Shown here one piece after another: positions 1 to 64,000 of a stretch of 64,000 nt of DNA (the first letter of the stretch is position 1; each line of letters starts with the position of its first letter). Both the position numbers and the translations under genes were made by a program. The notes under the pieces are model-generated. The model had not been told where the DNA came from and did not search any database. It was given only the letters and a program-made list of their open reading frames with translations. Origin of the DNA: Pyrodictiaceae archaeon. GTDB taxonomy: Archaea > Thermoproteota > Thermoprotei_A > Sulfolobales > WANQ01. The stretch lies in the NCBI GenBank assembly GCA_015521735.1, contig WANQ01000023.1:63169-127168 (forward strand), given 5' to 3'.

Positions 1-748
1 CATCTACACCGTTCTTTACGTTAACGATTATCTCTTTCTCAATGAATTCTAGCGGTATCATTCTCAAGGGCCTAAGTGTTACACTACAGAACTTGCATCC
101 ACGAGGACAACCTCTCATAACCTCTACTAACCCGTTAACACTAGCACCCTTGATAACAGATAACTCATCTAATCCAGGCGTATCTCTTGGGCCAGCATAA
201 ATGTACTTGGGTAATGGCTCATTGTTTAAGGCTCTTTCAACTAAGTCTACTACAAGCCTCTCTCCTTCACCATCAAATACTGTATCAACACCCCACTTAG
301 CCCATAAGTCTTCATTCCAAAGCCACTGCCAAGCAGCAGGTCCACCTGCAATAATCTTTAAGCCACGCTTCTTAGCCTCCCTAATCTCGGGCTTCTCCAT
401 TAACGCTATGAAGGATTTACGGTTAACTGGTTCTTTACGAGTAATAAACCACCACTCACTACTTGGAGGTCCTAGAGCAAAATAGTCGTGATGGCTAAGC
501 AATAGTACTTTAGCATGCTTTAAGTGTAGGTGTAGGTAGTCTGGATCAATTATGGCAGCCTTAAACCCCTCATCTACGAGCTTGGCCTCAATTTTACGTA
601 GACCATAAGGTGCTTGCCAAGGCCTACCAATACTATCAACCTTCATTTTAGGGCAGGCAATCCACATCCAGAGTTTCTCTGGAAGACCTATAGCTGGCCC
701 AGTGGCCATGAAGCCTATGAACTCCTTACCATGGTGATTACTCATCAT
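1..748 (-). CDS. radical SAM protein with N-terminal B12-binding-like domain (N-terminal part; C-terminus lies beyond the window start)
   Basis: Absent from the ORF track because it runs off the edge. My minus-strand translation from the ATG at 748 reads [17 protein letters not shown]...[12 protein letters not shown]...[15 protein letters not shown]. The CxxxCxxC radical-SAM cluster motif is encoded at about nt 83-112. Confidence 0.7.
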
Positions 749-988
749 ACATCTATCAGTTGTTAAAACTATATCGTAGCGCTCCACCTTAAACCCACCT
801 TAAGTGAACTCTCCACTCCACTGCAATCCCTTCTAAAAATAAACTACTAGATATCATCAAATATACGTGTTACGGAAAACAAGCTTCTAGGCCTCTATTT
901 AAACAAGCTGTTAACTATACTAGGATATGCTAGGACTTGAACTAATATAGTCGGTAATACTATATAGTCTCTAGAGAGGGAGCTAGTA

Positions 989-1276
989 TTGGAGACGGAA
1001 ACACTAGCACCTACAGCACTTGTAGACCTAGTATTATCCCCTACCGAAAAGGTAAGTGATAAAACAAAGCTACAACTAGTTAAAGCGGCCAGAATACTAT
1101 TAGAGAGAAGAATACTTGATGAAGAAAAGGTTATTGAAGCATACTTTCTACTAGTAAAAATGCAGAGGAAAGGTGAAATAGAATATCCTGTAGACTACTC
1201 GTTTACACTTAAAGCTATAAGGTTAGCAAAGATACTTTCTAGTAAGGAGTCTTCGGCAACACAATTAAGACAATAA
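989..1276 (+). CDS. hypothetical small protein
   Basis: 95-aa ORF with a TTG start and helical K/E-rich composition. No recognisable motif. Its 3' end overlaps the convergent ORF 1239..1517. Confidence 0.3.
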   Translation: METETLAPTALVDLVLSPTEKVSDKTKLQLVKAARILLERRILDEEKVIEAYFLLVKMQRKGEIEYPVDYSFTLKAIRLAKILSSKESSATQLRQ

Positions 1277-1517
1277 ACCTATAACCCTTAGAAATCAAGT
1301 CAATTGAGTCCGGGTCAATTCTAGTTACTCGTACAGTATTTTCTCCAGCATCTATAACCTTACATTCAACACCATAATCTCTAGATAACCTCCTACAAGT
1401 CTCTAGAGCCTCTTCTCTACCCTTATGATAACTATAGACAACACTAACATTTCCCTGTAGGTTACGTGCAGCTGTAGGGCCTAGTGGGCTTGCACCACTG
1501 AAAATAATTGACGACAA
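1239..1517 (-). CDS. hypothetical small protein
   Basis: 92-aa ORF with a TTG start. The central part has plausible globular composition (VSVVYSYHKGREEALETCRRLSRDYGVECKVID). No motif recognised. Confidence 0.3.
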   Translation of the reverse strand: MSSIIFSGASPLGPTAARNLQGNVSVVYSYHKGREEALETCRRLSRDYGVECKVIDAGENTVRVTRIDPDSIDLISKGYRFIVLIVLPKTPY

Positions 1518-1592
1518 ATACTACACCCAACATGTAGTATTACTGGGCATCTAAGTTAAAACCCACGTAAATACCACTAAGAAGTTTTACGG

Positions 1593-1961
1593 GTGCTCAC
1601 GCTTATGGAGGCTGAAGTATTAATAGTAGCAGGATTTGACCATGAAAGTGAACAAGCTATATCAACTGCTTGGAAAGTTGCAGAAAAACTTAGAAGACAA
1701 TACGGTATATGGGTTCTAGTACGAATAGACCAAGTATGGATACATGACCCAATAAAGATAGCTGAACTCAGAATACCTCAAGTATACGTTAACGGTAAGC
1801 TCTTCTTTACAGGAAAAGCTCCACGTGAAGAAGACCTAGTAAACGCTATAATGTCCATGCTATGGAGAAACGAGATAGAAAAACTAGCTACACCAGCAGC
1901 AGTACTAGTAGATAAACCCTCATTTATGGACGCTATACCCCTAACCCAAGCACTAGCATAA
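1593..1961 (+). CDS. hypothetical protein (possibly thioredoxin-like fold without CxxC)
   Basis: 122-aa ORF. The segment IPQVYVNGKLFFTGKAPREEDLVNAI resembles the C-terminal beta-alpha of glutaredoxin/thioredoxin-like proteins, but no redox cysteines are present. Confidence 0.4.
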   Translation: MLTLMEAEVLIVAGFDHESEQAISTAWKVAEKLRRQYGIWVLVRIDQVWIHDPIKIAELRIPQVYVNGKLFFTGKAPREEDLVNAIMSMLWRNEIEKLATPAAVLVDKPSFMDAIPLTQALA

Positions 1962-2059
1962 AGTGTCCCACAAACCCACACCTAAAAACATTACCATAAT
2001 AACCTAACACTTCTCTTAAACAGCTAAAAATATAAGCCGTGGAACACAAATAAGACTAT

Positions 2060-2320
2060 GGCTGAGCAGCTAGCCCGAGGCACTAATTATAGTATACGGG
2101 GAGCATAGTATACTAGAACCCTAAATACATGATTGAAGAATAATACTCTTAGACAATACAAGCGTACAAGCAATTCAATAAGATAGAATGCTGATTCCAA
2201 GTAGCTAGATATAGGTTGACCTAAGTATACGAGTGCATGAAATTTAATGATGGTTTCAAAGGGGCTAACGAGCCCCGTAGAATATGTTAAGGGGCGCCTC
2301 GGGCTAGCTGCGATGAAGCC
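2060..2320 (+). ncRNA. candidate structured RNA: 16-bp GC-rich closing helix plus consensus kink-turn internal loop (a MITE-like element with 16-bp terminal inverted repeats is the alternative)
   Basis: GCAGCTAGCCCGAGGC (2066-2081) is perfectly complementary to GCCTCGGGCTAGCTGC (2296-2311). The outer flanks, GGCU-GA (2060-2065) and GAU-GA-AGCC (2312-2320), give a C-stem / 3-nt bulge / tandem G.A / 4-bp NC-stem geometry on the + strand only. Internal hairpins are 2090-2097/2108-2115 and GGGGC-UAACGA-GCCCC (2261-2276). The interior is AT-rich. Confidence 0.3.
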
Positions 2321-2402
2321 TTTTCTGCTTACTTGGTCTTCAACTAAAACCTACTACGTTTTATTTACTTTTACCTTCTAACTTCATACTTGTGGTGTAG
2401 TC

Positions 2403-3419
2403 TTGAAAGACTATGACATCGTAGTTGTTGGGGGAGGTTTAACTGGTATAATCTTGGTGAAGGTTCTAAATAATTTAGGCTATAAGCCACTAATCTTGGA
2501 TCCTGACTTTGTTTTAGGAGGAATTGCTAGGGGAGACTTAGTAGGAGGTTATGTTGTTGAGGCTTTCCCACTACTTCTTACAGATAATGATGTAGGTTTA
2601 CTTGAGGAGATAGGATTTGAACTAGATGTTGTTGAAGCCTACCTAGAACCTAGAATTATTAAGCATGGGCCTCTAAAGGCTAAGATGTGGGGTTACCGTA
2701 GACGTAGAATTGAGGATGTTGGAGGCTTAGAAAATCCATGGCCTCTTCGATGGAGAGGTGAACTGCTTTACCCTAGACTTGGGTGGACTAAGACCATTTC
2801 TTCATGGCAGGGCAAGTTAAATTACAAGTGGATTCATGACGGCGTTAAAAGAATAGACGTTGAGAGTAAAAGAATTAAAACCTATCATGGACAAGTACTA
2901 GGATACCGTGTAGTATACTACACTCTCCCACTAACCGAACTTGAAGCTAAGACAGGTCTTGAGGTAAGTATACCTAGTCTTAGATATTGCCATATGGTGT
3001 CATTGTCAGTTCTCACCGATAAAGGTGTTGACTGGGCTATAGGATACCATGGTGGAACAGCTATTCTACCACACACTATCGTTAACGTACATGTAATCCT
3101 AGGAGAAAAGGACTATGCTAATACTATAGCTCTAATAAGCTATGATGGTGAGGAACTAGCAGCAGGATTCATGGAGCAGACTATTAGTAGGTTAAAGAAA
3201 ATGAACATAGTCTTAGGTAACATATTTGCTGAAAGAATATATAACGCTAAATATGCTTGCATTAACAGTAGTGATCTTAGAAGAGAGGATAGGATAAGAC
3301 TATATGAGGAATTCCTAGGTAAGAGATTAGTACTTGTTGGTAGAAGAGCTCTATGGCTAGAGATGAGTTTAGGAGATATAGTTAAGGATGTAGTCGATAA
3401 GGTTACTTCTAGTCTGTAA
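2403..3419 (+). CDS. FAD/NAD(P)-binding Rossmann-fold oxidoreductase family protein
   Basis: The N-terminal dinucleotide-binding motif DIVVVGGGLTGI...LILDPDFVLGG is typical of the amine-oxidase / UDP-galactopyranose-mutase-like flavoprotein class. TTG start. Confidence 0.6.
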   Translation: MKDYDIVVVGGGLTGIILVKVLNNLGYKPLILDPDFVLGGIARGDLVGGYVVEAFPLLLTDNDVGLLEEIGFELDVVEAYLEPRIIKHGPLKAKMWGYRRRRIEDVGGLENPWPLRWRGELLYPRLGWTKTISSWQGKLNYKWIHDGVKRIDVESKRIKTYHGQVLGYRVVYYTLPLTELEAKTGLEVSIPSLRYCHMVSLSVLTDKGVDWAIGYHGGTAILPHTIVNVHVILGEKDYANTIALISYDGEELAAGFMEQTISRLKKMNIVLGNIFAERIYNAKYACINSSDLRREDRIRLYEEFLGKRLVLVGRRALWLEMSLGDIVKDVVDKVTSSL

Positions 3420-4299
3420 AAACAGATTTAATCTCCTTTACAGGTACTTCTTCAGCTAGCTTTTCTACTTCACTCCTAGTATACCAGTTCAATGTCTTAG
3501 TAGATCTTAGAACCTTTAAGCCAGCAGCAATAGTAGCGTATCTTGCAGCATCCTCTGGCTTATATCCAAGTGAGTAATAGTATGATAGTACAGCTGTATA
3601 TACATCGCCAGCACCAGTTTCATCGCCATGGTATACTTTTGGTACACCTATATGGAACGCCATGCCGTCGTAGGCTACTATGCTTCCACGTGGCCCCATG
3701 GTTAATGCTACTATCCTAGTATACTCTGACAACTTTAATGCGGCTTCTACGGGCTCTTTACTAATACTTGTTGCTTCACCTTCCTCTACATGTATAATGT
3801 CTGCTATTCCAAGTTCTTCTAGTAGTCCATGATTCCATTTATGTGATACTTCTCCCTCTAATCCTATAACTCTAATAAATCCTTGTACGTCTATGGTTAA
3901 GATCCTAGTCTTCTCTCTAATATACTTGAGGTCTTCTAGGGATACTTCACCAGCTACTGGGCTAACTATACTTGCTTCTACTTCACCTAGTTTACGGTAT
4001 CCATCCTCTATTCTTATTCTAGGGCTACGTGATAGTAGTTTTAGTACTCTTGTCTGTAGGTCAAGGTATTCCAGCACAAACACTGTTGTCGGAGAATCCA
4101 TTGACAAGAGACTTAAGTCTACACCAACATTTCTAACCTTCTCCAATACTTCTCTAGGATAATCTCTACCAGCATATCCTAGCACATACACTTTAGCTCC
4201 AAGTAGTGCTAATGCTACGCTGGAATAGTAGCCTGGTCCTCCAGGCCTCTTAGCACCATCCACATGGTCTATCGTAAAGTTACCAACCACTACGTACAA
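3409..4299 (-). CDS. PfkB-family carbohydrate kinase
   Basis: The C-terminal motif GDETGAGDVYTAV matches the PfkB DTxGAGD signature. The N-terminal GGPGYYSSVALALLGAKV resembles the ribokinase-family fold. Confidence 0.75.
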   Translation of the reverse strand: MYVVVGNFTIDHVDGAKRPGGPGYYSSVALALLGAKVYVLGYAGRDYPREVLEKVRNVGVDLSLLSMDSPTTVFVLEYLDLQTRVLKLLSRSPRIRIEDGYRKLGEVEASIVSPVAGEVSLEDLKYIREKTRILTIDVQGFIRVIGLEGEVSHKWNHGLLEELGIADIIHVEEGEATSISKEPVEAALKLSEYTRIVALTMGPRGSIVAYDGMAFHIGVPKVYHGDETGAGDVYTAVLSYYYSLGYKPEDAARYATIAAGLKVLRSTKTLNWYTRSEVEKLAEEVPVKEIKSVFTD

Positions 4300-4372
4300 T
4301 GGGGGATATCACCTCCTACTGATGGTGTGAGAAAGAGGTCGTAGAATATAGGGCGTAGGTGTAAAATAAGCT

Positions 4373-4597
4373 TTACCCTTCCTCCTCGCCTTCCTCTTCC
4401 TCCTCCTCTTCTTCGACTACACGTTTCTTCTTCTTAAGCCACGTACCCTTTGCATGAGCTATAAGATGCCATACTAAGTCGTTGGGGCTGAAGAAAACTG
4501 TTATACCCTCTTTTGGTTCAAGATTTGTTACTTCTCCAGGTGGACAGTATTCTTCAATGTTACCACATAGTGGACACATAATAAATCCTGACTTCAT
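4373..4597 (-). CDS. small zinc-finger protein with basic patch and poly-Glu tail
   Basis: MCPLCGN...WHLIAH gives a CxxC...HxxxH arrangement. The C-terminus is KKKKRVVEEEEEEEEGEEEG. Confidence 0.5.
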   Translation of the reverse strand: MKSGFIMCPLCGNIEEYCPPGEVTNLEPKEGITVFFSPNDLVWHLIAHAKGTWLKKKKRVVEEEEEEEEGEEEG

Positions 4598-4687
4598 GTC
4601 AACGCAAGTAGTAATCTTTATGCCATGGACTTCTATGGTTTTCCTAGTCCACTTAGGCTCCCATACAAGTGACGTAGTAGTACACCT

Positions 4688-5422
4688 CTAAACACTCACT
4701 ATTAGCCCATCTACTGGGATTATAATCTTCCTCCCACTTATTCTTCTAAGTTCTTCTTCAGCTACATGCATTATGTGTATTGGGGCTAGTATTTCAGCAA
4801 TTCCTAGAAGCTGTTTAACTTCACCAACAGTTGTATGCTTAGTTACCAATGCCGTGTTGAGCATACTTGAGGGCATGCTTACTTCGTGTAATAGTATTTG
4901 TGCTCCACGAGCTTCCTCAACTATATTTCTTGTAGGCCTAGTGTCAGCTGAGTAAACTATCTTGGAGTCCCTAGTACTAATAGAGTATCCGAGCGTTGGT
5001 ACACTATGATCTACTGGTATAGACTTAATATGGATGCCTCCTAGACTTATCTCGTTAAAGTCTATGCTGAGGGGCTTAAGTACTGGTTTAGGAGCATTAC
5101 GTGGCCCAGTACGCTCTATTATTAATGGTATTGATTCAATAGCACGTTGAGGCCCATAGACTACTAGTTGCTTGCTACACCTCTCCTCTACTAGTGCATT
5201 AAGTAATCCAGTAATCCCTAGTAAGTGGTCGAAGTGTTCATGCGATACTAGTACTAGGTCTATGTCACATACCTTAAAGCCTAGGCTATGTAGCTTAGCG
5301 TCTACACCAAAACCAGCATCTAAGAGTACTAGCTTGTCCTCAGCTTCTACTAGATATGCTGGGTAACCCCTACTTACGTAGGAGCCTGCTCCACCTGTAC
5401 CTAGAAAGTATATTTTGGCCAA
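4688..5422 (-). CDS. metallo-beta-lactamase fold hydrolase (RNase Z/ElaC-like, short form)
   Basis: N-terminal IYFLGTGGA plus the HxHxDH motif VSHEHFDHLLG. Confidence 0.7.
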   Translation of the reverse strand: MAKIYFLGTGGAGSYVSRGYPAYLVEAEDKLVLLDAGFGVDAKLHSLGFKVCDIDLVLVSHEHFDHLLGITGLLNALVEERCSKQLVVYGPQRAIESIPLIIERTGPRNAPKPVLKPLSIDFNEISLGGIHIKSIPVDHSVPTLGYSISTRDSKIVYSADTRPTRNIVEEARGAQILLHEVSMPSSMLNTALVTKHTTVGEVKQLLGIAEILAPIHIMHVAEEELRRISGRKIIIPVDGLIVSV

Positions 5423-5435
5423 GAGCTACTACCCT

Positions 5436-6398
5436 TCATTGTATCCTAGTACAAGTTGACTCCAATATCCTTATAGCCTCCTTTATTTCAGGTAGCCTTG
5501 GAGGCCATGAACCATATATCTCCTTTAATATTATTGGAACCATTTGGGGTGCAATGATTCCTCTCTCAGTTATTAATGCATCTACGTATTCAGGTGGTGT
5601 TACATCCATTAATGGTACGTATGCCTTAAACTTCTCCTTACCTGTTAGTCCAAGAAGTGCTGGATCACCCTCAGGTATTTCTACTAGTTCGCCGAATACC
5701 GTTTCTACACTAAACTTGTAAGTTCCAGCAGCAACGAATACTCTAACCCTTGCCTCTCTTGCAGCTAATGCTATATTACTTGTTCCAACCTTACCTATAA
5801 CTGCTCCATTAGCTGCAATTGCTTCAGCACCAACCAATACTCTAGTGACATTAGGCATAACGTATCTTACAGCTGAGTCAACTATTAATGTCACGGGTAC
5901 TCCTAGTTCGCGTAGAGCAGAAGCCATCTTTAATCCTTCACCACCAGGCCTAGACTCTGTTACATACGCTTCAATTCTTTTACCTAGCTTCAACGCCTCC
6001 TTTACTACTTCAAGCACACTTCTACTATAACTATGAGTTAATATTACCTCTCTTTCCCTAAGCCTACGTGCACCAATAACAGCTAACTGCTTAGTAGCCT
6101 TATTTGCTTCTTCAATTTTCTTCTCAATAAACCTATGTATAGCATCCTTTAACTCAGGTAGCTTAGATCCACTATTAATTAACGCGTCAAGCTGCAACAG
6201 TATGTCTCTTAGAGTATTAATTATCATAGCAGATGTAGGTCTAGCACGATATATTTCATCTGCAACCCTGATAACCCTTAAACATAGCTCACGAACACTA
6301 CCAGCACTATCAACTACACTTAACAAATAGTTCAATGCATTACTTGCAGCCTCCGTTGAACCAGTAACATATGTTATCCTAGAGTAGGGGGTAGTCAA
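5436..6398 (-). CDS. eIF-2B alpha/beta/delta family protein (aIF-2B subunit / ribose-1,5-bisphosphate isomerase-like)
   Basis: The core VLVGAEAIAANGAVIGKVGTSNIALAAREARVRVFVAAGTYKF is characteristic of the IF-2B family. The 320-aa length also fits. Confidence 0.7.
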   Translation of the reverse strand: MTTPYSRITYVTGSTEAASNALNYLLSVVDSAGSVRELCLRVIRVADEIYRARPTSAMIINTLRDILLQLDALINSGSKLPELKDAIHRFIEKKIEEANKATKQLAVIGARRLREREVILTHSYSRSVLEVVKEALKLGKRIEAYVTESRPGGEGLKMASALRELGVPVTLIVDSAVRYVMPNVTRVLVGAEAIAANGAVIGKVGTSNIALAAREARVRVFVAAGTYKFSVETVFGELVEIPEGDPALLGLTGKEKFKAYVPLMDVTPPEYVDALITERGIIAPQMVPIILKEIYGSWPPRLPEIKEAIRILESTCTRIQ

Positions 6399-6663
6399 GA
6401 CCTAACCACCTTAAATTATCAATGCCTGCTATACTGGTCTGGGTGAATACCATAGTAGAAGTACTCCTTAATATTCTTAGTACGCGCTTAGAGCTTAGCC
6501 AAAGTATTACCTTGAAATAATACTCTATGGTTTAGTAGACACGCCGAGTTAATGGCAAGTTTTGGATTGAAAAGACTAGGGGCTAGATAATACTGGATTG
6601 TTTACTGTCAAATTTTTTAAACCATACCCATAACATGAGTTGTCTATGCGGGGGCTAGAGTAG

Positions 6664-7110
6664 ATGACAACTTACATTGATTCTGGAACAGAGAAGCTAA
6701 TCAAGTACCTGGTGGTAAAGGTACTAGCTGGCCATGGCTATGCTGTTCAAGCAGTATATGAGCATATAGTTAATGAGGTTAGCCCAAGTGTTTTAGCCCA
6801 TCGTTATGGTATGAGTAAGCATCAGCTTAGAGGGTATACTCAGAGAGTAATAGAGAAGACTGGTAGTGAGTGGAGAGCAAAAGCATTGCTTAGACTCCTA
6901 ACACCCTATATTCTAAGAGTTAAACCCATAATAATATTCTATGGTAACGGTAAAGCCTACTGTAGTTATTGCCGTGAAGAAGTACTTGTAGCTAAAGCGG
7001 AAGACCATGTACGCCGTAAACATAAGGATTTAGTAAACGTTATAATGAGGAAAATACTTCATGAAGTAATGTCGCCTAGAAGAGTTGAAGTAAGACAATA
7101 CCTAGTTTAA
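6664..7110 (+). CDS. hypothetical protein with putative HTH and CxxC...HxxxxH motif
   Basis: HRYGMSKHQLRGYTQRVIEK is an HTH-like segment. CSYCREEVLVAKAEDHVRRKH is a zinc-finger-like segment. Confidence 0.4.
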   Translation: MTTYIDSGTEKLIKYLVVKVLAGHGYAVQAVYEHIVNEVSPSVLAHRYGMSKHQLRGYTQRVIEKTGSEWRAKALLRLLTPYILRVKPIIIFYGNGKAYCSYCREEVLVAKAEDHVRRKHKDLVNVIMRKILHEVMSPRRVEVRQYLV

Positions 7111-7193
7111 CCATACAGCACCCATACCGTATAGGAGAATTCGGGTTAATGCTGTAAGTAAAACCATTGAGCACTACTAGTACATACATGTCG

Positions 7194-8894
7194 TTAACGA
7201 CGTACTCCTTCTACCTTAAGCTTCTCATACAAGTCGTGCCTACCGTATTCGTAGGCTATGTCTTCTAGTGTTATTAGTTCGTCTAGTAGATCTCGTATTA
7301 TTAGCTTAGGATCTCTTTCCACTGGATTACCGTATCCTCCACCACCAGCTGTTTCTACTACTACTTCGTCGCCCTCCTCTACTACGACTGTATCCTTGCT
7401 TCTCAATACTATTTTCTCTCCATTTTTCTTAACTATGTAGTACTTTGCTGGTTTCCCTGGTTTTCCTCCTAGAATACCTGGTGGGCTATGTTTTACTCTC
7501 TCACCTATAATTGTTACCTTAGCTTTAGGTGCTAGTACCTTGAATGCTCTTATAACGCCCATACCTCCTCTCCATTTACCTGCACCACCACTTCTAGGCC
7601 TAATCTCGTATTTTGTGAATAGTAGTGGTAGTTCACGTTCTATTACTTCTATTGGCGTGTTCATGGTATTAGTCATATTGCAGTGAACAGCGTCTACTCC
7701 ATCCATACCCTTCCTACCACCATATCCTCCAGCTATTGTTTCATAGAAAGCCCATGTTTTACCTCTCTCATAGTCTACTCCACCAATCAATAAGTTATTC
7801 ATAGACCCACATGCTGCAGCTGGAACCTTATCTGGTATAGCCTTGGATAATGCAAGGTATATTACATCGACTATTCTCTGAGCTGTCTCAATACTAGCAC
7901 CTACTGGTGCAGGATACTGAGCATAGACTATGGTTCTAGGTTTCGCCTTCACCTCTACTACTTGGTAGAATCCATCATTTACTGGTAATTCTGGGTCAAG
8001 TACAGTCTTTATAGTGAATGTTGTTGAAGCTATTGTTACACCGAATGGTGCGTTAAGTGGAGCTGGTACTTGTGGTGATGATCCATTAAAGTCTACTATT
8101 ACCTTATCCTCCTTCTTAACCACTCTTACACGTATTACTGCATCACCACTATATCCAGGATCTTCTAAGTAGTCAGTAGCTTCTACGCTGAAGTCAGGTA
8201 GCTTCCTTACCCTACTAAGAGTCATTTTACGTGAATACTCTATTATCTCATTGAATGCCTCCATAGTAGTCTTATAACCATATTTTTCAACTATACCTAC
8301 TACTTGTCTCCTACCAGTATCCATAGCAGCTATTTGTGCTCTAAGATCACCTACTATTACCTCAGGGCTTCGTACATTCGATAATATAAGCTTTAATACA
8401 TCTTTTCTAAGCCTACCAGACTCCATGATCTTTACTGGTGGTACTAGTATTCCCTCTTCTATTACCTCTATTGAATCACTGGCAATACTTCCAGGAACCT
8501 TACCTCCAACGTCTACGTAGTGTGCTTTACTTGCAACATAGCCTACTAGTTTCCCGTTATAGTATATTGGTGCAATTGCTAGTACATCGTTTAAGTGTGT
8601 ACCAGCTATGTATGGGTTATTGGTTAATAATACATCTCCTTCATTTAACTCAATGCCTTCTTTTTCAATGTATTTAAGTGTTTCCTTAACACCCCAGGCC
8701 ATAGAGCCTAGGTGTGTTGGTATATGTTCTGCTTGCGCTAGCACCTTACCTTCGGAATCGAATACAGCACAGCTATGGTCCATTCTCTCCTTAATGTTTG
8801 GTGAGTAGGCTGAGTTCCTTAATCTTATACCCATTTCCTCAGCAATGTATTCAAGGCTACGAGCTATTACATCTAATGTAATCTTATCCACCAT
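7194..8894 (-). CDS. hyuB: hydantoinase B / oxoprolinase family protein
   Basis: 566 aa. The N-terminal DKITLDVIARSLEYIAEEMG...YSPNIKERMDHSCAVFD matches the HyuB family. It lies immediately downstream of a HyuA-type gene. Confidence 0.85.
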   Translation of the reverse strand: MVDKITLDVIARSLEYIAEEMGIRLRNSAYSPNIKERMDHSCAVFDSEGKVLAQAEHIPTHLGSMAWGVKETLKYIEKEGIELNEGDVLLTNNPYIAGTHLNDVLAIAPIYYNGKLVGYVASKAHYVDVGGKVPGSIASDSIEVIEEGILVPPVKIMESGRLRKDVLKLILSNVRSPEVIVGDLRAQIAAMDTGRRQVVGIVEKYGYKTTMEAFNEIIEYSRKMTLSRVRKLPDFSVEATDYLEDPGYSGDAVIRVRVVKKEDKVIVDFNGSSPQVPAPLNAPFGVTIASTTFTIKTVLDPELPVNDGFYQVVEVKAKPRTIVYAQYPAPVGASIETAQRIVDVIYLALSKAIPDKVPAAACGSMNNLLIGGVDYERGKTWAFYETIAGGYGGRKGMDGVDAVHCNMTNTMNTPIEVIERELPLLFTKYEIRPRSGGAGKWRGGMGVIRAFKVLAPKAKVTIIGERVKHSPPGILGGKPGKPAKYYIVKKNGEKIVLRSKDTVVVEEGDEVVVETAGGGGYGNPVERDPKLIIRDLLDELITLEDIAYEYGRHDLYEKLKVEGVRR

Positions 8895-8898
8895 TGCA

Positions 8899-10983
8899 TT
8901 ACGCCTCCTTAACCATCTCTATTACTCCATAACTGTTTACTCTTAGAGTCCAGTTTGGTGGAACAACAATTGTAGCATCATATTCCTCTACTATACATGG
9001 CCCCTTCAATACTACTCCTGGCTTCAAGTCTTCTCTATCATATACTGGTGTTTCTATCCATTCGGTATCCTTGAAGTAAGCTAACCTTATCTTCTTAGCT
9101 CTTGGCTGTTTCATATCACTACTGTTTAAGGTTTCTATCTTTGGCTTATCTACTAAGCCTATTGCTGTAACTCTAAGGTTCACGACTACTATATCCCTAA
9201 TACCTGAATCATATCCGTAGACTTCACGGTGTCTTTTAGTGAATTCTCTTGCAATAATGCTTATTGATTCCTTAGTGAATGGTTTGGGTGCAGTCACTTG
9301 TAGTTCATAGGATTGGAACCTGTACTTTACGTCCATGTATCTTATCAACATTATCTTGTCTTCGCTTATGTTCTTAGATTTAAGGAGTCTTAGAGCTTCC
9401 TTCTCAATTACATTGTAGGCTTCTTCTACTTCGCTAGGATCTATTTCTTCGAGTGTCTTCAATACTGGCTTCTTGTACTCGTATCGGTAGTCTGCAAGTA
9501 TTAGTCCTAGTGCTGAGAATAATCCAGGTGTAGGAGGTACTATTATCCTTGATACTCCTAGTTCCTCAGCTAGTTCAGCAGCATGCATAGGTCCTGCTCC
9601 ACCATAGGCTATTAGTGTGAATTCTCTTGGATCATATCCCCTCTCAATTGTTACAATTCTCGCCGCTCTAGCCATTTCAGTATTAGCAAGTCTTATGGAG
9701 CCGTAAGCTGCTTCAACAACACTTAACCCTGTCTCGTCAGCTATTTTTTCAAATGCCTTCATTGCTAGTTTTAGTGAAAGCCTTATTCTTCCACCAGCAA
9801 GTACTTCGCCTAGTCTACCCAAGATTAAGTTTGCATCAGTTATGGTAGGCTTATCACCACCTCGACCATAGCATGCTGGTCCTGGCTCTGCTCCAGCACT
9901 AATAGGTCCTACTCTAAGATGTCCTGCTTCATCAACCCATACTATCGTTCCTCCTCCAGCTGATACCTCAGCTAAATCTATGTGTGGGTATCGTACGGGG
10001 TAGCCACTTCCTTTAACAAGTCTACCTTTATGTACTCTTCCACCAACCTCGTACTCACTTGTTACAAGGGGTTTGCCATGTATTATTGTTGATACCTTAG
10101 CTGTTGTACCACCCATGTCGAAGCTTAAAGCATAGCTTATGCCTAGGGTGGAAGCTATGTATGCTGAAGCTACTACTCCAGCAGCTGGACCAGACTCTAT
10201 AGTTGATGCTGGAATCCTTATAGCCTCCTCTACATCAGCAAATCCTCCATCAGACTTCATTACAAGTATTCTACCAGTACTACATAGCCCACGAGCCTTA
10301 ACCTCTTCAACTAAGCCTCTAAGATACCTTGATACAACTGGTACTAGGACAGCATTAACTACAGTAGTACTCGTTCTCTCATACTCACGGTATTCAGGGT
10401 CAACTCTACTACTCAATACTATTGGTACGCCTGGTAGCCTACTTGATAGGATCTTCTCTATTATTTCCTCGTGCACCGGGTTAACATAACTGTGTAGTAG
10501 TGAAACTGCTATACTCTCTACGTTCTCCTCTCTAAGCTTTTCAGCTATTTCCTCAACTTCTCTAACATCTAGCTCTTTAATAACCTTACCAGTATAATCT
10601 ATTCTCTCGCTGACAGTAAATCTTAGCCTTCTAGGGATAAGGGGTTTAGGCTTAGAAAAGAACACGTTATATAGCTCTGGTCTCCTCTGCCTACCAATTT
10701 CAATTACATCTCTAAACCCCTTAGTTGTTATTAGTGCTGTCTTAGGTATGGTTAAGCCTATTTGTCCTAGGAATAGATTTGTACCAATAGTACTAGCATG
10801 TACTATTTCATCTATAATGCACTCAGTCTGTTCTACAAGTTCAGCTAATCCTCTTAGAACACCTATGACTGGGTTACTAGGAGTACTTAGAACTTTAACT
10901 CTATAAATTCTACCAGAATACTTGTCGTAGCCAACAACATCTGTAAAGGTTCCACCAACATCTACTCCAACACGGAGAACACA
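8899..10983 (-). CDS. hyuA: hydantoinase A / oxoprolinase family protein (start codon unresolved)
   Basis: The ORF track starts at GTG 10665, but the same frame stays open up to the stop at 11026-11028. That upstream stretch encodes the family-typical N-terminus [13 protein letters not shown] (10939-10977). No in-frame ATG/GTG/TTG occurs in 10666-11025. Confidence 0.8.
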
Positions 10984-11158
10984 TTTTTTATCTAAATTAG
11001 GGGTTTTACTATCCGATGTTAAACCTCACACCTAAACACCGAATCCCATCCTGCACCCACTAAACTATATAAGCTTTACTTCTCAACAAATTTACCGTGC
11101 AGGAATAGAACGTAGCATAAGGGCGCCCTGGCTTAAACTTAATAGCCTTTAAACACGC

Positions 11159-12706
11159 ATGCATGTAGAGTACGTGGGGTACATTAGGGTAATGAGTAGT
11201 ACTAGGATAAGAGAGCTTAACGTCGTATACAAGAATCCTAGCAAGGTTGATGTAAGAGTAGCCATAGTATTCCCTAGTACTTATCAGGCAGGTCTTAGTA
11301 GCCTTGGATTAAACCTACTATACTACATGTTAAATAGTTATGAGTACGTATATGCTGAAAGATTCACGTTTGATACAGGTATAAGAAGCATTGAAACAGC
11401 ATCTCCGTTAAAGGACTTTGACGTAATATTAGTATCACTTTCCTACGAGCTAATGTATCCCTACTTCCTTAAAATGCTACATAATGCTAGCATACCGCTC
11501 TTCTCAAAGAACCGAATGAGTAGTAAGCATCCATTAATTATTGCTGGTGGACCAGCTATTTCAGGTAATCCTGAGCCCCTCTCAGAATTCGTTGACGTAT
11601 TCGTAATAGGTGATGCTGAGCCAACAATACCCTTGCTACTAGAAAAAATACTAGAATACAGCGATGATAAGAGAAAGCTTCTGGAAAGCTTGCCTAGTAG
11701 TAGGGGGTTTTATACACCAATACATAGAGAGGAGGTAATCAAAGCACAAGTAAGTAACCTTGACAATACATTTCACCCCATAAAGCAGATTCAAAGCCTT
11801 ACAGTAGAACCAGTATACGGTAAAGGATTCATGGTGGAAGTAAGCCGTGGATGTAGCCGTAGATGTCGTTTCTGCCTTGAAGGACACGTAATGGGGCTTA
11901 GAAGAGATAGAAGCCTCAGCGTTATTAAAAAATTGATTAGTAAGGGGCTAGAGGCTAATAAAGTTAATAGAGTAATATTCTATTCTCTAAGTTTCTTCGA
12001 CCACCCAGAAGCTGATAAAATACTAGAGTACGTTGTAGATGAACTAGGAGTTGAAGCAAGTATTCCTAGCCTAAGACCTGATACCTTAAACAAGGATAGA
12101 ATAGAACTTATAGTTCGTGCTAAGCAGAAAACCCTAACAATAGCACCAGAAACACTTAGCCCACATATAGCTAGCTTCCTAGGTAAGGGGTTTACTAAGG
12201 AGTTCATAGAGGATATAGCAAAGACTGCTATAGAGAAAGGGTTGAAAATAAAAATGTACTACATCATAGGTGTGCCAGGCGAAACAATAGAAGATATCAA
12301 GAAAATACCTGAGACCGTTAAAGAGATACTACGAGACGTTAAAGTTCATAGAAGTGAAGTGATAAAACTATCAGTTAACCCACTAATACCTAAACCTCAG
12401 ACCCCCCTACAAGGAATACCTATGGAGAAACCAGAGAGTATTCAGCGGAAGCTTAAACTAATAGATAGGGAGCTACCTAAACCTAAAGCAGTACTAGACT
12501 ATTATCCACCGAAATGGGCAGTAGTACAAGCAGCATTAGCTTTAGCTGATAGGAGTATAGCTAAAACACTAGCGTTGTGGTCTTTAACTGATATAGGACT
12601 TGGTTCCTGGAGACGCGTGTTAAGAGAAACTGGCTACAAACTAGATAGTTTATTCCGATATAGAGAACCACCTTATCCTTGGAGCTTCATAAAAATTTCA
12701 TGGTAG
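11159..12706 (+). CDS. radical SAM protein (B12-binding-domain class)
   Basis: VEVSRGCSRRCRFCLEG carries the CxxxCxxC motif. The N-terminal part is a Rossmann-like B12-binding-type region (ILVSLSY...IIAGGPAISGNPEP). Confidence 0.8.
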   Translation: MHVEYVGYIRVMSSTRIRELNVVYKNPSKVDVRVAIVFPSTYQAGLSSLGLNLLYYMLNSYEYVYAERFTFDTGIRSIETASPLKDFDVILVSLSYELMYPYFLKMLHNASIPLFSKNRMSSKHPLIIAGGPAISGNPEPLSEFVDVFVIGDAEPTIPLLLEKILEYSDDKRKLLESLPSSRGFYTPIHREEVIKAQVSNLDNTFHPIKQIQSLTVEPVYGKGFMVEVSRGCSRRCRFCLEGHVMGLRRDRSLSVIKKLISKGLEANKVNRVIFYSLSFFDHPEADKILEYVVDELGVEASIPSLRPDTLNKDRIELIVRAKQKTLTIAPETLSPHIASFLGKGFTKEFIEDIAKTAIEKGLKIKMYYIIGVPGETIEDIKKIPETVKEILRDVKVHRSEVIKLSVNPLIPKPQTPLQGIPMEKPESIQRKLKLIDRELPKPKAVLDYYPPKWAVVQAALALADRSIAKTLALWSLTDIGLGSWRRVLRETGYKLDSLFRYREPPYPWSFIKISW

Positions 12707-12808
12707 GCCAAGTAAAAATTTCTAATGGTGGAAAAACTTTTATATAATATCCACGACCCAGACTATGTACCTCACAACAGCTCCTCTCATAACATCTTGG
12801 GGGGTAAA

Positions 12809-13051
12809 ATGTCGGATCCCCTTGAAATGGATCCTAAAAAGATAGTTAAGGAGCTTATGGGCAAGTATAGTGAGTATGGTTTAACTTATGAAGATCTATT
12901 AAAGAGAGTTGTAAACTTAGAAGATGATCTACCAATACCTTATGAAGAGGCCATGAACGATATAATTACGTGGAAAAAAGCATTAGAAGCTCTTGGCGAA
13001 GAATCCCCATCTGAGGCAGAGTCTTCTAATAAGGAAGAGGAGAAGGCTTAA
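12809..13051 (+). CDS. hypothetical small acidic protein
   Basis: The track ORF starts at 12725. I prefer the ATG at 12809, which is preceded by GGGGGT (SD-like) and lies downstream of TTTATATAAT (12738-12747). The C-terminus is acidic (SEAESSNKEEEKA). Confidence 0.4.
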   Translation: MSDPLEMDPKKIVKELMGKYSEYGLTYEDLLKRVVNLEDDLPIPYEEAMNDIITWKKALEALGEESPSEAESSNKEEEKA

Positions 13052-13108
13052 GAATAATTCATAATCTCAATTCTACCTCGTACCAATAATTCATATTACT
13101 GTGCTCGA

Positions 13109-14020
13109 TTATATCATTATCTTTTCCTCACTTTTCTCAAGACATGGTAAAAGCTTATTCCAATTATCTCTATAGTCTATGACCTTGCCAGCTACACTTA
13201 TACCTACGTGTTGCTTACCGCTAGTCTTCTTAACTATTATTTGCCCTCTAATAGCCTTTAGTAAGTCTACTAGCATGTCCTTTACTTTCTCGGGTTCACT
13301 ACTACACATGTATGTAAAGTGATTCAGTGTTTCTATTAATAGGCTACGGCAGTTATGGTCTATTCTACCATAGCTTGTACAAGCTATAATACAGGTATTT
13401 ACTAGGTAGTCTAATAGGTCTACAGTTATCTTAGTGTTTCTATAGGCTTCTAATATTATTCGTGCATAAGCGTAGGGAATACCGGTCTCAGCTTCAACTG
13501 GAATCATCCTGGATAATCTTCTATGTAATTCTAGGCTTAAACTAGGTGAACACATAGTTAAAGCTGATACCATTGCTATGAATTCTCCGGGATCCCTTAA
13601 ATAATGGTCGTACAGTATTCCTGCTAATGAGTCATAGAAGTAAGTGTTTTTTGCACGCTTTAACAAATCTTCTAGATCAATGCAATTCAGTGGTCCTGGC
13701 TCTGTAAGCTTCCTTTCAACTTCTATAGCCCAGGTGTAGGGGTCTAAGTATACTCTAGGTAGTAGCCTAAACTTTGAGAGCACTATCGGTACAAATACAA
13801 TTAAAGCAATAGTTATTCCTATTATAGCAGAGTATAGGTGTAGGCCTATTACTGCTAAACTTATTGCCGCAACATCTAGTCCTGCAATTAATGGAGTTAT
13901 AATATCTAATATCATTGCAGGGTATAGTAGGCTAAACCTACTTCTATTGTAGTATAAGTATATTGTTGAAGCAATAGCTAGGCTTACTCCTAGAACTCCT
14001 AGTACTGCTTCTTCACCCAA
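13109..14020 (-). CDS. hypothetical membrane protein (about 3 N-terminal TM helices plus a cytoplasmic domain)
   Basis: Hydrophobic segments occur within aa 5-95 and the remainder is soluble. No motif recognised. Confidence 0.5.
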   Translation of the reverse strand: MGEEAVLGVLGVSLAIASTIYLYYNRSRFSLLYPAMILDIITPLIAGLDVAAISLAVIGLHLYSAIIGITIALIVFVPIVLSKFRLLPRVYLDPYTWAIEVERKLTEPGPLNCIDLEDLLKRAKNTYFYDSLAGILYDHYLRDPGEFIAMVSALTMCSPSLSLELHRRLSRMIPVEAETGIPYAYARIILEAYRNTKITVDLLDYLVNTCIIACTSYGRIDHNCRSLLIETLNHFTYMCSSEPEKVKDMLVDLLKAIRGQIIVKKTSGKQHVGISVAGKVIDYRDNWNKLLPCLEKSEEKIMI

Positions 14021-14071
14021 AACTCTGTAGGCACCTCACATATTACAAGCATGGATAGAGTCTTATAGACC

Positions 14072-14497
14072 TTAATCCTCTGGTAACCTTACACCTGTAA
14101 ACCTTATCTTACCCCACTGCTTCGACGCCTCTATGAGCCATCCAGCAAGTATTCTCGCGATACGTCTCCTAGCATCTTCTTCCCAAATATCTACTCCATA
14201 AGCTTCTCTTAATGCTTCACGAGCTATACTTGGATCTAGTCGAGGAGTATAATAGTCTTCAAGTATATTTAATAGCCTATGTAGGCTATATCTTTCTCTT
14301 TCAACTATTCTTTCAAGAAACCTAAAATCCTCGCTAATAAGCATTGCTTTTTCTACAAGTTCTTCCCTACCTTTTCTTCGAGCTATTTCCCAGTAATGGA
14401 ATAGTGGTGTATAGTCTCCTACAACACTACCATCAGCTAGGAATGGTAGTCTACGTCTACCTTGCTCCTGGGACACTTTAACACCACTATTTAACAC
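14072..14497 (-). CDS. hypothetical protein
   Basis: 141-aa helical R/E-rich ORF in a co-directional string with 14540..14893 and 13109..14020. Confidence 0.45.
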   Translation of the reverse strand: MLNSGVKVSQEQGRRRLPFLADGSVVGDYTPLFHYWEIARRKGREELVEKAMLISEDFRFLERIVERERYSLHRLLNILEDYYTPRLDPSIAREALREAYGVDIWEEDARRRIARILAGWLIEASKQWGKIRFTGVRLPED

Positions 14498-14539
14498 TAC
14501 TACCCAGTCTCCCTTATTACCGTGGCTGTTCTCCCCTTG

Positions 14540-14893
14540 TTATTGTTCTCCAAGTACTTCACCTATGTACTCGTGTAGTGCTTTTAGTGTTGAGTAGAAA
14601 TTCTTTGAAATACTGCTGGCATCTCTCTTATAGTATTGTACTAGTTCTTCAACGCCTTCTACAAGGTCTTCTAAGGCTATAGTGTATGCTTCTTCTAGTT
14701 CACGTCCGCTCAGGATGTGGAATAGTCTTTGCATAGTTTCATCACTAGGATACATTAACCCATTAACGTATTTCGATATAGCTGCAGGTGATACACCGAG
14801 CTCGTCGGCTAGTTCTCTAGCACTTCTAGTCTTCAATGCAAGCTCAATTATTCTTAGCCTAGCCTCCTTACTAAGCAAGTGTACGAACTTCAA
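14540..14893 (-). CDS. helix-turn-helix transcriptional regulator (XRE-like)
   Basis: The HTH segment is SARELADELGVSPAAISKYVNG. Confidence 0.6.
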   Translation of the reverse strand: MKFVHLLSKEARLRIIELALKTRSARELADELGVSPAAISKYVNGLMYPSDETMQRLFHILSGRELEEAYTIALEDLVEGVEELVQYYKRDASSISKNFYSTLKALHEYIGEVLGEQ

Positions 14894-14984
14894 GCCTCAC
14901 TCCCTATAGAAGTATTATTTAATACCTCTATAGCGGCTAAATAACACCTAGTACTCTTAGATAGTATTAGCTAAGGGTTGATGC

Positions 14985-15869
14985 TTGTTGAAAGCCCTAG
15001 TATTCCAGTATGATGCTAGAGTAGTTGATAAACCCAAACCCCCAATACCTGTGGAGCATTTATTCATAAAAGTACATGCAGTAGCCCTAAATGGAATAGA
15101 GAACGCGGTCTACGGTGGAATGCTATGGGTTGAACCGGGTAGAGTGCTAGGGGTTGAAGGATATGGCAGAGTAGAATACCTAGGCGTTAATGCTGATAAA
15201 TCCTTTTCTGGTAAACTTGTAGCAGGATACCCTAAATCCAGTAAGGGAATACCTGGAATAGACTATGATGGATGGGCTGCTGAGTATACAAGTCAGCCAA
15301 TGCAGGGTGTAGGACTACTACCACCAAGTGTAGACGACGTTGTTGCAGCAGCTACAGCTGGTTCAGCTAGTATAGCATTATATGTTGCTGAGAAAAGCAT
15401 GGGTAAAAGCCTACTAGTCATAGGCTCAGGTTATACAGGTATCTTGGCAGCGTATTTCGCTAAACATGCAGTAAATATAGGTGTAGTAGGCAATATGGAT
15501 AAGAGTCTTAGAGGAATTGTAAGAGGCTTTGTAAACGTTGTCTACGGTTATGATAAGTTAAGGGATTTAAAGGGTGAATGGGATATAGTATTTCTCTCAA
15601 GCCTAGATGCAAGAGCAAGAATGTATATTAGAGGCATAAAGGGGTCCTCTACGGTAATAGTTCACCCATGGCTAGAGTTACTGTCTACTAGTATTAGGGG
15701 TTTAGCAAAAATAGAAGTTGCGGGATGGACTAGAATAGGAGAAGCTTATGCAAAGGCTAGAGAGGTTTACGAGGACTTGAAAAGAGAACTAGTAGTAGTA
15801 GTTGATAACTTTGAATCAGCTTTACCAGTACCAAAACCTAAAGTTGTAGTGAAACTGGTTAGCGAGTAG
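14985..15869 (+). CDS. medium-chain dehydrogenase/reductase-like protein (divergent)
   Basis: A GroES-like N-terminus (KVHAVALNG...GRVLGVEGYGRV) is followed by a Rossmann segment (LLVIGSGYTGILAAYFAK). The zinc ligands are not evident. Confidence 0.5.
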   Translation: MLKALVFQYDARVVDKPKPPIPVEHLFIKVHAVALNGIENAVYGGMLWVEPGRVLGVEGYGRVEYLGVNADKSFSGKLVAGYPKSSKGIPGIDYDGWAAEYTSQPMQGVGLLPPSVDDVVAAATAGSASIALYVAEKSMGKSLLVIGSGYTGILAAYFAKHAVNIGVVGNMDKSLRGIVRGFVNVVYGYDKLRDLKGEWDIVFLSSLDARARMYIRGIKGSSTVIVHPWLELLSTSIRGLAKIEVAGWTRIGEAYAKAREVYEDLKRELVVVVDNFESALPVPKPKVVVKLVSE

Positions 15870-15879
15870 TCTTAACGTT

Positions 15880-17097
15880 TTATTTTAGTGCAAGTTCTTC
15901 TTTTATTACTTGTCCAAGCCTACGTATACCCTCCTCTATTTTCTCTGGCGATGGATAACTGAAGTTTAGTCTCATGGTGTTTTTACCGCTTCCGTCCACG
16001 AAGAATGATTGTCCTGGTACATATATTACTCCTCTCTCAAGAGCTTTAGGTAGCATAGCCTTAGTGTCTATTCCTTCAGGCAGGTATGCGAATATGAATA
16101 GTCCTCCAGCAGGCCTAGTCCACCTAGAGTTTTCTGGGAAGTATTCTTCTAGTGCTTCAAGCATAATATTCTTCTTCATACGGTATATCTCCTTAATCCT
16201 AGGTAGGTGTCTATCAATTATATCTCTTCTCAGAGCTTCTGCAACTATGAACTGGTTAAGTGTTGGAGTATGTAGGTCCATGCTTTGTTTAGCTCTCTCA
16301 AATATACTTACCAGTTGCTGATTAGCTACTATCCATCCTATACGTAGCCCAGGTGATAGTATTTTGCTAACAGTTGATATGTAGATTACTCTACCACTAC
16401 TATCCATTGCTTTAAGGTGCTTGAAAGGTATAGGCTCGAATAAGAAGTGGCTATATGGGTCATCTTCTACTACTAGGAAATCGTATTTCTCAGCAAGTTC
16501 TAATAGATACTTCCTTCTATCAATACTCATTGTTACTCCACTAGGATTCTGAGCTGTTGGTACAGTATAGACCAGCTTCACCTTCTTACCACTAGAGTAT
16601 ATTTCCTTCAACTTATCCTCTAGTATATCTACTCTCATACCCTCATCGTCTAATGGTATTCCTATAAAGTTTGGCTCATAGAGTTTAAAGACATTTATTG
16701 CAGCAAGATAAGTGGGTAGTTCAACTACAACAATGTCTCCAGGATCAATTAGTGTACGAGCTATTATATCTAGTGCTTGCTGACTACCCGTGGTAACTAA
16801 TATGTTGTCTGGTAAAGCATTTATCATGAACTTAGCCATGAACTTGCTAAGAGCTTCACGTAAGACACGTGTACCTTGAGTAGCACTATACTGTAAAGCC
16901 ATTTCACCATACTCACGTATAACATAGCTTGCTATCTCAGCTAACTCCTCACGTGGAAAGCTATGTGGATCGGGTAACCCACCTGCAAGGCTTATAACAT
17001 CACGTGACTCAACTACTTTTAATAGCTCCCTTATTTCCGAAGCCCTCATAAGCCTTGTACGTTTAGCGTAGAAGCGAGTGAAGTCCTGCTTAGACAC
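15880..17097 (-). CDS. class I/II PLP-dependent aminotransferase
   Basis: The motif STVSKILSPGLRIGW contains the PLP lysine. LAGGLPDP and YSATQGTRVLREAL are typical of the 2-aminoadipate/aromatic aminotransferase subgroup. Confidence 0.85.
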   Translation of the reverse strand: MSKQDFTRFYAKRTRLMRASEIRELLKVVESRDVISLAGGLPDPHSFPREELAEIASYVIREYGEMALQYSATQGTRVLREALSKFMAKFMINALPDNILVTTGSQQALDIIARTLIDPGDIVVVELPTYLAAINVFKLYEPNFIGIPLDDEGMRVDILEDKLKEIYSSGKKVKLVYTVPTAQNPSGVTMSIDRRKYLLELAEKYDFLVVEDDPYSHFLFEPIPFKHLKAMDSSGRVIYISTVSKILSPGLRIGWIVANQQLVSIFERAKQSMDLHTPTLNQFIVAEALRRDIIDRHLPRIKEIYRMKKNIMLEALEEYFPENSRWTRPAGGLFIFAYLPEGIDTKAMLPKALERGVIYVPGQSFFVDGSGKNTMRLNFSYPSPEKIEEGIRRLGQVIKEELALK

Positions 17098-17222
17098 AGG
17101 TCTAACCCGATACGACTACTATAGCGTAAAAGGTATATTATGGTTTTCGCATTGTCTGTGGGATAACAAGACCGCAAATCAGAAAGGCAAGCTGTAACAA
17201 ATAATAATGGTGGTGTACTTTA

Positions 17223-17834
17223 GTGGAATATAACTGTGTACTTAAAACAATACTTGATAGAGTATCCATTAGAAAATTCAAGTATGAGTCAATACCATTA
17301 GATATAGTTCAACGTATTATTGAAGCAGGTATACGTGCTCCTACAGCTGGTGGTGGTGAGGAGTGGTTCTTTATCATAGTATTATCTGAAGCTAAGCGTA
17401 GAAGAATACATGAGTTATTAAAGAAAGCACACATATTATACGCTGAGAAATTGTTACGTAGACCATTAAGTAGGAGTAGACTTGAGAAATGGATTAAGCT
17501 TATGGAGGAAGGCCAGTATCTTGCACCAGTATACATTGCAGGATACATTGATTTAAGAAACCCCTTGTACTCTAATGAATACCGTGAACTAGAAGAACTA
17601 TGGGCTCATCAAAGTATTGCTGCAGCATTCGAGAACATGATCTTAGCGGCATGGAGTATGGGTTTAGGTTCAGTATGGTTAGGAGTACCATTACTTCTAG
17701 AAGAAGAGTTTAATAAAGTACTTGAACCTCCAAAAGGACTTAAGTTAGCTGGCATAATAGCATTAGGTTATCCGGATGAGCGCCCAAGGCCTAGGAAGAG
17801 GAAGAGTTTAGAAGAGGTCTCCAAGATAATTTAA
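17223..17834 (+). CDS. nitroreductase family protein
   Basis: RVSIRKFKYESIPLDIVQRIIEAGIRAPTAGGGEEW is the typical nitroreductase N-terminus. Confidence 0.75.
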   Translation: MEYNCVLKTILDRVSIRKFKYESIPLDIVQRIIEAGIRAPTAGGGEEWFFIIVLSEAKRRRIHELLKKAHILYAEKLLRRPLSRSRLEKWIKLMEEGQYLAPVYIAGYIDLRNPLYSNEYRELEELWAHQSIAAAFENMILAAWSMGLGSVWLGVPLLLEEEFNKVLEPPKGLKLAGIIALGYPDERPRPRKRKSLEEVSKII

Positions 17835-18744
17835 CTTCTCTATCCGGTATTAAATGTACTCCATCACATGTTTTAGCGTTAAACCATTCTTTACTTACAA
17901 GTCCTTCTCTACACGTAGCATATTCTAATCCCCTCTTCCTAGCAGCCTCTATAACTGGTTTAAGGAGCTTTTTACGTAACTGTATTGGGAGATACCAGTA
18001 TCCATGCATCCATGTTCCCTCAACTCTGTATAGTTTATGGAATTTGCTTGCTAGTTCTGGGAAGGCATTCATCATGCGTCTGAGGTTATCTGGTCTAGCC
18101 TTATACGTTGATGTTACTATGAATCTTACACCTATATTGGCTAAAGCATCTACTAGCTCATCTATCATCTTGGGATCATCGTTTAGGAAAGGTATTATTG
18201 GGTCAACTCTAACACCTACTGGTACACCATTTTCCACTAGTTTTCTGAGTGCTTTAAGTCTAGCACTAGGAGGTGGAGCATTTGGCTCTATTTTCCTAGC
18301 AAGACTATTGTCTAGTGTAGTAATTGTCATGGTTACAGCAACTCTACCCTTAGATAACAGGTCAACATCTCTTGTTACGAGTACGCCTTTAGTTACAATT
18401 AAAACCCTATAGCCACGAGGCAATAGTATCTCAAGGGTTCTCCTAGTTAACCTATATTCTTCTTCTTCTGGTGGATAAGGATCACTACTATTACTCATAC
18501 TTATGGGTACTCTAGGATCAGCTCTTCTTAAATCCATTAAAAGCCTATTCACAAAGTTTTTCTTTGGTATACTCTTGCGTACCCTTATATAACTAGTAGC
18601 ATAACAGTATAAGCATTGATGACTACACCCGGTATAGGGTTGAAGACTGTATTTGAATGGACACGTGCAAAGCTCGCTTCTCCAAGGATCAAATACTGAT
18701 AGTACTCCTCCCCTACCTATGTATGGACTCTTATACTTAGCCAC
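17791..18744 (-). CDS. radical SAM protein (SplB/'DNA repair photolyase'-like class)
   Basis: YTGCSHQCLYCYA carries the CxxxCxxC motif. Its 3' end overlaps the convergent nitroreductase gene by 44 nt. Confidence 0.75.
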   Translation of the reverse strand: MAKYKSPYIGRGGVLSVFDPWRSELCTCPFKYSLQPYTGCSHQCLYCYATSYIRVRKSIPKKNFVNRLLMDLRRADPRVPISMSNSSDPYPPEEEEYRLTRRTLEILLPRGYRVLIVTKGVLVTRDVDLLSKGRVAVTMTITTLDNSLARKIEPNAPPPSARLKALRKLVENGVPVGVRVDPIIPFLNDDPKMIDELVDALANIGVRFIVTSTYKARPDNLRRMMNAFPELASKFHKLYRVEGTWMHGYWYLPIQLRKKLLKPVIEAARKRGLEYATCREGLVSKEWFNAKTCDGVHLIPDREVKLSWRPLLNSSSS

Positions 18745-19005
18745 CTAGTTTTCACCTATCCATGCATAATAGGCTTAAGTTCATGTAGTATTGTATAGTC
18801 TATGAAGAGTTTTTAGTAGGTTTTACATTACGTTCATTATTATTTTACTATCTTAGCAAAACAAGGATATATAGGATTACCCCTTTAAGCCTTCTTTATT
18901 GAAAACTTTAATGCTGGGTTTATACTCTTTACTTCCCATATACTAAAACTGTTAAATATGCTGGGTTCTGGATTAATACTACTAGGTTACAATGGGGTAT
19001 AGGCA

Positions 19006-19932
19006 ATGGTTTGGCGAACTATTTTCCCAGTATTCATGGTGGTTATGATACTAGCATTATTACCTGTAACAGTATTTGCTCAAGACGAAGGTATACGTAT
19101 AACATCGTATACACTATACTACTATGAGGGCCCAAAAGTTGAAACACCATATCTTCTAGCAGGTAAAGCGTATAAAGCACAGCTTACAATAGAAATGGGC
19201 CCAAAGACTCCACCAAACGTACCAGTTATTGTTGAAACCGATCTAGCAAGCTATCGTGGTGGTGAAATATTTATTGTAAAGGAGGCCAATGTAGAATACA
19301 ATACTAGTGAGAATAAGCTATTATTCATAGCTAAGCCTGGCGGTAAAATATCATTAGAGATAACTGGTATGATACCAAGCGATGTAACTGTTAAGGAAGT
19401 TAATGGACTAGAACTACACTATAAGGTTGTTTTAAGTGTTGTTAAAATGTACTATGCAAACAATCCTACTACTCCCATAGATGAGAAGAGGTATGACGTA
19501 ATAGACGAGGTTATGGAAGAATACTATAAGCTAGTTAACGAGAAGAAGAAGCTACTAGACATACCTGACACCGATGAAACCTGGAGGACTATGGTTAAGG
19601 GAATGATAAGTTTAGCTGATAAGTATGCTTCAAGAGGCCTAGTCTTAGAAGCCTTAGACATACTTAAAGCTATACCCGATAAACCTATAACTAAGCCACC
19701 TGAAGGAAAAGATACAATGTACTACATGATTATGGGTGTATTAGCCGTAGTAATGATTGTAGCAATAGTAATGTGGGTGAGGGCTACGGGTAAGGCAAAG
19801 TTCCTTGAAGAAAAACTAGAAGGCATAGTAGGAGATTTGGAAGCTATTAGCGTAAGAGTTGAGAAGCTAGATAAACGTGTAGCAGGAGAGTTAAGAGACA
19901 TCATAGATAGAGTTAAATCCGTGTTATCCTAG
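19006..19932 (+). CDS. type-I membrane protein: signal peptide, extracellular beta-rich domain, one TM helix, short cytoplasmic coiled coil
   Basis: The N-terminal signal is MVWRTIFPVFMVVMILALLPVTVFAQ. The TM helix is MYYMIMGVLAVVMIVAIVMWV. The C-terminus KFLEEKLEGIVGDLEAISVRVEKLDKRV is heptad-like. The gene ends 21 nt before the FtsZ/tubulin-like gene. Confidence 0.6.
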   Translation: MVWRTIFPVFMVVMILALLPVTVFAQDEGIRITSYTLYYYEGPKVETPYLLAGKAYKAQLTIEMGPKTPPNVPVIVETDLASYRGGEIFIVKEANVEYNTSENKLLFIAKPGGKISLEITGMIPSDVTVKEVNGLELHYKVVLSVVKMYYANNPTTPIDEKRYDVIDEVMEEYYKLVNEKKKLLDIPDTDETWRTMVKGMISLADKYASRGLVLEALDILKAIPDKPITKPPEGKDTMYYMIMGVLAVVMIVAIVMWVRATGKAKFLEEKLEGIVGDLEAISVRVEKLDKRVAGELRDIIDRVKSVLS

Positions 19933-19953
19933 TATAAATTCATTAACTACTAG

Positions 19954-22587
19954 GTGTCTAGCACGTTGACTACCCCTAAGGTTTTCGCAACCCTCCACCC
20001 CATTGGTCTTGGTGGAGCAGGTACTAACGTAGTAGAAACATACATTAGGGATAGGAGGGTTATTGAAAGAATAGCAAGTGTAGAGGACTTATACGTAGCA
20101 GTGTTAGCAATAGACGTAGCTGATGGAGATATACGTAAACTACAGGCTACAAGAGAAATAGTGTTAAGAGAGCTTAGGCAAAGAGGAATATCAACTAGTA
20201 GGCTTAGAGTTATAGCTGAATCAGTTAAATTCCCCTCACCAGAAGCAATGTTTGACTTCATATATACTAAGTACCCTGACTTCCTAAGACTTGACGGTGT
20301 AGCAATAGATAAGGAGAAGTATAAACCTATAGTAACAACATCTATAGACATACCTCCACTTGCTGGAGGAGTAGCTAGGAAAAGATCTTTATCTAAGAGT
20401 ATCTACGCGTTAAACTACTACCAGCTAGAGACCATTAAGAGAATGATAGAAGAATACAAGGATACAATGGTTAGGAATCCTGGAAGCAATATCTCAGTAA
20501 TAGTCTTCGGCTTAGGAGGTGGAACAGGTAGCGGCATAGTAGTGGACTTTGCAAGACATCTAAGAAAACATGTAGGTGAAGCAGTACCAATAATAGGCAT
20601 AAGTATTCTACCAGTTGAAGCGGATGACCCTAACGTTAAGGTTGCAGGATACATAGCCCTAAAAGAACTAGGATTCATACTAAGTCCAAGAAGAAATAAG
20701 TGGGTTGTGGAAAAGTTCGGTAAAGTCTACGAAAACCCATTCTACGCGTTCTTCTTCATCCCAATGAAGCCAGTATACAATAAGCTTGGAAGCCTACAGC
20801 TAACACATGAAGTAGTAGACTCTGAAATAGTAGACATGCTTCACACCATAGCATCAATAGACATAGCTGACGCCCTAGACCACCTACAATCTGGTAAGAT
20901 GGACGATGAATCGTACATAACAGTTACAAGGTTAATGAAAGTCTACTACCCAATAGACAAGTATATAGAAATATTGAAGTATAAGCTTGAAATAGTTGAA
21001 ACACTAGCAAGACTAGTTGAATCTAAGATTAAAGCAATAGAATCACTAATAAACATACTTGAAGACACTCGTACTAAGCTACTAAAACTATACGAAGAAC
21101 ACCTTAGAGCAACTGGAAGATATAGTGAAGACGCTGTAAAAGAACTAGTTAATAGCATTAAATCTACTCCACAATACTCTAGAAACGTCTTAATGAAGGC
21201 AAGAGACATAAAAGTCTCTGTAGAAGACATTGTTAAGTCACTATACGATATAATAGCTAACATGGAGGTTAAGGAAGGTACAACAGAGTATAATATAATA
21301 GAAATGGTACGTAAATTAAACGAGCTCATGGGTAGAGCTGAAGAAGATGTTGAAGCCTTTAGCGCAACAGTTGAATCACTTGTAGACGACTTGAAAGGCA
21401 TAATAATTAGTGCTCCAAGGTTCACCCCCGAACAGAAGTCATTGATTAATGCTTTCGCTGAACTAGCTAGACTACTTGCAAGATCATTCTACTTCATACA
21501 ATTATACGTTGATGTAACAGAGCTAGCTAAAACAATACATAGCATCATAGGTGAAGAATCTAGAAAACTTGTAGAAGAAGCACGATCAGAAGCTAATACA
21601 TTACTACAAGCGGTAAACGCTCTAATGGCTGGACCAGGAGAGGAGTCTAAGCTAGCTGAAAGCGTAGTAATAGCTTTATCAGGTACTATAAGGAGGATAG
21701 AGGAAGAGTTAAAGATTAAAGAAGACGAAAGAGATAGGCTGGAGTCAAGGATAAGAAAGCTTAGAGTAGAAGCTGACCAATTACGCTCAAAGCTAAGGGG
21801 CATACTACCATTCGGTAAGGGTAAGATTAAGGCTAGGCTACGTGAACTAGAAATACAGTTACGTAGACTAGAAGAAGAATTAAGTGTATTAAGGGACGAG
21901 TACGACGAGTTGAAGAAGAAATTCGATATACTAGACAGTATACGTAGACTATACTCAGTTGCTAGCGAGTACCGTAAAAGCATTGAGAAGATAGGTGAAC
22001 TTGAGAGAAAATTCAATGAAGAGTTGTCAAGGATTACTAGGTTAGAGAAAGTATTTACACGAGTAGCAGAGCTAAGCCATCAGGAACAGATTAAGATCTT
22101 GGAGAAACTGTTAACAGGTAGGGTAGAGGAGCTTAGAAGAGAAGAAGCATTAATGAGAATACTAGATAAGGAGAGATTCAATAGGTTCATGAGAACAGTT
22201 ATCGGTCAGCTCAAGAACCCAACAGTACTAGGAGTTAAACCAGGATTCCGAACTGATCGCATATGGGTTACAGTACTATCACCTAGAGGGTTATGGAGTG
22301 ATGACCTACGTAAAGAGGTTGAAGCAGCACTAGCAGGGTATATTGAGGGTGAGGTTAGTAGATGTATAGCTTTCCGTGAAGCAGCACCAATAGATCCATG
22401 GACTATAAGCTTACTAATAATGGTTGGCAAGGTTAAGCCACAAGACCTAGACATATACGATGTACTAAAACATAGCTATGAGGCAAGTAATCCTAGAGAT
22501 AGAGAATTCATGAGAAGCTTCCTAAAAGAATGGGGCTATACGCTCGAAGCACTAGAAGAAATGTATAAGTCAAGTAGTATCAGGTAA
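19954..22587 (+). CDS. tubulin/FtsZ-superfamily GTPase domain fused to a long coiled coil and a C-terminal globular domain
   Basis: Motifs found: GLGGAGTN (aa 18-25), AIDVADG (aa 52-58), GGGTGSG (aa 188-194, nt 20515-20535, the exact tubulin signature), IIGISILPVEAD, and SIDIADALD (aa 301-309, T7-like). Residues about 335-745 are E/K/R/L heptad-rich. Confidence 0.75.
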   Translation: MSSTLTTPKVFATLHPIGLGGAGTNVVETYIRDRRVIERIASVEDLYVAVLAIDVADGDIRKLQATREIVLRELRQRGISTSRLRVIAESVKFPSPEAMFDFIYTKYPDFLRLDGVAIDKEKYKPIVTTSIDIPPLAGGVARKRSLSKSIYALNYYQLETIKRMIEEYKDTMVRNPGSNISVIVFGLGGGTGSGIVVDFARHLRKHVGEAVPIIGISILPVEADDPNVKVAGYIALKELGFILSPRRNKWVVEKFGKVYENPFYAFFFIPMKPVYNKLGSLQLTHEVVDSEIVDMLHTIASIDIADALDHLQSGKMDDESYITVTRLMKVYYPIDKYIEILKYKLEIVETLARLVESKIKAIESLINILEDTRTKLLKLYEEHLRATGRYSEDAVKELVNSIKSTPQYSRNVLMKARDIKVSVEDIVKSLYDIIANMEVKEGTTEYNIIEMVRKLNELMGRAEEDVEAFSATVESLVDDLKGIIISAPRFTPEQKSLINAFAELARLLARSFYFIQLYVDVTELAKTIHSIIGEESRKLVEEARSEANTLLQAVNALMAGPGEESKLAESVVIALSGTIRRIEEELKIKEDERDRLESRIRKLRVEADQLRSKLRGILPFGKGKIKARLRELEIQLRRLEEELSVLRDEYDELKKKFDILDSIRRLYSVASEYRKSIEKIGELERKFNEELSRITRLEKVFTRVAELSHQEQIKILEKLLTGRVEELRREEALMRILDKERFNRFMRTVIGQLKNPTVLGVKPGFRTDRIWVTVLSPRGLWSDDLRKEVEAALAGYIEGEVSRCIAFREAAPIDPWTISLLIMVGKVKPQDLDIYDVLKHSYEASNPRDREFMRSFLKEWGYTLEALEEMYKSSSIR

Positions 22588-22589
22588 AC

Positions 22590-23597
22590 TTATTCTTCTT
22601 CAAGTAGAAGACTTCTCCTATACTCTACGTAGGCTTTTTTAAGATGCCCTAACACCTTATCCACTAGTTCAGGGCTAAGCCTCTCAAGTAATACTAGATT
22701 AACTCTACGTACACTACCAAACCTTGAATTAGAATAGTCTATGCTCATGCTAACCAAGTTCTTAAACTTACCGTAAACCCATTCATTAAAGGCTAGCTTC
22801 AAGTCATCATACCTAAGATTCACCCTGGGTTCAGCTCTAACAACAAGCATAACTGCGTCGCCATCCCAAGTCCAAGGAGTCATAAGTGTTCCTAGCTCTA
22901 ATGCCTTAAGTAATCCTTCTACGCCATTATATAGCGGTATACTAGCACCCGTAAGCCCCGCCATAACCCATATCCTTGAATCCCTCCACCTAAGAGCTTC
23001 TTGAAGGAATAATGCTTTACCACTAACAATACTAGCCACCAGCTCACCTAAACCACTATACCTATAAACATATTCACCGTCAAGACCTAAGCCTACGAAC
23101 TCTGCTATTCTTCTAGGACTAACAGCTACTATAGCGTCAACAAGATTCTCATTACTTACACGTGTAATCCAAGAATACGTTAAAGCCTTAATCTCTATAG
23201 GTGAGCCAGGCCCAGGGGTTATCAACAACACTAATACTTTACCATCGCTAACCCTTTTACGGTATTCTCGTAGAATCCTATAGAGTATGGGTGCTTCTTC
23301 ACGTCTATTAAATTCTGCTACAACTACAAGTATCTTAGAGTAAGGTATGTGTTTCTTAAATAACTCATAGTATTCAACACTACTAGCATACCATGGATCA
23401 ACTAGTTTAACATCTACTCCAACATATTTTGAATGATCTCTTACAAACAATACAGCATAATCTTGGTCAAAACCCCACCTATTTACACGTTCGCATAGCT
23501 CTGAAGCTTCCTTAGAAACAACTATAATACTTAAATCCCTTACCCTAGGCTTAAAAGAGTCCCCTAATACTTTAATGAATTCTGTAATGCTCTCCAA
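22590..23597 (-). CDS. hypothetical protein; possibly a degenerate FtsZ/tubulin-fold paralogue lacking the glycine GTP-binding motifs
   Basis: 335 aa. The pattern of strands and helices is co-linear with FtsZ (LSIIVVSKE / AVLFVRDH / KILVVVAEFNRREEAPILYRIL / VLVLLITPGPGSP...VDAIVAVSP / IWVMAGLTG...AVMLVVRAEP...NLVLLERL), but no GGGTGxG is present. It sits tail-to-tail with 19954..22587 across a 2-nt gap. Confidence 0.5.
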   Translation of the reverse strand: MESITEFIKVLGDSFKPRVRDLSIIVVSKEASELCERVNRWGFDQDYAVLFVRDHSKYVGVDVKLVDPWYASSVEYYELFKKHIPYSKILVVVAEFNRREEAPILYRILREYRKRVSDGKVLVLLITPGPGSPIEIKALTYSWITRVSNENLVDAIVAVSPRRIAEFVGLGLDGEYVYRYSGLGELVASIVSGKALFLQEALRWRDSRIWVMAGLTGASIPLYNGVEGLLKALELGTLMTPWTWDGDAVMLVVRAEPRVNLRYDDLKLAFNEWVYGKFKNLVSMSIDYSNSRFGSVRRVNLVLLERLSPELVDKVLGHLKKAYVEYRRSLLLEEE

Positions 23598-23780
23598 CTT
23601 AACTAGCCCCTAAACACTTTAACTCATTACCGGGTTAGCTAGATCTAATACCGTGTTGTATTATAACCTTATGTTATATTTAAGGATGTCTTTATTAGGA
23701 ATAACCTAGGAACTAGTAAGTAGAAACCACTAGGAGTACGTGGCTCTCATCCAGTAATATAATACTACTAAGCTACTAAG

Positions 23781-26348
23781 GTGTTATGCGTGGGGCTTAT
23801 AGAGAGTACTAAAAGGTATGGTCCAAGAATACTAGCAGCTATATCATCGTTCTTATTCATAGTTTGGGGTTCTAGCCAGGTACCCTTGCTCTCAGTATTC
23901 CTTGAGCCACGTGGGCTATTATTATCAGTAACCTTGGGTGTAATTGCTGGAGTACTATCATACATGAACCGTAACCGTGTCTCAGCATTCATAGCTACGC
24001 TACTTGTAGTAGGTGGTCTCCTCTACCATATAATGTACTTTTACGTAGTTAAAGCATCTATACCCGTAGAAATAGCATCATCTTATCCAGCAATATACGA
24101 GATGCTCTCAGATCCTTTATCAAGAGTACTTTATGCTTCAGTAGCTATCTCAGCCTTTATTGTTGCGCTTATTATTGCTGCTACAATAAAGCATCCGCTA
24201 GAGCTTATATCATATTATATTAGCTTGACTGCTCTACTCCTATTCATAACACCTTATGCGTATCTCTCAATACCACTCTTATTCGCTGCACTTAGTGCTG
24301 CAAGAGTTGTTGGTGCTAAAAGCATTAAGGGCTTAGGACTATTCTTCTTAATATACTTCTCACTACTACTCCCAATACACGTATCATACATTATGACCAA
24401 CTATGGGTTAAGAGAATCCAATGGAGATCCAACAATGGCTGTTCTCTATGCCATAGGCTACTACTCCATTCAAGGTAATAGGAGTATTCCAGTATTTGAT
24501 AAGATAAATAAGAGTGAGGTCGTACACGGAGAACTACTATTATCGGCAAGGCTATCAGAACTTGTAGCTAAATTCCGTACGGGGAGCCTTAGGCCTAAGC
24601 TCGAGGACTTTACTAACCTACCATACGATGAAGTTAGAGATAGACTTGCAGCATCACTTGTTGTTGCAGCTAATAGGGTAATAGCAGACTATAGTATTCC
24701 TCTAACCATAGCTATGTCAACTATATGGTTTGGCTTAGGTTTAGGTCTAGCATTCTACTCTTACGCTAGTAGGCAAATACAGAAGCTAATACTAGGCATA
24801 CTTCGTAGAGCTGAAAACATAATAGCACTAATTGCCTCAACCATAGCTTTACCTCTAATTGTAGTAGTAACCTTGTGGATAGGTTTAGCTTTAGGGGTGT
24901 ACTTCTTTACAGCTCTATCACCATTAGGCTATGAATCACCTATAATTATAGGTAATACGCTTATCTTATTACATGGACTCCTAGTAATACTAGGAATAGT
25001 GTATCCACCATACGTGTTTAACACCTTCCCAACACTCCTAAAACTAGGAGAAGAATTTAGGAAGAGATATCTCTCTACACTTGAAGCATTACTTGATAAG
25101 GTTAGTATCCTAAGAGGTTCGCTAGTTAAAATTCTAGATCTAGCCAAGACAGAACAAGCAGCATTTAAGAAGATAGACCTAGAACTAGTAAGCCTTGAAG
25201 AAGATCTTGTATCAAAGTTTAACTGGGTTAGAATAGCTAAAAGCCTAGACATACTTAGGAGTAAACTTGAAGGATACATTGGGGCTGTTTCAGATAAGTA
25301 TGGTATGCTAGAACTGCAACTAGTAGAAGAGCTTAGAAGAGTATTTAATATAAGGTATACTACGCTCAACGAAGCAGTAAATATTGCTAGAGAGCTAGGT
25401 GCAGTCGTAGAAATACCTGAAAACCTTGCTAAAGTAAAGCCGGATAAAATGATGATAATGGAGTTAATAGAAGCATTAAGAGAACTAAATAGGGCAGCTA
25501 ATAAAGTAGTAGAAGTGCTAACTAATCAATACGAAGAAATGGGTAAAAGCCTAGCATTATTAGATCCTGAAGGAGAAGAAATACTTAGAAGTGTTAAAGC
25601 AGATGTTGAAAGCATTAAGTCTAACCTAGACTATGACCCTCATGTAGCATTAGATTTAGCTCTAAAAACAATAGTAAGATTCCGTGATGCTTACTACGAA
25701 AGATTAATGAGCTTGTGGAAAACTCTTGTAGAACAGTTATCTGGAACCATAGATGAAGTGGAGAAATTACTTAGTGAGAGTATCTTCATAGAAGACATTA
25801 TTAGAGATCAATTATTATCTTTAGTACGTGAAGCTAAGAACCATTTAGTAGTAGAAATAGGTGATATAAGTACATTATCTAAGAAGATTAGTGGTGTTAG
25901 GACAAGTATTTTAGAGCTAGTGGAGAAAACCATCGACTTAATAGAATCGGAGTCATTAAAGGCTTCAAAACTAGTAGGAGTAGAAAAAGCGATCATACTA
26001 GACTTATCCGGTATACCAGCAAACTATGCAGTAGAGATAAGACATACATTAAAGCTTATTACATCTAGGACGGGTGTACGTGCATTTATGGAGCTTACAG
26101 AACTCATGAAGAGAAGTATAGAGTACCTAAACCAAATAAGTATTGCTCGTGAAAGATGTGCTAACTTCTGGATAGCTCGTAGAGTAATAGATAAAGCTAT
26201 AATAGAGGGTAGATGTATTAGTATAGATGAGTTACCATTCACTAAAGATCATTCTAGATGGATGATGAAACTATATGCTAGAATACATTATACGGATACA
26301 GTAATGGAGTTAAAGGATGGAGTTGAACATATTTGTCCTAGGCGCTAA
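23781..26348 (+). CDS. large polytopic membrane protein (about 10-12 TM helices, aa 1-415) with a 440-aa cytoplasmic helical domain
   Basis: Many hydrophobic segments run up to aa 415, and the rest is helical E/K/L-rich. It is divergent from 22590..23597. TAATATAATA lies at 23755-23764. The start could be GTG 23781 or the in-frame GTG 23790. Confidence 0.65.
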   Translation: MLCVGLIESTKRYGPRILAAISSFLFIVWGSSQVPLLSVFLEPRGLLLSVTLGVIAGVLSYMNRNRVSAFIATLLVVGGLLYHIMYFYVVKASIPVEIASSYPAIYEMLSDPLSRVLYASVAISAFIVALIIAATIKHPLELISYYISLTALLLFITPYAYLSIPLLFAALSAARVVGAKSIKGLGLFFLIYFSLLLPIHVSYIMTNYGLRESNGDPTMAVLYAIGYYSIQGNRSIPVFDKINKSEVVHGELLLSARLSELVAKFRTGSLRPKLEDFTNLPYDEVRDRLAASLVVAANRVIADYSIPLTIAMSTIWFGLGLGLAFYSYASRQIQKLILGILRRAENIIALIASTIALPLIVVVTLWIGLALGVYFFTALSPLGYESPIIIGNTLILLHGLLVILGIVYPPYVFNTFPTLLKLGEEFRKRYLSTLEALLDKVSILRGSLVKILDLAKTEQAAFKKIDLELVSLEEDLVSKFNWVRIAKSLDILRSKLEGYIGAVSDKYGMLELQLVEELRRVFNIRYTTLNEAVNIARELGAVVEIPENLAKVKPDKMMIMELIEALRELNRAANKVVEVLTNQYEEMGKSLALLDPEGEEILRSVKADVESIKSNLDYDPHVALDLALKTIVRFRDAYYERLMSLWKTLVEQLSGTIDEVEKLLSESIFIEDIIRDQLLSLVREAKNHLVVEIGDISTLSKKISGVRTSILELVEKTIDLIESESLKASKLVGVEKAIILDLSGIPANYAVEIRHTLKLITSRTGVRAFMELTELMKRSIEYLNQISIARERCANFWIARRVIDKAIIEGRCISIDELPFTKDHSRWMMKLYARIHYTDTVMELKDGVEHICPRR

Positions 26349-26377
26349 AGAGAATTGTTGAAGAGAGGTGACAACTA

Positions 26378-27268
26378 TTGATTAAATTCAAAGCTCCTAA
26401 ATCCCGTGAAAAGTTTGAGGAACCATTATGTATTTACGATAATAGACGAGTTACATTAACTATAATAGATAGTAGGCTGCAGTTGGTTGAGAAGAAGTTT
26501 TTATCAAAACACGTTGTACTAGAAATAGAGCTTAATCATTTAGAGGAAGTATCAATTAGTAATGGATCTCTAATATTCACTTTAGATGATGGTAGTACTC
26601 TGAACTTGCTCAATTGCCAAAACGTTGAAAACATAGTAGAATACGCTAAGAGAATTGTAGAGGAGAAAGCGATAAATAAGCGTATAGTAGAATATGAGAA
26701 AAAGCTTTACAGTAAAGCTTTAGAAGCATTCTATGACATTAAGAGGCTTATAGTAGAGGTATATCCAGCAATAGTGGATGTAGCGAGAATGCTTAGGGAT
26801 ATACCTAATTATGAAGGAGCTATTGGTAAAGCTAATCACCTGGCATCGCTTGTAGATGAAGCAGCCGATATAGTTAGGGCGCTGAGAGCGTATGATTCAC
26901 TTAAAGCTCACAGATTACTAGTTGAATTGTCAAAAAAGCTGTACGAGGATACTATCATTAGAATAAGAGAGGTGAATTTAGGGAAGGATGTTGAAGAATA
27001 CTTGTTGAAGGCGTTGGATTTAGGAGTACTACTAAACGTGTTGATAGCTAAGATATATGTGGGCAAAAACTATAAGGATGAACTAGAGAAAGCTAAAATT
27101 CTTACTAAAGAGGTTGCAGGTTTTGATCCAGGCTTACCTGAGTCTCCTAGGCCAGAACACTTATACGATAAGCTCAGTAATATCATGGATAGAGTTGAGG
27201 AAAAGTTCAAAGAGCTAGCTAAGTCCAAGGCTCATGAGGAAGCTGTAAGAACGGTCAGGGAAGGTTAA
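26378..27268 (+). CDS. hypothetical protein: small N-terminal beta domain (PH-like?) plus a helical domain
   Basis: 296-aa ORF with a TTG start, 29 nt after the preceding gene. aa 20-95 alternate as beta-strands capped by a helix and the remainder is helical. Confidence 0.55.
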   Translation: MIKFKAPKSREKFEEPLCIYDNRRVTLTIIDSRLQLVEKKFLSKHVVLEIELNHLEEVSISNGSLIFTLDDGSTLNLLNCQNVENIVEYAKRIVEEKAINKRIVEYEKKLYSKALEAFYDIKRLIVEVYPAIVDVARMLRDIPNYEGAIGKANHLASLVDEAADIVRALRAYDSLKAHRLLVELSKKLYEDTIIRIREVNLGKDVEEYLLKALDLGVLLNVLIAKIYVGKNYKDELEKAKILTKEVAGFDPGLPESPRPEHLYDKLSNIMDRVEEKFKELAKSKAHEEAVRTVREG

Positions 27269-27295
27269 TCTTATTGCTGAAGGGTTAATGACGTC

Positions 27296-28330
27296 ATGCC
27301 AGTGGTAATAATATACAAGTTATTGGAGAGTATTCTAAGACTCATAATGAAGCCTACTAGAAGTAGGTTATTTCTAGCATCAATTATTGTTGTAACATTA
27401 GCATTGATTAGTGCTACAGCCTTTTACCTAGCTGAGAGAAATGCATGGGCTAGTAGTGGTGAGGAATTAACCTTTGCTAAAGCATTGTATTGGAGTATTA
27501 TAACCATGGCGACAGTGGGTTATGGGGATATAGTGCCACATACCAGTGCTGGTAGACTAGTAGCAGCCTTTACATCCATTTTCGGCATAGCAGCTTATAG
27601 CTTACTTGTAGCGATTGTTGCAGAACAGTTTTTGTCCCATATGGTTAAAAAGACTCTCGGGTTGGCGTGGTTGAAGAACATAGACATAGTTGTTATAGGA
27701 GATGGAGAGGAATGCGCTGAAACAATAGCAGAACTAAAACGTAACATGCCTGGTAAGAAGATAGCATGGATTACAAGTCAGCAACCCAAGATAACAGTTG
27801 ACGTAGACTATGCTGTAGGAAGCCTAGTAGACTCAGAAACTCTTAGGAGAGGTGGAGTAGAGAAATCAAAGTACGTAGTAATATGCCATCACGATGACTC
27901 TCAGAGCATACATATAGCGTTACTTGCTAAGAAGCTTAACCCTAAAGCAAGAATAATAGTACTAGCACATTCTTCTAAAACAGTAGAAATACTGGAGGCG
28001 GCAGGAGTACAATACATAGTACCAACAACTATTATGGCAAGAGTACTAGCGAGCATGGTCTTTGAACCAAACGTAGCAGTACTTGTAAGTGATCTCACAA
28101 CAGCTAAGGGCATAAGTGACCTAGTAGAACTCGAGACAGACAAGTATATGAGGCTAAGCTTTAAGGAAGCACTACTTAAAGCTAAAGAAGAGGAAGGGGT
28201 ATTACTGGTCGGAGTTGTTAAAAGAGATGGAAGGATAATAGTAAACCCGCCACTGGATTACAGGATAGGGGAAGGAGAAAAACTACTAGCGATAAAAGGT
28301 ACGGGTAGCCTCACGAAAATAGTAAAGTAG
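27296..28330 (+). CDS. potassium channel (2-TM pore) with RCK/TrkA-N and TrkA-C domains (MthK-like)
   Basis: The selectivity filter is TMATVGYGD. An RCK Rossmann start DIVVIGDGE follows, and the C-terminus VKRDGRIIVNPPLDYRIGEGEKLLAIKG is TrkA-C-like. Confidence 0.85.
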   Translation: MPVVIIYKLLESILRLIMKPTRSRLFLASIIVVTLALISATAFYLAERNAWASSGEELTFAKALYWSIITMATVGYGDIVPHTSAGRLVAAFTSIFGIAAYSLLVAIVAEQFLSHMVKKTLGLAWLKNIDIVVIGDGEECAETIAELKRNMPGKKIAWITSQQPKITVDVDYAVGSLVDSETLRRGGVEKSKYVVICHHDDSQSIHIALLAKKLNPKARIIVLAHSSKTVEILEAAGVQYIVPTTIMARVLASMVFEPNVAVLVSDLTTAKGISDLVELETDKYMRLSFKEALLKAKEEEGVLLVGVVKRDGRIIVNPPLDYRIGEGEKLLAIKGTGSLTKIVK

Positions 28331-28331
28331 G

Positions 28332-29456
28332 TTAACTCAAAGTGGTATTGTATTCAAGAGACAATGGCCTATAATTCAGGTCTTCAACATAGTATGTTGT
28401 TGGAGCCAGTGTTTTACGGATACTATAGTATACTATTTTGTCTATGGGATCATAGTCTACTACTCTAAACAACCAGTAGTAAGTTTTTGAACTAAGTCTT
28501 TCATACCTAAGTATGTTAAAGAACCTAGTATATGTTACTAGTTTTACTGACGGAATATAGTTCTCTCTATACACTTGGCCCAATACTAATGGCTTAATAC
28601 TGTATACCTCTATTCTCTTAATAGCTATACTACATCTCCAAGCAACTACACCAGGCCAAGTATTAACATCGTTAATGTAGAATACATGCTTAGACATAGA
28701 TGTGATCATGATAGGGTCTAGCCAAGGATAATCATAAGAGTCGTTTAACTCTACTATACCGCCAACAATATAGTTCTTAGACCTAGCTATCCATAAAGCA
28801 TAAGTCCTATTAACCTTGAACTTAAAGTCTACTACTGCTTCACTAAAAATCCATCTATAACCACTTAGACTCCAATGTCCCTCAAAATCATATGATAATT
28901 GCTGTCTACTAGTAAACCTGCCTAACACACTAATCCAGTAGCCAGCAATCCTAAAGTAAGCTCCATAATCATCGTGGGTTACTCCTCTTACTTCATATAA
29001 TCCTATGCCTCCTCGGGCATAGTACCTACTTGCACCTCCAAGGAATCTTACATAGGCTATGTAGAGTACTAGGTTTTCGTCAAAGAGCTTGCTCCAAGGA
29101 TTAAGTGTATTATTCATTAACGGTAGTGTTAGTAGCATGTGATGAGTATTTCTTAGTATGAGCCATCCATTACTTACATAAACATACTGTGATGGAACCT
29201 TGATACCTACACTATACTGTGTTCTAGCTATAAAGTACTTTAAGCTCTCATTATCTATGTCGTCGAAGTCTAAGATATAAACGGGCATGGGTCTAACCAG
29301 TGTTATGTAAGATAAGTTCTGTACAGGCGAACTGCTAACTGGTTCCAACTGTATACCTGGGCCTAGATAGTGCTGTCTGCTAGGCCAAGCAATACTAATT
29401 GGAGCTAAAGCGGACATTATGAGTAGTACTACGAATATTAGTTTAATTCTATACAC
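28332..29456 (-). CDS. hypothetical secreted/anchored protein (Y/W-rich, beta-rich)
   Basis: The N-terminal hydrophobic signal or anchor is LIFVVLLIMSALAPISIA. No motif recognised. Confidence 0.55.
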   Translation of the reverse strand: MYRIKLIFVVLLIMSALAPISIAWPSRQHYLGPGIQLEPVSSSPVQNLSYITLVRPMPVYILDFDDIDNESLKYFIARTQYSVGIKVPSQYVYVSNGWLILRNTHHMLLTLPLMNNTLNPWSKLFDENLVLYIAYVRFLGGASRYYARGGIGLYEVRGVTHDDYGAYFRIAGYWISVLGRFTSRQQLSYDFEGHWSLSGYRWIFSEAVVDFKFKVNRTYALWIARSKNYIVGGIVELNDSYDYPWLDPIMITSMSKHVFYINDVNTWPGVVAWRCSIAIKRIEVYSIKPLVLGQVYRENYIPSVKLVTYTRFFNILRYERLSSKTYYWLFRVVDYDPIDKIVYYSIRKTLAPTTYYVEDLNYRPLSLEYNTTLS

Positions 29457-29582
29457 TTATGACACCTATCCTATACTTGTTACGTATTCTAGTAGTGGGC
29501 TAACAGTTATATAAATAATAGGTTCATAGGCATAGAGTGGTCATGCGTGAAAACTTAAATATGAGTACTAAAGGCCTTGACA

Positions 29583-30896
29583 CTACCTATTGAGTATGTG
29601 TTTAATTGTTTTTGCTAACTCGTTTATGGGTATAGTGTATTGCTTGTATTCTTCTAGGTCTCTTACAACTATTTTGCCTTCAGCTAGTTCTCTTGGCGCA
29701 ATATATACTAGTATTCTCGTATTCCTCTTGTTGGCGTATCTAAGTGCTTCCTTAATATTCCTTCTCATAACGTCTACTTCAACTCTTAAACCCATTTCTC
29801 TAAGAATTCTAGCTACATCCAGTGCGTATTTATAGTGTTCACGGTTTCTTATCGCTATAAATACGTCTAGTCTTGGGTTAACGTGTTCTGGTAGTAGATT
29901 GTTTTCTTCAAGGAATAGTATTACTCTATCAACACCTATAGCGAAGCCCGTAGCAGGTACTCCTGGCTTACGGTATAAACCTACTAGTTCATCGTACCTT
30001 CCACCACCTCCTATTGCAAGTCTATTCCACTTCTCATCTACTCTTCCAGTAATTTGAGGATATGCTTCAAATACTAGACCAGTATAGTATTCAAGTCCTC
30101 TAACAATTGATGTATCTAGGAAAACCTTGTCAAGTACACCATATGATTCCAGTAGTTCTACTAGTTCTTCGTAGAACTCTCTTAGGTTAGGAGTTATATC
30201 GGATATTATGTCTATGGAGTTCTTCAACGGCTTCTTAATTGATGTGAACTCTACTATTTCATCTACTGCCCTATCACTTAAACCCAGTTTAGCTAGCCCA
30301 CTCTTGAATTCTTCTTCACTTATCTTCCACCTCTTATCTATTAGGCCAAGTACTTTGCTACGTATGTCTTCTTTAATACCAGTTTTTTCTAGGAATGAGT
30401 CCATTATTCTTCTATCAAATAGTCTTACCTCAACATCTACTCCAACTTCAGCGTAGGAGTATGTGAATAAGGCTATAACCTCTGAATCAGCTTCAACGTG
30501 GGGAGAACCCATTAACTCTACACCGAATTGCCAGAACTCTCTCCACCTACCATGCTGGGGTTCATCGTATCTCCATACTCTTGAGAAGTAGCACCACCTT
30601 ATAGGCTTAGGTATTTGTGGGTTAGATGCAGCTATCCTAGCTAATGGTACTGTCATATCGAATCTAAGACCTATTTCTCGTCCAGCTTTATCCTTAAACC
30701 AGTATATTTCATCTCTAACTTGTGGCCCAGCCTTGCGTTCAAGAACCCATAGGTACTCCATGACAGGAGTTTCTATTGGCTCATAACCCCACTTTAATGC
30801 TAGGCTTAGCCATCTACTTCTAAGCCAGTCTAAAGTATACCATAGCTTTGGTAAATAGTCTCTCATACCCTTTGGTGTTTGCAGTTTTTCCTGCAA
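29583..30896 (-). CDS. hisS: histidine--tRNA ligase
   Basis: The N-terminal TPKGMRDYLP, the class-II core and AIGGGGRYDELV are all HisRS-specific features. The 437-aa length fits. Confidence 0.9.
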   Translation of the reverse strand: MQEKLQTPKGMRDYLPKLWYTLDWLRSRWLSLALKWGYEPIETPVMEYLWVLERKAGPQVRDEIYWFKDKAGREIGLRFDMTVPLARIAASNPQIPKPIRWCYFSRVWRYDEPQHGRWREFWQFGVELMGSPHVEADSEVIALFTYSYAEVGVDVEVRLFDRRIMDSFLEKTGIKEDIRSKVLGLIDKRWKISEEEFKSGLAKLGLSDRAVDEIVEFTSIKKPLKNSIDIISDITPNLREFYEELVELLESYGVLDKVFLDTSIVRGLEYYTGLVFEAYPQITGRVDEKWNRLAIGGGGRYDELVGLYRKPGVPATGFAIGVDRVILFLEENNLLPEHVNPRLDVFIAIRNREHYKYALDVARILREMGLRVEVDVMRRNIKEALRYANKRNTRILVYIAPRELAEGKIVVRDLEEYKQYTIPINELAKTIKHILNR

Positions 30897-31084
30897 CTTG
30901 GCCTCGCCTCATATCATTACAGCCAATACTTATACATCATACATTTGTCTCACGCTTTTATCTGTATTAGGTCTAAGGGGAAGGTTAACACATTGTTGAT
31001 CAAGTATAAATAGGGTTTCGGCTATTCTTTATACGATATAGCTTCCTACAGCAAAAAATTAACATATCCACATGGTAGATAACT

Positions 31085-32128
31085 ATGTCTCTCTTAGAAA
31101 TACCTGTAGATTACCTTGAGGCTCGTATAATAGAATTACTAAATGAGGTGAAGCCCCCGGTAAATCGCCGTGAAGTATTGTCAAGACTTGCAGCTGAGGG
31201 ACTTAGCATACCTGAGTCAAAGCTCTACAAGATATTTAGTTATATAAGAAATAGGTGGAAACTAGTAGCACAAGTCAACATGTATACCTTAGGTTTAAGA
31301 GATCTAGTAGTAGTGTTAAAGAAGGTACCAGAAAACATCTATACGCCATACCTTGTTTTTCAAAGCCAGCTTAGAGGTAGAGGACTTGTACTATCATATA
31401 GGCTCCCATTTAAGGTTCCAGCATCAGAAATACTATCATATTATCCAAGAGAACTTGTAGAAGACTACGTAGTAATAGTCTATAAGCGTAGACCTGGTCC
31501 TGCTTTAATGAAATACTACTTTGATGGATGGATAAGAGTTAACTTGTTAACCGAGATAAGTAAAGTTTTTGATAGACTTAGAGGGCTAGATGATGTAGTA
31601 GTTGATAAGTCTCTGAAAAGATTTAGCTTAACTGATCTACTAATAGTAAGTGAGCTGGAAAGAGATGCTTTAAGTAGTGTAAGAGATATTGCGCGTAAGA
31701 TAAATGCTAAGTATGATAGAGTACTACGTAGAGTAGAGTCAATTAGAAAGCAGGGTATAGTTGAAGGTATAGGTGTAGGCTTATTTGATCTAGAACTACT
31801 GAGAAGAGGAGCTAGACTAATAGTAATAGGTGGTTTAAGAGGAATATACCCCTATCATAGGTTAACTATGGAGTTAGCACGTATACCTGGGCTAGGAACA
31901 GTAGGTGTTGATACTCTAACAGATAAAATCCTACTACTCATACCAAGTAGACATGTAGAATACAATAACTTAGCTAGTAGTTTGAAAAGACACTTAGTTA
32001 ACGTTAAAATATATGAGGTTGAACCAGAGCACTCAGTATTTTACCGCATGCCAAGAACTCTAAGAACATCAATACAAGAGTACATTGGCACATGGTTTGA
32101 GTTTACAACAGAGTCTAGAATAACCTAA
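31085..32128 (+). CDS. putative transcriptional regulator with winged-helix/AsnC-type HTH segments
   Basis: LTDLLIVSELERDALSSVRDIARKINAKYDRVLRRVESIRKQGIVEG resembles the Lrp/AsnC N-terminal HTH. An additional HTH-like segment lies near the N-terminus. Confidence 0.5.
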   Translation: MSLLEIPVDYLEARIIELLNEVKPPVNRREVLSRLAAEGLSIPESKLYKIFSYIRNRWKLVAQVNMYTLGLRDLVVVLKKVPENIYTPYLVFQSQLRGRGLVLSYRLPFKVPASEILSYYPRELVEDYVVIVYKRRPGPALMKYYFDGWIRVNLLTEISKVFDRLRGLDDVVVDKSLKRFSLTDLLIVSELERDALSSVRDIARKINAKYDRVLRRVESIRKQGIVEGIGVGLFDLELLRRGARLIVIGGLRGIYPYHRLTMELARIPGLGTVGVDTLTDKILLLIPSRHVEYNNLASSLKRHLVNVKIYEVEPEHSVFYRMPRTLRTSIQEYIGTWFEFTTESRIT

Positions 32129-32246
32129 AACACTTTAAGTAAAACACTATATTCACTTCTATAAGGTAAAATACTTTTAGGATACAGGTCTATTTTTAAT
32201 ACCCCCATTATGGGGGTACTTTTTGGATTGAAGTATTCTTAGAATG

Positions 32247-32486
32247 CTAGAGTATGTATGTAGCTACTTCTGATATATCTTCAACACGGCACTCCATGAC
32301 ATAGTAGTCTTCTGAGACTTTTCTCTTATCGCAAATCATTGGTTTAGCTATCTTCACTATTAGTACGTCTACAAGTTCATCTCCCTCTACTTCACGCTCA
32401 AATATTATTTTATCCTTATCCATTACTCTAAGAAATACTTTTCTTGGAGGCTTATAGTGGTGTACTATTACTTTCTTCCTAAACAA
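32247..32486 (-). CDS. hypothetical small protein
   Basis: 79-aa ORF with globular composition and no recognised motif. Confidence 0.35.
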   Translation of the reverse strand: MFRKKVIVHHYKPPRKVFLRVMDKDKIIFEREVEGDELVDVLIVKIAKPMICDKRKVSEDYYVMECRVEDISEVATYIL

Positions 32487-32625
32487 AACACATCAACTCT
32501 ACTTGGTTGGACTTCGTAATGCTGTCACATTACCTTGTGTAAGGACGTATTGTTAAGTCCTCGTTCTATAGAAGGAGGCTGGTTATGTCCCGTTTACTCC
32601 AATAGCTATTTCATGGTGCACCAAG

Positions 32626-33984
32626 TTATTTCTTTAAAAAGCTGTCTAGGCTTCCAAGCTTTCTCCCACGCTTACCTTTAACTACCTTTTCTATGAAATG
32701 ATCTCTAACGGGTTCATATACGTGTTTATAGAATTTCTGTGGGTCGCGTAGAATGTTTTCGGGGAATTGTTTTAGGTATTCTATTGCCGCTTTCCATGCT
32801 TTCTCGTATGGTATTACTGAGTTTATTTTAGACGCTATGTTTTTGTCATAGTCTTCTGGTAGTTGCTCTACATCACCCATCATGAACCATCCACGAGGGG
32901 ATACTGGTACTTCTTCTCCAAGAACCCTTACTAGCCTCCAAGGCCTACCCTCTCCTTGCCCGCTAGGCTTCTTTGCCTTATATGTTCTTCCATAATATTT
33001 AGCCCATGCATAGAATATTGCTCTATTTAATCCAAAGCTCTTAGCCTTCTCCAAGTCACCTGTAAGTAGATAGTATCTTGCTGCCTGCAGTAACCCCATA
33101 ACCTGGAATCTACCTATAACACCCCTACCCTCACTACCAGCTACGTTCTTGTACGATACTCTTGTCTGTCTTGCCCTAAACTCTGCTATACGTAGTTCTC
33201 CCACTCTTTCCAATGCTTTTAGGGCTAGTTCATCTGCTTCTCCAATAACGTGTTCTCTCCATTTAGGGTTATGCCTATACTTTTCTACTAGTGTCCAGTC
33301 TACGTGGAAGCTATCTATTTCTTCAGGCTTGAATACTACTGCTACTCTATCTAATCTCCTATGAATACTTAAGGGTACTGTAAACACTCTCTTAGCGTCA
33401 ATGAGGTTTTCAACTTTAAGCTTACCGTTAACCTCCTTAGATAAGGCTATTATCCTGGCCTTAACGTTCTCTAAAACATACTCTACTACAGCATAGGCTA
33501 CATCTAATGGATGATGTATTGATAATAGTTCTGGAGAGAAAGCTTTCTCATGAATTCTAACATGTACTCCTTCTCCACTCCACAGCAAATATACGCTCTT
33601 AACCACATGGTTTCTTTCCAGAAAGTCTACTATTACTCTAGCAGCTTCAAGGGCTTTCTCCCAGTAGTCTATTGTAGAGTCTATGTCCCAGAAAGGTGTT
33701 GTAAAAGCTATATTGTCTACTAGCTCGACACTAGCCTTACCCTTAATCTCGTAGTAAACATTTATTGTAGCATAGAATGTTCTAGTCCACGGATAAGTGG
33801 ACAGTATTCTACGTAGACCTTCAGCACTCTTAATTGTTAATGGTTCACCATTACGCCAGTATCTTGTAAACAATCTATCCTTACCCTTGTAGCCCTCAAT
33901 ACTAACCCATCTATTCTTAGCAAAATCAACTACTTCCTTTACTACAACATCCTTAAGATAATGTAGTCTAGCATTGAGAGTCAA
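32626..33984 (-). CDS. archaeo-eukaryotic primase (AEP) superfamily protein, PriS-like catalytic core with a C-terminal helical extension
   Basis: The three AEP catalytic motifs appear in order: FWDIDS (DxD), LLWSGEGVHVRIH (SGxGxH) and AKRVFTVPLSIHRR (R..P.S.H). About 190 aa follow the core. Confidence 0.65.
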   Translation of the reverse strand: MTLNARLHYLKDVVVKEVVDFAKNRWVSIEGYKGKDRLFTRYWRNGEPLTIKSAEGLRRILSTYPWTRTFYATINVYYEIKGKASVELVDNIAFTTPFWDIDSTIDYWEKALEAARVIVDFLERNHVVKSVYLLWSGEGVHVRIHEKAFSPELLSIHHPLDVAYAVVEYVLENVKARIIALSKEVNGKLKVENLIDAKRVFTVPLSIHRRLDRVAVVFKPEEIDSFHVDWTLVEKYRHNPKWREHVIGEADELALKALERVGELRIAEFRARQTRVSYKNVAGSEGRGVIGRFQVMGLLQAARYYLLTGDLEKAKSFGLNRAIFYAWAKYYGRTYKAKKPSGQGEGRPWRLVRVLGEEVPVSPRGWFMMGDVEQLPEDYDKNIASKINSVIPYEKAWKAAIEYLKQFPENILRDPQKFYKHVYEPVRDHFIEKVVKGKRGRKLGSLDSFLKK

Positions 33985-34365
33985 TGTTGCTCCCTAAACT
34001 ATTATTTCATAGCTATAGTGGGTTATACTGGTTAGGGCTCATACACTTAGAATACTGTTTGAGTATTATCTTGTATACAAGTGTACTCTACTGTAGAAGT
34101 ATTACTTATATAAGAGCAGGGTTGAGGAAAACTATTAGCTATCCCTGGAAAGCAATGGCGTAGTGAATTTAGACAGGGTTCAATAGAGATGATTAATCAC
34201 ATTAGGCTATGTATTGAATGTTCCAAGGGATATGGGCAAGGACTACTAGTATTAGGTTTAGACTTGTAAGCAAGTAGTTAATACCATCGCTAGTACATAT
34301 AGCTTATTTCCCTGTTTTCTTAACCTTTCCATCCTCTGTAACCAGGCTCTCGGACTAGTAATTGG

Positions 34366-35079
34366 TTGAGGAGATTCCATGTGATTAAGGTGGAGCATAA
34401 GATGAGGACTATTAGGATGTTCTATGTAGCTGGTATGCTCGTGGACATTGATTGGGATGACTACGAGTTTTCACTAGTAGCTGTAGGTGATGTTAGAGCC
34501 TTAGCTAGTATTGTTCTTAGGGTAGTTGATAGTAGAGTTACTATTAGGAAAGTGTATGATTCCTACTCTTGGCTAGTTCACCCAATAGTTGTTGTAGAGT
34601 ATGGTGGGCTAGATATAGGATTATACCTGCTATGGAGAGGATTTGAACGTAAACCGTTATTCATGGCGGCAACACCTCTAGGAGATGTTGATAAAGTTGT
34701 TAGTATAGTGGATGGTTTAGTTGGTGGCAGAGCATCTTATCGTGGAGTAATGGCTAGGATTCCAAGGCCAGTATCTAGTATTAAGTGGAAAGGATTATTT
34801 GAAATACCAGTAGTAGATGATAGAGGATTCTACGATAGAGTAAAATCAATGGTCTTGGCAGAAGTAGTTAGAGGTGATAAGAAGCCTAAGGTCTACCACA
34901 TACCATCATATGATGCATGGGTAGCTGAGTCTAAGTGGAATAAGCTTAGAGCATACATTCAAGCTACAAACAGGTATGTTAGAGTAGTAGTATTGTCTAA
35001 GAGGAAAGCACTTAAGGCTGTGAACACTATTAGCAAGGTAATACATGTAATTGGAAGTAAAAGTAGAGTTAAGTCCTAG
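34366..35079 (+). CDS. hypothetical protein
   Basis: 237-aa ORF with a TTG start and no recognised motif. Confidence 0.45.
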   Translation: MRRFHVIKVEHKMRTIRMFYVAGMLVDIDWDDYEFSLVAVGDVRALASIVLRVVDSRVTIRKVYDSYSWLVHPIVVVEYGGLDIGLYLLWRGFERKPLFMAATPLGDVDKVVSIVDGLVGGRASYRGVMARIPRPVSSIKWKGLFEIPVVDDRGFYDRVKSMVLAEVVRGDKKPKVYHIPSYDAWVAESKWNKLRAYIQATNRYVRVVVLSKRKALKAVNTISKVIHVIGSKSRVKS

Positions 35080-35813
35080 AACTCTAACGTTAACCCTACT
35101 CCTCCACTAATAAAGTGTTGAGGATATATGCTCTTCAAGATAAATGCTACATCATCACCACTACAGTGAAGTGGTATAATTGTCTTAAACCCCATGTCAA
35201 CTAGACTCCTTACAATTGCTTCAACTTCGCTCAGAGAGTATCCTTGTAGATGAAAGCCTCCTAAAACCATGTAAGGTTTAGCGTTAAGTTCTCTAAGAGC
35301 TTCCTTAGAAATCTCTAGTATTCCTGGATGGCTACATCCTACAAGTAGTATTAATCCACTACTAGTGTTAACTGCTAGTGATTGCTCCCATGGTGGACCG
35401 TAAAGAGGTTTAACTATGTAGAGGCTTTCATCTATTTTAAGAGTGTTTGTAACTACTTCTACCCTAAAACCCATACTAGATAACTTGTTTACGAGTAGCC
35501 TACTTGCACCTAATGGAACATACACCTTAGCACCACTGCTAGCTACAGCATCTATTCCACCAATGTGGTCGCCATGTAGATGGCTTATAACGATGAAGTC
35601 TATACGGGATAGATTTACCCCTAGCATACTAGCATTATGTTCAAGTACGATTGGATCGGGTCCAGTATCAAATAGTATTTTCTTATGGCCTAGATCAACG
35701 TATATGCTTAAACCCCAAGCTGTTCTAAGACCACTAGCATACCTATTATTGTCTACTAGTACTATTAGCCTAGAAATACTGGACACCAATGGAGAAATAA
35801 TATGTCTAAACAA
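35076..35813 (-). CDS. metallo-beta-lactamase fold hydrolase
   Basis: The HxHxDH motif is VISHLHGDHIGG. Confidence 0.7.
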   Translation of the reverse strand: MFRHIISPLVSSISRLIVLVDNNRYASGLRTAWGLSIYVDLGHKKILFDTGPDPIVLEHNASMLGVNLSRIDFIVISHLHGDHIGGIDAVASSGAKVYVPLGASRLLVNKLSSMGFRVEVVTNTLKIDESLYIVKPLYGPPWEQSLAVNTSSGLILLVGCSHPGILEISKEALRELNAKPYMVLGGFHLQGYSLSEVEAIVRSLVDMGFKTIIPLHCSGDDVAFILKSIYPQHFISGGVGLTLEF

Positions 35814-35849
35814 ATATTAATTGTTATGGTAAAAAATAGTGTTATTTCT

Positions 35850-36899
35850 CTACTCCTTCATGTATCTAAGCTTATACGCCATATCCTTGAGTTCTGGGTG
35901 AACATATTCTCCATTCTCTATTATCTTTTCTCCATCAGCCCATACCGTGGGGTTAAGGCAAATTCCATCTGTGTGTGATGAAGCTAGTCCTAGTTTGCCT
36001 TTAAATGTCGATGATTGGCTTCCAAGACCCCATTCTACTACACCCCATACCCTCTCATCCTCTAATATATTGCCTGTTAGTTTTGCACCAGGATTGCAGC
36101 CGTAGGATAGGTGTGCTATGTAGAACATTTTAGGGTCATTGAAGCTCTTTAACCAGTTCTCAAATATTCTTGCTTCTCTACCACCTTCTATTCTAACAAC
36201 TCTACCGTTCTCAACATACAGCTTAATCGGCTCCTTTAATAGTCCTAGTTCTTCTGGAGGCCATACGGATCCATCAAATACTATTACACCGTTTATACTT
36301 TCCTCTATGGGTGCCCAGTCTACTTGGCCGAACAACATGTATTCTCCAGGGCCATTTACTTCTCCTTCAACAAGTACTGGTCTATTAGGATCATTTTCGA
36401 ATTCAACATCTGTTCCAGCAGGTGTAGTTATTCTCATCTTCTTTGCACGCTTTGTTATTTCAGCTAGCTTTCTCTGGAACTTGTATAGGAGTTCTATGTT
36501 TACTCTACCGATAGTACGTACCATCATGTCAGTATCCATTCCTACAAGGCATATATACCTAGCTTTACCCTCCTCCATAGCTTTCTCGTAAGGTGTAGAG
36601 TAGAGTAGCCATGCTTTATTAAACTCTATCCATACATCAGCATTCCTTAATACTGCTGTAAGAGTATTCAATGGAATATATGGATCAGCTGCTTTACCAA
36701 CACCTGGTGGTGTAGGATACCATACTACTAGTGGTTTACCACCAACAATTTTCACAGCACTAGCTGTTGCTTCAACAACTCTCCAATCACTTGAGGTATC
36801 AGCTGTTATAACTACTTCTTCACCTTCCCTTACCTTCATAACATCTCTTACAAGCTTGTATGCAGCGTGGGCTAACTCCATGTCAAGACCATAGGGCAT
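35850..36899 (-). CDS. M29 aminopeptidase-like (AmpS/NicX-like) protein
   Basis: The layout is shared with the M29-type ORF at 45447: REGEEVVITAD..., GTDVEFEND..., SYGCNPGAK...LGSQ. It is more divergent than that paralogue. Confidence 0.5.
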   Translation of the reverse strand: MPYGLDMELAHAAYKLVRDVMKVREGEEVVITADTSSDWRVVEATASAVKIVGGKPLVVWYPTPPGVGKAADPYIPLNTLTAVLRNADVWIEFNKAWLLYSTPYEKAMEEGKARYICLVGMDTDMMVRTIGRVNIELLYKFQRKLAEITKRAKKMRITTPAGTDVEFENDPNRPVLVEGEVNGPGEYMLFGQVDWAPIEESINGVIVFDGSVWPPEELGLLKEPIKLYVENGRVVRIEGGREARIFENWLKSFNDPKMFYIAHLSYGCNPGAKLTGNILEDERVWGVVEWGLGSQSSTFKGKLGLASSHTDGICLNPTVWADGEKIIENGEYVHPELKDMAYKLRYMKE

Positions 36900-36971
36900 A
36901 GATGAACCCCTACAAGCTAAGCCTACTACATGACCTATAGTTTACGTGTGGGGAAAAGAGGTTAACCATAG

Positions 36972-37652
36972 CTATTTTCTTCTAGCAGTTGCTTTAGGAT
37001 TCCTTATCCTTAATTTAACTAGGGCTTCTAAGACCTTAATTGCAGCACCTGATGGATCTACTACTGGAACACTTATTTCCCTCTCAACTTTTTCTGCTAA
37101 TCCAGCTAGTCCCGTGCATCCAAGTACTATTATTTCTGCTCCCTTCTCTAAAGCTCTACGTGATGCTTCAACTAGCTTCTTAACCGTTAACTCTATGTCC
37201 TTATCTATGTCAAGTACTCCTAAATCAATACCCTCCAACGCTATCAGCTTGTCTCCAAAACCTAGTTCTCTTACATGCTCTTCTATCATCCACAATGCCT
37301 CGTTTCCTACAGTTACTATTCCTATTTTGCTTGAAACCATTGATGCAAGAGCCGTGGATGCTTCGCAAGGACCTACTACTGGTTTCTCAATCAAGCCTTT
37401 CAATAGGTTAACGCCGGGGTCTAGGAAACAGTTGACAATGAAGCCATCGTATTTATCCTTAAACTCTAATACCCTCTTAACAACTAAGGGTATTACCTCG
37501 GCATGTGCTTCAGGAGTCTCAACACTAGGAGGACCTTGAGGTAGTGAAACAACATCTACTATGGTGTCTTGTGAGGCAAAGCTTTGGTATATTCTTTTAT
37601 CTTGTTCATCCCATTTAGAATGCCCTACAGGGTTTACAACGAGAACCCTCAT
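36972..37652 (-). CDS. Asp/Glu/hydantoin racemase family protein
   Basis: The start is MRVLVVNPVG. Both catalytic cysteine motifs are present: VVGPCEAS and IVLGCTGL. Confidence 0.75.
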   Translation of the reverse strand: MRVLVVNPVGHSKWDEQDKRIYQSFASQDTIVDVVSLPQGPPSVETPEAHAEVIPLVVKRVLEFKDKYDGFIVNCFLDPGVNLLKGLIEKPVVGPCEASTALASMVSSKIGIVTVGNEALWMIEEHVRELGFGDKLIALEGIDLGVLDIDKDIELTVKKLVEASRRALEKGAEIIVLGCTGLAGLAEKVEREISVPVVDPSGAAIKVLEALVKLRIRNPKATARRK

Positions 37653-38752
37653 ATACCATGCCTCTTAACAAGTTCTTCTACTGGTACATAGTCATAGTCG
37701 AAGCCAAAGTGTCTTGGACCGAAGAGTTCTAGTCCTTTAGGTGTTCTCCACATTTCAGGTGCTTTAGCAGCCAGTACGTTAACCTTGTAACCCTCCCTCA
37801 ACTCGGTGTTGGTTACTGGCTCTCCATCATCTAGTACAAACATGATGAGATCTGGTGGCATTACTATTGGTTTATCATCAATCCAAGCCATTATATGCTC
37901 ATTCTTTATCCACGTCCTTAGTACATGGTTACTCCATTTACCAGTACCTTTAACCTCAACTTCTCCTAGAAGGAATCCTCCTTCATCTCTCCAATTATAC
38001 TTGTCTACTACTCCTTCAAATATCTTCCATCCATTTAGTACTTCAACTATTGCTTTAACAGGATCTTCTCCCTTCTCTCTAGTCTCATAAACTCTCTTAC
38101 CTAGCTTATAGGATAAACTAATAGTGTTCTTTACAACAGCTTTACTTGCCTTATCTATTGTTAAAGGCGTATCGACTACAGCAGCAGATTTTCCATCTAG
38201 TACTGATAGATATCTTGCAATAGCCTCATAGTCATCTATATCACTATACTCTTTAACTAATACTACGTTACCAGTACTAGTAACTATTACGGCAGGGTAC
38301 ATGGGTATATCGTATATGTGGACAGTACACTGGTGTAGTTCTGGAGCAGCTCTACCAAGAAGATCTCCATCAACTACTGGTAATCCCATCTTAGCTCCAA
38401 CGTATAATGGTACAGCTGTGTTTAAGCCACCTATCTCTGACGCTAGTACAGCTGTAATCTTCTTACCAAGATGCTTCTCCATTTCATCAAAGGCCTTCTT
38501 TATAGGCTCACTTATCTTTACTGGCTTCTTGGTTTTAGCTCCTGGAGCAATAGTTCCAACAAAGTATGGTACTACTATAATGGAGTCTTTATCTAGCTCC
38601 TCTAATTGTACTACATCTATTCTACCTCTAATGCTAAGTGCTTCTTCTAGGAGCTTCAATCCCTCTTTAGGGTCTCCTCCACCACCAGTACCAAGAATAG
38701 TCGTTCCTAGAACAAGGTACTCTAGGTCTCGTTTATCCTTAAGTGAGAACAT
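37649..38752 (-). CDS. DUF917-like protein (hydantoinase/racemase-associated family)
   Basis: The N-terminus is MFSLKDKRDLEYLVLGTTILGTGGGGDP. I trimmed the track ORF (to 38953) back to the ATG at 38752, because the extension overlaps the divergent gene and has non-protein-like composition. Confidence 0.55.
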   Translation of the reverse strand: MFSLKDKRDLEYLVLGTTILGTGGGGDPKEGLKLLEEALSIRGRIDVVQLEELDKDSIIVVPYFVGTIAPGAKTKKPVKISEPIKKAFDEMEKHLGKKITAVLASEIGGLNTAVPLYVGAKMGLPVVDGDLLGRAAPELHQCTVHIYDIPMYPAVIVTSTGNVVLVKEYSDIDDYEAIARYLSVLDGKSAAVVDTPLTIDKASKAVVKNTISLSYKLGKRVYETREKGEDPVKAIVEVLNGWKIFEGVVDKYNWRDEGGFLLGEVEVKGTGKWSNHVLRTWIKNEHIMAWIDDKPIVMPPDLIMFVLDDGEPVTNTELREGYKVNVLAAKAPEMWRTPKGLELFGPRHFGFDYDYVPVEELVKRHGI

Positions 38753-38785
38753 GATCTCACACGTTAACGTTAATTCACTTATCCC

Positions 38786-38801
38786 AGATATAAATATATC
38801 T
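38786..38801. promoter_or_regulatory. AT-rich inverted repeat AGATATA-AA-TATATCT in the divergent intergenic region (candidate bidirectional TATA/operator)
   Basis: A 7-bp perfect inverted repeat lies between the divergent starts at 38752 (-) and 38862 (+). Confidence 0.25.
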
Positions 38802-38861
38802 ACTATAGGCTGAAAAGAATTTTTAGGAGAATTTACCTTAACTGTTACCGGTGTATAGGTT

Positions 38862-39593
38862 TTGATACGAATTCTAGTTATAAATCCTGTATCAACTAGT
38901 GTGTGGGATAAAGTTACACAAGAGTACTTGGAGAAAATAGCTTCGCCTAACACTCAAGTTGTTGTAAGAAGCCTTAGAGAAGGACCTAAGTCCATTGAGA
39001 GCGAATATGACCGTGACTTGGCAGCTAGATATGTTGTTGAAGAGGTTGTAAGAGCTGAGAAGGAAGGGTTCAATGCTGTTGTAATAAACTGTTTTGATGA
39101 CCCTGGGCTACATGCTTCTAGGGAGAGAGTACGTATACCCGTGTATGGTATTGGTGAAACATCTATTACAGTTGCACTGCTTCTTGGGCATAAGATAGCT
39201 ATTATCTCTACTGGTAGAAATGCTAGAGCACTATACCATAAGAAGGCGTTAGAGATGGGCATAGTGGATAGAGTAGCATATACTGGTGGCATAGAGTTAG
39301 GCGTACTTGAGATGAGAGAAAACGTAGAGTTACTGAAAAAGCATGTTCTAGGTGAAGCACGAAAGGCTATTGAAGAATATGGTGCTGAGGTAATAGTGCT
39401 TGGCTGTGGAGGCTTCATAGGACTTGCCGACGACCTCTATAGAGAGCTTGGAGTCCCAGTAATAGACCCCACTCCTACTACATTCAAGGTCGCTGAAGCA
39501 CTCACCCTTCTAGGGCTAAGCCATAGTAAGAAGTACTTGTATAATCCACCAGAGCATAAGCTGAAGGAGTGGGCTGAGAGTAAGGCTAATTGA
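38862..39593 (+). CDS. Asp/Glu/hydantoin racemase family paralogue (first catalytic Cys replaced)
   Basis: The start is MIRILVINPVS. The second motif is retained (IVLGCGGF). The position equivalent to GPCEAS reads GIGETS. Confidence 0.7.
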   Translation: MIRILVINPVSTSVWDKVTQEYLEKIASPNTQVVVRSLREGPKSIESEYDRDLAARYVVEEVVRAEKEGFNAVVINCFDDPGLHASRERVRIPVYGIGETSITVALLLGHKIAIISTGRNARALYHKKALEMGIVDRVAYTGGIELGVLEMRENVELLKKHVLGEARKAIEEYGAEVIVLGCGGFIGLADDLYRELGVPVIDPTPTTFKVAEALTLLGLSHSKKYLYNPPEHKLKEWAESKAN

Positions 39594-39681
39594 AAGGGTT
39601 AAAATAAAACATATATACCACAGTATGGCTCCCACTATAGTCGTAGTATTAGGTATTTCCCCATAGAATAACTATTAGTGG

Positions 39682-41427
39682 GTGTGTGGAATGAACCACT
39701 CTCTCTTAAAAGGGGCTTCTAAGACGGTAGGGGTAGTAGTAGCAATCATAATAGTACTTATAGTAATAAGTGTAGTCGTTTATTTGTCCCAGAGACAACA
39801 AGTGACAACTACTCCTACAACTCCTTCACCAAGTCCAAGCCCTACTACAACACCTAGTCCATCACCTACAACAAAGCCTGCTAAGAAGACTATGGTGATT
39901 TATGCATCATTGTCAGAGATGACTAGTGCTGATCCTAGTACAGAATTCTCTAACTCTATCCTATGGATGTGCCTAGTCTATGAACCACTAGTTTGGTATG
40001 ATCCACTAGAAGATAAGTTGATACCAGGCTTAGCTGTTAAGTGGGAGAGTAATGAGAATGGTACAGTGTGGACATTCTATCTTAGAAAAGATGCTAAGTT
40101 CCACGATGGTACTCCGGTAACAGCTCAAGCAGTTAAGGCTAGTATTGAAAGAACCATTGCCTTAGGCCAAGGTGCAGCATTCATATGGGATCCAGTGGAG
40201 AGAATAGAAGTAGTCGATAACTACACAGTTAGATTCTATCTCAAGTATCCAGCAGCACTTGACAAAATAGCAGCTTCATCTTATGGTGCATGGATCTTTA
40301 GTCCCAAGGTTGTAGAGTATGCTGGTGCAAAGAATCTCACAGACCCCAAGGTTGCTGAATGGTTTAATTCCGGTAATGATGCTGGTAGTGGTCCTTACAG
40401 GCTAGTTAAGTGGGATCCAGAGAATGAGGTAATATTGGAGAAGAACCCTGACTGGTGGGGCTGGAAGCTAAAGGACTATTCACTAGCATCACCTAATGCC
40501 CCAGACGTGTTTGTTATAAAGATAGTTAAGGATGCTGTTACACAGGAAAGACTAGTACTATCTGGCGACATACACATTGCAGAATATGTGCCTCTAGAAG
40601 ACGTTGAAGCACTCAAGAACAATCCTAGAGTACAAGTAGTCATAAAGCCAAGCTTCCAGAACCTACTCATGCTCATAAACACTAAGAAGCCTCCACTAGA
40701 CAACGTACTTGTTAGGAGAGCTATTGCCCACGCAATACCCTACGAAGATATAGTAAAGGTTGCAAGAGCTGGATTAGCGAAAGTAGCTAGTGGCCCAATA
40801 CCACATGGCATGTGGGGTCACTTTGAAGACTTCTACTATGAGTACAACTTAACTCTAGCTAAAGAACTACTAGCTAAAGCTGGATACCCCAACGGTATTA
40901 ACAGGACACTACTACTAGTATACACTGCTGGCGACATCTACGAGAAGAGAACAGCTGAAATCATAAAGGCCAGCTTAGCCAAGATAGGCATAAAAGTTGA
41001 AATAAGGCCCATGAGCTGGGAAGAGCAGTGGTCTCTAGCACAAAGTGGATGGGAGAACCCTGAAGCAGCTCAAGACCTCTTCATATTCTACTGGTGGCCA
41101 ACATACATTACACCATTCGACTACCTATACAACATGTTCCATAGCGAGAGCAAGCTATTCAACCTATGCTACTACGAGAACCCAGAATTCGATAAACTAA
41201 TAGAGGAGGCTGTTAAGCTAGAAGCAATTAATAGAACTAAGGCTCTAGAACTATACTATAAGGCTCAGAAAATATTATACGAAGATGTACCAGCCATACC
41301 ACTATGGGATATGGAGGACGTAAGAGTAGCTGTTAAGGGCATAGGAAACCTCGACAAAGCCATAAACCCAGCATACCCAACAGTAATCTTCGCTCAAGTA
41401 CTAGACGTTAGCGGTCTACAAGGCTGA
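39682..41427 (+). CDS. ABC transporter substrate-binding protein, family 5 (peptide/nickel, Dpp/Opp type), membrane-anchored
   Basis: An N-terminal TM helix is followed by a T/P/S-rich linker (TTTPTTPSPSPSPTTTPSPSPTT). The SBP_bac_5-type core reads KWESNENGTVWTFYLRKDAKFHDGTPVTA. Confidence 0.85.
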   Translation: MCGMNHSLLKGASKTVGVVVAIIIVLIVISVVVYLSQRQQVTTTPTTPSPSPSPTTTPSPSPTTKPAKKTMVIYASLSEMTSADPSTEFSNSILWMCLVYEPLVWYDPLEDKLIPGLAVKWESNENGTVWTFYLRKDAKFHDGTPVTAQAVKASIERTIALGQGAAFIWDPVERIEVVDNYTVRFYLKYPAALDKIAASSYGAWIFSPKVVEYAGAKNLTDPKVAEWFNSGNDAGSGPYRLVKWDPENEVILEKNPDWWGWKLKDYSLASPNAPDVFVIKIVKDAVTQERLVLSGDIHIAEYVPLEDVEALKNNPRVQVVIKPSFQNLLMLINTKKPPLDNVLVRRAIAHAIPYEDIVKVARAGLAKVASGPIPHGMWGHFEDFYYEYNLTLAKELLAKAGYPNGINRTLLLVYTAGDIYEKRTAEIIKASLAKIGIKVEIRPMSWEEQWSLAQSGWENPEAAQDLFIFYWWPTYITPFDYLYNMFHSESKLFNLCYYENPEFDKLIEEAVKLEAINRTKALELYYKAQKILYEDVPAIPLWDMEDVRVAVKGIGNLDKAINPAYPTVIFAQVLDVSGLQG

Positions 41428-41531
41428 AAACAACATGTTTTAAATAAACAAACTCATCTCTTTTTAAATTAAAGACAACATGCTTTAAGTACGTTAAGTA
41501 TACTTTGACTTAGTAATGGGGGCTAGAGTTA

Positions 41532-42554
41532 ATGCCCATAAGTAGAGAGTACATAATCAAGAGGCTCATACTACTAGTAGTGGTTGTATTTGGTGTTCTA
41601 ATAATTACATTCGTTATTACACGTGTTATACCTGCTAGACCAGAACTATTATGGGCTGGTGCACACCCTACTCCAGAACAGTTGGAGAAAGCTAGAAAGG
41701 AGCTTCACTTAGATGAGCCTATATATGTTCAATTGTATTATTACTTGGCTGACTTCTTTAGAGGTAATTGGGGTGTTTCTTGGAGAACTAGGCAACCAGT
41801 ACTCCAGGACATACTAAGTGCTCTACCTGCAACATTGGAGCTAGTAATAGTTGCATTCATAATAGCAATAGCATTAGGTGTACCACTTGGCGCTATAGCT
41901 GCTTTGAAAAGAAATACTTGGATAGACCATGTTATTAGGATTGTATCTGTTCTTGGAGCATCTGTTCCAGTATTCTGGCTTGCACTAATATTGCAGTTAG
42001 TTCTCAGTAGTTGGCTTGGAATACTTCCTGGAGCTAAGAGAGTAGATGAACTAGTAGTCTATGAGACAGGGTTTAAGCCTATAACAGGGTTTATACTATT
42101 TGATAGCTTAATTGAAGGTAACTTCGAAGTATTTGTTAACGCTTTACACCACATCATATTACCTGCTATAGTCTTATCGTTTTACCCATTCGGTCTTAGT
42201 GCTAGGATGACTAGAGCCGTTATGACTGAGGTGTTAAGTGAGCTCTATACAAGAAGTGCTCTTGCATGGGGTCTTCCTAGAAGACTGGTAATATACAAGT
42301 ATGCGTTGAAGAACACGTTAGCTCCAGTTATAGCTTCACTCGGATTATCTTTTGGTTATACTATTATTGGTGCGTTCATGGTTGAGTTGATATTTGTTTG
42401 GCCTGGTATTGGATTATATGCGGCTATGGCTCTACTAAGCTATGATTATCCTGCTATAATGGGTTGTGTAATAGTTGTTGCAATAATCTATACTGTTATC
42501 AACATGATCGTGGACGTTGTACACGCAATAATTGATCCAAGGGTGAAGCTGTAA
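41532..42554 (+). CDS. ABC transporter permease (DppB/OppB-like)
   Basis: The start YIIKRLILLVVVVFGVLIITFVITRVIP is typical. There are six predicted TM segments and a characteristic C-terminal DPRVK. Confidence 0.85.
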   Translation: MPISREYIIKRLILLVVVVFGVLIITFVITRVIPARPELLWAGAHPTPEQLEKARKELHLDEPIYVQLYYYLADFFRGNWGVSWRTRQPVLQDILSALPATLELVIVAFIIAIALGVPLGAIAALKRNTWIDHVIRIVSVLGASVPVFWLALILQLVLSSWLGILPGAKRVDELVVYETGFKPITGFILFDSLIEGNFEVFVNALHHIILPAIVLSFYPFGLSARMTRAVMTEVLSELYTRSALAWGLPRRLVIYKYALKNTLAPVIASLGLSFGYTIIGAFMVELIFVWPGIGLYAAMALLSYDYPAIMGCVIVVAIIYTVINMIVDVVHAIIDPRVKL

Positions 42555-43435
42555 TGATCCCAGAGGATGTTAAGATAATATTTAGGTTGATTAAGAGTAA
42601 CCCGGTATCACTTGCAGGCTTAATCATAGTTGCAGGCTTCATAATAGTAGGTATCATAGCGCCATTTATCGTGCCTTACCCAGAGGATGCTTGGGGAGAA
42701 GTATATCATATGGAGCGTAGATTTCAGCCTCCTAGCTGGGAGCACCCCTTTGGTACTGATGCCATGGGCCGTGACGTATTTAGTAGAGTGATACTAGGAG
42801 CTAGGTTCTCGTTAATTATAGCTGTAGGTGTTGTAGGATTAGCGTTGATCATAGGTATACCAGTAGGATTAGTTGCTGGCTATGTTGGAGGTAAGCTTGG
42901 GACAGCTTTAATGAGGATAACTGACATGTTCTTAGCATTCCCTCCACTACTCCTAGCTATTGCCTTAGCTGCTACCCTGGGTAGAGGGCTAGTTAACACT
43001 ATAATAGCACTCGCTATTAGCTGGTGGCCTTGGTATGCAAGACTAGTTTACGTTCAAGTAAACTCTATTAAATCCCTACCATACGTTGATGCTGCTAGAA
43101 TCATAGGCCTACATCCACTAGCCATAATGTTTAAACACGTCTTACCCAACGCGTTAACCCCAGTGACAGTTCAAGCTGCACTAGACATGGGGTCAGCCAT
43201 ACTTGAAGCAGCTGGGTTAAGCTTCCTTGGAGTAGGTGTTAAGCCTCCAACACCTGAATGGGGCTTACTTGTTACTGAGGGCTGGACCTCCATCAACATT
43301 GCCTGGTGGATTAGCCTGTTCCCAGGTCTAGCCATATTGATAACAGTATTAGGGTTCAACCTACTAGCTGATGCTGTACGTGAGGCGGGCGATCCTAGGC
43401 TTAGAAGAATACTATTAGTTGGGAGGAAGATATAG
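42554..43435 (+). CDS. ABC transporter permease (DppC/OppC-like)
   Basis: HPFGTDAMGRDVFSRVILGAR and a C-terminal DPRLR are typical of OppC/DppC. The start overlaps the upstream stop. Confidence 0.85.
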   Translation: MIPEDVKIIFRLIKSNPVSLAGLIIVAGFIIVGIIAPFIVPYPEDAWGEVYHMERRFQPPSWEHPFGTDAMGRDVFSRVILGARFSLIIAVGVVGLALIIGIPVGLVAGYVGGKLGTALMRITDMFLAFPPLLLAIALAATLGRGLVNTIIALAISWWPWYARLVYVQVNSIKSLPYVDAARIIGLHPLAIMFKHVLPNALTPVTVQAALDMGSAILEAAGLSFLGVGVKPPTPEWGLLVTEGWTSINIAWWISLFPGLAILITVLGFNLLADAVREAGDPRLRRILLVGRKI

Positions 43436-44408
43436 CATGGACGTTAAGCCCTTAGTAGTAGAAAACCTAACCATACACTACTATACTCTTGAGGGAATAG
43501 TTAAGGCTGTAAGAAATGTTAGCTTTAGCGTTGAGAAAGGCGAATCAGTATGCCTTGTAGGTGAAAGCGGTAGTGGTAAATCCACTATAGGCTTAGCTAT
43601 TGTTGGAGCACTACCAGGTAATGCTAGAATTGTTTCAGGTAGAATACTTGTAAATGGGGTTGATGTCCTAAGGCTTAGTCAGAAAGAACTAGAGAAGATT
43701 AGGGGACGAGAAGTATCAATAATATTCCAGGATCCAGCAGCATCGTTCAATCCATTATTCACTATAGGCCAGATACTAAGTGATGTAATAAAATACAAGC
43801 TTAACGTAAAGGATAAGAATGAGTTAAGGAAGCTAGCACTAAGTGCTCTTAGAATGGTTGGATTACCTGATCCTGAGAGAATATATAATTCTTATCCACA
43901 TGAATTGAGTGGTGGAATGCTTCAAAGAGCAGCTATAGCTGTAGCATTATCTACTAAGCCTAGTGTACTAGTAGCTGATGAGCCTACAACAATGCTTGAT
44001 GTTACTCTTCAAGCACAAATACTTGATCTCCTACAAGATCTTAGACGTAAGCTTGGACTAGCACTTGTATTCATAACACATAATCTTGGAGTTGCAGCAG
44101 CTATATGTGATAAGATTCTCGTAATATATGCTGGATCTATGGTGGAGTATGGGCCAGTGGATGAGGTGTTAACCTCACCTCTACACCCATATACTAAGAG
44201 ACTGCTTGAATGTGTTCCACGTTCTAGTGCTAGGGTTGGTAGATTAAAGTATATTCCAGGTTCTCTTCCAGACTTAAGAAAGCTTCCACCAGGCTGTGTT
44301 TTTGCTCCTAGGTGTAGTGAGGTCATGGAGGTATGTAAGAGCGTTGAACCTAGGATTGTAGAGGTTAAGCCTGGACACATGGTTGCATGCCACAAGTATT
44401 CTAGGTGA
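43419..44408 (+). CDS. ABC transporter ATP-binding protein (DppD/OppD-like)
   Basis: Walker A is GESGSGKST, the signature is LSGGMLQR and Walker B is LVADEPTTMLD. The C-terminal oligopeptide-type extension contains Cys residues. The true start is probably ATG 43437. Confidence 0.9.
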   Translation: MGGRYSMDVKPLVVENLTIHYYTLEGIVKAVRNVSFSVEKGESVCLVGESGSGKSTIGLAIVGALPGNARIVSGRILVNGVDVLRLSQKELEKIRGREVSIIFQDPAASFNPLFTIGQILSDVIKYKLNVKDKNELRKLALSALRMVGLPDPERIYNSYPHELSGGMLQRAAIAVALSTKPSVLVADEPTTMLDVTLQAQILDLLQDLRRKLGLALVFITHNLGVAAAICDKILVIYAGSMVEYGPVDEVLTSPLHPYTKRLLECVPRSSARVGRLKYIPGSLPDLRKLPPGCVFAPRCSEVMEVCKSVEPRIVEVKPGHMVACHKYSR

Positions 44409-45390
44409 TAATGTGGGCTTACTTGATGTAATAGACCTTGTCAAATACTTTCCTATACGTAAGGGTGTGTTTGGGCGTATAGTAGGTTATGTTAGAGCAG
44501 TTGACCACGTAACATTTAGTATTGGTGAAAACGAGACATTTGCACTAGTAGGTGAAAGTGGTAGTGGTAAAACAACAACGGCGAAGTGTATACTAGGATT
44601 ACTTAAGCCTACATCTGGTAAAATAGTCTTCATGGGCAAGAATATAGTAGAGTTAAAGGGTTCTGAAGCCAAATGGTATCGTAGGAATGTTCAAGCTGTT
44701 TTCCAAAACCCCTTCCTATCCCTTAACCCTAGAATGAAGGTTGAAGATATTGTTGCTGAGCCTCTCAAGGTACATAATAAGGATTTACCAAAGGATGAGG
44801 TTAAGAAGATAGTATATGATGTACTAGAACGCGTAGGTCTTACCAAGGCATTAGCTAAAAGATACCCGTATGATCTAAGTGGTGGCCAGGCGCAAAGAGT
44901 TGCAATTGCACGTGCAATAGTATTAAAGCCTAAACTTGTTGTTCTAGATGAGCCTACATCAGCTCTAGACGTGTCGGTTCAAGCACAAATACTTAACCTA
45001 TTAGTAGACTTAAAGAATGAGTTAAAGTTATCCTATCTAATGATATCCCACGACCTATCCGTTGTAAGGTATATTAGTGATTGGGTAGCAGTAATGTATC
45101 TAGGTAAAATAGTAGAACTTGCACCAACTGAGGAATTATTTGAAAAACCCTTACACCCGTACACTCAAGCCCTATTATCAGCTGTACCTGAACCCGACCC
45201 TAAGATTATGAAGTCTAAGAAGAGAATAGTATTACCTGGTGAACCTCCAAGTGCTATTAATCCTCCACCAGGCTGTAGACTTCACCCTAGATGCCCCTAC
45301 GCTAAGGATAAGTGTAGAGTAGAAGAGCCAAAGCTTATAGAATATGAACGTAATCACTGGGTAGCATGTCATCTATACACTAGGCGTTGA
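44383..45390 (+). CDS. ABC transporter ATP-binding protein (DppF/OppF-like)
   Basis: Walker A is GESGSGKTT, the signature is LSGGQAQR and Walker B is VVLDEPTSALD. Confidence 0.9.
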   Translation: MHATSILGDNVGLLDVIDLVKYFPIRKGVFGRIVGYVRAVDHVTFSIGENETFALVGESGSGKTTTAKCILGLLKPTSGKIVFMGKNIVELKGSEAKWYRRNVQAVFQNPFLSLNPRMKVEDIVAEPLKVHNKDLPKDEVKKIVYDVLERVGLTKALAKRYPYDLSGGQAQRVAIARAIVLKPKLVVLDEPTSALDVSVQAQILNLLVDLKNELKLSYLMISHDLSVVRYISDWVAVMYLGKIVELAPTEELFEKPLHPYTQALLSAVPEPDPKIMKSKKRIVLPGEPPSAINPPPGCRLHPRCPYAKDKCRVEEPKLIEYERNHWVACHLYTRR

Positions 45391-45446
45391 ACTATACTCT
45401 ACTTTAATACTCGTACTCCTCCATAAATATACTTGGGTGTAGACAC

Positions 45447-46505
45447 GTGGATCCACGTAAGTTAATGGATGAGATAAAGTCTTCAGTTATAAACATGTTC
45501 AAGGTTAACATGGGCCTTAAACCTGGTGAAAAAGTACTAGTAGTAACCGATTACCCGGAGAAAGATCACTGGAGTAGCTATGATGTTGAAGTGCTTAGGG
45601 ATATAGTTGATAGGACTATGCTTGCACGAGTAGTATTCGATATTGCTCGTGGAGAGTTTAAGAATAATAAGATTGACTTCCTAGCTTACCCATTAACTGG
45701 TAGGCATGGAGCTGAACCACCTAGTTATGTTGGAGACGAAATGAGTAAGTATGACGTGGTTGTAGCTATAACATCGTTTTCGCTATCACATACCAATGCT
45801 CGTGAAAAAGCTACTAGGGCTGGTGCTAGAATAGCTAGTATGCCAGGGTTTACAGCCGACATGTTCTTACCTGAAGGACCTATGAGTGTAGACTATAAGC
45901 AGGTTAGTAGCTTTTCTAGAAGACTAGCAGAGTACCTTAAGGGCTCTAAGACTATTAGAGTTGTAACCGAGAAGGGTACTGATATAGAGTTTAGCGTTGA
46001 AGGCCGTGAATGGGGTGTTGATGACGGAATATATGATAAGCCTAGAGCATGGGGGAATCTTCCTGCTGGCGAGGTATACGTGGCACCAGTAGAAGGTACA
46101 GCTAATGGTAGAATAGTTGTTGAGAAAGGCTGGTATCCTAGACTAGAAGAAGACATGATACTCCACGTTAAGGATGGACTAGTAGTAGAAGTTGAAGGTG
46201 GTGGTAGTGTAGGAGACTACTTTAGACAAGTCCTCGGGCTATCTCCTAGAGTTGACGATGACCTACACCGTAGGCGTAGGAATATAGCTGAATTCGGCGT
46301 AGGCACTAATCCTAAGGCTAAGAGGCCAGACAACGTATTGGAAGCAGAGAAAATACTAGGTACAATACATATAGCAGTAGGCGACAACAGCCACTTAGGC
46401 GGAGTAGTAGAAGCAGATATACATGAAGACTTCATAATCCCTAAGCCAACAGTATACGTTGACGGAAAAATATTTATGGATAAAGGAAAACACGTAATCA
46501 CGTGA
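45447..46505 (+). CDS. M29-family aminopeptidase (AmpS/aminopeptidase T-like)
   Basis: LKPGEKVLVVTD, GTDIEFSVEG, GNLPAGEVYVAP, EFGVGTNPKA and LGTIHIAVGDN appear in the order typical of M29. Confidence 0.65.
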   Translation: MDPRKLMDEIKSSVINMFKVNMGLKPGEKVLVVTDYPEKDHWSSYDVEVLRDIVDRTMLARVVFDIARGEFKNNKIDFLAYPLTGRHGAEPPSYVGDEMSKYDVVVAITSFSLSHTNAREKATRAGARIASMPGFTADMFLPEGPMSVDYKQVSSFSRRLAEYLKGSKTIRVVTEKGTDIEFSVEGREWGVDDGIYDKPRAWGNLPAGEVYVAPVEGTANGRIVVEKGWYPRLEEDMILHVKDGLVVEVEGGGSVGDYFRQVLGLSPRVDDDLHRRRRNIAEFGVGTNPKAKRPDNVLEAEKILGTIHIAVGDNSHLGGVVEADIHEDFIIPKPTVYVDGKIFMDKGKHVIT

Positions 46506-46691
46506 ATCAAGTCATCACCTTAAAACTTGAATTCAGATGTTATGCAGTGTCATATTAAGCAGTATTAACCTATCCATAGCCAAGTAAAGACAAAGTATAC
46601 CTGGAAATACCTCTCTACTTCCTGTAAGATTAAGTGACGTTTACTTTAATCAAGAGCGTTTATAACATTATCTTAGCCTATAACTCTCTAT

Positions 46692-47939
46692 TTATATCAA
46701 TATATTGTTTGTTTTTCTATGGTTTCCTGGCCCTATATGGCCTATCTGTGTTTGCACTATAACTGTTCTTAGTCCTTGGTCTTCTAGTATCTTCTTTACC
46801 TTTAACATTTCCTTAACTGTTGGTCTTGGTGTATCTCTACGTCTAAATGCTGGGAAATAGTCTAGTACTGTTACCTGTATTTTCGGGTTTATTGATGCTA
46901 TTTTTCTTCCTGCTTCTGCTATTTCATCTAGTGTTACTAGTTTTGGATTATATACTAGGCCTACTCCCAGATATACTTGGTCGCTATGGTTCTCGTTTAT
47001 GTATTCTACTGCTTTCCAGGCTGTTTGCAGGTATTGTATTGCTTTTTCTCTATCCTCTATTCCAGTTATCTTCATGTATGTTTCCGGGTTTACGCATTTT
47101 GGCTCTACTCCTATATTGTTGCATCCTGCTTCTACTAGTTCATCTATGTAGTCTGGTGTTAGTATTGTGCCATTGCTGTCTAAGTGCTTCCTTACTTTTG
47201 GCTTTAATCTTCTCGTTAATTCTTTGAAGAATTCTATTAGCCATCTTCTATTAATTGTTGGTTCTCCTCCACTAATTGCTACGCCCTTTGTCGAGTATAT
47301 CTTATGGCATACTACTAGTTTTTCTGCTGCTTCACGTGGTGTAAGTGGCTTTGAAGTGTTATCGTATGTTACCATGTAGTTTTGGCATTGCGGGCATCTT
47401 AGGTTGCATCCAGCTACCCATATAGCTGCTTCAACATAGCTGGAATAATCTACCTCCCACCATGGTGTAGCTTTTCCTCCAACAATGTGGGGTTGTGGTC
47501 CATGAACTATTCTCAGTGGTTCTAGTTTCTCTACATTTGTTGATATCTGCATACCATTTCTTACTGGAGTTATGCATGTTCTTTCAGGTAAACCATTTAT
47601 TATCAGCATGCATGACCAGCATCCACCTGTTCTACATGGTAGGCTTGGTTTCTTAGACCATGGTTTACCGTACTTGAAGCCTATTTTGGTGAGTGCTTCG
47701 GCTACGCTTATTCCTTCTGGGACAATGTATTCTACTCCATCTACGTATATCTTAACTGGTTTAGCGGTGACCTCTTCTTCTCTTATTGTTCTAGCTGAGT
47801 GGGGGCATGCATAGTAACATGATAGGCATCCTATACAGTTATTAGGTGATTTACATGTGTTCACTTGGGTGCAGAATCCACATTTACGACACTTTAATGG
47901 ATTTATTCTAACAATGTATTTACGTATTGTGTACTCCAA
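46692..47939 (-). CDS. radical SAM enzyme with N-terminal ferredoxin-type Cys clusters (activase-like)
   Basis: N-terminal CRKCGFCTQVNTC and CIGCLSCYYACP are followed by CRTGGCWSC (CX4CX2C). The radical SAM core is VAGCNLRCPQCQN. Confidence 0.75.
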   Translation of the reverse strand: MEYTIRKYIVRINPLKCRKCGFCTQVNTCKSPNNCIGCLSCYYACPHSARTIREEEVTAKPVKIYVDGVEYIVPEGISVAEALTKIGFKYGKPWSKKPSLPCRTGGCWSCMLIINGLPERTCITPVRNGMQISTNVEKLEPLRIVHGPQPHIVGGKATPWWEVDYSSYVEAAIWVAGCNLRCPQCQNYMVTYDNTSKPLTPREAAEKLVVCHKIYSTKGVAISGGEPTINRRWLIEFFKELTRRLKPKVRKHLDSNGTILTPDYIDELVEAGCNNIGVEPKCVNPETYMKITGIEDREKAIQYLQTAWKAVEYINENHSDQVYLGVGLVYNPKLVTLDEIAEAGRKIASINPKIQVTVLDYFPAFRRRDTPRPTVKEMLKVKKILEDQGLRTVIVQTQIGHIGPGNHRKTNNILI

Positions 47940-48051
47940 TTACCTATTCCTCCCGTGTGCGTGTTATTCTTCTACCTTTTCTTCAAGGCTTTGTAGAGTA
48001 ATGCTATGTTTAATGCTATGCTTAGTACTAATGCTATGATGACTATTTGGT

Positions 48052-48759
48052 TTACCTTTGAACTAGTGTTTTGGCTAGACTGGTGGTTATTGTTGTGGTT
48101 TGTGTTACTGTTATGGTCTCCTTCTGTGTTATTAGTGTTTGTTGGGTTTTAGTTTTTGTTACGGTAATTGTTGTGTAGGTGGTTTTGGTTACTGTTTTCT
48201 CTACGGTCTTTGTGGTTACGTGTACGTGTGTTATGGTTACTGTCTTAGTGGTAGCTGATTGCTTCTGGCTTGTCGTAGTGTTTTCCTCTATATAGAGTTT
48301 CCATGTAGCTGGATAGAACTCGTTTGGATAATCCGTTATTTCAGCATAGCCTTTGACTACTAGGTATAAGTTTACATTGAGTAGGGTGGTATTGTTTACT
48401 GGAAGGTATACTACTGCTACAATCCTACCATAACGATCATATACGTATAAGTCGTCTATGTCTAAGTAAACGTATTTGCCTTGAACTAGACTGTACAGGA
48501 AGTCCTTGGCAGCCTTATCCTCCGTAGTGTATATTTCTGGAGCGTTTATGTCGGCAAACCTTACCCTTACTTCTCTACCACTAAGCATAGAGTATTTTTC
48601 ATCAAATACACGTACTATAACTACGTCAACAGTGTCGCCATCAATAACTCTTGTAACAATGCATAGAGCATCAACATCTACTATATATTGAGCCGTGATT
48701 ATGTGTGTTGTAACTAGTAGGATTATAAGTAATGCTATAGGTAGCTTAGCTAGAGACAC
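48052..48759 (-). CDS. secreted thermonuclease (SNase-like) with C-terminal Thr-rich repeat tail
   Basis: The signal or anchor is MSLAKLPIALLIILLVTTHIITA. The SNase motifs are VTRVIDGDTVDV...VRVRFADINAPE. The last ~75 aa are T/K/V/Q repeats (TKTVTITHVHVTTKTVEKTVTKTTYTTITVTKTKTQ...). Confidence 0.8.
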   Translation of the reverse strand: MSLAKLPIALLIILLVTTHIITAQYIVDVDALCIVTRVIDGDTVDVVIVRVFDEKYSMLSGREVRVRFADINAPEIYTTEDKAAKDFLYSLVQGKYVYLDIDDLYVYDRYGRIVAVVYLPVNNTTLLNVNLYLVVKGYAEITDYPNEFYPATWKLYIEENTTTSQKQSATTKTVTITHVHVTTKTVEKTVTKTTYTTITVTKTKTQQTLITQKETITVTQTTTITTSLAKTLVQR

Positions 48760-48933
48760 AGCTTACCCCAGTAGCGTTACTGTTGCTTTAAATAGAGTAT
48801 ATTACTCTAACTCTGAAACCAAGCATAAGCTTAAACATGTTTGTTTCTAATACAATATGGTCTATTCAGTGTTTACGAGATCACGTAGAAGTATTTATCA
48901 CCTTGGTTACGGGTTTAACTATGTATATTATTT

Positions 48934-49800
48934 CTACTTTTTCACTTCGTGTACGTTTGTGTATACTACGTCTATTCCTAGTTCTCTTGCTCTTTCTAAT
49001 GCTTCTTTGAATATGTCTATTGCTATGATTAGCTTCCTCGTAGGCTTTTTGCCTAAAACCTTCTCCATGATTTCACAGCGTGTTTGGAACCATTCAACAT
49101 CATCTGGTTCTACTAGTGATTTCACTTCTATAAACCATACGTCTTGGTTGTGAATGTAGATGTCTAGTTCTATTCTAGCGCCTCTACGAAGCCAGCGTCC
49201 ATCTACATCCTTAATACTTATCTTCTCTACTTTTTCTGCTTGGATTCCCTTCTGCTTCAATACGTCACGGTATACTTCTAGTATAAGCCTCTCAATACCT
49301 CTACCTGCTCTAGACGTGAATCCTCCTACTTGGGCACGAAGTGTTAGTACCTCTTTATGAATTTGCTTAAACTTCTCATCGTGGTCCAATAGCTTTTTCT
49401 CTATTGCTTCGAACCTCTTATCATGTTCTAATAATTTTCTCTCAATAGCTTCAAATCTTTTATCATGTTCTAAGAGCTTTTTCTCTATTGCCTCAAGCCT
49501 CTTATCATGCTCCAGTAACTTCTTTTCTATTGCTTCGAATCTCTTGTTTATTTCCTCAAAGCGTTTATCGTGTTCCAGCAACTTTTTCTCTATTGCTTTA
49601 AATCTTTTATCGTGTTCTAGGCTTTTCATCCATAGTTTTCTTAACTCCTCTTCTATTCGGTCAAGTCTTTTGAGAACTTCTAATATACCTAGCTTACCAG
49701 CAACAGCGTAACGAAACTCTTCATCCTCTTCTAAAGCCCTAAGAAAACGCTTCTTCTCATCAACACTCAACGAAGTCATTCTCTCATCCTCTAACCTCAT
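48934..49800 (-). CDS. coiled-coil repeat protein with C-terminal PD-(D/E)XK-like nuclease-fold domain
   Basis: The middle holds tandem 14-aa units HDKRFEAIEKKLLE, about 5.5 copies. The C-terminus RIELDIYIHNQDVWFIEVKS fits a D...(D/E)xK motif. Confidence 0.6.
   Translation of the reverse strand: MRLEDERMTSLSVDEKKRFLRALEEDEEFRYAVAGKLGILEVLKRLDRIEEELRKLWMKSLEHDKRFKAIEKKLLEHDKRFEEINKRFEAIEKKLLEHDKRLEAIEKKLLEHDKRFEAIERKLLEHDKRFEAIEKKLLDHDEKFKQIHKEVLTLRAQVGGFTSRAGRGIERLILEVYRDVLKQKGIQAEKVEKISIKDVDGRWLRRGARIELDIYIHNQDVWFIEVKSLVEPDDVEWFQTRCEIMEKVLGKKPTRKLIIAIDIFKEALERARELGIDVVYTNVHEVKK
49373..49625. repeat. in-frame tandem repeat, 42-nt unit (about 5.5 copies, one carrying a 21-nt internal duplication)
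   Basis: The + strand repeats units of the form ...CTTATCATGTTCTAA(T/G)A(A/G)(T/C)TTTTCTC(T/A)ATTGC(T/C)TC(G/A)AA(C/T)CT..., which encode the HDKRFEAIEKKLLE units on the minus strand. Confidence 0.7.
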
Positions 49801-49902
49801 ACTCTAAAAGTTCGACGTATAAATGTGTCGTTATTTTAAAGTATGGTAGTGTTTACTTTAACCTTAATACATGGTTGTGGTTCTTGGCTAGAGGGGTTAT
49901 TT

Positions 49903-50487
49903 CTAGTAGTCTCCTTTATAGTATTTGGTTGCAGGGCATCCAAGGCATACTTTATCTATAACGTACATTTTGCATACACTGCAATCTTTACCGCATGGTG
50001 GTTTATCCTTGTTCTTTGGGAATGGTAGTTTTATTGGAAGGTATTGGGGTTTTACTAGATCTGCTAGTATGTATATTTCGCTTCTACGAATTCCTTTCAA
50101 TATCCTTATAGCACATGTAGTACTTATGCATTTCAGTACATTGTCGTCTTCAGCTATCATTAATGCTACTACGTTGAATCCTCCAACCATTGATGATAAG
50201 AGTATTATTCTTGGACACTCTTTAAATCTTGATAAGATTTCTCTTAATGCTTCCTCGTCAACTTCAAGTAGTACTAGTACTAGGTGTAAGCCTATTCTAC
50301 GTGGATTAACATTTGCTTGAACCTTAATAACATCCTCCTTTTGTAGTCTACGAATATGCTTTATAACTGCTACATGGCTTAAACCTAGTGATCTAGCTAT
50401 TTCAACTAGGCTCTTACGTCCATCTTCAACTAGTATTCTTAGTATCTCTCTACGCGTATCATTTTCTAAAACCTTGTTTTTCACCAT
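49903..50487 (-). CDS. Lrp/AsnC-family transcriptional regulator with C-terminal Cys-rich extension
   Basis: The HTH is RREILRILVEDGRKSLVEIARSLGLSHVAVIKHIRRLQKEDVI, followed by a RAM-like domain. The C-terminus reads PPCGKDCSVCKMYVIDKVCLGCP. Confidence 0.7.
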   Translation of the reverse strand: MVKNKVLENDTRREILRILVEDGRKSLVEIARSLGLSHVAVIKHIRRLQKEDVIKVQANVNPRRIGLHLVLVLLEVDEEALREILSRFKECPRIILLSSMVGGFNVVALMIAEDDNVLKCISTTCAIRILKGIRRSEIYILADLVKPQYLPIKLPFPKNKDKPPCGKDCSVCKMYVIDKVCLGCPATKYYKGDY

Positions 50488-51512
50488 ACATCTCCTAGTA
50501 CATGATATGTTATTCCCGCAGCTATAGCTCCGAGTACAGCTAGTATAGCATACATTAATACTATTCTCCAGCCAACAATTCTTGATACACCCATCATTGA
50601 GGGTATACTTGTCATGGGTCCTCCGATTAGAAATGCTAGAGCAGCTGAAGGGCTCATACCTAGGTGTTTTAGTGCATCAACAAGTATTACTTCTACAAGT
50701 GTAGGTGTGTACATGGGTACTCCTATTATAGCTCCCAATAGAATACCTGTAACGCCACGTAAGTATGTTGACACCATTTGTGGTGGCAGGTATGCTTGTA
50801 TGTAGCTAACTATTCCTACACCTAGTATTACGTAGGGTAGTATGGTCTTAGCTAGGAATCCGCTTAGCTTGAAACTAGACCATATTCTCTCATAGATAGG
50901 TGGTTTCTCTTCCTCTACTCTTGTAGTCACCATTCTTCTCTTCCTATATGCTTCCTCTATCCTCCTAGCTATACTGGTTCTCGATATTATGTAGCCTATT
51001 GCTATGGCTATTACTATAGCTGACACTAGTCTCGCTAACGCTATCTTCCAAGAAATTATGTCTGCTGTAAGCACTATAGCCATTATATTAGCTGCTGGAG
51101 CAGTCAATAGGAATGCTAGTGCAGGCCCTATACCAGCTCCACCATAAATTAAGCCTGCAAATATAGGAACCATAACGCATGAGCAAACCGTTAGCAGTGG
51201 TGAGAGTAGTGCAGCCAATACATAAGAGCTCTTACGGGCACTACTAAGGTATTTCAAGAGTACTTGTTTTGGTACAAGTTCTCCTATAAAACCAGCTATA
51301 AGGAATGCAAAGAGAAGTGCAGACCAAGCCCTAGCTAAATAATAGAATATGTATAGGAATGGCAGAAATAGTGGACCATAACTCTTCATCACCTCTATAC
51401 TCATAGGCTTAACTAGGGTAAAACCCGTTAGCTTAGCATATACAAAGTAGCCTAAGCTAAAAACAAGTAGAGAAAGAGGTATAAACATCTTTAAAAAAGC
51501 TCTAGGATTCAT
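50481..51512 (-). CDS. polytopic permease (UPF0718/DUF318-like)
   Basis: It has about 8-10 TM helices, including the CSC-containing helix LLTVCSCVMVPIFAGL typical of this family. It overlaps both flanking genes, which suggests an operon. Confidence 0.6.
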   Translation of the reverse strand: MNPRAFLKMFIPLSLLVFSLGYFVYAKLTGFTLVKPMSIEVMKSYGPLFLPFLYIFYYLARAWSALLFAFLIAGFIGELVPKQVLLKYLSSARKSSYVLAALLSPLLTVCSCVMVPIFAGLIYGGAGIGPALAFLLTAPAANIMAIVLTADIISWKIALARLVSAIVIAIAIGYIISRTSIARRIEEAYRKRRMVTTRVEEEKPPIYERIWSSFKLSGFLAKTILPYVILGVGIVSYIQAYLPPQMVSTYLRGVTGILLGAIIGVPMYTPTLVEVILVDALKHLGMSPSAALAFLIGGPMTSIPSMMGVSRIVGWRIVLMYAILAVLGAIAAGITYHVLGDVW

Positions 51513-51787
51513 TTCCCTAAAGCCTCCCTTAGGATACGTAAAACTTCCTCCTTTGAAGGCACTCTTCCCAGAACTTTTACAACACCATTAACTGCTAGAG
51601 AAGGAGACATGAGCATACCATACTTCGCTATAACATCTGGAGAAGATACATCAAGCTTCACTACGCTAACTCTGTCTTTTACCCCAAGTTCCTCTACAGC
51701 CTCATTCACTATCTCTAAAGTCTTCTTACACTTAGGACATGGAGGTTCTACACCAATAACCTCTACAACAACCTTGTCTTCCGCCAT
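51509..51787 (-). CDS. thioredoxin-fold small protein (redox-active disulfide protein 2-like)
   Basis: 92 aa with the CPKC redox motif near the N-terminus, plus SPSLAVNGVVKVLGRVPSKEEV. Confidence 0.7.
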   Translation of the reverse strand: MAEDKVVVEVIGVEPPCPKCKKTLEIVNEAVEELGVKDRVSVVKLDVSSPDVIAKYGMLMSPSLAVNGVVKVLGRVPSKEEVLRILREALGK

Positions 51788-51935
51788 GAAATCACCTTGA
51801 ACCTATAAGAACTGTAACCAGGTCTTAAACATATAGGTTACAAATTGTAACAGTTGCATTAAGTCCTTGCATCACATAGATATGACGTAGAATCAATTCA
51901 GTTGTCTTGACCTATGTTTTCGGAAGAACTATGTG

Positions 51936-52682
51936 TTACTTGAAGAATTTGTTGAGAGGCTTTTCTAGTGATAATAGGATTGGAATTGCTACTAGGAATA
52001 GTATTAGGCTTGTTAGGTATGGTAGTGTTGGGTGTAGTGATGCTAGTAGCCCAGCTATGAATGGTGTTACGAGGCCTACGAGTCTCTCAAAACTTGAGAT
52101 TCCTGCTAAGATACTGCTTGCCTTATCGCTTGGCACCTTACTAAAGAGCCATGACCTATAGAAGGGTAGTGCTAGGGTGTTGCCGAACTCGGCCATGATG
52201 TTGGCTACTAGTATAGCGTAGAAGTTGGGTATTAGAAACATTATCAAAGCCCACAGCGTCCTCAATACAAAGTATAGGGATATAACCTTGAACCTGTGCC
52301 TAGGACGTATACGCTCAGATAGATAAGTTGCTGGTAGCGATGCAAGAATCGATAGAGCTACTACGAGCATCACTTGAAAGAAAGACATCTTGAGTGTAAT
52401 CATCATGTAGTTTATTAAGACTATCTCAGGTGCTAGGCATAACGCAAGAATCTCCAAGGCTTCTATAGCGAGTATAGCCTTGAACTCCCTATCAAATCTA
52501 AAGGCGAATACATCGCCTACCCTCTCCCTAACATCAAGCCTAGGCAAGCATTTGGTCAAGTACATTACCGTGAATACCGATGAGAAGCCTATGGCTATGA
52601 AGCCTAAATGGTACCATCTCCTCAACTGGAGTGACCCGGAAATACAGGAGAAGCTATGGAAACACCTCCCAGAAGAAGTCAA
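51936..52682 (-). pseudogene. C-terminal six-TM half of an MFS-type transporter (probable remnant; true start uncertain)
   Basis: Six hydrophobic helices run from about aa 75 to the end. The first ~70 aa of the track ORF have poor composition. The upstream minus strand carries only a hydrophobic reading frame broken by stops. Confidence 0.35.
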
Positions 52683-53242
52683 GAAAGAACTAGTAGAACT
52701 AGGACTAGCACCAAAAGAACTACTTAACCAATAAGCAATCCTCTTTCTAAGCCAAGGCTGTCTACAAGGACTTTAACTCCCTCAGCTGTATACATGTTGC
52801 TCTTATCGGATGGTTTATGCGGTCACTTCATCTTTTACTTTTTTTACTTTACTATAATATTATAATATTTATTTATCGTAATAAGCAGTTATATCGGCTA
52901 GATATTTCCTTGATACACCTAAAATCCATGGAAGAGTTGATAAGAAGATCATTAAGGACGAAGGACAAACAGTACATGGAGCTAGTCATGGAATGGAAGA
53001 AATATATAGACTCGACTCTAAGGAATAAGATCGCTTCTACTCTTCGACATGCATGAAGATCTATGGGTTGAGTAGTATTCGTCTCAATGTATCCATTTAG
53101 TATCTACTTCTTATCCTATTATCCCGTATTCCATGTTTCTTTAATGACCTTTTCTATAAGTTGCTGTAATTAATAATCTTTGGAGTGTCCAGGTTTAGCT
53201 CTTTTAAGCCCGGTATACTATAGTATTCCTGGTGTATTTGTC

Positions 53243-53485
53243 GTGGGCCTGGCTGTTGAGGTTAAGGTCGGTAAGAAGTATGCTATATATCTTCCTAAAG
53301 CTGTTGTTGAGGAGGTTGGTTTAAGTGAGGGTGATAAGGTCTTGATTAGGGTTGAGGATGACAAGATTCTCTTAGAGCCTATTAGGGATCCGATAAAGCT
53401 CGCTCTCTACGGGAAGAAGTTTGCATCTATTAAACCTGAGGAGATTGAGAGGATAAGTCTTGAAGAACAATCAAAGTACTCTTAG
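53243..53485 (+). CDS. vapB: AbrB/SpoVT-type antitoxin (VapB-like)
   Basis: VKVGKKYAIYLPKAVVEEVGLSEGDKVLIRVEDDKILLEPI is a SpoVT/AbrB swapped-hairpin motif. I placed the start at the in-frame GTG 53243. Confidence 0.7.
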   Translation: MGLAVEVKVGKKYAIYLPKAVVEEVGLSEGDKVLIRVEDDKILLEPIRDPIKLALYGKKFASIKPEEIERISLEEQSKYS

Positions 53486-53930
53486 AGTTCTCCTTGACAC
53501 ATCTTTTATATTTCCAACTCTAGGAATAGATGTTGGCAAGGAAGTACTTGTAGGCCTTGAGAAACTCTCTGAGATCAGAGCTGAGATATATTACTCACGG
53601 TTTAGTATACTAGAAGCACTATGGATTGCGACAAGACTAGCTAAGAACAAGGTCTTAGATGTTGAGAGGTTTGAACAAGGACTAAGAAGTATACTTGAAA
53701 GTAATAGATATGTGGAGGTACCAGTAAAAGCTGAAGTGTTTAGTGAAGCACTAAGACTATGGGTTATGGGACACAAGGATATAATAGACAACATCCTCTA
53801 CGCTACTACCATAGTATTTGATCTCAAACTATTAACTCTAGATGCTGAGCTAAGAGAATTCATACATGATAAGGGACTAAGAGACACTCTTATAACACCA
53901 AAAGACTTAAACACAGTCATCAACCACTAG
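53460..53930 (+). CDS. vapC: PIN-domain ribonuclease toxin (VapC-like)
   Basis: N-terminal VLLDTSFIFP supplies the first acidic residue. The length is ~150 aa. It overlaps the upstream antitoxin gene by 26 nt. Confidence 0.75.
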   Translation: MKNNQSTLRVLLDTSFIFPTLGIDVGKEVLVGLEKLSEIRAEIYYSRFSILEALWIATRLAKNKVLDVERFEQGLRSILESNRYVEVPVKAEVFSEALRLWVMGHKDIIDNILYATTIVFDLKLLTLDAELREFIHDKGLRDTLITPKDLNTVINH

Positions 53931-54139
53931 CACATACATTAACGTTTTCATATCGTATGTTTTCCTCAACGTTTTAACATTCTCTATTAGCACTAGCTAT
54001 GGTGTATTTAGAGTATAAATGCTGTAACGTAGTCCTTTAGTGATAGGAATCAGTCAAGGCTGAATTCTTCATCCCTTTTTCTCTCTTTGGTCTGGGTCGC
54101 CTGGGTTCATCACTGTGTTTGGGTGTTTTGTTTGGTGTG

Positions 54140-55936
54140 TTATATGTATTTGTGGTATTGTTTTATTGAGTAGGCGTTTCTTAGTGCTAGTTCTAGTTTT
54201 TCGGGTGTGTCTATTAGGTATGTGTAGTTTAGGTTTACTAGTTTTAGTGCTCCTCCTGGTAGGGGTATTTGTGTTGTTATTATTAGTCTTGTGATTTTCT
54301 TCTTCTTTTCTAGGATGTTCTTTAGCCTCCTGTATACTTTGTGGTAGTTTCCGGTTATTGCTCTTTCTTCTCCGTTGGTGTATGCTTTTGCTTTTGCGTG
54401 GAGGTTTGGGTCTGGTTGCAGGTATTCGTTGTATTCTTCGTAGAGTATTTCTATGTCTGATTGTGTGGCATAGGTTTTTCCTAGGTGTGTGTAGATGTAT
54501 ACTATGTCTCCGTGTCTTAGTAGTTTGCTTAGACTGGTCCTCAACATGTCTAGGGGTAGTCCGGTTGCTTCTTTAATCCATTCTATTGGCATGGGTCTTC
54601 CTTCTATTACTGATAGGATTCTGGATCTAGTTGTTCTTTTCCAGAGTTTTTCTACTACTTCTTTGCTAACTGGTACGTCTACTCCAGCTTTCACTGCTAG
54701 TTCTATTGAGTCTACGAAGCTGTCTACGTCTACTGTGTCCGGCGTTACGAGGTAGACTACTATTTTGGGTGGGCCATGTCTTGTTGTTGCTCTTAGTATT
54801 CTACCGTGTCTTTGAATGAATCTTAGTGGGCTTGCTACGTTGCTCCATATTACTAGTAGGTCTCCTTCGGGTAGGTCTAGTCCTTCCTCGCCTGCACTTG
54901 TTGATACTATGAGTTTTGTGTCATGGTGTCTAGCTTTCTCTAGTACTTTCCTAACGTCATCTTTCATCTTAGCTTTACCGTATATTGCAACTGGGTTGTA
55001 CTCTTTTAGTTGCTTTGCAATGTATTCTGCTACTATTACTCGGTCAACGAATACTATTGCTTTGTGGAAGTAGCCTTCGTGGTCTCTTAGAACTCTTACT
55101 AGTCCATCTAGCTTATGTGCAGGCCTAATGTTATTGTTCATTAACTCTTGTCTTATGGGCGCTATTAGTTCTGCTAGCCTAGTAGGCTTGTTAATGCTTT
55201 CACGTAGTGCTAGTGCTCCATCCCTTACGAACCATCTAATAGCTGTTTGTACTAGTCCTCTATCTCTACCATAGAGCTTGTTCCTGATTTCCTCTAACTC
55301 TTCTAGTAGCTTTTTCTCATAGTTGTTAAGTTCTGTTTCGTAGACTTCACCTATCCATGCTGGTACGTAGGGTTTTATTCTCGGGTCACTCCAGCTCCAA
55401 TACCTTATCTCGCCAATGTATTCCTCTATTTCCTTAACTCTTGTGGGTGGAATGTATGCTGTTAACCCTAGTCTTTTCTTAAATAATCCACGGGTTCTAC
55501 CCATAAGCTTAGCGTACGCGTCTTTACCAGTTGTATGGTGGCATTCATCTACTATAACTGCGTCGTATTCTGCTTCACTAATGTATTCTAGGTCGCTTAA
55601 TGCTGTTTCAGGTGTTGCTACTGCTACGAGTGCTTTAAACCACATATCTCTTCTCTTCTGCTTAGAGTATACTCCATGGATAGCCTTAGCTTCAACGCCC
55701 ATGGTTTTCTTGAAAAAGTCTGCAACTTGTTCTACGAGTATACGTGTAGGCTCTAGTACTAGTATTCTTTTCACAGCCTTCTTTTCCAATAGTTCCTTCG
55801 CCCATATAACGGCTATTAGAGTCTTACCTGTACCAGTGGGTAAGCTAACTACAGCTCCATCTCTACCTAGAGCCCACTTAGCTGCTTCTAGCTGGTAGTC
55901 TCTTGGCTTAAGCGCTAGCTTATACTTCTTAGCCAA
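54140..55936 (-). CDS. SF2 DExH-box helicase (Hef/FANCM-like core) with C-terminal winged-helix-like and unknown domains
   Basis: Found in order: the Q-motif region PRDYQLEAA, Walker A LPTGTGKT, motif II VDECHH, motif VI FIQRHGRILR, and an inserted helical domain between the RecA lobes. The C-terminal ~170 aa are unassigned. Confidence 0.85.
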   Translation of the reverse strand: MAKKYKLALKPRDYQLEAAKWALGRDGAVVSLPTGTGKTLIAVIWAKELLEKKAVKRILVLEPTRILVEQVADFFKKTMGVEAKAIHGVYSKQKRRDMWFKALVAVATPETALSDLEYISEAEYDAVIVDECHHTTGKDAYAKLMGRTRGLFKKRLGLTAYIPPTRVKEIEEYIGEIRYWSWSDPRIKPYVPAWIGEVYETELNNYEKKLLEELEEIRNKLYGRDRGLVQTAIRWFVRDGALALRESINKPTRLAELIAPIRQELMNNNIRPAHKLDGLVRVLRDHEGYFHKAIVFVDRVIVAEYIAKQLKEYNPVAIYGKAKMKDDVRKVLEKARHHDTKLIVSTSAGEEGLDLPEGDLLVIWSNVASPLRFIQRHGRILRATTRHGPPKIVVYLVTPDTVDVDSFVDSIELAVKAGVDVPVSKEVVEKLWKRTTRSRILSVIEGRPMPIEWIKEATGLPLDMLRTSLSKLLRHGDIVYIYTHLGKTYATQSDIEILYEEYNEYLQPDPNLHAKAKAYTNGEERAITGNYHKVYRRLKNILEKKKKITRLIITTQIPLPGGALKLVNLNYTYLIDTPEKLELALRNAYSIKQYHKYI

Positions 55937-55967
55937 TATTCATCACATGGCATTGTAGGTGTTATGC

Positions 55968-56432
55968 CTATTTACTCTTCTTCTCCAAGACTATTAGCTT
56001 ATCATGTAATCCTAGTTTACGTGCAAAACGTATTATGTTTTCATCACTTGTAGCTAGTATTAAGCCTTTATTATTTAACCAAATAGCACATAGTATTGCA
56101 TCAAACAAGTATATTTCACCTCTACTACCCCTAAAATACTCCTCGTACTCTACAAGCAGTTTACCTGCCAACGCTAAATCCCTAGTAGTAACGTTGACTA
56201 CTCTTATTCTTGGAGCATAGACTAGGTTCTCTACAAACAAGCTATACCTAGCTAGCTCTACTACACCCTTAGCCTTCACTATAGGGTAGAAAGCCTCAAT
56301 AATAGACGTAACCGGTATAACTAGAACATTCCCTCTCCTCAACTCTAATACATGGCTCCTATAAGCTGAATCACGGAAATAGAGTGCCCATAAACATACA
56401 GTATCACATAGCACCTCCATAACAAGCACCAA
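55968..56432 (-). CDS. PIN-domain protein (VapC-like)
   Basis: N-terminal VLCDTVCL provides the Asp. ATSDENIIRFARKLG near the C-terminus provides the distal acidic residue. The length is ~150 aa. Confidence 0.7.
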   Translation of the reverse strand: MVLVMEVLCDTVCLWALYFRDSAYRSHVLELRRGNVLVIPVTSIIEAFYPIVKAKGVVELARYSLFVENLVYAPRIRVVNVTTRDLALAGKLLVEYEEYFRGSRGEIYLFDAILCAIWLNNKGLILATSDENIIRFARKLGLHDKLIVLEKKSK

Positions 56433-56515
56433 ACTGTTACGTTAACCTAGGTTACCACATAACCCTAATTAACCTTATTAATACTCAGCACCAAGTATAC
56501 TTTAGGAGACAAGAT

Positions 56516-56776
56516 ATGCAGGTTATCGGTAAGACGAAAATTTATGCCAAGGGCATTGTTAAGATACCAGTAGCTGCTAGAAGAGCACTAAAGCTATCTG
56601 AAGGCGATGAACTAGTAGTAGCAGTAAATAATGGTAAAATAGAGCTTATCCCAGCCAAAGAATTTGACCCAATAGAACTATACTCCTCAACTCTAGGCAA
56701 AGTAGATGAGGAAGAAGTAATCACCACGTCTAAGAAAGAACTTGCATTATTGCTGGCTGGAAAGAATCTAGAATAG
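56516..56776 (+). CDS. AbrB/SpoVT-type DNA-binding protein (antitoxin-like)
   Basis: The motif is AKGIVKIPVAARRALKLSEGDELVVAVNNGKIELIP. It is divergently oriented from the PIN gene 83 nt away. Confidence 0.7.
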   Translation: MQVIGKTKIYAKGIVKIPVAARRALKLSEGDELVVAVNNGKIELIPAKEFDPIELYSSTLGKVDEEEVITTSKKELALLLAGKNLE

Positions 56777-56946
56777 AAGTAGGCATCTATAGCTAGTCGA
56801 CATAATCATAAGCATTGTATAATCAACACTCTAATGGAAAATAACATTACTAGAAGTACAATAATAGGATTAAAGTAGAGGTAATGTTGTAAAAAATGTA
56901 GCCTACTATTTCTTCTTGCTTACTCGTTAGTAGGTATCTTTTATGG

Positions 56947-57828
56947 CTAGAGGTGTGCTACTACTTTCTTCATTATTTCTGCGTATAGTGTTATTGTGTC
57001 TTCGTATTTTGTTTCAGGTGTACCAGTGTATATTAGGTGCATTCTTAGTGGTAGCTCTTTCTCTCGAACTTCTCTAACCATGAATTTTGCTAATGCTTCA
57101 GCTAGAGGTTCTAGGCTTGGATAACCCTTACCTAAGGGTACTCTTTTCTTAAGAAGTCTTCTACCAAAGTATATACCTGTTACCTGTGCAAACCTTAAGC
57201 TAAGGAACCCCTTGCTTAGTGGTAGTGTTTTCCTCAATATATTTAGCCAGAAGTCTACTGTAGCTTCTTTATCAGCTCTATGGAAGTCTCCGTGCTCGTC
57301 TATGTGGAATTCGTACATGAATATGTTTTCTAGTTGGAGAGATATTATTACTCTATCACTGTTAACTGCTTCAATAATAGCTCTTATCTCGTCGACACTA
57401 CCAAGCTGTCTACGTGTATAAGTTGTTTCTAGGGATATGTACATGTTCTCTGGTGTCTCCTTTAGTAACTCCTTTATCATGTCAGCTGCAAGGTCTACAT
57501 CCTTTTGTCCACCATAGACTTTCCACCCAAGGTGTAGGTTGAACACCTCTGCTCCAGCTAGTGCTGCGCTCCTTATAGCTGCCTTCATAGCCTTCAATAC
57601 CCTCTGCCTAACCATCTTACTATCACTTACAATGTTATAGTATGGTGCATGTGCTGTAACAGTGGTAAAAGCCTTGGAGGCAAACTCCTTATATGATTCA
57701 AAGTATTCTGGTCCACGACTCCTCCTTGAGAAGTCTGCTGGAGGTATTTCTGTTAACTTCATTCCAAGTGTTGCTGACTTAGCTAGTGTTGATAGAGAAT
57801 TATATGTTCCCCAATCAAATAACAACAT
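56947..57828 (-). CDS. xylose-isomerase-like TIM-barrel protein (AP endonuclease family 2 / Endo IV-like, divergent)
   Basis: HAPYYNIVSD, VFNLHLGW and ISLETT are spaced as in the endonuclease IV / sugar-phosphate isomerase TIM barrel. Confidence 0.55.
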   Translation of the reverse strand: MLLFDWGTYNSLSTLAKSATLGMKLTEIPPADFSRRSRGPEYFESYKEFASKAFTTVTAHAPYYNIVSDSKMVRQRVLKAMKAAIRSAALAGAEVFNLHLGWKVYGGQKDVDLAADMIKELLKETPENMYISLETTYTRRQLGSVDEIRAIIEAVNSDRVIISLQLENIFMYEFHIDEHGDFHRADKEATVDFWLNILRKTLPLSKGFLSLRFAQVTGIYFGRRLLKKRVPLGKGYPSLEPLAEALAKFMVREVREKELPLRMHLIYTGTPETKYEDTITLYAEIMKKVVAHL

Positions 57829-57898
57829 ATTCTAGCTCCCGAGAACAATATCTGATAGACTAGTAGATAAAATATCTTTAGCTAAACATTAGAATATC

Positions 57899-59293
57899 CT
57901 ACTGCTTTACAACACCCTTGTATCTAGCATACCTTAGTAATGCTCCTAGCGCTGATACAGCTCTCTCAGGTATAGGATATGATGGTATACCGTTGCGGTT
58001 AAGGTGCTTCATAGCCTCATATACGTCTTCACCACCAATCATTGATACTACTATTGGCTTCTCTATACCATCTCTACGTGCTTCATCCCTAGCCTTGATT
58101 ATAACGTTAGCTAGCTCCATGGGGTCACATACAGCTGTTCTACAATACAGTACTATTATCGAGTGAACACGTTCATCATATAACGCCTCCTTTATTGCAC
58201 CATAGTATTCCTTTGGAGTAGCCATTCCAGTAAGATCTACTGGGTTCTTAGGGCTACCAAACCATGGCATGTGTTTACGGAATTTCTCCTTCAAGTCTTC
58301 TGGTGGATCCATAAGGTTTACCCCGTAGTCTGCTGCAGCATCAGTAGCCATAACACCAGCACCACCACCATTAGTTATTATTACAGCATTTTCTCCCCTA
58401 GGTAACGGTAGTAGTGCAAATGCGCGTGCCCAGTCAAACATTTCCTCAATATTCAGTGCTCTCAAAATACCTGTTTGCTTCATAGCAGCATCGTAGACCT
58501 TGTCTGCTCCAGCAAGACTACCAGTATGGCTTGCTGCAGCTGCTGCTCCACGCTCTGATCTACCAGACTTTACTACTATTACGGGCTTCTTCTCTGAAAC
58601 CTTCCTCATTACTTCTAGGAATTTACGGCCAGTACCTGGCTTAAGGCCTTCAAGGTATATTGTTATAACCTTAGTGTTAGGGTCTTCTGCAAGGTATTCT
58701 GAAACCTCCATAACGTCTATGTCAGCCATATTACCCATACTTACTACTGCTGACAAGCCTATTTCCTCTAGAATAGTCCATCCCATTAAAGCTATACCCA
58801 ATGCTCCACTCTGCGTTATAAACGCTATTCCTCCAGGCAGTATGTCCTTAGGCCCAAAAGTAGCATTCATTTTATGGGGTGTATAGGCTATACCGAAGAT
58901 ATTGGGTCCTAGAACCCTCATACCATACTCATGTGCTGTTTTTACAAGCTTTTCCTCAAGCTCCTCATTACCTACCTCACTAAACCCAGCCGTAATCACT
59001 ACTAATACCTTTACCCCCTTCTCACCACACTCTTTCACAGCATTGAGTACTTTTTCTGCTGGAATAGAGATTACAGCCATATCCACTTCATCAGGAATAT
59101 CCTTGACACTAGGATAAGCCTTTAATCCTAGAATCTCCTTAGCCTTAGGGTTAACAGGATATATCTTTCCCTTAAAGCCATACTCTATTAAGTTCTTTAC
59201 TATGGCATGCCCTATCTTACCTGGCTTAGTTGATGCACCAATAACTGCTATACTCCTAGGCTTAAACAATGGCTCTAATTCTCTAGGGTTCAT
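57899..59293 (-). CDS. acetate--CoA ligase (ADP-forming), alpha subunit / CoA-binding domain protein
   Basis: N-terminal RSIAVIGASTKPGKIGHAIVKNL is the CoA-binding Rossmann segment. The phosphohistidine loop is AAAASHTGSLAG. The 464-aa length matches archaeal ACD alpha subunits. Confidence 0.8.
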   Translation of the reverse strand: MNPRELEPLFKPRSIAVIGASTKPGKIGHAIVKNLIEYGFKGKIYPVNPKAKEILGLKAYPSVKDIPDEVDMAVISIPAEKVLNAVKECGEKGVKVLVVITAGFSEVGNEELEEKLVKTAHEYGMRVLGPNIFGIAYTPHKMNATFGPKDILPGGIAFITQSGALGIALMGWTILEEIGLSAVVSMGNMADIDVMEVSEYLAEDPNTKVITIYLEGLKPGTGRKFLEVMRKVSEKKPVIVVKSGRSERGAAAAASHTGSLAGADKVYDAAMKQTGILRALNIEEMFDWARAFALLPLPRGENAVIITNGGGAGVMATDAAADYGVNLMDPPEDLKEKFRKHMPWFGSPKNPVDLTGMATPKEYYGAIKEALYDERVHSIIVLYCRTAVCDPMELANVIIKARDEARRDGIEKPIVVSMIGGEDVYEAMKHLNRNGIPSYPIPERAVSALGALLRYARYKGVVKQ

Positions 59294-59423
59294 AATGCGA
59301 AATCACCAGCTATTACTTGACAAATACTTGTTTTTAACTCTTAGCATTATCGTACTTCGACTATAGTCGAAGCAACCAGTTTTACTCAGTCATTCAACAA
59401 TACTACTAGGTGTACATAGCACT

Positions 59424-60347
59424 TTGAAGTCCATAGCAGTTGTTGGCAGTATTCACGTTGACTTCGTTATACGCGTTCCAAGACTACCCTTAAAAGGTGA
59501 AACCATTATCGGTGAAGACTTCAACATATACCCTGGAGGTAAAGGCGCTAACCAATGCCTTGGAGTAGCTCGCCTAGGCGTTAAAGCATACATGATTGGA
59601 AGAGTTGGCGACGACTTTCTAGCAGACATAGCATTAAGAAACCTTAGAGCTGAGGAAAACATAGTACTAGACTACGTTAAAACCACCAAGAACGTTCACA
59701 CAGGTATAGCTTTCATACTAGTTGACTCACAGGGAGAAAACATCATAGCCGTAGCACCCGGTGCCGACAAACACCTTTCTCCTAGGGATGTCGATGAATT
59801 CATAGAAAGCGTTAACAACTTCAACGTACTGCTCACTCAACTAGAAATACCTTTAAGCACAGTACTACACGCTCTAATAAGAGCATCTAGGATAGGAGCT
59901 CTAACAATACTTAACCCTGCACCCGCCAAGAAAATACCTGAAGAAGCATACAAGTACATAGACGTACTAACACCTAACAAAGTAGAACTCGAAACACTTA
60001 CAGGGATGAGAGTAAAATCGATAAATGATGTAGTAAAGGCTTCAAAATTACTATTAGAAAAAGGCGTTAAGATAGCCGTAGTAACAACTCTAGGAGCACA
60101 AGGCGTACTTGTAACCACCAAGGACTCAGTAACTCATATACCAGCACTTAAGGTAAAAGTCGTTGACACTACTGGTGCAGGAGATGCATTTAACGCTGGA
60201 CTAACAGTAGCATTAGCTGAAGGAAAAGACATAGTCAGTGCAAGCAAATGGGCTAACACCGTGGCAGCTCTAAAAGTAACTAAAATGGGTGCACAAGAAG
60301 GATTACCAAGAAGAAATGAAGTTGAAAACTTGTTGCCAAAGTCTTGA
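59424..60347 (+). CDS. rbsK: ribokinase
   Basis: The motifs are GGKGANQ and VVDTTGAGDAFNAG. The 307-aa length fits. Confidence 0.8.
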   Translation: MKSIAVVGSIHVDFVIRVPRLPLKGETIIGEDFNIYPGGKGANQCLGVARLGVKAYMIGRVGDDFLADIALRNLRAEENIVLDYVKTTKNVHTGIAFILVDSQGENIIAVAPGADKHLSPRDVDEFIESVNNFNVLLTQLEIPLSTVLHALIRASRIGALTILNPAPAKKIPEEAYKYIDVLTPNKVELETLTGMRVKSINDVVKASKLLLEKGVKIAVVTTLGAQGVLVTTKDSVTHIPALKVKVVDTTGAGDAFNAGLTVALAEGKDIVSASKWANTVAALKVTKMGAQEGLPRRNEVENLLPKS

Positions 60348-60434
60348 ATAACCCTATGTGATACTCCCCGTAATTTTATTTAATTAAGTAACTCAGCTAA
60401 AATGTTTATGGCCTATATCTACTACTTAGACTAC

Positions 60435-61751
60435 CTACCCTAGTATTATCCAGAGTATTTCGTAAAGTACCCAGCCAGTTACTACGCTTACGGTGTTGAA
60501 GGGTAGGCTTATTTTTATGAACTCTTTAAAGCTGACATTATAGCCTTTCTTCTCTAGGATTCTTACAGCTGTTACATTTGCTGATGCACCAATGTATGTT
60601 AGGTTTCCTCCAAGGGTTGTTCCTAAGAGTAAAGCCCATGCAATTGTTATAGGCTCTACTCCTAAGTCAAGTGCTATTGCCGATACAACTGGTAGCATAG
60701 TGGTGGTATAAGGAATGTTATCTATGAATGCTGACACAATTACCGATAACCATACGAGTGAGCTTGTAACGAGAACGAGGTTTCTTACACCAATACTGGT
60801 AATGTAGTCTGCAGCCATGGAGGCTAGCCCGTATTTAGCGAAAGCACCAGATAAAGTAAATACACCAGTTAAGAATAATAGTAGTTTCCATTCAAAACCA
60901 TTCTTTAAAGCACTTACAACATGCCTTTTATCGCCGTGTATAAGCCTTGTAAGTGTTAATCCTCCAACAGAAATCAATGCTACTAGGCTTAAGGGTAAGT
61001 GAACTATATGCCTAATACTCAAAAGCATTATCTTTATAACTAAGAATAGCGAAGCTTCACCTAGAAACACCTTATCTAAAACTCCACCATGTTCTTCTAC
61101 ATCTAAGTTCTCCAAAGCTATAGTGTGTTTAGGTTCTACGCTCTTCTTAGTTATTAGGGCTAAGGTAAGACATGCTAGTATCATGGGTATTAGTGTGAAG
61201 AAGAACATTGAGGGCTTACCATTATACCATATGAAGTCGGTAAATGAGAGCCCAAAGTATCCTGCAGTAATTATAGCTGGAGGATCACCTATCATTGTAG
61301 CTGAACCAGCCATGTTGGAGGCGAGAGCAACACCAATTAAGACAGGGACTGGGTTAATGTCTAGGTACTTAGCCATTCTCAAAGCTATTGGAGCGAACAG
61401 TAATACAACACTTACATTCTCTAAGGCAATACTAACTAAGCCGGCAGTAAAGCTAAGCCAAAAGACAAGTTTTAAAGGACTAGTAAGCATTCTACGTAGA
61501 AACCTTGCAGTAACCTCCATAAGCCCTGATTCTTCAAGATAAACAGTTAGTATGCTCATACCAAGTATAAGTCCTAGTACATCCCAGTCAACATAATATA
61601 CTACTTCGCCTAAACTAACAGCACCAGAAACAATCAGTGCTATGAGAATAATTAAGCCAACCCAATGACGCTCAATCCTACCCCAAGCAACTAAACCCAC
61701 GAGCAGGCCAAGCAATGCAATTACTAGATATTGGTAAACAACCCCATACAC
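60435..61751 (-). CDS. ArsB/NhaD-superfamily anion/citrate-type permease
   Basis: 438 aa with about 11-12 TM helices and internally duplicated halves. The segments GDPPAIITAG and TLGGNLTYIGASANV are typical of this permease superfamily. Confidence 0.65.
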   Translation of the reverse strand: MYGVVYQYLVIALLGLLVGLVAWGRIERHWVGLIILIALIVSGAVSLGEVVYYVDWDVLGLILGMSILTVYLEESGLMEVTARFLRRMLTSPLKLVFWLSFTAGLVSIALENVSVVLLFAPIALRMAKYLDINPVPVLIGVALASNMAGSATMIGDPPAIITAGYFGLSFTDFIWYNGKPSMFFFTLIPMILACLTLALITKKSVEPKHTIALENLDVEEHGGVLDKVFLGEASLFLVIKIMLLSIRHIVHLPLSLVALISVGGLTLTRLIHGDKRHVVSALKNGFEWKLLLFLTGVFTLSGAFAKYGLASMAADYITSIGVRNLVLVTSSLVWLSVIVSAFIDNIPYTTTMLPVVSAIALDLGVEPITIAWALLLGTTLGGNLTYIGASANVTAVRILEKKGYNVSFKEFIKISLPFNTVSVVTGWVLYEILWIILG

Positions 61752-61960
61752 AGCTCCTTAAACCTCTCCCCACATACTACGAACAGTATTAGTCTTAAGA
61801 ATTACCCTAACGATTTCCAACAAACATGCAGTAACACGTTATCTAGAAGCTTAACCTATATAACCAGATAAGCAATTGAGAAACACGTCAAAATACACAG
61901 TGGCAACTTGGCGTATCAGCGAAATAGCTTTTAATTAATTAAAAGTATTAGGCTAGGAGA

Positions 61961-63118
61961 CTAGGTAAGTGCTTGACTTAAATCCTCTATTAGATCATTT
62001 ACATCCTCTAATCCTACGGAAAGTCTTAGCAGGTTATCTGTTATCCCCAGTCTTCTCCTATCTTCTGGTGGTATGTATTTTGCAGCAGCAGCACTTGCTA
62101 TTGATATAAGCGATTCTGTTCCTCCAAGACTTGGAGCAGGTTTTATTATTTTAAGCTTTTTCATGAATCTTACTATGTAATCTCTATCACCCTTTACCTT
62201 AAAGCTTACAACAGCTCCATAGAGATTCCTTAAGAACAACTTCTTCGCTATATCATGGTATTCACTACTACTTAGTCCAGGATACATGACTTCTTCGATA
62301 CGTGGGTGCTCGTTTAGGTATTCGGCAATTACCTGTGCATTCCTTGACTCTTTTTCAAACCTGACATCTAAGGTCTTAATCCCCCTAAGTACTAGGTAGG
62401 CTTCAAAAGGTTGTTGTAGAGTACCCATAATTCTTCTCCAATCCCATAGCTCTCTAATATCATTATATGCACCTGCAACTACACCGCCTATTACATCATT
62501 GTGTCCTGCTAAGTATTTAGTAACGCTGTGGATGACTAGTTTAGCGCAAAGTTTTGCTGGTTTTAAGAGTATTGGTGTTGTAAAGGTATTATCAACAATT
62601 ATTATGGTGTTCTCGTTTGGTATGTTCTCGCAAACATATTTTAGGTCTATGATTTTTAGTGTTGGATTAGTCATTACCTCCATGAATACTATGGACGTAT
62701 TCCTATCCATGGCTTCAACTATATCTTTAGCTGAGGGCCATACCTTAACTAACTTAAACTTAAGCTTACTTGACAGTTTCTCGAGAAGTTGTAGGGTAGT
62801 ACTATACATTTCAATGGGTACTATAACTTTGGATTCAGATTCTACGTACTTAATTATTGAAGTAGAAATAGCTGCCATACCGCTAGCAAAGGCTAATGCA
62901 TCATCTGTTTCCTCGAGTCTAGCTATGACTCTCTCAAGAGCTCTTAGTGTTGGGTTTTCCTCACGTGTATACTTGATTACGAAGTTTCTATCACTTCTTA
63001 TAGCGTGGTCTTCATCTATGAACCTAAATATTGCACTTAAGTATATTGGAGGTATTATTGAGCCATAAACATCTTCCTCCATGTGCCCATGCACAGCAAT
63101 TGTTCTATCATGGCGCAT
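61961..63118 (-). CDS. Cys/Met-metabolism PLP-dependent enzyme (cystathionine gamma-synthase / beta-lyase / gamma-lyase family)
   Basis: The PLP-lysine motif is HSVTKYLAGHNDVIGG. Also present are N-terminal TIAVHGH and C-terminal LRLSVGLEDVNDLIEDL. Confidence 0.85.
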   Translation of the reverse strand: MRHDRTIAVHGHMEEDVYGSIIPPIYLSAIFRFIDEDHAIRSDRNFVIKYTREENPTLRALERVIARLEETDDALAFASGMAAISTSIIKYVESESKVIVPIEMYSTTLQLLEKLSSKLKFKLVKVWPSAKDIVEAMDRNTSIVFMEVMTNPTLKIIDLKYVCENIPNENTIIIVDNTFTTPILLKPAKLCAKLVIHSVTKYLAGHNDVIGGVVAGAYNDIRELWDWRRIMGTLQQPFEAYLVLRGIKTLDVRFEKESRNAQVIAEYLNEHPRIEEVMYPGLSSSEYHDIAKKLFLRNLYGAVVSFKVKGDRDYIVRFMKKLKIIKPAPSLGGTESLISIASAAAAKYIPPEDRRRLGITDNLLRLSVGLEDVNDLIEDLSQALT

Positions 63119-63122
63119 AATA

Positions 63123-63665
63123 TCACCTAATAACTCTTACTCCATGCCTTAAAATCCTAGTTACATATAACTTGGCTTCTACGCCTAAGCTTTTCAAGTA
63201 GTTAACAAGTATTCTACCAGTGTTTCCAGCCTTCTCCATGCTATCGCATATTGAGAATACTGATGGGCCTACTCCTGCTATGTTGAATCCTAGTGCTCCA
63301 CTACTTAGTGCAAGCTTCTTAAGATCCCAATAATACTCTACAAGCCTAGACCTATAGGGCTCAACAACAAAATCAGAAGAGACAGCTTCACCAAACAAAC
63401 TTAAATCGCCAACATGTAACGCATGAACTAGCTTACCTACACTAGCTATTGATGCAGGTGCCTCAACAACTACTCTAACACTATTAACACTTGTTAGAGA
63501 ACCATGATGAGACATATTAGCTGTGCTTCCATGGATTCCACTACTTTTAGAACTAACCTGTAGAATATATGGTTTAAATCTTAAACTAGGTTCTATGACA
63601 TTATGTGAATGTATCGCATTTGGCGCATCATATACACCTAGCTCTACATGCCAAATAACACCTTT
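63123..63665 (-). pseudogene. GHMP-kinase (homoserine-kinase-like) C-terminal remnant
   Basis: The C-terminal half is well conserved (VVEPYRSRL...SGALGFNIAGVGPSVFSI...). The frame is open only to the stop at 63666-63668 and the first start is ATG 63515. The GLGSS-type region is degenerate (SSGIHGSTAN). I found no PATSANLGPGFD-type N-terminus in any upstream frame. Confidence 0.4.
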
Positions 63666-63858
63666 TTAAACATCACTTTAAACAACACTTGTAGAATCCT
63701 ATTTTAAGAGGTAAAGGTTAAGCCAAGACAGTTCTTTATCTTAGAACTGTTTCTGGAAACCAATACTGGATTGACGGATGTACAAGATAGTTTACATAAA
63801 TGTCCAAGCGTATTCAGTTAAATTAGGAAGCTAGTATGGTTCCTAGTTTCTAGAAGGT

Positions 63859-64000
63859 TTATGTTTCTACTCCTTTATCCTTAACATAATAGTATACGCG
63901 TCCACCACTAGCCCTCTTACCAATAATACCCTGCTTTTCAAGTCTCTTGAGTCTCCTATAGAGTGGTGTTTTAGGTATTCCTGTCTTCTCAATGAGTTCT
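63859..64000 (-). CDS. winged-helix transcriptional regulator, C-terminal part (N-terminus beyond the window end)
   Basis: My minus-strand translation is ...ELIEKTGIPKTPLYRRLKRLEKQGIIGKRASGGRVYYYVKDKGVET*, an HTH recognition helix plus wing. Confidence 0.5.
   Translation of the reverse strand, partial: ELIEKTGIPKTPLYRRLKRLEKQGIIGKRASGGRVYYYVKDKGVET

Follow-up and report, generated by a model that had tools for sequence, protein, structure and literature searches.

A predicted tubulin/FtsZ-fold protein lacking the GTP-binding loops, encoded beside an FtsZl1-type GTPase in a Pyrodictiaceae archaeon

Can a protein keep the whole tubulin fold after losing its GTP-binding loops, and what would it then do beside a GTPase of the same superfamily? 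The question is raised by a locus of a Pyrodictiaceae archaeon at which the gene of a 335-aa protein (p335) and that of an 877-aa GTPase (19954-22587, plus strand) lie tail-to-tail, with 2 bases between them. A sequence-only reading had proposed that the p335 product is an FtsZ/tubulin-fold relative devoid of nucleotide-binding loops and that the locus encodes an active plus pseudo-GTPase pair. Here, we follow up this proposal in the window, i.e., the whole stretch of 64,000 nucleotides that was analyzed (contig WANQ01000023.1), in which the features of interest are as follows.

19006..19932, plus strand: p308, single-pass membrane protein, first gene of the module (hydropathy scan)
19954..22587, plus strand: tub877, FtsZl1-type GTPase with a tubulin-like N-domain, a coiled coil, and a helical C-terminal domain (PF13809, E 3.6e-12)
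22590..23597, minus strand: p335, 335 aa, predicted tubulin/FtsZ fold without GTP-binding loops (ORF, AF2 model, CetZ match, dN/dS)
22998..23000, minus strand: E200 of p335, following the T7 loop and within helix H8, candidate equivalent of the acidic residue used for catalysis in FtsZ and alpha-tubulin (A4 alignment, hhalign)
23295..23312, minus strand: T4-loop position of p335, residues 96-101, FNRREE instead of GGGTG(S/T)G (translation; register with CetZ, the GTPase, and FtsZ)
23505..23519, minus strand: T1-loop position of p335, residues 27-31, VSKEA (translation; AF2 loop between S1 and H1; motif table)
23598..23780, no strand: A+T-rich spacer of 183 bp between the divergent genes p335 and mem855 (sequence)
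23781..26348, plus strand: mem855, membrane and coiled-coil protein, divergent from p335 (hydropathy scan)
26378..27268, plus strand: p296, soluble helical protein, last gene of the module (bPH_3, E 0.062)

Predicted fold and family of p335

The AF2 model of p335 (pLDDT 83.0, pTM 0.86) displayed a complete two-domain tubulin/FtsZ fold, obtained from a shallow input (11 rows) with the five models ranging from pLDDT 45 to 83. Its N-domain comprises S1 (residues 20-26), H1 (32-39), S2 (45-50), S4 (87-95), H4 (101-115), S5 (120-126), and S6 (155-159), followed by the core helix H7 (179-191), H8 (196-201), and a C-terminal beta/alpha domain that extends from S7 (209-219) to S10 (298-306). The predicted model has the architecture by which the superfamily is recognized, that is, a Rossmann-like N-domain, H7, and a C-terminal beta/alpha domain, and it contains no coiled-coil region.

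When the model was used as a Foldseek query, the best match was CetZ, a cell-shape protein of archaea related to tubulin (3zid_B, E 5.7e-12, TM 0.64), and all the matches listed were CetZ, tubulin, or FtsZ. In a VIA comparison covering residues 19-334, CetZ reached a Z of 23.3 and tubulins values of about 22-23. A structure search independent of Foldseek, run against 48,161 PDB representatives, gave the same picture: the best 16 matches all belonged to the tubulin/FtsZ superfamily, with CetZ at the top (Z 23.0 over 289 aa at 3.4 A, residues 19-335). Superfamily chains scored Z 14.5-23.0 over both domains, while unrelated Rossmann folds reached at most 10.6 over about 170 residues, which answers the worry that the similarity seen by eye was a coincidental alpha/beta periodicity.

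Sequence profiles pointed in the same direction. With distant relatives included (profile A2), all 26 PDB matches at E<=10 were of the tubulin superfamily (the best being CetZ 3zid_A, E 4.8e-5), and the HMM alignment placed the S4-T4-H4-S5-T5-S6 stretch of the family on CetZ 3zid_A 'VMTSVSGGTGSS...IAVLPFREEG...MILVDNQYL'. Alignment of the p335 family with 29 archaeal FtsZ sequences by hhalign covered 180 collinear columns (P 2.1e-4, probability 46%), and two relatives of p335 had sub-threshold matches to PF00091 (18.4 and 13.9 bits; gathering cutoff, 33 bits). The segment-by-segment correspondence with FtsZ that had been drawn by eye thus recurs in the AF2 secondary structure, in the CetZ alignment, and in hhalign. 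Searches with less information were silent: p335 alone gave only noise in Pfam (PF22129, E 0.2; neither PF00091 nor PF13809), no match in NCBIfam or PADLOC, and three unrelated PDB matches with phmmer (E 0.5-2.4), and the close-clade profile A1 gave no PDB match. Together, the predicted model and, independently, the profiles support membership of p335 in the tubulin/FtsZ superfamily at the level of fold. The ESM Atlas leads for p335 included phage TubZ-like clusters (0.85-0.87) and two Bathyarchaeota clusters (0.89).

Within this superfamily, p335 falls into a family that has no annotation and comprises at least 299 proteins. It is collinear with them and represents their most degenerate clade. 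The members listed are all "hypothetical" and without a Pfam domain, and our literature search found no paper describing the family. Against a set of 204 proteins, profile A1 recovered the type-A counterparts at 1.5e-10 to 3.3e-5 and three of the four type-B counterparts at 1.6e-4 to 7e-3, and the A4 model scored the G000 copy at 2.6e-105. A 1779-aa protein (P0008) was matched at E 5.5e-4, with 8 stretches. In a tree of 39 rows, chosen by subsampling A3, A4, and the 29 FtsZ sequences, the three partner clades all lay to the same side of a branch supported at 86/89, a placement that carries a long-branch warning. The hhalign comparison of the p335 family with the neighboring GTPase was weak (probability 34%, P 4.3e-4, 82 columns) and no better than that with FtsZ. 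Given this result and the placement in the tree, a recent duplication of the neighboring GTPase is not supported as the source of p335.

Nucleotide pocket and selection on p335

The signature glycines are absent from both T1 and T4 of p335. At the T1 position, where FtsZ has GGGGxN and the neighboring GTPase GLGGAGTN, p335 reads VSKEA, without the glycine-rich GxGGxG pattern; at the T4 position, hhalign sets its AEFNRREEAP against FGLGGGTGSG of the GTPase and against the corresponding T4 stretch of archaeal FtsZ as well. The absence of glycine-rich loops, already remarked upon from the sequence, therefore stands for T1 and T4, with the nuance that the T5 region of p335 still reads TPGPGSP. Judging from these motifs, p335 in all likelihood binds no GTP.

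Within the clade, the rewritten T4 is nevertheless better conserved than any other segment (mean majority frequency of 0.94 versus 0.67 overall), suggesting that the pocket has a function. One could therefore imagine that p335 has a noncanonical pocket for some ligand, be it a nucleotide or not, and forms filaments of its own, as a second, independent cytoskeletal polymer. The retention of the complete two-domain fold would fit this idea, as would the signature remnant DG(V/I)GSA kept by type-A relatives. However, T1 and T4 lack glycine, two invariant glutamates (E100 and E101) sit at the phosphate-binding place, and p335 alone has no Pfam, NCBIfam, or related PDB sequence match; besides, a free-standing polymer would not be expected to be so strictly linked in the genome with an intact GTPase (see below). 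We regard this explanation as quite improbable.

A further conserved position is E200, which is Glu in 34 of the 37 rows of the A4 alignment, Arg in two of the four type-B relatives, and Ile in the copy of genome G001. With low confidence, hhalign pairs it with the residue immediately ahead of the second Asp in the FtsZ DFAD motif.

The p335 gene itself, a 335-aa ORF with a TTG start and no competing ORF of >=60 aa on the opposite strand, is genuine and subject to strong purifying selection. Its dN/dS against close homologues was 0.02-0.07 at a dS of about 0.2 (rows involving G006 were left out, being misaligned and of unequal lengths), and in the G002-G007 comparison the value was 0.022 for p335 versus 0.014 for the GTPase. 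The reading frame was intact in all six genomes carrying p335. These values contradict the notion that p335 is a functionless relic, the decaying product of a tubulin-like gene that had been duplicated, for which the loss of the GTP motifs and the tiny size of the close family could be invoked (5 matches among 5.8 billion clusters; 3 representatives at E<=0.001 among 1.84 billion). The collinearity with the larger family and the Z of 23 to CetZ speak against both a relic and a chance alpha/beta pattern, and we attach almost no weight to either.

Gene module and association with the GTPase

The neighboring tub877 carries intact T1, T4, and DxxD T7 motifs, with invariant G18/G20/G23/N25, G186-G194, D303, and D306. 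The AF2 model of its residues 1-345, which matched FtsZ/CetZ in Foldseek at E 4.5e-6, has H7 and H8 and lacks the C-terminal beta domain. The hallmarks of FtsZl1, i.e., PF13809, an extended coiled coil after it, and a C-terminal domain made of helices, were found in tub877 and not in p335, and we found no canonical FtsZ in this genome (Desulfurococcales). Homologues of the GTPase also occur in bacteria (Dehalococcoidia/Chloroflexota).

Three other genes complete the module. According to the hydropathy scan, p308 has an N-terminal signal or transmembrane segment (residues 6-24), a second transmembrane segment (240-258), and a short coiled-coil tail, and mem855 has about 9-11 transmembrane segments within its first 406 aa, followed by a cytoplasmic helical/coiled-coil region of about 450 aa. 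The soluble p296 showed a weak PH-like signal at its N terminus (bPH_3, E 0.062), and its Atlas leads were likewise weakly PH-like. In 10 loci from elsewhere in the phylum, homologues of p308 lay upstream of the GTPase in 9 (8 by blastp and 1, in L038, by position only), mem855 had counterparts of about 800 aa in 9 (23-29% identity over about 700 aa), and the p335 counterpart kept the conserved gene order in 9; p296 homologues come after mem855 in G001 and G002. The 183-bp spacer presumably holds the promoters of both p335 and mem855, a sigma-70 promoter and terminator scan being uninformative for an archaeon. The sequencing runs listed for 19900-26400 are 8 DNA runs, from 3 hydrothermal vent metagenome studies, and include no RNA.

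Co-occurrence was assessed in a sample of 401 genomes, in which the counts came from six taxonomic families of one phylum. The GTPase was present in 16 genomes and the partner family in 17, with both in 15; in 14 of these 15 the two genes lay on one contig, within about 6 kb. The proposal of an active plus pseudo-GTPase pair thus gains from the gene association (15 of the 16 GTPase genomes), although the expectation that the two genes always go together does not hold, since G086 carries a variant of the GTPase and no partner, and G001 the partner and no GTPase. Across 55 pairs, which are kin and not independent, the identities of the GTPases go along with those of the partners (r 0.89).

We favor, with a probability of roughly 60%, the reading that p335 is a noncatalytic tubulin-fold subunit of an FtsZl1-centered membrane module. 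As such, p335 would dock on the GTPase domain through a longitudinal contact of tubulin type and, once docked, might nucleate, cap, or tune the GTP-dependent assembly of the GTPase, acting as a heterodimer subunit, cap, or regulator; the membrane proteins would tie this assembly to the membrane. The conserved Glu200 in H8 might even be inserted into the GTP site of the partner, against which it must be said that the GTPase has its own DxxD T7 and a foreign activating residue is not obviously needed.

A more novel version, which we consider unlikely, is a split tubulin machine, in which tub877 would be the nucleotide-binding half on a coiled-coil stalk and the nucleotide-free p335 the full tubulin body. 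The T7/H8 face of p335, with Glu200, would complete or gate the active site of the partner, so that the heterodimer would be required both for hydrolyzing GTP and for assembling at the membrane. If true, this would be an archaeal division of labor between active and dead tubulin folds, arisen independently of alpha/beta-tubulin.

In G001, which belongs to the same genus, p308 and the GTPase are gone and the p335-mem855-p296 genes are kept, so that a role of p335 independent of the GTPase is possible. As another explanation, p335 could mainly serve mem855 (and p296), adapting or scaffolding at the coiled-coil domain that mem855 has in the cytoplasm, in which case the link to the GTPase would be indirect, through the same pathway and without a tubulin-type contact. 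Along similar lines, p335 and mem855 diverge from a shared spacer, the partner gene of type-B loci comes after the membrane protein gene and not after that of the GTPase, and partner and membrane protein evolve at similar rates, faster than the GTPase (identities of 84/49/47% in G000-G002). However, the G001 copy looks relaxed: its terminal branch is long (0.95 versus 0.14-0.19 in its clade mates), Glu200 has been lost, and the N-terminal 54 codons are without a canonical start (no ATG, GTG, or TTG ahead of codon 55). Furthermore, a contact between two tubulins would need a complete fold whose two longitudinal faces both carry conserved residues, as p335 has (W69, P128, and G174 versus E200 and W273, the faces being assigned by secondary-structure position only). 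We find it doubtful that p335 is first of all an adaptor of mem855.

Comparison with known systems

For FtsZl1 (Tubulin_2, PF13809), a multicomponent membrane-remodeling system has already been predicted, in a work that lists, among the uncharacterized archaeal neighbors, a "mixed alpha and beta" family A1 (MA2713) and a membrane protein A2 (MA2710) (Makarova & Koonin 2010, PMC2875224). p335 and FtsZl1 are of the same superfamily. Unlike FtsZl1, p335 is without PF13809, the coiled coil, and the GTP loops, and it has the C-terminal tubulin domain that is missing from the FtsZl1 model. In the p335 module we saw none of the vWA protein, the P-loop GTPase, or the kinases known from published FtsZl1 operons (PMC2875224). 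Our results would give the 'membrane remodelling' hypothesis put forward there (Makarova & Koonin 2010, PMC2875224) a defined core of five proteins in Thermoproteota, Desulfurococcales included, and they point to the module being an unstudied two-tubulin membrane system.

CetZ (PDB 3zid, 4b45, and 4b46) is the best structural match of p335 (Z 23.0-23.3 over 289-290 aa at 3.4-3.8 A), with a similar length, the same two-domain layout, and a C-terminal helix at the end. By their entry titles, however, the PDB chains of CetZ are with GDP or GTPgS, and CetZ has an SGGTGSS signature where p335 has FNRREE, besides the glycine-free T1. At 8-15% identity, CetZ is the closest structure only, and the absence of the GTP signature speaks against p335 being a GTP-binding member of the CetZ clade. 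CetZ is not known to be tied to an FtsZl1 module.

A partly degenerate T4 also occurs in the 314-aa ORF of locus L044, an FtsZ homologue of thaumarchaeal type (LAGKSGAA, read by eye), which the p335-family profile cross-matched at 26-31 bits. Unlike p335, this ORF matches PF00091 (E 1.6e-18), keeps the T1 GLGGAG, and has no adjoining FtsZl1 gene; no FtsZl1 gene was found in G169 or G253.

An FtsZ-like domain that is not known to have GTPase activity is present in ARC3. This protein of plant chloroplasts acts on FtsZ assembly and is not a polymerizing GTPase (domain scheme in PMC12232670). It differs from p335 in being eukaryotic and in having middle and MORN domains, the two being related at the superfamily level only.

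The p335 locus resembles alpha/beta-tubulin, BtubA/B, and Asgard AtubA/B in that two tubulin-fold proteins are encoded together, and chains of heterodimeric tubulins match the p335 model at Z 21-23. In the heterodimeric tubulin pairs, as far as is known, GTP is bound by both subunits. For AtubAB, nucleotide is mentioned in PMC13394414. The locus differs from these pairs in that one putative subunit has no recognizable site and the other lacks the tubulin C-terminal domain in its model and carries a coiled coil. By analogy, a split into a hydrolyzing and a nonhydrolyzing subunit would be possible at the p335 locus. Given that the tubulin superfamily is defined by GTP-driven assembly, a conserved and strongly constrained whole-fold member without GTP loops, genomically locked to an intact GTPase that lacks the tubulin C-terminal domain, would be a prokaryotic active/inactive pair, and as such it would be informative about possible origins of heterodimeric tubulins and of the proteins that regulate them.

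The p335 gene and its neighbors

The gene of p335, a protein lacking GTP-binding loops, and the adjoining genes of the module are arranged as follows.

22590-23597, minus strand: p335 ORF, 335 aa, TTG start
19954-22587, plus strand: GTPase gene (tub877), 877 aa, with its stop two bases from the end of the p335 gene
23781-26348, plus strand: membrane protein gene (mem855), 855 aa, divergent from p335 and 183 bases off its start; ca. 9 to 11 hydrophobic segments in residues 1-406, then a long helical region (hydropathy scan)
p308: hydrophobic segments 6-24 and 240-258 (hydropathy scan)
p296: weak PH-like hints

p335 is a real gene. The ORF listing of the window, whose G+C content is ca. 38 to 42%, contained no ORF of ≥60 aa overlapping it. 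Homologues with intact frames were found in 6 of 61 related genomes, every one in the window's own family: in genus g1 (G000 and G001) and in all four genomes of g2, with none in the two of g3. Among three close homologues, dN/dS was 0.02 to 0.07 at a dS of ca. 0.2. In the codon-aligned comparison of genomes G002 and G007, the values were 0.022 for p335, 0.014 for the GTPase, and 0.024 for the membrane protein, versus 0.102 for the flanking radical-SAM gene. The partner (as we refer to p335 family members beside an FtsZl1-type GTPase) and the membrane protein evolve ca. 2 times faster than the GTPase, with identities (GTPase/partner/membrane protein) of 84/49/47% between G000 and G002. The homologous loci come from metagenome-assembled genomes of uncultured Desulfurococcales/Thermoprotei, and hydrothermal-vent metagenomes were the source of the DNA runs containing the p335 locus.

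One flank of the module is the radical-SAM gene (17791-18744; PF04055, 1.2e-15), and the other (27296-28330) resembles by eye the gene of a K+ channel bearing a TrkA-like domain. Both flanks are kept in G001 and G002 and lie outside the module in other families. In G001, masked bases (L007:13877-16085; X in translation) break the channel-like gene and the next, aminoacyl-tRNA-synthetase-like ORF.

Fold, extent, and nucleotide loops of the partner family

The p335 sequence alone had no match in Pfam, NCBIfam, PADLOC, or PDB. From an 11-row alignment of close homologues, AlphaFold2 produced five models spanning pLDDT 45 to 83, the best with a mean pLDDT of 83.0 and a pTM of 0.86. The PDB matches listed by Foldseek for this model were CetZ, tubulin, or FtsZ throughout (CetZ 3zid_B, E 5.7e-12, TM 0.64). 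By VIA-align, CetZ 3zid_A reached Z 23.3 (290 aa, 3.8 Å), and tubulins, OdinTubulin, and BtubA/B reached Z of ca. 22 to 23 over residues 19-334. A second structure search, performed without Foldseek against 48,161 representatives, bore out the tubulin/FtsZ fold proposed in the sequence-only reading: the first 16 chains all belonged to this superfamily, with Z from 23.0 (CetZ) down to 14.5 (PhiKZ TubZ), versus ≤10.6 from rank 17 onward, where Rossmann-type enzymes aligned over only ca. 170 residues. Given these structure matches, an unrelated Rossmann-like fold, the refuting outcome named in that reading, does not describe the p335 model.

The close p335 family is tiny (5 matches in 5.8 billion clusters and 3 representatives in 1.84 billion), whereas relatives of the GTPase are far more numerous (at least 629, of ca. 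885 aa each) and occur in Bathyarchaeota, Nitrososphaeria, Methanomethylicota, Geothermarchaeales, and Dehalococcoidia. We compared gene order at 10 loci around GTPase relatives from the window's phylum, and in 9 of them a gene of 319 to 580 aa occupied a conserved position. In type A (five loci), it is tail-to-tail with the GTPase gene and divergent from that of a membrane protein of ca. 800 aa, while in type B (four loci), it comes after the latter. Within type A, identities (GTPase/partner/membrane protein) were 79 to 87/50 to 61/44 to 47%. The close p335 profile recovered eight of the nine counterparts in a search set of 204 proteins (E from 1.5e-10 to 3.3e-5 for type A and from 1.6e-4 to 7e-3 for type B), and the ninth (L033) aligned collinearly with the partner family.

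A joint profile including these distant relatives matched 26 PDB sequences at E ≤10, all 26 from the tubulin superfamily (among them CetZ at E 4.8e-5, Asgard AtubB2 at 0.006, gamma-tubulin at 0.007, and TubZ at 0.008). With hhalign, the wider partner alignment matched 29 canonical archaeal FtsZ sequences along a collinear stretch of 180 columns that reaches from T4 to S8 (P 2.1e-4, probability 46%), and two relatives had PF00091 matches below threshold. At E ≤0.001, the wide family comprises 299 or more proteins; none of the 120 listed carries a Pfam domain, and those with a name are "hypothetical." Some type A partners bear long acidic low-complexity extensions, of ca. 230 aa at the N terminus (L036:11057-12799) and ca. 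80 aa at the C terminus (L035:11661-13040). A database protein of 1,779 aa (P0008) matched p335 residues 136-193 in eight stretches (E 5.5e-4), which may reflect repeats in this protein or mere coincidence.

T1 and T4 loops in the partner clades and the GTPase
p335 clade: T1, VSKEA; T4, (A)EFNRREE(A)
Type A: T1, CIGEYP; T4, S(S/A)(I/V)WDG(V/I)GSA
Type B: T1, not scored; T4, AGVAGD
GTPase: T1, GLGGAGTN; T4, GLGGGTGSG

By these loop sequences, the p335 clade is more degenerate than types A and B. Within it, the segment replacing T4 is conserved best of all (majority frequency averaging 0.94 versus 0.67 overall), so the pocket was reshaped under constraint and did not merely decay. In helix H8, residue 200 is Glu in 34 of the 37 rows of the wide partner alignment (27 of the rows being type A kin), the others being two type B rows with Arg and the G001 copy with Ile. 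In a low-confidence hhalign alignment, Glu200 falls one position ahead of the second Asp of the FtsZ DFAD motif and Arg203 on an FtsZ Arg.

Co-occurrence with the GTPase and a natural loss

In an evenly drawn sample of 401 genomes of the window's phylum (partner profile cutoff, E ≤1e-5), the GTPase was found in 16 genomes, a partner match in 17, and both in 15. In 14 of these 15, the two lie on a single contig at most ca. 6 kb apart; in the other (G271), they are on two separate contigs. Since the 16 GTPase-bearing genomes come from just six families, the co-occurrences are not independent events. The genome with the GTPase only (G086) has a variant of ca. 960 aa (L037:8408-11290) without partner, p308, or membrane protein beside it; the 410-aa product of the gene directly downstream resembles Orc1/Cdc6 by eye. 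The two partner-only genomes, G169 and G253, gave weak cross-matches (26 to 31 bits): in G253 to a bona fide FtsZ homologue (L044:6513-7457; PF00091, 1.6e-18) and in G169 to a stretch (C37:6017-6463) also matched by PF00091. This homologue (314 to 326 aa) has a GLGGAG T1 and a degenerate T4 (LAGKSGAA by eye), with no FtsZl1 gene adjoining.

Within the window's own family, the full module is present in G002 and G007, a 5'-open ORF occupies the GTPase position in G004, and the partner gene runs off the contig end in G006. In G001 (95% complete), of the same genus as the window, p335, mem855, and p296 are retained, while p308 and the GTPase were found neither at the locus nor elsewhere in the genome. 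The p335 gene was therefore not discarded at once after GTPase loss. Its copy there has a terminal branch of 0.95, versus 0.14 to 0.19 in clade mates, and has lost Glu200. The conserved frame is open (L007:9483-10520, 338 codons) with no ATG, GTG, or TTG in the first 54, which would imply either an unusual start codon or truncation to 284 aa, removing S1-H1-S2. This single natural loss is consistent with relaxed constraint on p335 once the GTPase is gone.

Origin of the partner and comparison with FtsZl1

In a tree of 39 subsampled rows, which carries a long-branch warning, a branch with UFBoot 86 and SH-aLRT 89 separates the three partner clades from FtsZ and the GTPase domains. We do not claim that p335 arose by duplication of the neighboring GTPase because its hhalign similarity to the latter (P 4.3e-4) is no better than that to FtsZ.

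The GTPase tub877 matches PF13809 (E 3.6e-12) and is the sole PF00091 match in the window's genome, with a score under the cutoff. T1, T4, and the DxxD T7 (D303 and D306) are invariant in its family. The AlphaFold2 model of residues 1-345 (19954-20988; pLDDT 81.2) contains S1-S6, H7, and H8, and no C-terminal beta domain was found ahead of the coiled coil. Foldseek similarity to FtsZ/CetZ (E 4.5e-6, TM 0.45 to 0.50) was weaker than for the "dead" p335. By these models, the intact GTPase is structurally less complete than its dead neighbor, lacking as it does the tubulin C-terminal beta domain.

A full-text literature search yielded no account of an FtsZl1 partner without GTP loops. In published work, Tubulin_2 proteins are treated as divergent "FtsZ-like" sequences used for rooting a tree (PMC9871819), and FtsZL1 is mentioned in Sulfolobales (PMC9723716). 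As described by Makarova & Koonin 2010 (PMC2875224), FtsZl1 has the same architecture as tub877, and its C-terminal FtsZ domain could not be found, in agreement with our model. Additional file 6 of that work lists an uncharacterized "mixed alpha and beta" family A1 (MA2713) adjoining archaeal FtsZl1, and the p335 family may be this family A1.
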